Positions 1 through 64,000 of a stretch of 64,000 nucleotides of DNA are shown here, piece by piece (within the stretch, counting starts at the first letter, position 1; each line of letters starts with the position of its first letter). The notes beneath the pieces were generated by a model. The model was given only the letters and a program-made list of their open reading frames with translations. It was not told the DNA's origin and did no database searches. Origin of the DNA: Chrysomallon squamiferum. Taxonomy: Eukaryota > Animalia > Mollusca. The stretch lies in contig CM022670.1 in NCBI GenBank assembly GCA_012295275.1, forward strand, positions 4,898,001 through 4,962,000, read 5' to 3'. The translations under genes and the position numbers were made by a program.

Positions 1-22
1 ACTTTTTCATATACTTTTTCAG

Positions 23-1199
23 TGAAAACAGTAACAATAATAATTCTGGTGTCTCTTCTGAATTCTTCAATGCTCTGCAAGGCATTATGTCAACAATTAG
101 TTCGATTGTTACATCTGAAAAAGAAAAAGCACATGTTCCGGATATTTTGAAAACTGAAAAAGAAACGTTTAATCAGGAAACAAACTGTTCTGTTGATATT
201 TTGGGTTTTACAACAAACAGAACCCATGTGCCTGCTGCACCTTCTATTGCATCTACTGGCAAAGAATCCCTATTGAAAATTAAGCCAAAATTGATTTCTG
301 AAGATGATCTATTGTCTGTGGAAAGTCTGGATGATAATAAAGGTGTTACATCTCTGAACATTAATACCAAGAACAATGAATCATCTTCAAGAAATGTTAT
401 TAAATTGAAAACATCTTCACTTTTGGAAAGAACTCCTTCTGAACAACAACAGAATTCTTCCAGTTCTGTTGAAACATCTCCACAGAACATACTAACTTCC
501 AAAATACAATTATTCAACAGCTGTGAAAACCTCACCTCAGAGCAGAAGAGCTTCACTTATTCTGATTCTCATAATGGAGATTCAGGTGTGGAATTTGATC
601 ATGTACAGAGTTCACTGAAATCAGACATGACATGTTCCAGTGCTGATTTGTCAGCTGAAAAAACCCCAGCTCAGAAAATAGATTCACCAGCTTCATCTAC
701 ATCTTCATCTTCATTAGAAAATAAAATCAGTGGCATTGATACATATCTTAGGGCAGGTGATTGCATGTTTCAAATATTAAGTTCAGTTTCTGTTGGAGAT
801 CTGTGAAATGTAGGCTGTCAGGATTGGTTTATATTACACTTTTTTTGTTTTTTTTTTAAGTATAATGTATTGAATTATCCATAACAATTTTGCATTCAAG
901 AGAGAAGAGTAACTGATGGGCCAGTTATTTGAAAATCATTACCCATTTACCATAAATTATATATGATTTATATTTTTATGCATAGTATACTGAGTCATAC
1001 ATAATTTTATATCCAACAAACAGATCTGATGGCAGGCTAATTCGTTTGTGTTTATAAATATTTATATTTTGGATGTTTATGTTCTGCCTTCAGAACACTA
1101 ATTTGATTATCATAATTTGTGTTCAGAATGTTAGAACTGTTTCTTTGTTTATACATTTCAGTTACAATTGGACGTGGAAAACGATTAAATATGCAGTGA
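23..1199 (+). CDS. 3' end of an unidentified gene; Ser/Thr/Asn-rich low-complexity C-terminal region (partial)
   Basis: Acceptor ttttcag ends at 22. Open exon 23-756 overlaps ORF 87-806 and ends at donor G|gtgatt. Small exon 1162-1200 continues in frame (…YLRA-VTIGRGKRLNMQ*, TGA 1197-1199). No recognisable domain. Confidence 0.6.
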
Positions 1200-2564
1200 T
1201 GTAAGTATAAATACTTAATCATGTGATTTCAAATGCACTATTATATTCTATTTAATAAATATATTAGATTTCATTTTCAGGAGAAAACATTCCCCTCTGA
1301 TTCTGGCAAATGTGATTTGACAAAAAAAAAAAAAAAAAAATGTTTTGGCTTTATATTTCATTTGATTGTGTGTCTGCTGAATTATTTGGTTTTCCCTTTA
1401 TAAATATAATGAATATACTTTGTTACCCAAATATAACATCAAAAATTATGCTTCTGGGTATCTTATATTCATATAATGTCTTCTTTGTCAACTAAACTTT
1501 GAGTAGTAGATAGGAAATTCTTCTTTGGCTATATTCTATGTTACATTGAGCAAAGCAGTTAATAATAAACATTTATAATTTCTTTTTTTCAGAAAACTCA
1601 TGGAAGAATTTGAGTGTTGCAGTTTTGTATGGTTGTTAGCCAATTTTCAAAGATCATCCAGTTTCAATTATGCAGTTCATATGGGTTTAAATTTTAAATG
1701 TTCTGTTCCATTTACAAATATAGAAACAGCTATGTTATTATTAATTTGTTGCATTTAAACTTTTGGTGCTATTGACATGTTATATTTGTTGCATTCTTCC
1801 AGTTTCTTCAGTTTTAAGTATAATTTAGTCATATTGCAGTAAAAATACTCCTTTTTCAGAAAAGGTAAAAAAAATCACTTTTTTAAAAAACAAATAGGCA
1901 TTTGTCTAGACTATATTTCATTTTGTTTCAGATTTGTTTTATTCAGTTTCTTTTTCAGTTTTGCTTTGATTAATACAAGAATCTTACCTTTAGCTTGAGA
2001 AATTGTTGCAAATAGTTAAACAGATCAATAATAATTTTTAATTAAAATTTAGAGCTTTTGTCAGCATATGTTGTTATAAAAATCAAAGGTGGATACATGA
2101 CACACGTACCACCATATCTTTCAGTTTTCAGATTTGTTTTTATAATTAGTTTCTAACCTGATATGGAGACATTATTTTTTCATTCTACTTATGTTTCAAA
2201 GAAGAGATAATCATAAACATTTTATATTGTTTCAACAGTGCTTTGAGAATTAAACAAAGTGTTTTTTCAGTATATCTTATATATTTCCTCATAAAACTGT
2301 ACTTATATTTTATTTAATTACAATATATAAACAAGATCCCATCATACTTTTCCATCAATGATTTTATGAAAATAGATGTTTTTGTTAACTCCTTTTACTA
2401 GTCATAAAATCAAAATGGATTACAAAATACTTCTGTTGTGTATTTGTTTTGTTTTGAATTGTAAAAGCCTTCAAATATTTATATTTATTGTCAGCTGTAT
2501 CATTGTCAATATAATAATTTGTTTTTAATTTCTTTGCTTAGATAGATACTTTTAAAACAAAATA

Positions 2565-3139
2565 CAATGGTACCTTGACTTACAAGTTTTTCAAGTTACG
2601 AGCAGTCAGCTGGTCAATATTTTTGCTTGAGTTTTGAGCCAAAATCCGAGTTACAAGTGAGCTTCAGATATGCCACTGCTATTTGGCGCAATGAATAACA
2701 TAACATCTGGCCAGCATCCTACATCTGACTCGTTTGCTTCATGTGGTTACCTATAGGTGGAAGCATCTCTGTTGTGTTGTGCTCACGTTTTGGGAGTATT
2801 TTGACAATTTTTTTTTTTCTGGCCATGGACTCAACAAAGGTGCAACTCCAGCCAAAGGCGTTAAAATGATTTGTCTGATCTCCAAGATAAATACACTTTA
2901 CAAAACCATTTTTTTACTTTTTACATTCTCTTTTGTTTTGTTTTTTATACAATATTTGTCATTTATAAATACATTTTTCTTATTTAAAAACATGTTACAA
3001 AAAAAAGGTTTAAATAAATGGAGTGGTTTTTGGGAGCTGGAATGGATTAATGGTATTTCAATTAATTTCACTTGAGAAAACTGATTTGATAAAACAGCTG
3101 TCACTGAACGAATTAAACTTGTAAGTCAAGGTGCCACTA
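2565..3139. mobile_element. Non-autonomous Tc1/mariner (pogo/Tigger-like) MITE
   Basis: ~25-bp TIRs: CAATGGTACCTTGACTTACAAGTTT versus reverse complement TAGTGGCACCTTGACTTACAAGTTT. Flanked by TA at 2563-64 and 3140-41. No coding capacity. Confidence 0.8.
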
Positions 3140-5019
3140 TATTTAGCATTTTCAGTTTAAATGACAATTTTCTTTTTAAGAAATCAACATAATACACAGC
3201 AAAATAAAGTGCTTATTTTTTAAAAAGATTGATTTCAACTGAGAAGATATTTATATTTTTTTGTTTTTTGACATGTTTTCTCTGTATTATTTGAAAATGT
3301 AACTGAATTTTACTTGTCTTTTACTGTTGTAAATATTACATTAGTAGATGCAATAATTCAGTTACCTATTGTTCCATTTTTCATTTATTCATTTATGGAT
3401 GACAAATTAAAATTATATTAAAAGTTTTATTGTTCTTTTTTTTTTTTCTGTGGCATTTTATTGTTTTAAATATTTAATTGACAGCCACTGATTTTTTTTC
3501 TGATTTACCAGACTGTCAAAGTTGCAGATGTTATCTTTTATAAAATTTTAAGACTTACTTTTAAGTTCCAGTAATAAATAAAAAAGGATTGAAAGATAAG
3601 ATAAAATATTTAAGGATAAAAAAATGACAGTAAGAAGTAAGTGAACTTAAATTGAAATAAAATTAATGTAACTGCAACAGAAAAATATCATTTTCACATT
3701 TACTTCAGTATTCTAGAACAATGGGCAAGCTGAAGCTTGGTAAAATCACTGGACAAATAATCTAAAAGGATAAAATATACATCCATAAAGCTTTCACTGG
3801 CAAAATCTGCCCACCAGACACCAGGGCAGTGGTAAATTACCACTATAGAAAAGGTATATTTTAAATATTTTCAGTAACAAACAGTTTTTAAAAATAAGTC
3901 TGTTTATTTCAATTCACACACAGAATATAAGATATGTTACAAATCCTTTTATTGTTAAATTCATGCAAACTCTAGATTATGTTAAACAAAATAAAAATAA
4001 ACATTGTAAATGTGTAAATCTCTTGCACCATAATAAAAATATATCTCACCATTAAAAGTAAACAGAAAGCAAAATAAAACAATTTTCTGAATACAGATCC
4101 ACTGTTCACTTTTCAGTTATACAAAAAAATTAACAATCTATTATCTGTAACAATGGTCAACGTAAAAACTGATAAACAAAGTGTTATATATACTTCAATC
4201 TGCTACATAAAGAATGATGATGTTTGTGTTACATTTCCATCAATAACATTTGAATAATCTTTTTAGTTTATGGTTGAATGTGAGAATGATTTTTTTTATC
4301 TCCTTCACTATATTGTAATTACAGTGTCCATCTTGTAACCATATCTTGTATTATAAAATAAAATTGCTAAAATAATTTAGTAACATTTTACAAAAGGCTA
4401 AGTAACAGAAAAGGAGTACATTAAGTTTTGTGCAAAATAAAATCACAGTTATGTGTACATTTGTTGCTTTAAGGAAATACTGTACTGTTTTAAAATTTGT
4501 ATTACATAAATTAATAAATATGTAAATATTCTTCATTGCTTTTACTTGAACATCTGTTGAAATCACACTTTGGAATGGACATTCAGTGATTCTTCTCCAA
4601 GTTTAATAATCTCTTTGGAACTAGCTGCCAACCAAAGACATATATTTACTGCACCAAGAATAAAGTCCCATTATCTTTGTAAGGGTCAGAGCACTGGTCT
4701 AAATCATGATAATGCAGAATCTATCCTCCTCTCTGTATCTCTTGGGCCATTTTTCCATTATACTCTATGCCACATGACCACTTTATCAAACCATCATTTT
4801 GTACTTTTCTGTTGGAATGTACATATAAAAAGTTACTTTACAAACAGAACATTGTTGCCGATATTTTCCCTAAAATATAAATCTAATACCAAGTATGTGT
4901 TACATAATAGAGTAATAGTAATTTATAAAAACAACAATTATTAAAATGGTTGTTGGTTGTCAAACAATTTAAAAGAACAAAAAAACAAGACCAACTGCCA
5001 CAACAACTAGGCTAAAATT

Positions 5020-5110
5020 ATTGATTAGCAGCAAGTGATCTTTTATATACCCATTCTTAAGGGCATTGCATACCAGAACTACTTGTGTAGCATTGCTGAT
5101 GCATGATTTT
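5020..5110. repeat. Fragment of a dispersed degenerate SINE-like family; other copies at about 14820, 23460-23640, 34960-35130, 51000-51180 and 59270-59500
   Basis: A core resembling attagcagcaagNgatcttttatat recurs at about 5024, 14821, 51088 and 59409, and in the opposite orientation at about 23585 and 35085. A tRNA-like head lies at about 49900. Confidence 0.45.
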
Positions 5111-6562
5111 TTTCACACTTTTCAGTATGGTTTCATGAATACATGCTCAAACTGATGAAGTCTATTAGAGGAATTCATGAACAGGTTCCCTCTTGTTCAT
5201 TCTCATTCCCACTAAAATTTCCTGAACTTCTGAAATCAACTCAAAATGTATATGAATAAATTATGCAAAACTAGGATAACTTCCTATTTCCAAAAATTGG
5301 TGCATAAATCGTGGCAAAATGATTTTGTCTCCACACCTCTATATAAGCATCTCTTTTTCTAATTCATATCAAAAATAGTAGTAAAATCTTCTGAACAACT
5401 GGTTTGCAATAGCCTTTATAGAAAGGAAAACAAATAAACCAGTCATGTGGCTAGCTCGAAAGTGAATTGGTACAACAGTTTCATGATCATGCACCCAACA
5501 AATACCATAAGTCACAGAATTGAAGTAACCTGAAAACTAATTAAAGTGTTCTATTGTGTCATGAAACAAAATAAATTTGTTCTAATCTTAATCCCATTGC
5601 ATTCAGTCGGAATCTGCAGAAAAATGTTCAGAACAAGGAAAAGTTAGTATCAAGCTGCAAATATCACACAATCGTCACAGTAAAGACAGTCACTTCATAA
5701 TAATCTTGAGTAAATATTTTAGGTATGCATGCACTTACACCATGTATCTGCCTGGCCTGGTATAGAAATAAATATGAATTAATACTTTAACAACAATGAC
5801 TGATTTCTATAGGGTCAACACCTGGAAAATCCTTTTTCAAACAATTACACTTCCTACACCTCAAAGGGCCTGAATTGAAAACAAAGGAGCAACTCACAGC
5901 AAGTGACAAACAACAAAATATTCAAATCAGGCTTGGTTGGAACTATGTCTGAACTAACATACAACATCCTGGTTTTGAATAAATATTTAGGTATTACCTC
6001 TAAACTTAACTGATTTTAAAAACAGTCATAAGAATGTGTTGGTATTAATGTAAAATCACACTGGTTTTCAAATCAACACAAATACACAAATGTCTATTAC
6101 TGGCACTAACTCACACTTAAAATACTTTTTATCTGATACCACAATTTTGGTACTGGCACTAAATTCCACACTCCACACACACACTGGTATTGAATATACA
6201 CATACATAAATTTTCTGAAGACATCTAACTGAAAAGATTTTGGATTTGACATAAACGTTAGCATTTCTTTTTCACTATAAAAGTATTTCATAATCCAGAA
6301 ACTGTTGAAAAATGAGGGTCTTAGAATCAACTAGTTGTAACTCTTACAGACCCCTACCACAATACAATTACCTTTAAAATCAGTAAATAAAACATGCTCT
6401 ATCTATCAACAGAACTAAGAATTGCTTATAAGAATAATATATATATATATAGTAAATGTTTATGTATTAGATAAACAGTTTCAATATTTTGAAATAAGTG
6501 AAACTTCCATTCATTTCACTGAAAAGAAATGCAGTTATATATAAACCAAGTACCCATTTGTA

Positions 6563-9234
6563 TTAATCTCTTGAATCCACAACTTTATAGAGCACTTTTT
6601 TAGTTGTCTCATAGGCTAAGAAAAGAGCTCCGGTGGCTGGGAAGGTCCTTACTAATGTTGGTCCAAGTCCTTTGTACAGTGCTTTTATGCCTGAAAAACA
6701 ATACAAGATTCACTTTTATTACAATGTTTTTACCACACACACACACACACACACACACCAACATTTATAAAATGTTTAAAGAAGTAGGATATTTTCTAGA
6801 AATGTTTCTGATCTGACAGAAATTAAGTGAATTTACTGCTGAACTATCAATAAATATATAACCCTTCATTATGTCAAATGTTTTCAAGAAATGTTTCTAA
6901 TAAACATTTATGTGGATTTAAAACACATCTGATGAACACAAAACATTTAATGATTTCTAAACTACACCAAAAACGTTCCATGTTAAGGGAAAATTTTTAT
7001 GTAATATTACTGATCTTCCAGTAAAATGAATTTCATTAATTTCATAAATAATTTACTGACATGTTTTGAGGTTTCTACAAAAATACCTTCATTTCGTAAA
7101 ATATCCAAAAACACAACTCTGAAACTTAGAGTTTTGCCCGACACTGACTGAACCTGAATGCGAGATTTACAAACATCAGCAGGGAAGATTGCTATCCAAA
7201 GTGATACCCCTCCCATTCCACCACAGATTATTGTTCTCCATACACCTGAACAAAAATAACACTTATTTTTATTTTACATAAATATTTCTTGACACAACAC
7301 AAAATATGGGAAGACATACATAAGAATGTTACAAGTAACAGCAAACAAACTATTTGATGACATATAGTGTTAAATAAAGCTATTTGTTTCTACATAAACA
7401 TTTCACATACACAGAGACACAAATTTTAAAATGTTCTGCAGATAATAAAAATGAAACTTTATCTAATATTAAACAAAGTGAAATGAATGAGTTAGTGGTT
7501 TTACAGATAGATTTAATTTTTTTTAATTTTGCTGGTAATATGTCCAATATGATTTTGTATGAGATCATAATAAATAGAAACAGACCTATATCATCTTTTG
7601 TCTTCCCAGCAGGGGTAAGTAGTTCTCGTGATATTTCATATCCACCAAAGAAAAAAAAATAACCAGGCATCTCTCTCAAAAAAGTGCTTGTTAATCCTTT
7701 AAAGAGACCCTGTATTCCCTCTGTTCTTAGGATATCTCTAGTTAAACGCCAGGGGCCGCTGATCAAAGAAGAAAAAAATTATTTAATGAATACTCATGAA
7801 AGTTTAATCTATGGTTTTATGGTGTGATGTGTATGGTTAAAAAAACTACAGAGATGACAGGAACATCACTACTATTATTCTTCATGCAAAGTTTCCGAAA
7901 GCTGTCAATACAAAGTTATGGGAGGCACTGGTTGCACTGAACAGGAAAAATGAATTGTGATTTTTATGTCATTTGACCTTTCTGTTTACTCTACAATGGG
8001 ACCCTTCACCTAAGTGTGAATATTGTTAAGGTATGCGTGGATTTGTCACATTTTTTCTTTTAAATGTACTCAAACATGTGATACATGCCTTACTAACATA
8101 CATTTTAAGTCTTTCCAAGCCTCCTTCCACATCTCCTTTCGTGGTCATCTCTCTCATGGCTTGCAGTCGACATTTTATCAGTTCAGTTGGACACAGGGCA
8201 AATGTTGAGAAGAAGGCAGCCCCAGATCCAGCTAGGGCATTCTCAAGAGGGTTTAAATGAGTCTCTGATGGTTTATTCATCAGTTTCATCACAATCTTTT
8301 TACACATTCCATAGGCACAAAACAGTACTGCATTTTCTGATATATTTGCAGCAAGTGAAGGCACAGTCCCAGCATAAAGTCCTCTGACAATTCCATCCTG
8401 TCTGAATGTCTTAACAAAACAGTCTAAAGCATTTTTGTACAATTTAGGAAATGTCTGCATTTTCACTTTTACAGTGTCGAGTGGCTGCCCAACATACACA
8501 GTAGCCACACCTCCTGAAAGATTTATTTAAATTAAAATACAAATGAGTACAATCATTTTTTTTTCAGTTATCCTACAGTTGTAGCAAACAGTATTTACCA
8601 TCCAGTGATCTCCAAGTCTGTTTTCTGTGTTTTCGTCATTACATTTTAGTAGGATGAGAATTTGCAAAATGAACTTAACACTATCATGAACATGTAATAA
8701 AAATGTGACAAGGGTAATCTGCAATTAGCAGACACTTTTTATTTCTCACGCTATTATCTTTATAGGATTAAAATTCCTACCAATGATTCCCTCTAAAGTA
8801 AGAATAAAAGAGTATAACATTTTCATCTAATGTCTGTCAGATAAATGAATGAAGATCACTTTTGTGATTTTATGAAAGAAAAATTTCCATGTTTCTAATT
8901 TATGAAATAGAGAACTTTAAACAGGAAAGCATGTGCACACTTACTTTATTATAATAGAGCAGAATTGGTCTTAAATATTTTCTGTTTCTTTTTTCTTTTC
9001 TTTTTAAAAATCTTGTACTGATGCTCACATCTGTCACTTTTAAACTAAATTAAAGTGAGAACTCGATTATCGAATAATAAAGGTTACTAGCTTTCTGACA
9101 CATCTTCAAACACAGTGAGGAATGAGCTTACCTGCAACACCTCCTGTAAAATCTATAGCTCCATCAATACCTGAATGACGAGCAGTTGAATCCTGCTCTT
9201 GTTCCACATTTATTAACTCAAGAGGTGGTTCCAT
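6563..9234 (-). CDS. SLC25A15: Mitochondrial ornithine carrier (SLC25A15/ORNT1-like), 5 coding exons, ~324 aa
   Basis: Exons 9234-9132, 8513-8102, 7758-7586, 7245-7087, 6690-6563, all GT-AG and in phase. Three carrier signatures (PLDTVKVKMQ, PTELIKCRLQ, PADVCKSRIQ). ORNT-typical motifs GLYAGTVPSLAANISEN and REMPGYFFFFGGYE. Confidence 0.92.
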
Positions 9235-9769
9235 TTTTATAATCTGAAATAAGACAGCTGGTAAGATAAGAATAAAACAGCATAAAAGAAACAAGGTTAG
9301 ACCGTAGGTGTTAATTTTAACTAAAAATCCTTTGAAAATAAACAAACAATAATTTGTATAAGGATTTTGTACAAATCTCTTTTTTTATGAATGTCTGAAG
9401 GCATTTATAATTGTATTGGTGTCAAGGGGTGAATGTCTAATTTATTTCTCTAACCTTTAACTGTGAAAACAAATTTACAATAGTTTATTGTATTATGTTT
9501 GTACACAGAACACATTCGTGTACACCTGTCTGTAAGTATACACGTGTGCGTCTTAATTTTGTAACTAAAAGGCTACTCAGCCTACTGTTTCTGTGTCACT
9601 GTCTCATCGTGTCTCACTGTCTGGTGTTACTTTTTAAACAGCTTTTTGCATGTTGACATTTTAAAATTATAAATGATTTCATTACTGATTATACAATCAG
9701 TTAGGTTATTTCAAAATTCATACCTAATAAATGAGTATTGAAAGCGTCAATAAATATAAATATGTTTCA

Positions 9770-9835
9770 TGTGATGACGTTATCTGCTGTGCATTTTCTA
9801 TCCCTCGTGTCCTTCACCAAAACCGGAAGTACACA
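9770..9835. promoter_or_regulatory. Putative SLC25A15 promoter elements
   Basis: ETS/GABP-type CCGGAAGT at 9823-9830 and TGACGT at about 9775, roughly 600 bp upstream of the ATG. Confidence 0.35.
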
Positions 9836-9872
9836 CCTCCATGGATAAAACCTTTTGTGTTTTTTGTTTTAC

Positions 9873-9874
<2 letters not shown>

Positions 9875-9928
<54 letters not shown>

Positions 9929-9950
9929 CTTTCTGTGTGTGTGTGTGTAT
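9875..9950. repeat. (TTA)n and (TG)n microsatellites
   Basis: Directly visible; source of the poly-Y and poly-N spurious ORFs. Confidence 0.9.
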
Positions 9951-10224
9951 GCACACATGGTTATTATTCCTCCACTTCACAGCAATCACTTAAATATATT
10001 ATTACATTAAAAGAAAAAAAAGATTTTTTTTTGTTGTTGTTGAAACATGTTCTGTTATATAATGATACTAAGTAATTTATCTATTATTTATTTATTATTA
10101 TTATTAATTTACTTTTTGTACAGGAGAATTTGTTTTCTTAATAATATTAATAATAATAAATTTTCAGTGTATAAAAAATAGATGAAACAAGTATCTAAGA
10201 AAGTGTCTATATATATATATAAAC

Positions 10225-11577
10225 ACAGTAGTATGTGAAGGCCGAATTTCTGTGGAAACAGGCACATTTTCAAAATCCCGTCCAGCTATCGTTAATCTAT
10301 TACGAATAAAATCCTGTCTAACCTGGACGTTTAATGTGTGTGTGTGTGTGTATGTGTGTGTGATACATTCTTCTCTGTACTGTTTATGACAAGAAAGTTA
10401 TTATCATTGGCTGCTTTGGATTTCGGGTGTAATTCCTGAACGACGACAACAAAAAAGTTATATTATAATTAGTTTGTCAACAGTGGCACACAATTTTGCT
10501 AGTACGATCATTTCATTAACAACGGCAATTTGCACCTTATTAGGCTACCGCGTGAGACGAAATGACCGCGTTCTTTGAAGGCATAATAAATGATGATGCC
10601 ATACCTCTTGTAATTACTATATGCTGATAAATGAACAAGATTATTATTATTGTCTGTTGATATCTAAGTGAATGCAGAAGTCTACGTAAATACGTATGGA
10701 GCGCATTCTACATTGTCTTATTGAGTTTATCGTAATGGCACTGCGACTTAAAACACGGCGACGTATCGAACTTTCTAAAGCAAAATTAAAAGAAGATATT
10801 TCATCAAACAAACTGTGTAAAGTTACTTCTTCCTCAAGACACATTAGGTAGAAATGAGACAATACGACTTAACCAGGCTATTGTCACAAACATATTAATT
10901 AAACATTAAGATTTATACATCTATGTTCTATTCACGCCATTGCTGGACAAAATGTAGGCAAAACTTCCAAGTGATATATTTAAATAATATAAAATAAATA
11001 AAAAGATAATATTAATTATTATAATAAATAAATTTTAAAAAGAATACTTAGACTTTGCCGTGTGTAAGGCGAGTTATTTTGCCCACGTCGATCCCTCCCC
11101 GTCAACCCTGACCATGCAGTTTAAGACGGACAGTATTCACTATTTGACATTTTAAAACTTCGTGACAATTACCAGCAGTTATATGAATCCAACATAAAAA
11201 GTCTGAATGGATTGATGATATACACATTCACAATGACCGAAGGACCGAACTTTCGAATACTGACTTTCTTAAAATGATAAAACAAATTAAATCATTGGCT
11301 GCTACTACCGACAGTAGTCTTTTGCAACCGATTGTTAAACATGGAGGCCAGGACAAAAAAAAAAAAAAAAAAAAAGCGCAATCATCAGCGACATACTATT
11401 TCTTAGGTGACATTCGATAGACGTTTAATTGTAATATTCGTATAAAATACTAATTTAAAAAAAAAAAAAAAAAAAAACCGTTCCAGTTTCATGTCATTTT
11501 AATTTTTATAAACCGGTAGTTTAAAACAGCATATCACCTTGGTCCCAAGTGAATCCGGTTTTTACAGTCTATTGTAT
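10225..11577. mobile_element. Possible old, decayed TIR DNA element
   Basis: Left end acagtagtatgtgaaggccgaatttctgtggaaacagg loosely matches the reverse complement of the right end (acaatagactgtaaaaaccggattcacttgggaccaagg). The interior is richer in CpG than its flanks. No intact transposase. Confidence 0.3.
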
Positions 11578-11885
11578 AGACAGATAGACAGACAGACACA
11601 TACATATATACACAGAACAAATGAGCAAAATATTTTTAATTTTATATTTTAAATAAACACTTAGAAGTGATACAAATAATGTTGAATAGTATTTATTTCC
11701 TGGAAATATCACATTCATTTATGCATATAATTTTTATTATCGTGTTTCTGAACATTAAGAGTTTTTATTTTTACAGATAATATCTTCTATATTAAGAGGG
11801 TTTTTAAAAGATTGATACATTAGGATTTGTAAATTAAACTATAAAATTTAATATTTTGAGGTTAATGTATAATATTTTGTAACTC

Positions 11886-11920
<35 letters not shown>

Positions 11921-12332
11921 TAATGCAGTATTCATTAGTGTCATTATGCATGAAAAATTTCAAATTCTTCAGTATAAAATTAATTTTGTGAATAATGTTC
12001 AAGACATTTTGTTTTCTTCTCATGGCAATGCAGTTTTTCTTTCTTTAGTAATGTTTTTGACAAATTAATCACAAGTTATTATCCAGATAATACTACAGAA
12101 AAATCGCTCATTTTAAATTCTTGGTTCAGTTTGTCCACAGCATATAAAAAGCATTTCTCCCATTCATTCCTTACATCTGATATCCTTAAGAGATAATTCA
12201 TCAACCAGTTATATCAAGCACCAACATGCTGTTTATAAATATAACTAAAAGGCACTTTTATATTTTTATCTGTGATGCTTCTCTGCTTGTATCAAACATT
12301 AGCAAAACAGTCACAGTTGTTTTGTTTTTAAA

Positions 12333-13115
12333 CTAGGATATGGATGGACTGTTTGACAATGGAGAGTTATTTTCTAATTCTGCTTTTCTCTGGGCTTCTT
12401 TCAGAGCAGCTTCTTGTCTAGCACTTTGATGTTCTACAAAGTTGTGCATTATTCTTTGATTGAAACCCACATACCGATCAGTGCAGACATCAATACATTC
12501 AAACTACAAATAAATAAAAATAAGAATTCTTTTTTTTATAACATTTCATCACAAAGATACATATTTTGAAATTGTACTATGAAAATAAAAAATTGTCTGT
12601 TAAATTGTATTATCTGTGTTTTGTTTGCTTTTGTTTTCTGTTGTTCTTTTAAGTTTTAATTTTATTTTCATTTTTGTCTTTAAATTTTAAAATTTATTTG
12701 TTGTTTTTTTACAAAAATAATTATCTTTTTTTGTTGAAATGTAATTGTAAAAAATTTTCATATATTTTTGTATTATTACTTGTTTTTTTATAGGGTTATA
12801 AATGAGGAATGGTAATATACACATATTAACTAGAAATAATCTTATATGAATTTGCATTAAATAAGAAAATATAAACAAAAATAAAAACGTAATCCCTATA
12901 CCTCTCTACCAGATATATTTTTGTTGTTGAAGTTTTCTATGCAGTGATTAAAACATTGCTCTGTCAGCTTATTATACAGCAGCAAGAAGTCCTTAAGCTG
13001 TAAATAAAATACTGTATATAAGAAAAAAGATCATAATTAAACCAAATTAAATATTAAGCTTTACATGGCAAAATGATTAGTTTCTTTTTATAATCCAATT
13101 CATTCCTTATTGATA

Positions 13116-13157
<42 letters not shown>

Positions 13158-13450
13158 TATTATTATTATTGTAATAATTATAATACAAAATAATAATAAA
13201 ATAAAATAATAATATTAATATTAATATTAATAAAATAATTAAAAAGTAATAAATAGCTGTATTAAAATATCGAGCAAGTTACATCTGTGATCCAGTAGTA
13301 GTTCTAAGGCTGATAAGGCATCGTCGTTAGCAAGGTGGTCTCAAGTCACTTACTCAGGCAACAGGCACAAATTTAAACGCATGCCACCAAATCTATCGAA
13401 ATGAACAGTGCACTCACATTCCTTTGTTGTGTTTCATCAGCTAAATTCAT
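12333..13450 (-). CDS. TIMM10B: Small Tim chaperone Tim10B/Tim9b (FXC1), 3 exons, ~99 aa; absent from the ORF track
   Basis: Exons 13450-13418, 12997-12902, 12503-12333 give MNLADETQQRN-LKDFLLLYNKLTEQCFNHCIENFNNKNISGRE-FECIDVCTDRYVGFNQRIMHNFVEHQ…. Twin CX3C motif, RN(L)xDFLLxYN signature and extended C-tail of Tim10B. Confidence 0.88.
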
Positions 13451-13454
13451 CTTT

Positions 13455-14300
13455 AGTTCGAATCTCAAATAATTTTATTTATTTTTCTATCATAAAAGGA
13501 ATAATAAATGTTGTAACAGAATCGTCGTTTATTCTTAAAAGAAGTCCAATGTTGCGCTTGGTTTACAATAGACTGGTCGCAAGTTAGTCTAAAATAAAGT
13601 AAAAATCGAACCAATTTTTATAAACACAGATAAGAAAACAATGCTTTTAATGAAACAACAGTTCTTTATTATTATTATTATTATCATTTTTTATTATTTT
13701 TATCATGAATAAAAGCGTGTAAATTCATTATTACTTATTTCAAAAATAATATTTAGTTAGCGTAGATACTACATACCTAAAGTACAAACATGATTGCACT
13801 AAATAAAATTTAACTTTATAAAAATAATAAACCGCAAGATTATCAAATAAAGCTATAATTCATTTACAGTCAGCATTTTGTCAACAACAATAATTTTAAT
13901 AAAACATGCAAGATAAGCAAATTTATAACTGAGTGTAGAGTATTTAAATTTGCATATAAAGGTATCTTGTTAACAATAAAATTTAAATAATATATTTTTA
14001 GAAACTAGTATGTTGTCGAATCCCCCGTATGACATCATTCCACGTCGAAACAGTGCTTGTGACATTTTATGTGAGTGACCAACTACCTTTGACTGAGAGC
14101 TTCATAATATGTGAAATGACTTTTTAAAAGATGCTTTTAATTTAGGAATTATTGCATGTCTGTTGAGTATTTGATGTAAATGAATGGACCTAAGCATTCA
14201 ATGGATGATTTAGCAAGTGTTGGTTGTCAACAAAATATACTGATTCTTTTAAGTTATTTCCGTCTTTGGACATTTGCTGTATATATAATTTTGTGAGTGT
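13455..14300. promoter_or_regulatory. Putative bidirectional promoter between TIMM10B and arfaptin
   Basis: Divergent genes; CpG-containing patches at about 13520-13590 and 14010-14080; gtgagt donors at 14071 and 14293 suggest a non-coding arfaptin first exon. Confidence 0.5.
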
Positions 14301-15255
14301 ACATTGTATCAGTGTATCTTTGTTGCATGTACAAGTACGTATTAATCAGTGTTGAATAATACTCTGAAAATATAGTTAATTACAGTGTAAATTTTAATTT
14401 CGGATAGAGTATATTGAACTGTTTCCGAAGTCATCACATTTTAAAGACTTTAGCAAAACTGCAAATGCGATTAATAATTATAAAAATGCAAAAAAAAAAC
14501 CAAACATGAAAGCTGGTCGTAAAATTATTATTTTGTCTATATCATATATGCAAGAACTAGTAAACAAGAAATAGTACGTATTATTAAAATTTTATCAAAT
14601 GATAGATCATAGATGGTAGCATAGCAAGTAAACAGTTATAGCTTGAAGCTGAATGTTTCCTTTTCTTTAATAATTTTAATTGGTAAAATGTGTGTTTGAT
14701 TTTAAACTGAACAAGATGCTTCTTCGTCTGGAAGGCTATTTTTTAATTTAATTTAATTTCGTATGTATGTATAGAGAGCACATGGTTTGATCCTTGGGCT
14801 TTTTATTATTATTTTAACTATCAGCAAGAACTGTTATATATCCAGTAATCAAGAAAGAAGGCACTGGCTGTTATTGTGTTAATAACCTGTGTATTTACAT
14901 TTAGCAGGGACTGGAATGAGTAATAGCTCTTTCAGCTATTAAGAACCATAAAATTTGCAAGATATTATGTTTATGTATTTTAGTATTGAACTACAGTTAG
15001 TTTCTTGTGTAACTAAAATCAGAATGTGGTTTTTTTTTCGTTAGGATTAAAATATGTGATTAAAGGACATGTTTACAGATAATAAAAATAGTTTTAAGCA
15101 TTACTGAAGCATAAATTAGAAAATTATTTTAATCAGTTTTTGAAAATGAAAACTATGAGGTAAAAATAGAGTAATCTATATATTAAAACATTAAAACGTG
15201 TTTCTTTTTGTGAATTTTATTATTTATATTTTGTGCATTCAGGATATAATAAATA

Positions 15256-18200
15256 ATGAATCCTGAAGGTCAAGGGGCAGTTACCAATGGAACACCTGCA
15301 GATGATGACACATTTGAGAGGGATTTGAGAGAGATGCTGGATGATGGTCCAAACCTCGGTGATGCCAGTTCCAACGTCCAGAGTGGTGTCCCCATCAGGA
15401 TGGCCAGTTCATACACTGAAGGCACAACTACAGCTTATGGAACATCCAGTCCTGGAAGTGGTCTGTCCCAAGCACGACTAACCCGTTCATATACAATGCC
15501 TCCTGGTCTGTCACTATTTCTGTCCTACTGGCACTTAACAACACCATCTATCTCCTTCATAAAAAAAAACACCCCACACCACTCTTTACATCATGAAATA
15601 TGATTTATTATACCAATTATTATTCACCTGTTTTCTTTTATACTGCTAAAATGCAATATAAACTATTCTTGATAACTGTATCTGTTACTATAATTCATTT
15701 ATATCATTTACAGTTGTTTCATTGGGTAAAATGATATGCAAGTTTATTTAACAAAGTAGCTTTTAAGCATTTATGATAAGCTGAATTTTTAAATAATTAA
15801 GAATGATTGTTTTATTGCTTTATATTTATATTAAATTAACTTTTTCCATATTTTATTATATTAATAGAATTTATACCTCTTTGTAAATATATTTTGAAAA
15901 TAATGTTTCTTTTTACTTTTCTGTTAATTTCAGACAAGAGATAAGTGGGTGCAAAATTTAATCCATTATAAACTTCTTTTAACAAAAATTCAATGAATTT
16001 TAGCTATTTACTTTAGTTATAGTTTTTACATATTTGTTATACAATCACATAGATAGATACTAGTAATTTCATTGAGAAAAAATCTTTACTGAAGAGTATA
16101 TATTTATTATAAATCAGAAATTCACATATTTTAAGAAATGATTTGATACTAAATACAAGTACATAATAATGTACATGTATTATGATTCCATTTTAATCAG
16201 TAATGATAATGAATAATTAAATATTTACAATTTTAATCTTTCAAGATTATTTATATACTGTGTTTAATAATTTAAACATTTTTCATTAACAGCAAGTATT
16301 TTAGCCAAATGTATTTTTTTTAAATTCTTTCTTTTGCTTATTAATCTTTTTATGAAAAATGTTTATTAAATTAGTTAATTTACAGATTTTATAAAAATAA
16401 GAATGTGATAAAGAATGTTTGGTCAGAAGATTTTCATTAAACCTAATTTCCAAAATTCTAGTAATAATTTTGGTAAAGTTCATTTCTGTAATGGGTGTCA
16501 TCATCAAAGATATTATCTCTTGAAGCAAATACAAATGTCATAATATTATTGAAAAGTTATCAATAAGTGCATATCACTGAAGCCAACGTTGCTATTTAAT
16601 ATTTTTTTTTTTTTTCCCAGCCACTAGCAATGTGCCATTATCCGGTCCACAAAGTAATGGTGATTTTGTTCCTAAGTCAATCACTCAGGCAGCTTCGAAA
16701 ATTGAGACCATCAAGGAATGGAGCATTAACACATTCAAATGTACAAAACAGTTTATTTCCGAACGCCTGGGTAAAGGTTCTAAGACTGTTGACCTTGAAC
16801 TTGAAGCTCAGATAGAGGTGCTGCGAGACACACAGCGGAGATATTCCCAAGTACTCCGTTTAGCTCGCGCTCTGACGAATCATTTCTATTATGTTGTTCA
16901 AACCCAAAAAGGACTGGGTGAAACTTTCTCTGATTTAGCACAGAAATCTCCTGAACTGCAAGAGGAATTCACCTACAACAGTGAAACGCAAAGATCACTT
17001 GTGAAAAATGGAGAAACCTTGCTGGGTATGTATATTTTAATCTGTGATTACTTTTATTTCATAATAATTACACAACAGCGTATTTGATTTAAATATGTTA
17101 AAACCTGAAATCAGCGTGTTTGATATGAAGTAGGCAGTCTCTAAAATAGAATTTATATATTAAATTTCTGTTTTACGATTTGAAAATTATTTTTGAAAAA
17201 CTATAATTATTATTTTAAATCAATAATTTGTCTTTATAATGGATGTAAAACTTTGTTAAACTTAAAGGACAAAATGATATCTGACTACTCATCAAGTTTT
17301 ATACTGAAAAACATGCAAGAATTTAACTGTTTCATTGGTACATACAATGGCTTTTAAAATGAAGCAAGGAAAGAATTAATAATAGTTTTAAATGTCATTG
17401 TGATTGATTTATATTTAGTCATCTTCACACAGACATAAATTAGTTTTTCTTGTTGTTGATAAACTGTGTTATTGTTTTTGACAGGTGCTTTGAATTTTTT
17501 CACATCATCTGTAAACACTCTTTGCAACAAAACCATGGAGGACACACTAACGACTGTCAAACAGTATGAGATGGCCAGGTATAAAAATTACTACAAAACA
17601 CCAAAACTCCAAAGAAAATTATTCAATAGAATTAGTAGTTATAGTTGAATCACATATTTGCAGTTACTATTTAAAAGTTCATCAAAATATTTACTAAAAT
17701 TGTCAGTAAATCTATTGAAAAGTTATTATTAGCTTATCAGTGTATGCATTATTATGACAAATTATCTTTTTGTTAATTAAATTGTAATAAAATGCAGATT
17801 CTTTTTGAATTGTAGGTCCATGCCTCTTCAGTGTATATGCAACTCAGTGTTACTATTTGATTGAAATTTAAAAAAAATATAAAACAACATTTCTCATATT
17901 TTTTAAAAATGATAGTAAACACATTTTACAAATAAATGATCTTTAAATATTAAGAATTTCCTGATATTAATTGTTCTTTTTCTGTTCATATGTTAGGTTG
18001 GAGTACGATGCCTACCGTGCTGATTTAGAAAACCTAAACCTTAACAGTCCCAAGGATTCTGCTGCTCTTGGCAGACTGGATGCAGCCAAAAAGAAATTTG
18101 AAGAGCATAAAATTAAATTTGAGAGACTAAGATCAGATGTGGCTGTCAAATTGAAATTTTTAGAAGAAAACAAGGTATATTATTCATCAGATTTATTAAT

Positions 18201-18626
18201 TTATTTGTTTTTTGCATCATTGAGACAATTTGTAAGTTAATTTTAAAAACAGAAAAGTAATTTGATACAAAAAAGAAAAAAAATATTCTATTAATTATAA
18301 TATATCAAATGTTTTTAACTAATAAACTTTGGAATTTCTATTTTCAGTTTAGTTAACATGTATTAATATTAAAAAAAAATCGTCTTGAGTATTAAAAACT
18401 AATGTGGCTAGATAAAAAATTAATTCAAAAAAAAAAAAAAATTACTTTGTTAATTCATACTTTCTGTTTGTAGGTTAAAGTAATGCATAAACAACTTCTG
18501 CTGTTCCACAATGCCATCTCAGCTTACTTCTCTGGTAACGAGACCATGCTAGACACCACACTCAAGCAGTTCAATATCTCTCTGAAGAGACCCAATTCTG
18601 ATAAACCATCATGGATCGAGCAGTGA
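15256..18626 (+). CDS. ARFIP2: Arfaptin (AH/BAR domain; single ARFIP1/ARFIP2 co-orthologue), 5 coding exons, ~359 aa
   Basis: Exons 15256-15505, 16621-17025, 17485-17578, 17997-18174, 18474-18626. Motifs [62 protein letters not shown] and C-terminal PSWIEQ*. Confidence 0.93.
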
Positions 18627-20234
18627 AATCCTTCACTTCAGTACATCTGTGATTTCTTGATATTCATGAATCACCCATTTGTAACACATTAATAGCATGA
18701 CTGAATTTTTTTTTATATGTAAAAAAAATCATGTTGAGAGCAGAATATAAGCAAAATAAATGCAGATCAATTATTACCAACTGAGTTTTATTGAAACCTG
18801 AAGTCAGGTAACAGATTATTCTTAGTTTGTGTAGAGATTAACTAGTCAGATGAACTACTGATGGGTTTTTAAAAACCTCTTCTATAAATATTCTTAATCC
18901 ACTTTAGAATATTTAAATTCTGAAGTGAAAAAAAAAAATTAAATAATAATAATAATAACTGTAAAAATTATGTCGGAGGTAAGTTTATATTTAATGAATA
19001 ACTAAAATCATTGATTGTTCCAAAATTTAAGAGCTGAATAAAACAAAACAAATTGTAATAATCATTTGGAGCTGGATAAAGCCAAAAATTAATAAAATAA
19101 CATTGGTTTTGCAGTAATAGCATCCAGACTAAATATGAGTAAATGATAATAATCATAATAGGTAGATTTTTGGGGGGTAATATTGTTAGTAATTATGGCA
19201 CATAATTAGGAGATTACAGTAGTTGCTATTAAGGAAAAAGCACATAGTTTAGAAATTGGATCAACACGGGCTTTTGACTATTTAATAGGGGCATTAATAG
19301 ACAATATCACAATATAAAAATTTAAAACAACTGAACAATTGAACACTTACATGAAATTGGAATATTACAGGCAAGTTTTTCTGTTTGTGTATTTTTTTAA
19401 TTGAGATTTTAAAAGACATGAAACTAATTTAGCAATTAGTAATCTGTTCCACTGAAGCACCTAAAATGAAAAAAAGGTGTTTAATGTAACTGACAGATAA
19501 TTCAAATGACACTCCTAATGGAATTTGTTCCCAGGTGATTTCATATAATCCCCTGTGATGATTTTTATATCTTTAATTGTAAATAAATTTAAACTGCAGA
19601 AATTGCCTCATGAAAAATACTGTGTTGCATAATTAATAATTCAGCAATTGAATTAAATTGTGAAGACCTTTTTTTTAAAATTATTATTATTTACATTTTA
19701 GATGGAAATTTAATTTTATGAACATTCATGGATGTGCCATTTGTGTTGTGTGGTTATTTCTTTGATAGTTATTGACTGGACTTTATTTTATTAGGTGACT
19801 CACTGAGGTTAATGTAGATAAATATTTGTTTACTTTGAATTAGTAATTCAAATATGATTTTATTGCTTGTACAAGAAGAAAATATTCACGAAGGCATTTT
19901 TTTTACCATTATTGAAAGTCATACTTTTAGTCATCTGCAAAATATGAAAACCACTAATAATAAATTGTATTTGGTATCATTACTCAAAATATTATGTACT
20001 TTTTTTGTTCATGACAATGTAATGACATATGAAGGAATCTGATGAAAAAATTATTTTGTGAAGTTGAATGTGCTTTCTTATGTCACATAAAACTCCTTTT
20101 CATTTTGCATTAACACAGACTAATCTTCAATTACTATAGAAAACATGCTTTCACCCATTCCTTGTACAGCAGAACTTGAACCTGCCTTTATTGACCCTTT
20201 CACTATGTCTGATGAAGTCAAATTCTTTCAGATT

Positions 20235-20266
<32 letters not shown>

Positions 20267-23200
20267 GTTGTTATACTTACAAGTATACAATATATCGAAT
20301 CACATTTTAGCTTTCTTTCCCAATCTTGACTATTATGTTTTACTCACAAGACCTTAAAAACCATATATCTTGTCTAATGCTGTTGTTAACATGCTTTTGT
20401 AAACTTTCTGATATTTGTTTCTTTCTTTTATACATCTTAATATATTAATATATTTTTTATTTCATTTTAAAAGTCTTTTGATAGTAAGTGTTATAAATGT
20501 ATATCATAATAAGTCTTGAATGCCTGTATTTATATGTGACTGTTGTTTAGGTGTTATGTTCTGTTTTGATTCTGATATTTGTTATGGTTGTTGTTTCCAT
20601 GTTCCACGATACCTAGATAAATAGATACAGAAAACATGACTTCTAGCTAATTTAAAACCAAATGTTATGGTCAGGTTGTTTAGTATTAACACTGATAGTT
20701 AATTAGGGGTTAACCATAACCCTACATCATTTGTCTGCTGCTATAACTAATATATGTTTATAAATAAATTCTGTCACTGTATTTATTGCATTCGAAATAA
20801 TATTTAAATATTTCCGTGTTTTACAAAAAGAAATGGTACATAACTAAAACTAATTTAATCATTAACAAAGAACATACTTATGAAGAGTGTTGTTTGCCCT
20901 TGCTGAAAAATTAATTTTTTAAATGTTTTGTAATTTTGTTTATGTAATGTTTTAATATTTTCCATAGTTATTACAATTTAATTTTATATTAATGCATTCA
21001 TTTTAATGTTAGTGAACAACTAGAATAAACTACCCTGTTTGTATGTACAGTATATATCTATACATCGATATGAATTTATTCTTCAAATGTTTTTAGTGAA
21101 TTGAATACTTGCAAGGGATTTATTTTTAAATGGTAAACTTTGGCATTTGCTCTAAAGTCAATTATTTTGTGAATCAATCTTCTTGTTTCTGCATAGATAA
21201 TTGTAAATATATTTCAGTGAATACACAGGAAATCATGGTATCCATAAATGTTATTTTTAAGAAATTGTCTTAGATTTTGTGTACAGTTAATTTGTCAACT
21301 AAATACAATTTTTATAGTATCATGTGAAATATTATTTATTTTCCAATACATTAATGAAATAAAATCTAGAAATTATACTTCTACTTGTGTGAAAAACAGA
21401 GAAATGTATGCTTTTTATCAAGTTTCTTTAATACTTTTCCCTATAGACCATTAATTAAATATGTATATCGGTTGTCGTTTTTTACCGTAATTATTTGGTC
21501 ATTAGTTTAATAATCCAAGAAATGCATTAAAACATAACTGATTATGTGGAAGTATTATGCATGTTTCAAAAGAAACAGAATATATGTCATAATAGTCTTT
21601 TTAAAATTAATGATAACATGAAAGACAATTATTTATAATATAAAAACTTTGTTAATAATAAATTAAAATAAAGGATTTTACTTAGAAGAATAATCATGCT
21701 TCAATAAACCCAAATTTGGTATGTGTTGTGATAATTTGTAAAATCATTAAGATTTAATGACTTGAGAGTATTAATATGAAAGTTTATTTTCAATGTATTT
21801 AATATGGGATATTTTTTCTTTCAAATCAGTATTATTTTTGTTTGTATTGTGTTTAATATATATATTTTTGGGGAAAGAGTGGAACTTTAATAACAATTGA
21901 TACTCTTCTCTTTTTGTAAAATTATTATTTTTATTTCTTTGAACTTTGCATTATGTAAATGTCATCAATTCTTAATAAAGCCTTATTAAATTTTATATAT
22001 ATGACATCATAAGTGTAAAAAAATGGGGTTATTATTTTGTAAATACTCTTTTCTTTGATCTCAAATAATTATAATCTGCCTTGGTAATTTTACATCTTTA
22101 TAGATCTCATTCCCACCTAAGTGAAAACCAAAAAAACCACATTCATAAAAAAATGTTCAGGGAAACATTTATAATGAATTTCCACATTAAACATAATTGC
22201 AGTTTTCGTAGCTAATGAAAATGGACACACCATTGTGTGGGTTTAATATTAATAACAAAAAAAATCCTTTGCAGGTTATTTTCTATCCTTGGATAGGTAG
22301 ATGATGAAGAAAATGATCTAAATTGCAGAAATATTAACAAAAATATTTCATCAAGATATCAAAAGAAAATTTGGTTACTGAATTACCAGTAGTCAAAAAA
22401 AAGAAAGTTTTAAAAGATGTTGAAAACAAGATGCAGCTGACTTGCTTATATTATTAAAATACATGCATTTATGTACTTTATTGTTTATTAATTTAAGATT
22501 AACTAATTTGAGATTATTAATAATTATCTAAAACTTAAAGCCTTTTGCATTTACATTAAACATTTTGGTTCATAAACTTTTGTTTGTCCAAGATGTACAT
22601 GAGCATATTTCTTTATTATCAATGCAGGTCTAATTAGAATCATTGAAAAAATTATTTATAATTAATGGTAATTAGAAATCCATATTGTTTTGGTTTGTAT
22701 AGATTTTTTATTTTTGTTGTATTTGTTTTGTTTGCATTAATTGTAAGCATTTTTTCTTACATTTTGTTTAGTGACTATCAGTGTAAATAAGATTTTAAAA
22801 AAGATGTCATTGGGATTTTCATGTACATTATATCCTGTTTTAAATCAAATTATTATTTTTCTTTTCCACTCCATTAATTATTTTTCACTTTCATGCCGGT
22901 AATGGGAACATGTATATATTAAACTGAAAATAATTTAACAAATTCATGTTACACTGCAGACCAGCAATCTGTGTGCTTTCTTAAATTTTAAGTGATGGTC
23001 AAGGGATTTCTACATGAAGTAATAGCTGTCAGTCATTTGTGTACATGTAGTTAGTTTATGCCAGCCATGACCTTTTGTATTTAATTTTATCTCTTCCCAA
23101 ATCTATCACTTTATGCATTCTTTGTTATATATCTCAAACTTTTTAATTTTCATTTCAGCTGTTACTATCACTTGCAATGAATTTCATTTTATGCATAATC

Positions 23201-24164
23201 TATAATTAAACAGTAAAACAAAACAAAAACTGAATTGTTGTTTAGTCTTTGATTTTCATTATTCAAAAATTCTGTGTATGGTCTTGTTCACATCTGAGAG
23301 AATTTGAAATGATTTCCCAGGTTTTTATTCTTTTCTGAAATTGTCGTACAATTTTAAAAAGAATCCAAAAAATAGTTAGCTTTTTAATTTATTATAATTT
23401 TATTTTTTTTTTTATTATTATTATTATTATATTTTTAAATGTTAAAAATTTCTATCCAAACTGTTCAGCAGTAGAATGATGCTCCGATGAGCAGTGGGTT
23501 TCTGGATCAATGCTGCTCTTCAGATGCTTACCAATCACTGCTGTATAAAAGTAATGTTATACATTTTTTTGGTAAGATAGAACTTATAAAAAAATCTCCT
23601 GCTGGTGATCCTAAGGTGTGAGGGAAGCAAGTTTCTAATAAAATTCCAAATGAAACATAACAGTTGAGTACTATTTTACAGAATTTCAGTATCATAGATC
23701 ACCAATGATCACAAGATTAATTTGTCAATTTATTGGCGATATTTGCTAACAGCAGGAGAGACAATAAAATGCTTTGATTACATTTAATGTTATGATTAGC
23801 AATTAAAGTGTATTTTATATTTCAGAAAATACATCAGGTATTTCATTATTTGTAATTTTTTTTTAATTTTTCAAAATATTAGTAACTCCAAACTTATTCA
23901 GACAAACAAAACTTCACAACTAAAAGTGAGAGACAAACTAAGTAAATTTACTGGTTAACAATTTCATTCTCAATAACAATTCCATATATTTGTTATTCAA
24001 ACCTACTTTTAAATTGATTGTAAATATTTTTAAACAAAAATTCATTGCAAACACGACAAAATGAGGCAGTTTTTTCACACTTCCCTAAACTGCTGTATAT
24101 ATATATGTATATATATATATATACCTCTAAAACATACACCCACTGTCATATATACAAGTCTGTT

Positions 24165-24476
24165 CTATCTCTGTTTTGCTAACTGTTGAAGGACTTCATT
24201 TGACATTGCCATTTTACACTGTTCATATGTAAGTCCTGCAGCACCTTTTTCTGAACTCCATGGATATTTTTGTCTGTAGTAATCGGTGTTAAGTTTCTGA
24301 AGACATTCGTACATCCTATCGCATTCCACTGGGTCCACTTTTGAGGTTTCTCCTTGCTTGAAAGCTTCTGCAACCTTCTTTCTGATAACACTTCCCAAAT
24401 CTCGTCCCACCTTACTGTCATCTAATGGCCATTGTTCACACAATTTAAGGAATTTTTTATATCTGGCTGCCGTCAT
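24165..24476 (-). CDS. UQCC2: Ubiquinol-cytochrome c reductase complex assembly factor 2, 103 aa, single coding exon
   Basis: MTAARYKKFLKLCEQWPLDDSKVGRDLG…CDRMYECLQKL…YYRQKYP matches the UQCC2 N-terminal signature (human MAASRYRRFLKLCEEWPVD…GRDLG). Exon acceptor ttttcag ends at 24493. Confidence 0.92.
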   Translation of the reverse strand: MTAARYKKFLKLCEQWPLDDSKVGRDLGSVIRKKVAEAFKQGETSKVDPVECDRMYECLQKLNTDYYRQKYPWSSEKGAAGLTYEQCKMAMSNEVLQQLAKQR

Positions 24477-24723
24477 TCTCTTGGTTTTAACTCTGAAAAT
24501 AAAAATATAATAAAAACAAAAAACAAATATGAACACTAACCTATTTTTCATTCTTTTAATAAAACCAAAGTTCTAATGTTTAAAAAAATAAAAGTAAGTT
24601 GATGTCAAAGATTCAGTTTAAGATGTCAGATTTTTTTATTTTAACAGTTAGAAAATAAAAATTAAATAGTGTACATTTAATGCTATTTTATGTTACTTTT
24701 TATTATAAAGTGAATGAGACTGG

Positions 24724-24742
24724 AATAATAATAATAATAATA

Positions 24743-24785
<43 letters not shown>

Positions 24786-24838
24786 GTAATAGTAATAGTA
24801 ATAGTAATAGTAATAGTAATTATAGTAATAATAATAAT
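24724..24838. repeat. (AAT)n/(AGTAAT)n microsatellite
   Basis: Directly visible. Confidence 0.9.
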
Positions 24839-25294
24839 TAAAAAATCCAAAGGCATTTGGTCTAGAAAATTGATTTTAAGTCCTTATATTAATAAAGTTA
24901 AAAGTTGCAGATGCATTTTTAATATCTCTTTTGTTAAGTTAAACCTATATTTTTGAATGTTAACCTTATTCCTTTTGCTATCAGACTGTATTAGTTTGAC
25001 CAGCTAATTATTTTTTCATTTTTAAAAAAAGATTAAAATACACACATATTTGTCAGTCTGTTTTTTTTATTTATAATATTTTATAAATAGCAGCAACCTG
25101 TACTAATCACAAAATGCTGGTGCAAAGTATTTTGTAAACAGCAGGATGCCAACCATTACATTACACATAAATAACATATCAATATCGCATTTTAATCATT
25201 TTCCCATAGAACCATTTAGTGTTATTTAACATTTCACTGGTTAAATACACATGCACACCTTCATCATCTCAGTGTAAACAGTCAACCTATTATA

Positions 25295-26268
25295 CAGGGT
25301 GGCCCAGATGTAACCGAATCTGAATTGTTATGAAAAGTTACAGTTAAATGAAACAAATTTTATTTCATATAGTTACAGCAAATGTTCAAAATGCAAACCA
25401 TTATTTGTAATACAGTGATGACATCATTCAATGGTTGATTCAGTTACTTTTTTGCACATTTCCGGAGTAATATCTTTCCATGTGATTATGATGCTGTTTT
25501 AGATCATTGAGAGTTTGGTTTATCGGTGAACACCTTATTCTTGAGTACTCCCCAGAGAAAGAAGTCTAGAGGAGTGAGGTCTGGAGACCTTGCAGGCCAT
25601 TCCACGGCACCACGGCGGCCTATCCATCTCCATTAAGAGCCTGGAGTTCCCGTGGACGATATGGGTGCAAGCCAGTATCCGACATGATGCGTTGTAAAGA
25701 CGATCATGATATGCCGAGCTCTGCAGAAGCACGTCTCTGGGATTTGCAAGGGCTGTCGACGTATGATGATGCTATTAATTCCTGGTTGGCAATTGTCCTC
25801 ATTGTTCTTGGTGCACCAGGTTTAAACGCGTCGGCGACGTTGCCAGTTCGTTTGAATTTTTGTGCCAATTTGTAGATTGACGATTTTGATGGAGGTGGTG
25901 TATCAAACGATTCATTCCAATGATCAATAACATTTTTATAACTCCTCTCCGACAAATAATAACTTTTAATAGCATGAATACGTTCTTCCAATTTTTAAGT
26001 GTGTCGTGTGTTGGCCATGTCTGTTAAATGAAAGAGGGCGACAAAATTGATAAAACGAAGACTATCAAAGAAGAAGGTTTCCGTCCTTTCTTAAATAGGC
26101 TTTGCAACACTTTCAGTGGTGATGACGAAACCAGTTAACACAGCCATGCAAGTGAAGTCTCTTTACCAATTCTCCCTGATATCGATCACTTTGGTATTTC
26201 GTGAAGCAGACTTGAAATCAGTGATCATCAATTGAGCTTTCAGGTTCGGTTACATCTGGGCCACCCTG
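25295..26268 (-). mobile_element. Internally deleted Tc1/mariner-superfamily transposon (rosa/maT-like) with a pseudogenised transposase
   Basis: 30-bp TIRs CAGGGTGGCCCAGATGTAACCGAA(T/C)CTGAA with 1 mismatch. TA TSDs at 25293-94 and 26269-70. HTH-region ORF 25704-25991 (…KFKRTGNVAD…SQRRASAELGIS) and C-terminal WPARSPDLTPLDFFLWG. Most of the DDD core is missing and stops are present. Confidence 0.93.
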
Positions 26269-26548
26269 TATTCTACACAATTGTATTATAAATAAATACA
26301 ATTACTGCAAAAAGTTAAAGATGCACATTCTGTCAGTGTCATTTAATACTAAATTATAAATAAAACATTTAGAGTTGGTTACTGATAAAAATAAGTGAAC
26401 GACGTTGTCAAATTTATTTTAAGTCTATTAAAAGTAAGTGTGACAGATAATGAAAACTAAAGGCTCAAACCTAATGAACATTATTTGAATTTGTTTTTTA
26501 AAATAATCATTATAATGATTCTAACAAAAATTAAAAATATGTTCCTAC

Positions 26549-26807
26549 ACATTGAATAATCCGAGGAATCATTTGCTGCTCTGGAAGCACCTAGTCTATT
26601 GACTACATAATTCGTCGTATCAATGAAACGTTCAACGCAATTGGTTAAGCAATGTTCTGTCCTTGAATCCAGTTTTTGTCCAGGTTTGTCCATACAAAGT
26701 TCCCAACACCGATCGGTCAAACCATGAACAAGCTGTTGAAATCGTTGTTTTTGAGTTTCTGCTTCAATAAATCGCTGCATATGTGGATCCTGTAACGCTT
26801 CTGACAT
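26549..26807 (-). CDS. TIMM8A: Small Tim chaperone Tim8, 86 aa; stop probably completed by splicing to 24492 (the unspliced ORF runs to 26481)
   Basis: [59 protein letters not shown] is a twin CX3C Tim8 sequence. The ORF tail after DYSM is AT-rich and intron-like. Confidence 0.92.
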
Positions 26808-26849
26808 TATTACAATTTTTAAAAAATATTAATATATTACCTTTGAAAA

Positions 26850-27997
26850 GATTTGGATGGATTGCAGCAGAAACTACACCGATTTGGCAGTTAGATTTCG
26901 TTATTAGGTTTAGTATACATATCCGTACAAAATCGAAGAAAACCAGTCAAAATTGGGTAATATTTCTTCGTTGTGTACATTTCACCTTTGTAAAGCATCG
27001 CAGAAGTTAACTATCATCAAAACGGATAAAAATTATTTTAATTAACGCTAATGGAATATTCATCATATTGTATTGATGTTGCTGCCAGTGATTGTGTACC
27101 CAAAATGGAAGCGGGCCACATTTATTAATATTAATACTTATTTGTTTATTTCTTAATTACTTTATTTTGGAGAAATTTATTAAGATGCCGTATATATTCT
27201 ATGATTTTTTTTTTTTTTTATACGGGTAAGAGAAACGGGAGAGAGGAGTTTATTTCCCGAGTTGACCTCATGATGAACTTCAGTTAATTCATTTTCAAAT
27301 GAATTAATCCATATTACTTAGTTTGCTGTACCTTGGGATGGAAAGGATAATCTACTCATAACAAATTCACTATCTCTATATCTGTTTGTTTGTTTGTTTA
27401 TTTGTTTTTATTTTTATTTATTTTACTATTAAAATAATGAAAAACTGTTATGTATTTTAATTTTAAGCAGATAATAAGCAAAAATGGTTAAAAAAGAATA
27501 GAAAAATATGGAAAATAGTTATTTGAAAATAAATTAATCAGTAGTGAGGATGTAGTTATTATTTTCTATATTAATATTTGATTTTACGTATTTATTTCCT
27601 TATTAATTTATTTATTTTTGTTTATTATTTATTTATTACTTAATAGACACTATCTTCTTTTTAGAATTAATTATTTATTAGTTTTAATCAAATTTTATTT
27701 ATTTCTTTATTTTATTTTATTATTATTATTTTTTTTAAATCTTTTTTCAAATATGTTTCACATAAAAACACATAACTTTCATAAATTGAAATGGCTCTTC
27801 TGAACCGACCCGCCAACATCTGAATTATGCTTCAGTAGACTGGTGCTCTTCCAAGAAATATAACAACTAAATAAAGAATAATTATATATCTGAAGAATGA
27901 AATTTATTACTATTTTTAAGTTTAGCTCGACAAAAAGAGAGGGTTGAGTTTCGCGCAAACTGGGATTTCCGGCGGACGTTTAAATACCGAGTAAACA
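26850..27997. promoter_or_regulatory. Divergent promoter region between Tim8/UQCC2 (-) and RAP1 (+)
   Basis: CpG-containing patches near both starts; E2F-like TTTCGCGC at 27949-27956 and ETS-like TTCCGG at about 27967. Confidence 0.5.
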
Positions 27998-35349
<7,352 letters not shown>

Positions 35350-36344
35350 ATTACATGTGACTCTTCTAAACCCACATGTTTATATTGAGTAACAAGGGGC
35401 TTCCAGATACACTCATTATTTCACTTTTTAAAATTATTATTGTTATTACAATTATTTATTTATTTATTTTTTATTTAGAGAATTGTGTTAATCTGCCTCA
35501 TAATCATATAAGATTTTATAAACTACTTTTATAGATTTCCATTACTTTTTAACACATTTAAAAAATTTCATTCTCAAAAAAAAATAATTTTCTTTTAAAT
35601 GTTTTATGTGTGAAAAATATTAAAAATATTTAGTTTTATGAGTATTATGTAAAATCATTTTCTCCAGTAGATAATAAAATATAATTACATAATTATGTGC
35701 ATTTTATCTTATGTACTGATTAACATTATCAGTGCTGTTGACATAAAAGTTAACATTATAATTGTATTACATAGTCCAGTATTGCAGAAAGTGGTAAATG
35801 AACTGTAAATAAGAAATGACTAATTGTTGACTCATAAATATCATGTTTCTTTGGAAATGTTGTTATAATTGTTATACACTCAAATTTCCCACAGGCAAAA
35901 CTGGTCTCAATCACTGTAAATATATTAATTATTTGAATAATACAATTTTAATTTTTCACTATGTTTTGTTACCTAGATAATTTCTTTTGTCTGTCTCCAT
36001 TGGCAGAATATGTATGGCATGTGACTACACACAGAGTAAATTAAATGTATTAATTACTGTACTAATAATATTTTATAAACCACTAAATGAAGATTAAAAT
36101 AAGAAATGAATCACCAGTATAACAAACATAAAAGGTATTAAGTAACATTTCAAAACAAAAAGATGGTTCAATGGTTCAGATTTAAGTTTACAGTTTTAGA
36201 CTGAAGATTTGGGTTTTAAGAAAATGTTTGAAATGTTGGTCTGGGGTTTGGGATTTAAGAAGGGTTTGGGTTTGGTTGCTATTTTTAGTTTGATACAAAA
36301 TTTTTGGATCAAAGAATCAGGAGTGGTGTTAGGTTGACATTTTT

Positions 36345-36348
<4 letters not shown>

Positions 36349-36427
<79 letters not shown>
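36349..36427. repeat. (TG)n microsatellite
   Basis: Directly visible. Confidence 0.95.
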
Positions 36428-36430
<3 letters not shown>

Positions 36431-39312
36431 CATGTATATATTAAATAAACATCTATAATCATACATTACATGTAACCAATTTGGACTTTAAGAATATTTT
36501 AATCTGCTTATCTTTTTAGACAAAATTTTTATTTACTTTTATCAATTCTGAATTTATGTCACAGGAAAATGAATTTTTTGAGATTTAATAAATGAATTCT
36601 TGTTAAAAACTTATATTTGAAATTTAGTTGAATATATTTAGATGTTCTAGTGCAATGACTTGTAAATTTAATCAAATATTCTCAAAGCTGTTTTATCACT
36701 AAAATAAGTGTTTTGTTATCTGTTTTTATTTTATTTTATTTTTTACTTTTATTTATTTATTTATTTATGTTGAAGATTATTTTCAGAGGTTTTTATTACA
36801 GCCATTTCAGATAAATGGATCTTCAAAACTTTTGAAATTTAGAATCAGTTGTGGCCTCTGGCAAACCTTTGGTTATGATAAATTACACAATGTTTGAATA
36901 CTTAGGTTTATTAATTATTATTGGATTCAAATTATCTTTGATAAAATTCAGGATCTGAAAACTAAAATTTTCTATGATTTATTTATTTTTGTTTTGTTTT
37001 TATTAAAGTGTTAAAAATATTGTTTTTCTTTTATCAAGAAAGTTATTTATAAGAAAGCAGATACTAGTTATGATTGTATGCTTTTATGTTTGGATAAATA
37101 TATCTCTGTTTGTCCACATACAAATGAACATATACACTTGATTGGCATTTGTTATTTGTGATGTATCTTTAGTCAGCATTGTTATTATTTGTAAAAACAA
37201 AAACAGAAGTCAGACAAACAAAAAATATATTAAAAGAAAAAAGAAACATCTTTTTCTTTTCCACTATTTTATTTTTTTACAAAATCAACAAAAATGAACA
37301 TACAAAAGAAAATGTTTAAAGTTTTTTCTCTAGATGTAGTTTCAAAACATAATTTCAAAGTTTTTGTTTTTAAAATATGAAAGTTAAAATATTCATTTTG
37401 AATTAATAATAATAGATAAAAAAAAAATCAATTTATATTAATTCATATATTACAAATTCAAAAACAAAATCATCTTTTTTTCTTTGTTGAAATATTTGAA
37501 AATAAGTAAACAAAGTATTAAAATAAATAAGTAATAATAATAATAAAAACTGAAATAAACAATACAATAATATGTGACAGCTATTACATATATAATAAAA
37601 GAAGAAATATTGCACAAAGACTTGTTACTGATTACGTAACACTGCATTTAGTATAAACACATAGGAATATGTACACATTTATGTACTCTATGTACATATT
37701 TATGTATGGTGGTATTTATGTAGGTATTTAAGTATGTATGGTTTTATGCATGAATGTATATTAGACTATATATGTATGTGTTCAAGTTTGTAGGGTTGTA
37801 TTTGTATAGTGTGTGTGTGTGTGTAAAACTACATGTACATAAACTTGTTTCTGTAATTATGGAAGTATGTATGTTGTGTGTGTACACATTTATGTATGTA
37901 TGTATGTTTGGATTCTGTGTGCATATTGTTATGTAACAGAACAGTCTGCTGCTAGACACCACCATAGAAAAAAACAAAACAAACAGTCTTATGTTTTAAG
38001 TGTTAATAACTTTTTACATGACAATAGACCTCTGTTTGGTCACATATTTTTGAAAATTATTTTTTAGATACAGAAAAGATGTGTGTATGTGTGTGTAAAA
38101 AATATAATTAAAAATATTCAAAAAGTATAAAAATACACTGACTGAAGCACAACCTTGAATGTCCAAAAGTTTCAGTTCTCGAATTGTGGATCTATTGTTC
38201 GCCAATGTAATTAGATCATTTTTAGTGCTATGATGTACAGAGTTGCTAATAATCATGATTATCAAATAATCTGATTGTATACATCTTTTAAAAACCTCTA
38301 ATTTTCTCAGAAGTTTCAAAATAGACATATGGCTAGCTCTATAAGCATTCACAATATGAACAACATGTTTCTGAAATAGGATTTCATATGACATAGTTTA
38401 TATTTTATTCCAGTGACTGATAAAGTTTTGATAACAAATAGGCCTAGAAAAATATGATTTTTAAAATTATAGATTTTGTATAATGTACATTGTGGAAATG
38501 TATATTGAAATTTTGTTGCCAGAATGAAGTAATATTACAGTAATAAATATAAATTATTTTAAAATTTATTCTTGATTTAAATTTAAAAAAAAAACATGAT
38601 AAATATTCCATTAATTAGAATTTCTGACATTTTAGGGATGATATATGAAAAGGATCTACTGTATTATACATTAGATTATAATAATTTAACAAATACTTAA
38701 CATATCAGCCAAATATTAAATTGCATTTACAAATTATTTTTTTTTTTCACATTTTGTAACAAATTTATAATGCATATACAGGTAATATTTTATAAACACA
38801 AAATATAACATTTTTCAACAAACATGCTTAAAATATCTCAGAACATTTCATAACATCTGTGTGACTTATAAATTAAAATGAACAAAATATAACAAATTTA
38901 AAGATAATGTATATATTATATAAATATGTACAGTGTTGAACATTTTGTCTCTGGATAAACAAAATAACAGATAATACTTTTAGTATATTACTAATACTTA
39001 AGTAATACTCGGATTTAATCTCAACTACTTATATAATACTTAAGTAATATTTTAATGTTAGTAATACTTAAGTAATTCTTATAGTGTATTACTAATATTC
39101 ATGTAATATCAGCAACAACAGCTGTCTTTGATAAATCTGATAAACCTTTGATCCCAGAATAATTGTGAATTTATTCAGTGAGTGGAAAATAACAAATCAG
39201 ATGATAAACACAGTCAGTGCTTCTTAATCTCTGTGTGTCTTTTTATAAAGTTTCCATAGCAAATTAAGAAGAGGTTTTCACTCTCTTAATTTTACATACA
39301 AGAATAATTACC

Positions 39313-39343
<31 letters not shown>

Positions 39344-39760
39344 AATAGACTTTTCTTGCATTATTTTATTATTTTAAAAATATAGCTTAGTATTTAAAAT
39401 AATGTCATTAAAAAATGAGGAAACTGGATATTACGAATGCCCATTTATTAACATTTTCCTCTTTTGATACAAGGCACCAAGCCCTGGTTCAGCACCTCAG
39501 AAGAAGCAAATAATATATTGTTAGCAAACAGGTAAAGGAAAACAAAAATAAAAAGAGGTAAACTCATAAATTAACAGGTAATGAACACACAAAATATTTT
39601 TATTTTTATTTTCAAGTAATAACAAAACTATATACACTGCCTGTCAGGAAAAAGACAAAACAAAAATACATCTTCACCCAGGAAGTCTCCTGTAATGTTC
39701 CCCTTCAACAGTCAATAACCCCACCCGAAAAACACCCCACAAGAATTTACAACTTCTCCT

Positions 39761-40047
39761 TCACTCCGTTATCTCTGAAAAGTTAATTTTGTCACCTTCG
39801 GGTAACTGAAATGCCATGCAAGGGTTCATTTCTTGTTGACAGCGTCCAGTCATTTGATTTGTTGAAGGCTGCATCATCATGTGACTGGACACAGAATTGT
39901 CCACTACCATTTGATCTGTCTGCTGATGTGACATCACCATCTGTCCATCTGTCCTCATGACTGAAAAATAGTTTTTAAAATACTGTTGTAATGTTGTTTT
40001 TTTAGAATTAAATAATGTATGCAACAGTGAAATGAAAGCTTTATTTT

Positions 40048-40116
<69 letters not shown>

Positions 40117-41576
40117 TGATGTAAAATTCAAACACAGAAATATAAATAAATAAATAAACAATAATAATAATAAAAACAAGAAATAAGGGTAATAATATTT
40201 AAAAAGATAAAAAAAATAATAAATAAATAAAAAATAAAAATATACATAAAAACAAAAAATAAAAGTAAGTATATTTAAAAACGGAGAAAAATAAAAAAAA
40301 CTTTTCTATCATCTAACCTGAACTACTCTCAACTGACATGGCCTGCACTGAAGGAGGGTTAGAAATGGTGAGCTCATTTGCTATCGCTGTCAAGTGTTGC
40401 TGCTGTATTCGAATAGCATCCTGTAGCTTCATGTGCTTCAGAAGCAGATGATCATGTAGTAGTCGCTGTACTGTTGTCAGGTATGCCTCTGATGTTGCTG
40501 CCGACTGCAAAAAAACAACAACAACCAATTGTTACCTTGTAATGCACATTTTGAAGTTTATAATATATATATTCATCCTGCAATCACTATATGTAGCAGT
40601 AAAATATGGTGACTAGATAAATTGGTATATTTTTGTTAAATTATTTGTTATTTACATATATGTGTCATTCTAAGTTATTTCTTTAGTGTTTAATTGCTGG
40701 TTTAGATCTTAAAATTTTTTTTTTTTTAAAACAGTTTCCATTAAAAAAGTTTTTAATTTATTTAAGAACTTTTTGTTTTGATGTTTAGTGATGAAGAAAT
40801 CAATACTATGCTATGTTATACTATTACTGTCCTATACTCTCTACAGTAGTATACTATACTATACAATACTATACTATACTATACTATACTATACTATACT
40901 ATACTATACTATACTATACTATACTGATACATATGCTATAGCATTCTTTACTATGTTATATGATACAAAACTATACTGTACTGTATTATACTATTCTATA
41001 CTATACTAAACTACACCAATACCAAAAAAATAGCATACTTTACTAGGTTATACCATACTATGCTGTTCTGTTCTGGTACTATACTAGAGTACAAAATTAG
41101 CTATGCTAAACTAGACTGCAGTAATCTGTTCGAGATTATATTAGACTCAGTTTGACTAGAACTTAGACTAGACTAGAGAAATAAGAACTAAATTCACAGA
41201 GCCATCTTCCTCTTACTGTATTAAACAGTGAATACATTTATGATGGATAAAAAGATTAGATTATCTTGGCTGCTGCACCTGGGGAGACAGGTGGAGCCAC
41301 CTTCCCCCTCCCCTCAATAAATTGGCCAGTTGTGATCATCGTCCAAAGAATTTTACCTTTTTAAATAATTATTCTGTTCATAATCAGTTTTATAGCTCAA
41401 TGTTAGATTTATATATTAGATAATTAATATTCCTATCCAATACTCCTGCCATGATGTGCTAAACAGTCATTGATAAATAACTTTTATTATTTTTAATTCA
41501 TCAGCCTTAATTTATATAAAACATTAACGTCTTTTATCTCAATAAAATATTATTATTAATGTCCATAAGCAATTAA

Positions 41577-41609
<33 letters not shown>

Positions 41610-41631
41610 TAATAATAATAATAATAATAAA

Positions 41632-41690
<59 letters not shown>

Positions 41691-44600
41691 TAATCTATAT
41701 TTTCTGTATTCTCACATGTACAGTATCATATGCATTTATTAATATAAATTTTTACCTGTTGACTGTTTGACTCTGAAGCTACAGGTGACATGTTATTTGC
41801 TACAGGTGGTAAACTGTCCATGGAGGAACTGGGTAGCTGTGAAATAAAAACAAGATAAATTTTGTTAAACACTAATGTTTTTTTTTGTTTTGTTTTGTTT
41901 TGTTTCTTTTTTTATTTGTACCAACCAGACAAACTTCAGTAAGATGATGAAATATTTGCAAGCATGATATATTAGTAGATTTAATGACATTAAACAAAAT
42001 ATTAGCTTCATAGTGCTAAATTTAAATGAGAAAAGGAAAAACACTCACAAAACCCTCCCCCCAAAACCCTCCCCCAAAAAAAGACAAAAACAAAATATAG
42101 TACTTTCAACTTTTTCTTGCAGAATATCAAATTAAACTTGTGTGTTTTGGGGGATTTTGGTTTCTTTCTGTTGTTGTGATGTATAATATACATATCTTGT
42201 TAATATTTTAGGTCACAAACGCAGAAATGGTACAGAAACTTCTCAGGTTTGAAATTTTTAATGTTTTCTGATTTCCAAAATTTATTTCTAACTGTCCTTA
42301 ATCTCTAGATATTAAAAAGAGTCAGAATTCTCTGAACAGTAAGCTAAATAGGCAGAGTGGATTTAACAGTATTTACGCCAGATCCTAGCTGAATAATATC
42401 GGTTTACATCAAGGCACGGGGTTGATAAACTGAATGACTAAATTGTAATGAAACTCTCCTCAGTACAATTATCACATGCAACCAAGTTGTCCGAGTAGCA
42501 GCTGCCTTATAACCATTACAAGAATCAAACTAAGGGATTTCTGTCATGCAGTCCTGATACAATAAACTGGTTTAGTAATTTATTATAAAGCATATCAATG
42601 AAAAGAAAATGTTCTGAAACAGCTGAACTCATCATTCTGTATCTTCAAAACATCATCATGATGGCTTGCTAGTTATATGTACACTGACAGAAGAAATGTT
42701 TGAGTAAATTGCTCTGCTTTTCATGCTATGTTATTACAACTAAAGAAAAATGGTGGCACCCAGATAAATACAAAATAAAATTTTATTAGATTATATTAAG
42801 ACTGTTTCTTTGCATTCCAAATGTACGCTTTAAACAGAGTAACACCGTCTAGACAAACACCTATTATCTTTGAAAATCTATGAAGTAGCCAGGACTGAAG
42901 ATTACAGAATATTTAGTGACTCATGTGATCCTGATTAAATCTCAGCCGTTAGAACTTATCAGTGAAATGTTTACCTGAAAGCCTGGCGGCAGTGTCACCA
43001 TATTTTGAGACTGACTGGTGCTGTTGACGGGGGTGACATTGGTCACCATCTGGTCACAGTCGTTTGGTATCTGTTGATTTTCCATGTGAATGAACATCTG
43101 CTGCTGATGGAGGAGAGTGAAGAGCTGGTCGACGGTGATGAGTCTGTTGCCCTGATTCATGTCCATCTCAGTCGAGTGTGGAACCTGGGACGATTCTGTG
43201 CTCTCCACGCGATTTGTACCTGAAACAGACAGACAAGATATAGCATAACTTTAACATAAGACTAATGATGTTATTTGTACCTAAAATAAACAGACAAGAT
43301 ATAGCATAACTTTAACATAAGACTAATGATGTTATTTGTACCTAAAATAAACAGACAAGATAGATATATCATAACTTTAACATAAGACTAATGATGTTAT
43401 TTGTACCTAAAATAAACAGACAAGATAGATATATCATAACTTTAACATAAGACTAATGATGTTATTTGTACCTAAAATAAACAGACAAGATATATCATAA
43501 CTTTAACATACTACTAATGATGTTATTTGTACCTAAAATAAACAGACAAGATAGATATATCATAACTTTAACATAAGACTAATGATGTTATTTGTACCTA
43601 AAATAAACAGACAAGATATAGCATAACTTTAACATAAGACTAATGATGTTATTTGTACCTAAAATAAACAGACAAGATAGATATATCATAACTTTAACAT
43701 ACTACTAATGATGTTATTTGTACCTAAAATAAACAGACAAGATATAGCATAACTTTAACATAAGACTAATGATGTTATTTGTACCTAAAATAAACAGACA
43801 AGATATATCATAACTTTAACATACTACTAATGATGGTATTTGTACCTAAAATAAACAGACAAGATAGATATATCATAACTTTAACATAAGACTAATGATG
43901 TTATTTGTACCTAAAATAAACAGACAAGATAGATATATCATAACCTTAACATATTATAACATATTATAACATATTATAAAGAACAAGAGAACAAAGTGAA
44001 GCTAATGGTATTATGTAATTATTTATCATTTTCTCTTTTTTATTATATTTTATTTATTTATTATTACATTAACATATAAAGAACGAGAAAAACTTAGACT
44101 AATGATATTATGTAATTACTTATTATTCTCTCTCTCTTTTTTTTTTTTTTTTTTAATTTGTTTAATTTATTTTTGGTTGTTGTTACTATCTACTACATTA
44201 ACATTTATACCTGACTGTGGCCTGGAAAACATTTCAGGAGATTTTGGCAAAACTGCAGCCACTTGATCATGAAAGCTGTTTGAACAGTGTGAAGGACACT
44301 GGTAACTGTTTTTTGTTTCAAACTTGTCAAAGGACATCATTTCTGAATCTCCTTCACAACATCCCACTTCTTTTCTCAGTTCTTCACGCACGTCGGAATA
44401 ACTGGAACAAAATAAAAACTGGTGTGAGATTTGTTATTTATTCAGTGTCTCACAGTGTTACAGAATCTCTGACCCATGAGCAGTACTTTGATTACTGTAA
44501 TCTCTGTAATAATCTGTATTAAAAAAGTTACACTGACAACAGCTATCAGCATTTGTAAAAATGTTTACTGTGCAATATTTAAATCTTATGGGTGTTCAAG

Positions 44601-47600
44601 CTAATACATTTATATACAATCACTAATCCTTCATATCTCAATGGATTTCTGGCCACTTACATTATGATTATGAAGCTTTATTGTCAGCATAGATTAGTTT
44701 CTTAAATAAATTAAGCACATATACTACTATCTTCCTATTTAAACTATTGTTCTTAGTGGAATATACTACTATATTACTATTTCAAATGAAATTCTGATTG
44801 GAATGTACTATTTTCTTGGACACTAAGGTTAAAAGTTACCTGTGCACTGTGTTGGTGCAGACGATGAACTCGGGTTTTGAATTCCACTGGTGGTAGGTGA
44901 TGTAGTACTGAGTTTTTACCCAGATCCACTGCTGACCTTTTGTCAGGAAGCGGTACAGACAGGTTGTCCCTTTTCCCATTTGCATCACTGTCAAAAAAAA
45001 CAAAAAGAAAATGAGAGGTGATATTCCTGGGTAACAAGAGAGTGATGGAAACGGGTTTCAGGAACAAGGGGTATGTGCCACAGTCAACAAGGCTGAAGTT
45101 GAGGAAAAGCAGGGAAGCAGACACCATAAGCTGAGCAATCTCAGTATTGTTTATTTCTTCACTGACTGGAAGATGTTGTCTTGTGAAGTATTTCAGTTTG
45201 CTCATTTTTCAAAGAGGAGCACCTGTCTGACATTTGCAGATATTTGATATTTAATAAGATGTTTCCACTTGCTTTGCTAAATAAATGTCTCAGACTCTAA
45301 GCAGTAGACTGGTAAATATCTTATTTAATAAATCCAACAGAAAACAAAGCATTAATTTAAAACGCTAAAGATAGAAGATTATTAGTCAAAAATTGATAAA
45401 AATTTCAATGATTACAAAAATTCTGCCATGCAGATTTTTGCAGCTTCATAAAACTATGGTGATGACAAACGTTTATATGAATATTTGCTAATATCATTGT
45501 CCAACCCCCAGGTTGATGTTTGTGTAAAGTAGGCAAACAAATAGGCAGAAAAACAGAAATAAAATGTAACTTAGATTGTACAAAGGTAAAAAGATGATTT
45601 AGTTATTTGTTCGTAACTGAATAAGTGTTAAAAATTTTTTTTCTTGCTAGTAGGGGATGCAGTTAAATGAAAAAAAAAAAAAAATTTTTTAATTTTATTT
45701 TTCATCATTTTTGGTATGTTGTTTTTTTTGTGGGATGTATTTTTTTTAAATATAATTTTTTGGAAAAACGGGTTGGCATGAATGCACAAGAAATAGAGGA
45801 AATCTGGTCTTAGTTACTGCTATGCAATTCTGGTGACTGTTATACTTTGTTGTTAACAAAGATTGATTAGAATTTAGTAAGAAACCAGTTAAATACATGA
45901 TAGGATGTACAATCACACATTAAAGATTAATAATTCAAAATTAAAATATAAATACTTTATCACAAACAGTGAAAAAAGTTTTACATCCTTTACAAAAAAA
46001 TTAAAATTATCTATAACTTACACTGATCATGACATTTGCAGATTTTCTCCAAATCATCTGGATGATAGTAGTCATAGCCAGAGGTTCCAAGAACTTCAAA
46101 AGGCAGATAACCAATGATGGGTGGAGCTCTGAAAATTAACACAAAAATATTAACACATTTAGATGAATTTACACACAAGTAAACACAAACCTACATCTCT
46201 GAGAAACATTCAGCTGAATTTACACACAAGTAAACACAAACCTACATCTCTGAGAAACATTCAGCTGAATTTACACACAAGTAAACACAAACCTACATCT
46301 CTGAGAAACATTCAGCTGAATTTACACACACGTAAACACAAACCTACATCTGCCTGCCTTTCTAATTTCTTTATATATTTTCCATTTTTTTAATTTTATA
46401 TTTCCTGTGTTGAGTAAATGATTATGTGTGTGGGGTGTGTGTGGGTGGGTGTGTTGGGTGAATGAGGGTATGTGAACAGACTGCTAACCATGAACTGGAC
46501 TGAAACTTTGCTTTACCATAAATAATCAGAAAGTTCTGAAACATCTGATTCATTTTGTAATCATTTGCAACTGGAATTAAAAATTATGTTATTTTTGTCA
46601 TCAGTCGCTATGGATACAGCATCTATCGGTGATGTTATAAATATCTTTATTAGCAGTGTACACATCAGCTATCATTTTTTTGTTATTGTTTTTTGCAGTG
46701 TGTGTGTGTGTTTGAGTTTGTGTGTGTGTTTGTGTGTATGTAGTATGTACATGTGTGTTTGTATATGAGTATGTATGCATGTATGTATGTGTGTGTGTGT
46801 GTGGATAGGCTAATGTTTGTACATAATTCAATATAAGCTGTGTTTTGTACATAAGCAGTCTACCAAAATGAACCCTTTATTAATAAATATTTTTCATTTT
46901 ATGTTTATTCTGCATATTTGCATTTGCATATGTGTGTGCATATTTAATTTTGTATGAGTAATTTGTAAATTTATATGAACACATCCTGATTTCATAAAAC
47001 ATAAAAGATAATTAACATGCACCTTCTATTCAAGATAATTAACAGGCACCTTCTATTCAAGATAATTAACAGGCACCTTCTCTTCAAGATAATTAACATG
47101 CACCTTCTATTCAAGATAATTAACAGGCACCTTCTATTCAAGATAATTAACAGGCACCTTCTATTCAAGATAATTAACAGGCACCTTCTATTCAAGATAA
47201 TTAACAGGCACCTTCTCTTCAAGATAATTAACATGCACCTTCTCTTCAAGATAATTAACATGCACCTTCTATTCAGCATTCATATTTTTACCTGTGATCT
47301 AGGAAGAGAAACTTCCACTCGAGAGAAAGTCTTGAGGTGAACTCTGACGATGATTCGCTGATGACTGACAGTTCTCTGACAATCTGACACTTCTTCATTT
47401 GAACTGTGCAGCAGAAACACACAGACTCTGACGATGGAGAAGGGACACCAAAACTGTTATCTGTGATTTCTGAAACAAAAACAATTTGTATTCATACAGC
47501 TCTTCCTTTCTTTTACTGTCATGTATAATATTTATCCTGTATATTGTAAATTACAATATCTGAAATGTTTTCTGTGATGTCTGAAACAAAAACAAGAACA

Positions 47601-47909
47601 TTTCATACAGCTCTTCTTTTTTTTTTTTTTTTTTACTGAAAACAGTGCATTTCATTTCTAATATAATACTTCTTTTATATATATTCTGTGCATTGCATAT
47701 CGCAAAACTAAATATAGAAAAATGAATATGTTTTTGAAAGATACAACAGAAATGGATAGAAGATAACTGGTTTGACAGGTAAAAAGATAAGGGAGTAGAA
47801 ATAATTAGGTAATATATAAATGGATGAATGGATGGATGGATGGATGGGAGATAATTATTTAATAAATGGACAGACATTCAAATTTATTGATATGTACAGA
47901 GATAGACAG

Positions 47910-47965
<56 letters not shown>

Positions 47966-50900
47966 TACATACAGACACACAAATGCACACATTCACACAC
48001 ATGCATGCACACATACACACTCATATATTTATAACTGTATATATACAGACACACAAATGCACTCACATACATGGACGTACACACAAGTATCCACAGACAC
48101 ACCAGTATCCATATCTACATGTGTTATAATGTTAAAGAAAAAGAAAGAAAGGAAAACAAACCATTTTCTCCAATCCAGGGTCTACAGATGCCTGTCAACT
48201 GAACCAGTTCGTAAGAGTAAGGAGATTCCAGATTAATTTCACCTCGTCTTAGGTTGCAAGTGATTGTCATTGGTTTTTCATCTAGAAAACAAAAAATAAT
48301 TACATCTCTATAAAATATGATATTACCAAAAATACTCAGTATAAACAGCTTCCATCAGTTCCTTCAGACATGTTATACTGCATACAAAATTTATTATTAG
48401 AAAAGCTTAGTTTTAAGTAACCTCCCCGTAAATAATTACTTGGAAATATATGCAGGATGTTTAAACTTTATATTAAATATTACCAAAGGATATTTCAAAT
48501 TTTGAATTCAAATTCTAAATTAATCTTCAAAATCTAATTCTAACACAAATAAATCAAATCTTAAATCAAATTCAGATTAAAAACATACCTCTGTTCCCAG
48601 CATTTGTATTCTGGTCCAACAAAGTGTTAAAAACAGAAACACGATCTTTCTCATGTAGAAAGTTGTAAAGAGATCGATTGACTAGGTCACTCTGAAACAT
48701 AATAATAACAATAATAATAACAACAACAACAACAGCAGCAACAGCTATAATCATAATTATAAGCTCTGTAATGTCAAAATATTACCAGTAATTATAAGTC
48801 CATACAAAAATAATTTTGACATCATTTTATGTTTATTTTAAAATGAATAAACTGTTTAACAGAAGTTGCCATGTTCTTTTCTTTTTTCTTTCTCATATTT
48901 TAAATCATATTTTACAAAATAAAAGAGAAAAAAAAGAACTCAGAAGTTACAAGAACATAAGAAAGAAAAACAAAAATGTTAGCATTCATGTTGAGTTCTT
49001 TATACATAATCTTACTGTCAAACTTTATTATTGATAAACCTTGCTCCTCAGAAATAAAGAAATAAACACTAATGGTATATAATCTTTGTCTACTTATTCA
49101 CATCAACACATAAAAAAATAAAACCATTAACTGGAACTGCATTTGTTATTTGAGAAATTTGTTATTAACAAATAAACCAGTAATTTGAAAATACCCTAAA
49201 ATATTTATAGGCTACAAAATGTTCACAGGTAAATATTGAATTATACTTACAGGTAAATGTCCAAGTAAGGATGTAACACTTTCAGAAACATAAAGAATTT
49301 TGCCTTTTTGGGTGAACACAATCAGAAAACTGTCCAGGGCCTGAAATACAAAAAATATATAAAAATTTGGTTCATTTTTTTATTGTAAACAAAACAAAAA
49401 AAAAAAAAAGGAAAGAAAAAGAAAAAAGAAAAGAAGAAGAAAGAGAAGTATTTATAATAAATAATAATAATAATGAGCATTTATCTTTTGTTTGTGTGTG
49501 TATCTGTGCATCTGAATATATACATGTCTGTAAGTACATGAGTATTTGTATGTACATGTGTATATATTTATGTGAATTTGTATGTGGCTGTATGCTTATG
49601 TGTCTATTTATATGTATGCATATCTTTGTGTATATGTGTGCATATGTGTGTGAATAAATTAATGTTTTGTCATTAATGATTCAGAATATTTAAAAGTAAG
49701 TTTTTAACATATGATTTAAAATTATATTTTCATTTATTTATTTATTTATTTTTATTATTATATTATTATTATTGTTGTTGTTGTTGTTGTTGTTGTTATT
49801 ATTATTATTATTATCAATTTCTAGTGAGGTTATAAGAAAGGAAAAACAGTTACAGCAATGGTTGGATTGGGAAATAGATCAGCAGGAGCACCAAATAATA
49901 TGACTCTAACCAAGTGCTCTAACCACTGAGCTAAATGTCATATCAGTCATAAACTAAATAAAATCAATTTGATGTAACCATGGAAACCAGGCAGCTGATA
50001 TTCAGTTTGTTATAAACAGTCAAAATTACAAATATATATAATCTTTATAATTTTGTAACATGACAACTTGTTTCAAGATAAAGATATTTTATATACTAAA
50101 TCAAACATGTGACTTAATGAAACATACCTCAAGCATCAGTTGTGAAAATTCAACATTTGACAGAAAAGATGGCTTCCAGTTTTCCTTTATTTCATTGGCT
50201 CTTGACTGCACTGATACTGCTGTAAAAAAAAATAATAATAATAATAAAAATGGATAATAATTCAATTAATGCTAAAACATTTGAAATCTGCTGGCAGACT
50301 GACAGGCTGCTAGAACAAATCTCATCATGGACCACTTGCATAACAGACTTTCATGTTGTAGAAAAAAAGTGTGAACAGTAAGCCCATTTTATTTGCTGGT
50401 CTGGCATCTGCACTTCAAACACAGATTGAAAATAATTTTAAAAAATTATAATAGTGTAAATTATATTCTTTTGGTGACATACAATTTGCTAGAATACCAT
50501 AGTCAGTAAGATTTACATAAATTTTAGTATCTTCAGATTGGCTTTTAAATCAAGAACATTTATAGGGTAAATTTTGATACATGTATCCTACGTATCAGGA
50601 AGTCCTAGATCCATGTTCCCACTGAGAAGTGGGCTGACTCTAATGGACTTATCTGCAGAATACAGTGTTCATGACTGACTGTGTAAAGAACTGACTGCAT
50701 AGTGTCTTGGGCAAAGTCAGTTTGGGTGAAACATTTTAATGGATAATTTTTGTTTTTAGTTTTGAAGGAAAACTAATATTTTGTAATAAATATGAAAATC
50801 TTTGTAACAAAAATTATTATTATTCAACAGACTGAAAGAATAAATAAACAAATTGATAATCATTAACTTTCAAATATAAGATCCGTATATAACAAATGAT

Positions 50901-53900
50901 TAGAAAAACAAAATCTACTACTACAGTTCAATAGTCTTTTCTTATCACATAACAGTAGTAAGAGAGTCTTTCATATCAGTCTTCCCAGAGATATCTGTTT
51001 GGAATGGGAAATATTTCAAAAATGAATCTGAACCAGAAAGTATTCTTTTCCATAAGTGAAACTAGCAGCTAGATGTATTTTTACATTATTAGCAGCAAGA
51101 GTTCTTTTCTTAATTAACTTTCTGATAGCTATGAGAGCATATAACCATCAGATATGGTCAGTGTCTGGAACAGGACAAAATTATCCTAGAAGTTGAAGAA
51201 AAATAAATTCCAGTAAAAAAATACACATCATAATTTTTTTTCACATTGATGGTTCTTAAGACACAATATTACTGATTTTTCTTACCTTTATGATTGATTC
51301 TTAATGAATATTATTACTGATTTTAATTTTTTTTTTAAATATTTTTAATGAATATTATTATTAAATTTTCTCATCTAGATATTTTTCGGTTGTTTTCTTT
51401 CTTTTCCCTTTTTCTATTTTTTTTTTTTTTAATAAAGTCTGTTTCTGATTTTCATGAAATTATATTGCTGACTTTCTCATCTTGTTAGATCTAAAAGAAT
51501 CTCATTATTGTTTTTAATCATCTTGGTAATTCTTAAGCAATAATATTATTGTTGTTGTTTTTTTTTCTCACCTTGATGATTCTTGAGGAATGTTATTGTT
51601 GATTTGAGGACTGTTGATTTGTCCATTTTCTTGTTCTTGATTGAGACCATTGAACTCAGCTCATTTATCAGCACGTTGAACTGGTCTCGACGTTTCTTCT
51701 CACTCAGATTCCGGGTTTTCCTGATGATAAAATAAAAATTATATTTTAAAGATAAATAACATGTTATTGTAAACTGAATAATTTTTGTTTTCTTTTTTTT
51801 TCTTCTGTTAACATCATTTCTTCCTGTTTCTTTATACATGATCACAGCTTGTACTTTGTCAACAGTTTTATTTCATTTTTGACAATCAACTTTTACTAAT
51901 GATTCAGAAGGCCAGTGATGACTATATGATATTTACCCTCTGATTTATGATATTATTGTACACATATTCACCCTATTTGTGGTTATATATATATATATGT
52001 GTGTGTGTGTTTGTGTGTGTGTGCTTGAACTACCATTCTTTATTGCTAGTAAAGATTAGAGTGTATATATATAAAAAGAAAAATAGATATTCTTAAAGAA
52101 AATGTTTCCATTTCTTAAATATATAATAAAATTTCTTTAAAATTTTTGAATTTTTTAAAAAATAAAACTGTTTAAAATAATAAAAATTTTAATCAAATAA
52201 TATTAAAATAATAAACCTTTGAAATCCTCATTACATATGTATGTATGTTTGAGTGCATGTTTGTATATATGTATATTTTTGTATGTATATTTGTATATGT
52301 ATGCTTGTGTGTGTATATGTATCTATATAGTGCAATGTGTGAATACAATTTTAAATCAAGATATATATATATATAATATATATATATCTGTGTGTGTGTT
52401 ACACGATGATAATGATAATGACAAAAACTATAATATTAATGATAATAAAATCATCATCATCATCATCATCATCTTCAAACAAACAAATAAATGAATCAAC
52501 AAAAACAGCTATAAAACTATCCTTACATATCTGTATACGTTTACATTATTCTACAATCTGAGGAGGAATTTACAAACTACACAACTGAAGAGGTCTGTGT
52601 TTACAGAAACTAGGGTCACAGCAAAGCTGACAAATGTGAACCTAGTGCAGTAACTCTTTTAGAATAAAAACAACGAAAGACCTCCTTCTTCTTTGGATTT
52701 CCGTATTGACATACAAATCTGTTCCGTGTTTGATCTGTGAACTGCTCATTTTCCAATAAGAAAAGGACGAGGTATTCGTCTTTGTTTGCAGATATGCTGG
52801 TTAACTCGAGTTCAGAGAGATTTCATCCAACATAGAGAATTAGTATTTACATAAACCGCTAAAGACCCACTTGAAACAACTGTTTAGACAGACATTTAAT
52901 TTATACAACTGCTCATTGACTCAGTGATTGAGGTGAGCCAGTATTAAAATAACTCGGACAGTTAATGAAATAACTGGTATGTTACATTAATGCAGAAATT
53001 TATTTAAACAACAGCTAATTTGGCTGAACAGTACTAAAATAATTCTGACACTGAATGAAATAACTGATATTATATATATAATATTAAATCGATAGATTTG
53101 GACTGTTATTAAAAATATTAAATATTACCTTTTCACCATTCCTTTGCCTTCATCATCAAAGTCATCAAAATTTACCATGCTTTCACTGAAATGTAAATAT
53201 TTAAATATGAATTTAAAATGTATGAAAACAATAATATCAAGAAGAAAAACTTGCTGTTACTCCTACAACAACAATAATAAAAAATAATAATAATAATAAT
53301 GATGCAAGCACTACTCCTTCTACTGTGACAACTACAATAAAAAGAAGAAGAAGAAGCAGCCACAGTAAGAAGAACAACAACATTTTGAAAGATATAATTT
53401 AAGTGTAACACAGAGAATAGTTACTGAAATTTGTCATATTTTTCAGCATACTTCAAAAACTCATACAGCAGGGTGCATTTAAAAACCTCATACTGATCAG
53501 TACACTTCAAAAACTCATTAACTCATAACCAAATTAGTATTGCATATCTGATCTTAATATCTACATATATGTATATATACTACTATTACAACTACTACTA
53601 AGTATTATCAAACTAGACTGTTAAATTTACAAGTGTAGCTTGTTTACATGAAATCTTACTGGTAATGCTTATGTTAAAAACAGTTAACAATCAAATGTAT
53701 TAACTATTTGTTAAATATTCTTTCAATTATAAACAGAAGAGAGAAGCAGCAGTAGTAGTAGTAAGAATAATAGCTGTAGATGTAGTAATAGATATAGGCA
53801 GTATAAGTAGTTGCAGTAGTAGTAGTTGTGATAGTAGCAAAAATTATGAGCATTCTGATACAAATTTACATAAAAACTGCTCTGAATGTAACCAGGAAGT

Positions 53901-56558
53901 CGACCACATTTTGTTTAAAGCTAGATTTCTTTTTCTCTCATACTTTTTTTTTAAAATTTTTATTGGGGGGGGGCTTTATTTGACTAAGGAGATGTTTACA
54001 GCTGCAGTTCTAACAATAATATGGTCCAGTGCTTTGAAGAATGCTTATAACAGTGACATATTAAGATATGTTTTCTTTTTTACCCTGCTACTGAGAATCT
54101 GTTTTAAAACAGCCAAGCAGTACATCAAACATAAACAAAACACTGAGCAAAGAAGAGGTTGAGCTTGGCAAGAGAATGTTTGAACAGTTCTTGTAGCTGG
54201 TGACCTGGTTTGAATCAACATCACAAGATGATCCCAAAGGATGAACAATTGCTACAAGATTTCCTGCATTACGACTAGCTAGAAAACAATTACTGTGTTT
54301 AATCCAAAGAACTGGGTTAATTCTTTTAATGATGATAATATTATTTTATTACTTTATTTATATGGGAAGAGAATATGAAAAAAAAATAATTCAATAAATA
54401 AATAAAATTGAGCTAATGAGATAATGTTTATTACCTTTTTTTTTTTTTTTTTTTTTTTACAAAATCATTATAATTTCTGAAATAATTGAATTTCTTTTAA
54501 TTAAGTCATGGAAGTAAATAGAGTAAAACATAATATTATGCATAACATTTTAATTATGTTGGTCACCTCTGTTGTAAGTAATTATTACAGTTTTTCACTG
54601 ATGATGCAACACAATGTAAAGAACCTCATCAAATAACAGTAACTGTGAACAGGGATGGTCTCTATTGTAATAGTCAGAGTCTAATTAAAATTACTGATAG
54701 ATAAAAATAGATTATGAAGGATTTTATTCTGATTTCCCAAAGGCATTTGTATTTCGAGATCATGACTATTTTTTTTTGAAATCCATAGGACTATAATAGT
54801 TTGAACTGGGTAGAACTGGTAATTAAACACAAACAATGTTGTGTTCAAAATCAATTTCTTTCTGCTACTGATAGGATAAAAATAGATTAAAAATTCAGTT
54901 CTCTCACATTTTTCTGATTGTCTTCATCAAGTAAAAGCCAAGACTATTTTTTCACACACAGACAGATAGTCATGGATGTGGATTTATCTTTCAACTTTTT
55001 TAAAGTTATTTACTGTTCTTTGACAGTCATGGATGTGGATTTTAGTTCTGTTTTTAGTCACATGACTTGAGATTTTTATGCTACTAATCATGATCGTAAT
55101 CATTATCATCATCATCATCAGCCTCATTATTATTATTATTATTTATTATTACAACTCTGTATTAATCTAAACACAAATAATTTTTAAAAATTCATAACAT
55201 ACAAAAAATTATAAACTCTAAATAACCCCCCTATTTTGCTATAAACTATTGTGGAAATATATATTTTTTTTACAAAAGTTAAAATATTGACTTTCAAGAA
55301 TAACAAAAACATTGTGGGAAGAAGGTCAGAAAAGAAAACAAAAACAACAACAAAAATATATTTCTAAGACAGCATACCCTTGTTTTTGTTTATGTCTAAA
55401 ACTTTTAAGGTTATTCACTGTCTGAAATATCCACAAAAGGAAACTAAAATTCTAAAATAGTGATAACTGTGATAACCCAGTGATATAAATATATTTTGAA
55501 ATTAATAAGTTAAAATTTGTAATCAGTTTTTCTGTAAGATCTAAGAACATGACTTAGTATAATTAAAAGAAATAAATAAGTGAAATTAACAACTTTTGAC
55601 TTGTACTGGCAAATAGATTAATTATGAGTTGTCTAGTTCTAGAAATATAATTTTCCTTACATAAATATATCACTTTCTTGAGAAACAGTTTTATAATTTA
55701 ATTTTCTGGTCAGACAGTGTTTTTTTTCAAAACCAATATTTTCACTAATGTAATCTAGTATTTGCTTGTATTTGATAAAAATGTAATGTTAGTGGTGATG
55801 TTTGTATGAATGTATATATCTATGTATGTATGTTTTGTGTGTGTGTGTATGTATAAATGTATGTATGTTTGTATGTATGTATTTATGTATGTATTTATGT
55901 ATGTATTTATGTATGTATGTATGTTTGTATATATATATGTGATTGTGTCTGTACATGTGTATGAATGAATGGATATATGTAAGTGTGCATGTTCAACAAC
56001 ATAGAAAAACAGAGGTCATTAAAATGTTTTTTTAAAAGGAACAATAATAATACTTTATATAAGTAATGTATATATAAGCATAGACACATATCACCTTTAT
56101 ATATATATATATACACAAACACATACACACACATATATATACATACTGATGCAAACACATAGAAACTTATAATACATATTTAATTATAAGATGAAACAAA
56201 TTATAAAAATTATTGACTAAAATAAATGTATGCATATACACACTAAACACATTCATATCAGTTCATACATACATACATATATTCATATATTCATAAACAC
56301 ACACTTGTCTAAACACACACACATACACGTCTACATACTTATAATGTCCACACACACATACACACAAATGCATAGATTCCAAGATATTTAGAAAAAAAAA
56401 AAAAAAATAAAGATTTCAAATCTATTATCACAGATAATGATTTCCCATGGAAGATCTATATATATATAATATATATTAAACTTAGCTTACCAAGGAAAAA
56501 AGTCCTCATAGAAAGGCTGAATATCTTGAGTACTAATCCCTGTGTGTCCTTTCCCCAT
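39761..56558 (-). CDS. CLOCK: Circadian bHLH-PAS transcription factor CLOCK, 15 coding exons, ~671 aa
   Basis: Exons 56558-56491, 53185-53129, 51720-51572, 50219-50128, 49340-49251, 48691-48589, 48281-48162, 47469-47292, 46128-46022, 44987-44840, 44401-44211, 43219-42975, 41836-41756, 40504-40318, 39960-39761; total 2016 nt, in frame. Motifs [59 protein letters not shown] and [12 protein letters not shown]…[18 protein letters not shown]. Confidence 0.93.
40800..41180. repeat. (ATACT)n pentanucleotide array and degenerate derivatives
   Basis: Directly visible. Confidence 0.85.
43212..43952. repeat. Minisatellite, 12 copies of a 61/65-bp unit that contains the CLOCK exon-12 acceptor
   Basis: atttgtacc recurs at 43212, 43273, 43334, 43399, 43464, 43525, 43590, 43651, 43716, 43777, 43838 and 43903. 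Confidence 0.95.
46158..46352. repeat. Minisatellite, ~3.7 x 51 bp, next to the CLOCK exon-9 acceptor
   Basis: Unit tgaatttacacacaagtaaacacaaacctacatctctgagaaacattcagc. Confidence 0.93.
47006..47276. repeat. Minisatellite, ~10 x 27 bp, next to the CLOCK exon-8 donor
   Basis: Unit caagataattaaca(g/t)gcaccttct(a/c)tt. Confidence 0.95.
49890..49937 (-). repeat. tRNA-derived SINE head fragment
   Basis: Reverse complement tttagctcagtggttagagcacttgg has an A-box (TAGCTCAGTGG) but no complete cloverleaf. Confidence 0.45.
52682..52749 (-). CDS. Candidate alternative first coding exon of CLOCK ([23 protein letters not shown])
   Basis: ATG at 52749; 68 nt open; ends AG|gtcttt in phase 2, matching the bHLH exon acceptor at 51720. 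Confidence 0.45.
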
Positions 56559-56989
56559 GATGGCCGAATTTCAACTGACAATTAAAATTACATACACAGG
56601 CCGGCTTCCTTGTTTTCAAATTCAAATTTCAACTGACATGACCGCAGTGACCGAGGTTTCCTCGGTGCAGACTAACCCATGTCGGTCTGCTGGCAGCTTG
56701 TGTTTGAAGTCGGCCTAAAGTAAATACTTTGACAAATTCTCACTTCCTCGTCCCAGTGGGAGAATCTTGCATTCTCTGACGAAGATTTCTTGTTTTATGT
56801 GATGTTTTAAAAAAAAAAAAATTCTTTTTTATTTTCTATTTTGTTAACTATGATGAGACCGATGTATGTGAGTAAATGTATTTAAAACATTTAAATAACA
56901 CGATAAAAACCAAAACCCAGACCTGTTGTTGCATTTAACCACACCCACACTTCTCACATACAAACTTGACAACTGCATATATACAATTA

Positions 56990-57040
<51 letters not shown>

Positions 57041-58296
57041 ATATATATATATTAACACACTAAAGTATGGTATTTAGGGCAAACTGCACCTATAAAATTA
57101 AAATAATGAATTAGACTTGATACAGTTTCAGTAGATCCTCTAATTGTTTTTGTTTTTTTCCATCATGCTGCAGTGTTCACTATCCTATTATGCCACAAAA
57201 CATCTTTCACACTTTTAACATCTGTGTTTATACTTTGTCCATCAGAATTAATGGTTCCAAATTAATATTAGTTTGAAATTAGCGTAACGTCATGACCAAT
57301 TGGCCGTGTCTGCAGTGATTAAAAACTAATCTATTAAACCCTTTTCCAGTAATTTTGAATGCCATTTGAAAAACAGAACAAACAAAAGTGTTGTCTCAAT
57401 ATGGAGTCAGATTAGTATTATTCTTAATTTTAATTTTAATTTAATTTAATTTTAATGAGCCATCTGTTTGTTAAACACGCACACTTCCATCCATCCATCC
57501 ATCCATCCATCCATCCATCTATTCATACACATACAGACACAATCACAAACAAACAAACATACATTCATACATACATACATACATACATAAATACATAATA
57601 CAAACATACATACGTACACATACACACACACATACATACATACATGCATATTACATACATATCAAAGTAAAATATATTTACATAACTTAAAATATTATTG
57701 TGCAATAAAAACACGAAAATACATTTTTATATGACAAGAACAAAGTGCCAGGCCTAGAAATATTTTTGTTATTTTGTTTATATCATGACTTAGTTCTAAA
57801 CAAATATGTTAACATTATTCTGAAAATCAATATTTCATCATTTTATAATTTCACTGTATGTTAGATTATATCAAAATATTATGTAATTTAATTATTTTAT
57901 ATTACAAAAAATAGAATTTAAATCAAAACAAAACAATAACAATAAAGGATAATTAAGTTATAGAAATGGCTTTCAATATGTCAGTGACACAACCGTATCT
58001 GTTATTTTGTTATAATTTACAACAGAAAGTTACTGTTATTTACTGTGCATCAAAGAAAAAACAAAAAACAATTTCACCTTACCCGCTGACAGTTAAAAAT
58101 TGGGTACACATTTAAAAATACTGGCAGATCAAATGTGTTAATGAACACATAAAATTATTAGATGATCAAAAGTAATTATGTCTGAAGTTTATAACAAAAG
58201 AAAAGAAGAAGAAGAAGTAGTAGTAGTAGTAGTTGCAGCAGTAGTAGTATGTGAACAGTATTAGAAAAAAGTATTGATATTATAGTGATAGTACTA

Positions 58297-58530
58297 CAGG
58301 TACCAGACCAATTATCCGGACTCCATGGGGCCTGAGACATTCCGGTTTTCTGGTACCAAATCATCTAAATAGGTAAATAATTAGGCATAAATATTTTAAA
58401 ATTAAAAACATAAAGAAAATTGTAGCGGCTCGACACGTAAACTGTGTGGCGAGTCAGTGAACGCCATGCGGCTTGAAAGAGTAGTTCCGGTCTGGTGAGG
58501 ACAACAGCCGGAGAATTGGTCCGGTACCTG
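58297..58530. mobile_element. 234-bp Tc1/mariner-type MITE
   Basis: TIRs CAGGTACC(A/G)GACCAATT(A/C)TCCGG; TA TSDs at 58295-96 and 58531-32. Confidence 0.85.
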
Positions 58531-59089
58531 TAGTAGCAACAGCGACAGCATTTTACACATTACCCACAACACATTAACATATCTGAGGTGAGTTTTAACA
58601 GAAAAAAACTCACACTACACACTAAAATAATATCATGATCTTCTCTTTTTTTTTTTTTTTTTTTACTTCTAAATTTTGTTACTAACAATCTAACCTTTCA
58701 GATTGACATTTGAACGACATCGCCCTGTGTCTGTAGGTTTCTTCTACGTGTTGACTCATGGAGATGTGTGTGCAGAATCCCAAGTGTGTTCCTGAACGTT
58801 TCCGCTGCTTCTCTTAACAGTTCTTCAGTGTCTGAAGATGGCAGGATCGACTGGCAGCCTATATTGAAGATCTGTTTTTAAAACCAGTGTGGAGACCAAT
58901 GAGCAGATTTCACAGTTTTATTTTTTTTATTTTTTTTTTTTAATTATTAAGTTGGAGTTAGCAGCATGTTACCATGACAACAAAAATTGTCGATGCTATC
59001 CATGATTTCAATAATATTTTTCAAATGATGCAAAATATCCCTCCGTAGACTTAGTTTTATTTTTCTTCTTCTTTGTAGTGTGTTTATTT

Positions 59090-59133
<44 letters not shown>

Positions 59134-59897
59134 TTTGTTTTATTTGTCTTTTATTTTGTCTAAGATGATGACAGTTCATGTATAGTTATTGAGAAAGTGA
59201 GTTAAAAATTTGTAATGATTTTTTAATTTTATTTTTAACCTATGTTTAAGTTAATTGGGAGACACGTGGATAAAGGAAGTAAAATATTTATTGAATGATG
59301 CTGTGAACATGTTTTTTATTACTTGTATAAGTTTAATGATTATACTGTTATTGACAACGGGACTTTAAATCTTCAGCCAAACTATGCTGTACAACTCTTT
59401 TTCTTCTTTCAGCAAAGAATCTTTTATACAGCCCAAAATGAACATACCACAGTATGAACCAGTCTTTGAGCTCTGGCATGAACGAGAAATAATGATTTCG
59501 CTGAACAAGATAAATAATTGTGTATGATGGTTACTGATCAAACAGTTAGGTATGGATTAATTCTTGTAAAACATTTTGTATTGCATTAATAAAAATAAAA
59601 ATAGATAATCTTGAAGTGTTGCAAAGGCTACAGAAATGAGTATGTTTACTAATACTGACTTTAATGAAATAATAATAAAATAGCATAAAAATGTATACAT
59701 TTTTGCATTATTAATTATCAAACAGTTCAAACATACAAACACACCTATATGGTTACAGTTTAATGTATTAATTTAACACATACACACACACACACACACA
59801 CATACAGACAAACACACACACACACACACACATACAAACATACACACACATACATACATACATACATACATAAACACGCACACAAACATACAATTAC

Positions 59898-60130
59898 CTT
59901 TCCATCTTGTCATTACAAAAAAAAAAAAAAAAATATTGCATTACGTTGACAGTCTTACGGAAACAGCAGTATGTGTTTCTGAAATAAGACATCACGCGTG
60001 TAGTGCGTTAATTCATTCCTGCGTCACGCAGGATGTGGTCTTGTTCCCATACACGTCAGTGACGTGCAGTCCGTTTATCAATGGCTTTTTATATCTATTT
60101 TAAAGTTCAACCTCGAGCGTCGGAACCTGA
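59898..60130 (-). promoter_or_regulatory. Putative distal CLOCK promoter or non-coding first exon
   Basis: CpG-dense patch with three palindromes (59993-60000, 60017-60033, 60052-60066) just upstream of donor AAG|gtaatt at 59898/59897. Confidence 0.45.
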
Positions 60131-60704
60131 TTACTGCCGTTGTGATGAATTTAATATGTTTAAAATTACTACAAAACGTGATAACAAATACTACCCTCGA
60201 TATCGCAGAAGATATTAAAATCATTTACATGTTCCTACCATTGTTTGACTCTCTACTGCCGGTTTATTTTATATATATATATATACAGTGCTGTTGTTAA
60301 ACATTTATACATTCATCCTAAATACAACTGCGGGATTAACGTATGAATGGGTTGAAGTATTGATAGATGATGCGTGACAGTAAAAGGAAAGATAACCGGT
60401 GAAGAAGAAGGAGAAGAAGAGAAAGATATGTTGGCGGAATAACTGATGGATCGACTGTACACGGATGTTGGTTGTGTGCATGACGTGAAGACGAATGGAC
60501 AGACAGTCAGACGAATGTTTGGGTCGGGACTGAATGGACTGACCTGTTTTACGGGGTTTTGCGAGTTACGATGTTCTCGTGAGACAAGAGTTAATGTAAT
60601 TAACTGATTCAAAAACTGGTGACCGTTCTACAAACATGTCATATTCAGTGGCAGCAATTTATTGTCTTCATAGCAAGAGAGAAAATCGCGTGTAGGATAT
60701 TTTA

Positions 60705-62937
60705 TTAGAACAGGCGGTAATTGTCGCCAATAAGTTTCCAACTTTCAGGCACGACCAGGTTCGCGACTAATTTTATCAACGTAATAATAGGACTGTATCC
60801 GTCTTGTTGCCACGGTTTCAGTAGCCATGGAAACCATCTGACAGGCGTCATGAATAAATGTCCTAACTCGTGTGCGGCCGTTGTGTAACACGAAACAAGA
60901 ATTCCATCAACAACAAGAGTCCCAGAGTCTGTGAGAGGAACGTAAACACCTGTAGAATATCAGACATAATAATTTAAATACACACCTATAGAATATCGGA
61001 CATAATAATTTAAATACACACCTGTAGAATATCAGACATAATAATTTAAATACACACCTGTAGAATATCGGACATAATAATTTAAATACACACCTGTAGA
61101 ATATCAGACATAATAATTTATATAAAAAAAAAAAACCTGTAGAATATCAGACATAATAATTTAAATACACACCTGTAGAATATCAGACATAATAATTTAA
61201 ATGCACACCTGTAGAGTATTATATATGCAGAATAGAGAAATAATAACCACTTGTTCCTATTCTTTTAAGTTCAGTATTTAATGTTTTTAAAGAAATCTGA
61301 GGGAAGTGAGTGCTAGCAAAACAAAGGCTAAAATGACTGTTGGGAGCTTTCGTTTGCACTGGGAATTGCGACAACATTTTCAAAAAGTAATAGATGGTAC
61401 ACTGTCACTTGAATATCAGATATAATAATTTACATAAACACCTGTAGAATAGATATAATAATCTCAATAAAGTGTTGTAGAAAATAATATATAACAATGT
61501 AACTTGAAGAATATTAGGTATAATAATTTACACAACCAGTTGTAGAATATATATATATATATGTAATTATTTACATAAACACTAGTAGCATATTAGATTA
61601 AATAACTTATGAAAACTGCTTTATAATGTTAGACATAATAATTTACATAAACGAAGTATATGTTCTATATATGCATGCATACAAACTATTAATACATACA
61701 TTAACACCTATATACGTACGTGCGTACATACATACTTACATATAAAATAGAAAAATACACATACATTCATACATTGTTATTACGTGTGCAAACACCATCA
61801 TCGTAGGTAATTAACACCATGACCAAGAAACTTCACCTTGTTTGACAGAAGAAGACACTTGGACGACTCGTTCCAGACGATGTCTGTTTGTCTGTGCGGA
61901 CAAAACGTAATCTCCTGGTTCCACAAACCTGGCAAAGCTGAAAACAACAAACAAAATTGGTCATACAAGTCCAGCTCATGTACGTCTGTGCACACGTGAG
62001 TGAGTGTGTGTGTGTGTGTGTGCGTGTGTATACGTGCGTACGTTCGTGTGTAAATTGTTCGGCACAAATATCCACATACCCATTATTCCATCTATCCATT
62101 CATTCATCCGTCCGTCGTTAATCATTAATGGATATTTCAGATATGACTCAAAATTAAAACTAAGCTGATCAAGTTCTACCTAGATCCTAAGTTGTTGGAG
62201 TCGTTGTTTCTGGACACAAAGACGACGTGGTCACTAGACATGGACACGCTGCGTCCTTGCTCTGTCGTCAACGTCAGGTAGGTTGAATTTTTACTCGGTT
62301 TTCGTTTGAGGAAAGTTTTCACTTCTGTAAACACCCGTTTGCCGTCTTCAACTGAAAATATCAAAGTTTTATGTGAGTGTTCTGAATAACGTCGAGCGAA
62401 AATGACTCGGACTAAAATACTGAACATCCTCCTTGTTGTCTCTTTTTCGTTATATAACTTCGTAAGCACTATTCAGTAACAGAATAAAACAGAGATTTCT
62501 GTTTTCTGTTAGTACAGAAGTTTGTTCACACGTCTGACTGGAATGTACATTAACATCTTTTTAAACCTGGGAACTCATTCTGACATGCAACAAATACACA
62601 TTTCATCAAATGTCAAATTGTTTTTCTATTTTTAACAGTTATATATATATATATATTTCATTCCGATTAAACAATCACCCTTTGTTCTGTATTTATCAAT
62701 ACCTTGACCATTCCAGACTTGGAGCTTTCGAAGGCTAATTTCTATTAAATCAGTAGTCTGGGACCGTAAACGACTTCGTGTAAATACGTTTTCAACGTAT
62801 CGATGTTTGATTATTCGAAGGTCGTTACTGCTAATTATTACTAACTTATCTAGGAGCTTAGACGGCTCGAGGTTTTCGAGAAAACAGCACTAGAGCTATG
62901 CAAGTTTGACTATATATGTGTATGTATGTGTATATAT

Positions 62938-62972
<35 letters not shown>

Positions 62973-63406
62973 CATACACACATATAAATACATATATATA
63001 TATACAGTCTGGGACTATATATATATATATACATATACTCACACACACACATACACACTGTATGAAAACACACACACCGACCCACACATGTGTATGTTTC
63101 CTATGTTAAAATACTGTTTACCTGTTAGAACTTTTTTACCAGTCGTGAGATCTTTCAGTCTAAATAGTTCGCCAGTGTCCAGCAAAACTACAGAATGACC
63201 AGGAAAACACCCCTCCTCCCTCAGACACGGCAGACAACATCTGACTTCATCACAGCCGCATTTGCAAGCAACTTCTTTATTTCCACACACACACCTAAAC
63301 TGGGACCATCTTTGAACGCGTTGTACTGGCTGGGAGAAAGAGATGTCTTAATTTACTGTTGAATGTTATACCTCCATCACAAAACCACAACCACAACCAC
63401 AACCAC

Positions 63407-63502
<96 letters not shown>

Positions 63503-63875
63503 AATTATAGTAACAACAACAACAACATAACAGTAATAATACAGAATTGGTGAAATAACTGAAATTACAGAACGTATCATCTTAATCATTGTCGTTATAT
63601 TGTTAATATCATGACAGTTATTATTGTTGTTATTGTTGTTGTTGTTGTTGTTGTTGTTATTATTGTAACAATAAAGATGATGTGCTATTTTTTAAGCGAA
63701 CTTATTTTAATGCTACTTCTTTCTCCTTTTTGCTTGTTTCTATTTTTTTTTCAATCCATCCATCTGTTCATTCATTCATTCATTCATTCATTTATTCATT
63801 CCACCTTTCATTATTCTGTTATTACCTTTTCTGCAGTAAGTTCTGATTTGATGGGATCGTCAGTAATTATATATG
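60705..63875 (-). CDS. Hedgehog-related Hint/Hog-domain protein with a short Cys-rich N-terminal peptide (5' end outside the window)
   Basis: Exons 63875-63826, 63329-63122, 62351-62180, 61937-61837, 60949-60705, all GT-AG and in phase. G|CFPG…LKDLTTGKKVL; block B SMSSDH; FARFVEPGDYV; GVYVPLTDSGTLVVDGILVSCY; SRR-like HELGHLFMTPVRW. No Hedge signalling domain precedes the Hint domain. Confidence 0.88.
60947..61215. repeat. Minisatellite, ~8 x 36 bp, containing the last-exon acceptor of the Hint gene; degenerate copies continue to about 61650
   Basis: Unit cacctgtagaatatcagacataataatttaaataca at 60947, 60983, 61019, 61055, 61091 and onward. Confidence 0.93.
63385..63502. repeat. Compound (CAACCA)n/(AAT)n/(AGT)n microsatellite
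   Basis: Directly visible. Confidence 0.9.
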
Positions 63876-64000
63876 CTGGAACTAACACATCAAAACATAA
63901 TAATAAATAAATAAATAAAATAAAAATTTACATACACATGTATGTATGTATGTATGTATATGTATATGTATATGGGCGTATGTGCGTGTGTGTTCTGTAT

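Follow-up and report, generated by a model that had tools for sequence, protein, structure and literature searches.

From the perspective of gene content, the minus strand of the window analysed here, a stretch of 64,000 nucleotides from the snail Chrysomallon squamiferum (contig CM022670.1, assembly GCA_012295275.1), carries two genes for small mitochondrial proteins, with Tim8A first (ATG at 26807) and UQCC2 behind it (ATG at 24476). The Tim8A frame contains the Tim10/DDP domain (Pfam PF02953, E 2.4e-24, above the cut-off) and the twin CX3C motif (C34/C38 and C53/C57), and its best solved relative is a TIM8 chain; by its domain, its cysteine motif and its closeness to Tim8 it belongs to the small Tims. 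Its length of 86 residues is usual for the family. The homology was said, in an earlier reading made from the sequence alone, to end exactly at residue 86, which did not hold, as family homology ends near residue 72. The UQCC2 frame is complete, matches PF20180 (UQCC2/CBP6; E 7.5e-21; 74.9 bits against a curated cut-off of 27.9) and is 84% identical to XP_041357805.1 from Gigantopelta aegis, likewise of 103 amino acids. The nearest named relatives of the window proteins are molluscan. No solved relative of UQCC2 was found by sequence, a scan of prokaryote genomes for UQCC2 gave no match, and Rfam gave none over 21000-30000. The features of the locus are collected in Table 1, including the acceptor at 24493 and the 16-nt leader of the UQCC2 exon, which are present in the sequence as that reading had described them.

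Table 1. Features of the Tim8A-UQCC2 locus (positions of the window)
Feature	Position	Strand	Details
Exon 1 (5' leader and Tim8A to the first base of the stop codon)	26549..26870	-	RNA contigs
Candidate donor A (AAG/GTAATA)	26835..26843	-	7/9 consensus positions; predicted product is a UQCC2-only mRNA
Tim8A CDS	26549..26807	-	86 aa; stop = T (26549) + AG (24492-24491)
Donor B (TGT/GTAGGA)	26543..26551	-	4/9 consensus positions; donor seen in RNA
Unspliced continuation	26418..26548	-	read-through gives a 108-aa Tim8, stop at 26481; AATAAA at 26418
Intron, 2056 nt, GT..AG	24493..26548	-	RNA contigs and sequence
Decayed DNA transposon, 980 nt, 33-nt terminal inverted repeats	25292..26271	.	inside the intron
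T-rich tract and acceptor AG	24493..24520	-	previous AG at 24537
Start of exon 2 (AG completing the Tim8 stop, then 14-nt spacer)	24477..24492	-	RNA contigs and computed splice
UQCC2 CDS	24165..24476	-	103 aa, one exon
3' untranslated region	23929..24164	-	RNA contig cover; further contigs reach 23443

A spliced transcript carrying Tim8A and UQCC2

The RNA data comprise four RNA runs of a single study (X1 to X4), together with one run of unrecorded kind (X5), all in the form of Logan contigs, which are simplified 31-mer graphs (10.1101/2024.07.30.605881). The comparison covered 24870-27400 for X1 to X4 and 21500-24700 for X1, X3, X4 and X5. The junction 26549->24492 is present in RNA contigs of three of the four runs (X1, X2 and X3), where the loose end at 26549 continues with the letters of 24492..24463, which are unique within the window. 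In a 700-nt contig of X1, letters 1-302 correspond to 26850-26549, and letter 303 is 24492, from which the contig proceeds through the entire UQCC2 frame; a 705-nt contig of X2, compared on the Tim8 side only, has the identical loose end at 26549. The single X5 contig at the acceptor (4494 nt) is unspliced, and leads from the exon straight into the intron. Joining donor B to the acceptor (24493/24492) yields, by computation, ATG-TAG at the junction, a Tim8 of 86 amino acids, a spacer of 14 nt and a UQCC2 of 103 amino acids, so that the proposal that this splice builds both the Tim8 stop and the spacer is borne out by the computed sequence as well as by the junction in the RNA contigs.

The RNA contigs over exon 1 begin at 26850, 26867 and 26870, which gives an apparent start by contig ends. 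A contig spanning two genes is no proof of one molecule; nevertheless, any RNA with this junction and a start near 26870 contains both frames, unless another start or end lies inside them. What the contigs show ahead of 24492 is Tim8; a spliced leader, if short, would be clipped just as the donor A path would, and 20 loose ends lay outside the view. A processed mRNA spanning two separate ORFs, which is what FlyBase takes as dicistronic, is found at this locus in contigs, not in long reads, and the spliced Tim8A-UQCC2 two-ORF transcript is real. The idea of one transcription unit thus stands as far as the donor B mRNA is concerned, whereas the competition of 5' splice sites that was proposed with it appears in none of the four runs, which are blind to donor A.

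The intron contains a decayed transposon that is presumably Tc1/mariner-like, on account of a WPARSPDL motif; Pfam gave no match on it. The contigs that resemble this transposon stem from another copy, for they show 25-30 differences to the window and their flanks are not the same. Intron contigs of low depth, present in X1-X3, may derive from pre-mRNA or from DNA. No RNA covers 24496-24700, a stretch that was in part passed over as repetitive, and this gap is not evidence. The same caution applies to other aspects of cover: X4 has none on the Tim8 exon, and a hole in contig cover proves nothing, while the contig depths of X3 (68.3 on the UQCC2 exon, 20.7 on the Tim8 exon) cannot rank gene parts. 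Although these last two observations would agree with a UQCC2-only form, neither counts as evidence for it.

Several other explanations of the junction may be considered. One is a chimera of assembly, in favour of which stands the contig form of the data; that origin is exceedingly improbable, given that one base-exact GT-AG junction recurs in three runs, is absent from the X5 contig and makes a stop at the family-typical Tim8 length. An arrangement of two separate genes with occasional read-through splicing, in which Tim8 would end near 26418 and UQCC2 would have a promoter in the intron, perhaps derived from the transposon, would account for an unspliced X3 contig over 26578-26239, for the poly(A) hexamers at 26418 and 26347 and for a fork at the acceptor in X4. 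The unspliced contig, however, passes both hexamers without ending and continues into the transposon end, and the read-through tail is unconserved in a relative (0/19 residues identical; lengths of 108 and 129 aa), in contrast to the kept residues over the donor. Moreover, the sole Tim8 contig aligned in X1 and in X2 is the one spliced to UQCC2, so Tim8 mRNAs do not all end unspliced near the AATAAA, the outcome that had been named beforehand as contrary to a shared unit (the hexamer is present, with its exact start at 26418 instead of about 26415). Separate genes are accordingly an unlikely description of the locus. A further donor 2 nt before donor B (donor C, 26551) had been suggested to make an in-frame Tim8-UQCC2 fusion, and this frame is indeed open (194 aa, computed), with a donor that agrees with the consensus at 5/9 positions. 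All three junction contigs end at 26549 and none at 26551, a position that appears in none of the four RNA runs. In addition, the Tim10/DDP domain occurs in 0/38 extended UQCC2 matches (from the best 150 of 340) and a longer relative in 0/26 candidates, the latter being a weak test. It is established that Tim8 stays confined to the intermembrane space, whereas UQCC2 acts at the matrix face of the inner membrane; a functional fusion protein made from donor C is very improbable.

More room is left for a splice switch, in which donor A (26841->24492) would give a UQCC2-only mRNA that supplies most of the UQCC2, while the donor B mRNA would make mainly Tim8A. The 33 nt that separate donor A from the Tim8 ATG contain no AG, as the sequence-only reading stated, and use of this donor would, by computation, place UQCC2 as the first ORF and remove all seven upstream AUGs. 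It is the best consensus match within 26900-26400 (7/9, against 4/9 for donor B), and a match of this quality is expected at about 2% by chance in 60 nt of the window. Sites as good (7/9) lie within 70 nt of the Tim8 ATG in 3/26 other Tim8A loci, none of them with a partner gene found, which speaks against attaching much meaning to the match. Joints or loose ends at 26841 appear in 0/4 RNA runs, in which contigs begin ahead of donor A by 10, 27 and 30 nt only and are hence blind to it. Because the donor A path would be a dead-end tip of 40-60 nt in a 31-mer assembly, and such short tips get clipped by the Logan method, this absence says little. The X4 contig begins exactly at 24492, as would fit a fork at which one upstream sequence ends in T (donor B) and another in G (donor A), so that a second route into the UQCC2 exon may exist; the unspliced intron is also G-ending and explains the fork equally well. 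A precedent is given by Drosophila CG12788, behind Tim9b, for which a splice variant is listed that is monocistronic and breaks the 5' part of the CDS (PMC4528330, File S1). Taken together, the switch is a possibility to be reckoned with, though on balance a doubtful one.

Probable translation, conservation and origin of the unit

The reading preferred here, held with moderate confidence, is that the 26549->24492 splice links the Tim8A exon with that of UQCC2, supplying the Tim8 stop in doing so, and that the resulting two-ORF mRNA is likely translated into both proteins. Transcription would start near 26870 from a single promoter, UQCC2 having none of its own. The first AUG would serve for Tim8A. 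Synthesis of UQCC2 would be less frequent and would depend on ribosomes that either resume initiation beyond the Tim8 stop or get past the seven AUGs lying upstream. Since the Tim8 stop lies at the last exon junction, with no junction behind it, the mRNA would escape junction-dependent nonsense-mediated decay, an established pathway. The seven AUGs that precede the UQCC2 AUG on the donor B mRNA are the Tim8 AUG, which has an A at -3, and six more in the Tim8 CDS, so that neither the weak first start nor the few AUGs before the second ORF expected for leaky scanning are found. As a counterpoint to translation of UQCC2, 86 codons are long for reinitiation.

Regarding conservation, the closest match of Tim8 is P0006 (77%) and that of UQCC2 is P0003 (86%), each of them on one ENA contig of 1,322,462 bases; the simplest reading is that a single contig carries both. 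The 129 amino acids of P0006 represent a read-through call. It agrees with the read-through of the window at C87-R88-N89 (3/3), the codons over donor B, against 2/14 residues before these codons and 0/19 after them; as the identity is concentrated at the codons over donor B, this donor is probably kept in the relative. A close relative thus probably retains both the Tim8-UQCC2 linkage and donor B, as judged from protein and contig records. Residue 86 is I in P0006, which means that the ATG-TAG start-stop at the junction is unconserved, and an ATG-TAG overlap was consequently dropped as a mechanism. No exact database record was found for the first 86 residues of P0006 or for the proteins of the window.

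In the more distant Batillaria, Babylonia and Tubulanus, which are all three of the named species with both proteins, Tim8 and UQCC2 lie on contigs of different length, and the pair therefore looks lineage-restricted. Genes unlinked in outgroups, as in these species, and an intronless second ORF, as in the single UQCC2 frame (24476-24165), are two of the marks expected of a retroposition-born bicistron, termed gene symbiosis in humans; an intron-bearing parent gene in the same lineage would be a third. UQCC2 occupies one exon here, whereas the alignment of many UQCC2 matches breaks off at profile position 46-54, the effect that an intron there would have. The unit would then have arisen in this snail lineage, when a one-exon copy of UQCC2 landed behind Tim8A and was captured by the splice, and it would represent one case of a recurrent habit of Tim8A of carrying a second gene.

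Tim8A loci with PEX3 and other possible partners

A scan of metagenome contigs provided 51 Tim8A loci. UQCC2 was found in 0/51 of them with two profiles, which detect the window itself at E 1.4e-52; of the 35 loci that lack PEX3, however, only 7 extend further than 2.4 kb downstream. A PEX3 frame lies behind Tim8A on the same strand in 16/51 loci (14 by Pfam, with 80 frames scanned, and 16 by tblastn), with the PEX3 ATG 39-206 nt behind the Tim8 stop. These loci form 10 clusters at 80% identity. Of the 16 loci with an arthropod as best named Tim8A match, 15 are among them, the remaining tandem being L048. Four of the tandem loci (L002, L003, L004 and L010) are without the introns that are present in the similar L042 and L046, and may represent spliced transcripts with both frames. 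In L042, the PEX3 frame carries two GT-AG introns, a counterpoint to an origin by retroposition. The number of AUGs in the Tim8 CDS shows no visible difference between PEX3-linked and other loci, as compared by eye and without statistics.

Additional frames behind Tim8 include TMEM208 in L049, at 260 nt, and a member of the Bcl-2 family in L043, at 619 nt; these single cases, with AUGs in the gap, may be mere neighbours. Conserved exons behind Tim8A in five lophotrochozoan-like loci were also considered and discarded as a partner, because in L028 and L036 it is the opposite strand that reads open through them. From the gene order in these contigs, Tim8A seems to serve repeatedly as the first cistron, with a partner that varies, and the Tim8A-PEX3 tandem is the strongest new lead.

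Related two-ORF transcripts and implications

Two-ORF mRNAs of this kind are already known. In Drosophila, Tim9b is the upstream ORF and Tim10 the main ORF of two-ORF transcripts, and the family tends to share transcripts (PMC2276209); a study that counts 159 dicistronic pairs lists, for CG12788 as the partner of Tim9b, a monocistronic form produced by splicing (PMC4528330). As in the snail, a small Tim with the Tim10/DDP domain thus shares a transcript with an unrelated ORF in the Tim9b-CG12788 and Tim10 cases (PMC2276209, PMC4528330), and the upstream small Tim of the Tim9b-CG12788 pair, together with a partner that has a monocistronic splice variant, corresponds to the switch proposed for the snail. 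The snail unit differs in involving Tim8A, another partner and another phylum, and in that the intron between its ORFs creates the first stop, with a spacer of 14 nt against 162 and 52 nt in Drosophila. Tim8, Tim13, Pex3 and UQCC gave no match in the 12 supplementary files searched for the Drosophila list (PMC4528330).

Among human genes, the 'gene symbiosis' bicistrons STREMI-SLC35A4, PYURF-PIGY and MIURF-MIEF1, for which an origin by retroposition and read-through has been proposed, likewise present a small mitochondrial protein first and an unrelated one-exon ORF second (PMC13303939). These bicistrons were filtered by ribosome data, whereas the snail unit is known from contigs and frames; TIMM, Tim8 and UQCC are absent from the main text of that study (PMC13303939). 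The sloth1/sloth2 genes of Drosophila share with the snail unit a two-ORF mRNA, a very short spacer and a link to complex III assembly (PMC9681215). They are proposed paralogues with a weak first start that permits leaky scanning (PMC9681215), unlike Tim8A and UQCC2, which are unrelated and whose first AUG has the A at -3. The bicistrons of green algae (PMC11291117) resemble the snail mRNA in carrying two ORFs behind a short 5' leader, which in the snail measures about 60 nt as judged from the contig ends. They differ from it in their weak ORF1 start and the few AUGs before ORF2, against seven in the snail. No paper was found on a Tim8A-UQCC2 or a Tim8A-PEX3 pairing in the full-text literature, outside which most subscription journals lie. 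The sequence-only reading, which knew of no described Tim8-UQCC2 unit, was right in that this pairing was not found in print, but it overlooked Tim9b-CG12788 and the Tim8A-PEX3 tandem. In summary, the kind of mRNA is already known from Tim9b-CG12788 and the human bicistrons, and the Tim8A-UQCC2 and Tim8A-PEX3 pairings are new to the literature found.

A broader and rather speculative view, which at present seems unlikely as a whole, is that Tim8A would act as a landing pad across animals, for UQCC2 in these snails, PEX3 throughout the arthropods and perhaps TMEM208 and a Bcl-2 family gene elsewhere, and that in the snail two competing 5' splice sites, of which one makes the Tim8 stop, would set the ratio of chaperone to assembly factor. 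More immediately, RNA contigs support the locus as a molluscan example of a two-protein mRNA, the second protein being predicted, in which the linking splice also ends the first protein. Annotation that is blind to this splice reads Tim8 into the intron, of which the 129-aa P0006 is an example, and knock-down or expression counts directed at Tim8A or UQCC2 would act on both. The Tim8A-PEX3 tandem, with its 10 arthropod-like clusters, would tie mitochondrial import to the formation of the peroxisome membrane in one message. Tim8A with its different partners would thereby provide a natural series in which to study the translation of downstream ORFs and why small Tim genes attract second ORFs.

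Reading frames beside Tim8A in other loci

Among the 51 Tim8A loci recovered by the scan of metagenome contigs, 16 carry a same-strand PEX3 frame, whose start lies 39-206 nt past the Tim8A stop (L002, L003, L004, L010, L021, L024, L029, L031, L032, L034, L041, L042, L044, L045, L046 and L048). Nearly all of these PEX3-linked loci are arthropod-like, and no report of the Tim8A-PEX3 arrangement was found in the literature searched. Two further loci present other frames downstream of Tim8, a TMEM208 (SND2) frame and a Bcl-2 family frame; the gap preceding the former holds five AUGs. In lophotrochozoan-like loci, Tim8A is faced by a convergent, conserved multi-exon gene, putatively the tRNA-His guanylyltransferase THG1.

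Features in the window and in Tim8A loci (L numbers) from metagenome contigs
Feature	Location	Strand	Detail
PEX3 with Tim8A, example	L031:4185-5780	same	
TMEM208 (SND2) after Tim8	L049:14-951	same	260 nt from Tim8 stop
Bcl-2 family frame after Tim8	L043:85-1621	same	619 nt from Tim8 stop
Multi-exon gene near Tim8A	L028:3298-5909; L036:7631-9084	convergent	
RAP1 (TERF2IP) homologue, first coding exon	window 27998-28114	+	E 9.9e-06 to PDB 7oz0
Decayed DNA transposon, Tim8A-UQCC2 intron	window 25292-26271		33-nt inverted ends
Short non-AT-rich segment with terminal A run	window 27205-27350	-	

Neighbours and alleles of the Tim8A-UQCC2 unit

The first coding exon of the homologue of RAP1, a telomere protein, and Tim8A are arranged head to head, approximately 1.1 kb apart. 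On the other side, past the UQCC2 3' end, RNA contigs cover positions 21500-23216, which are perhaps the 3' region of a neighbouring gene. When RNA contigs were compared with the window, neither candidate donor A nor donor B, which joins Tim8A to UQCC2, showed any allelic difference. Allelic differences were seen in the Tim8 leader (26819-26825) in two of the RNA runs, X2 and X3, and a 9-nt deletion at the intron start (26462-26511) in X3.

Repeats and element remains

A relative of the intron transposon, 168 bases shorter and with different flanks, is represented among the RNA contigs from each of the four runs. The segment with the terminal A run gave no match in an Rfam search; it resembles the terminus of a retroposed element.
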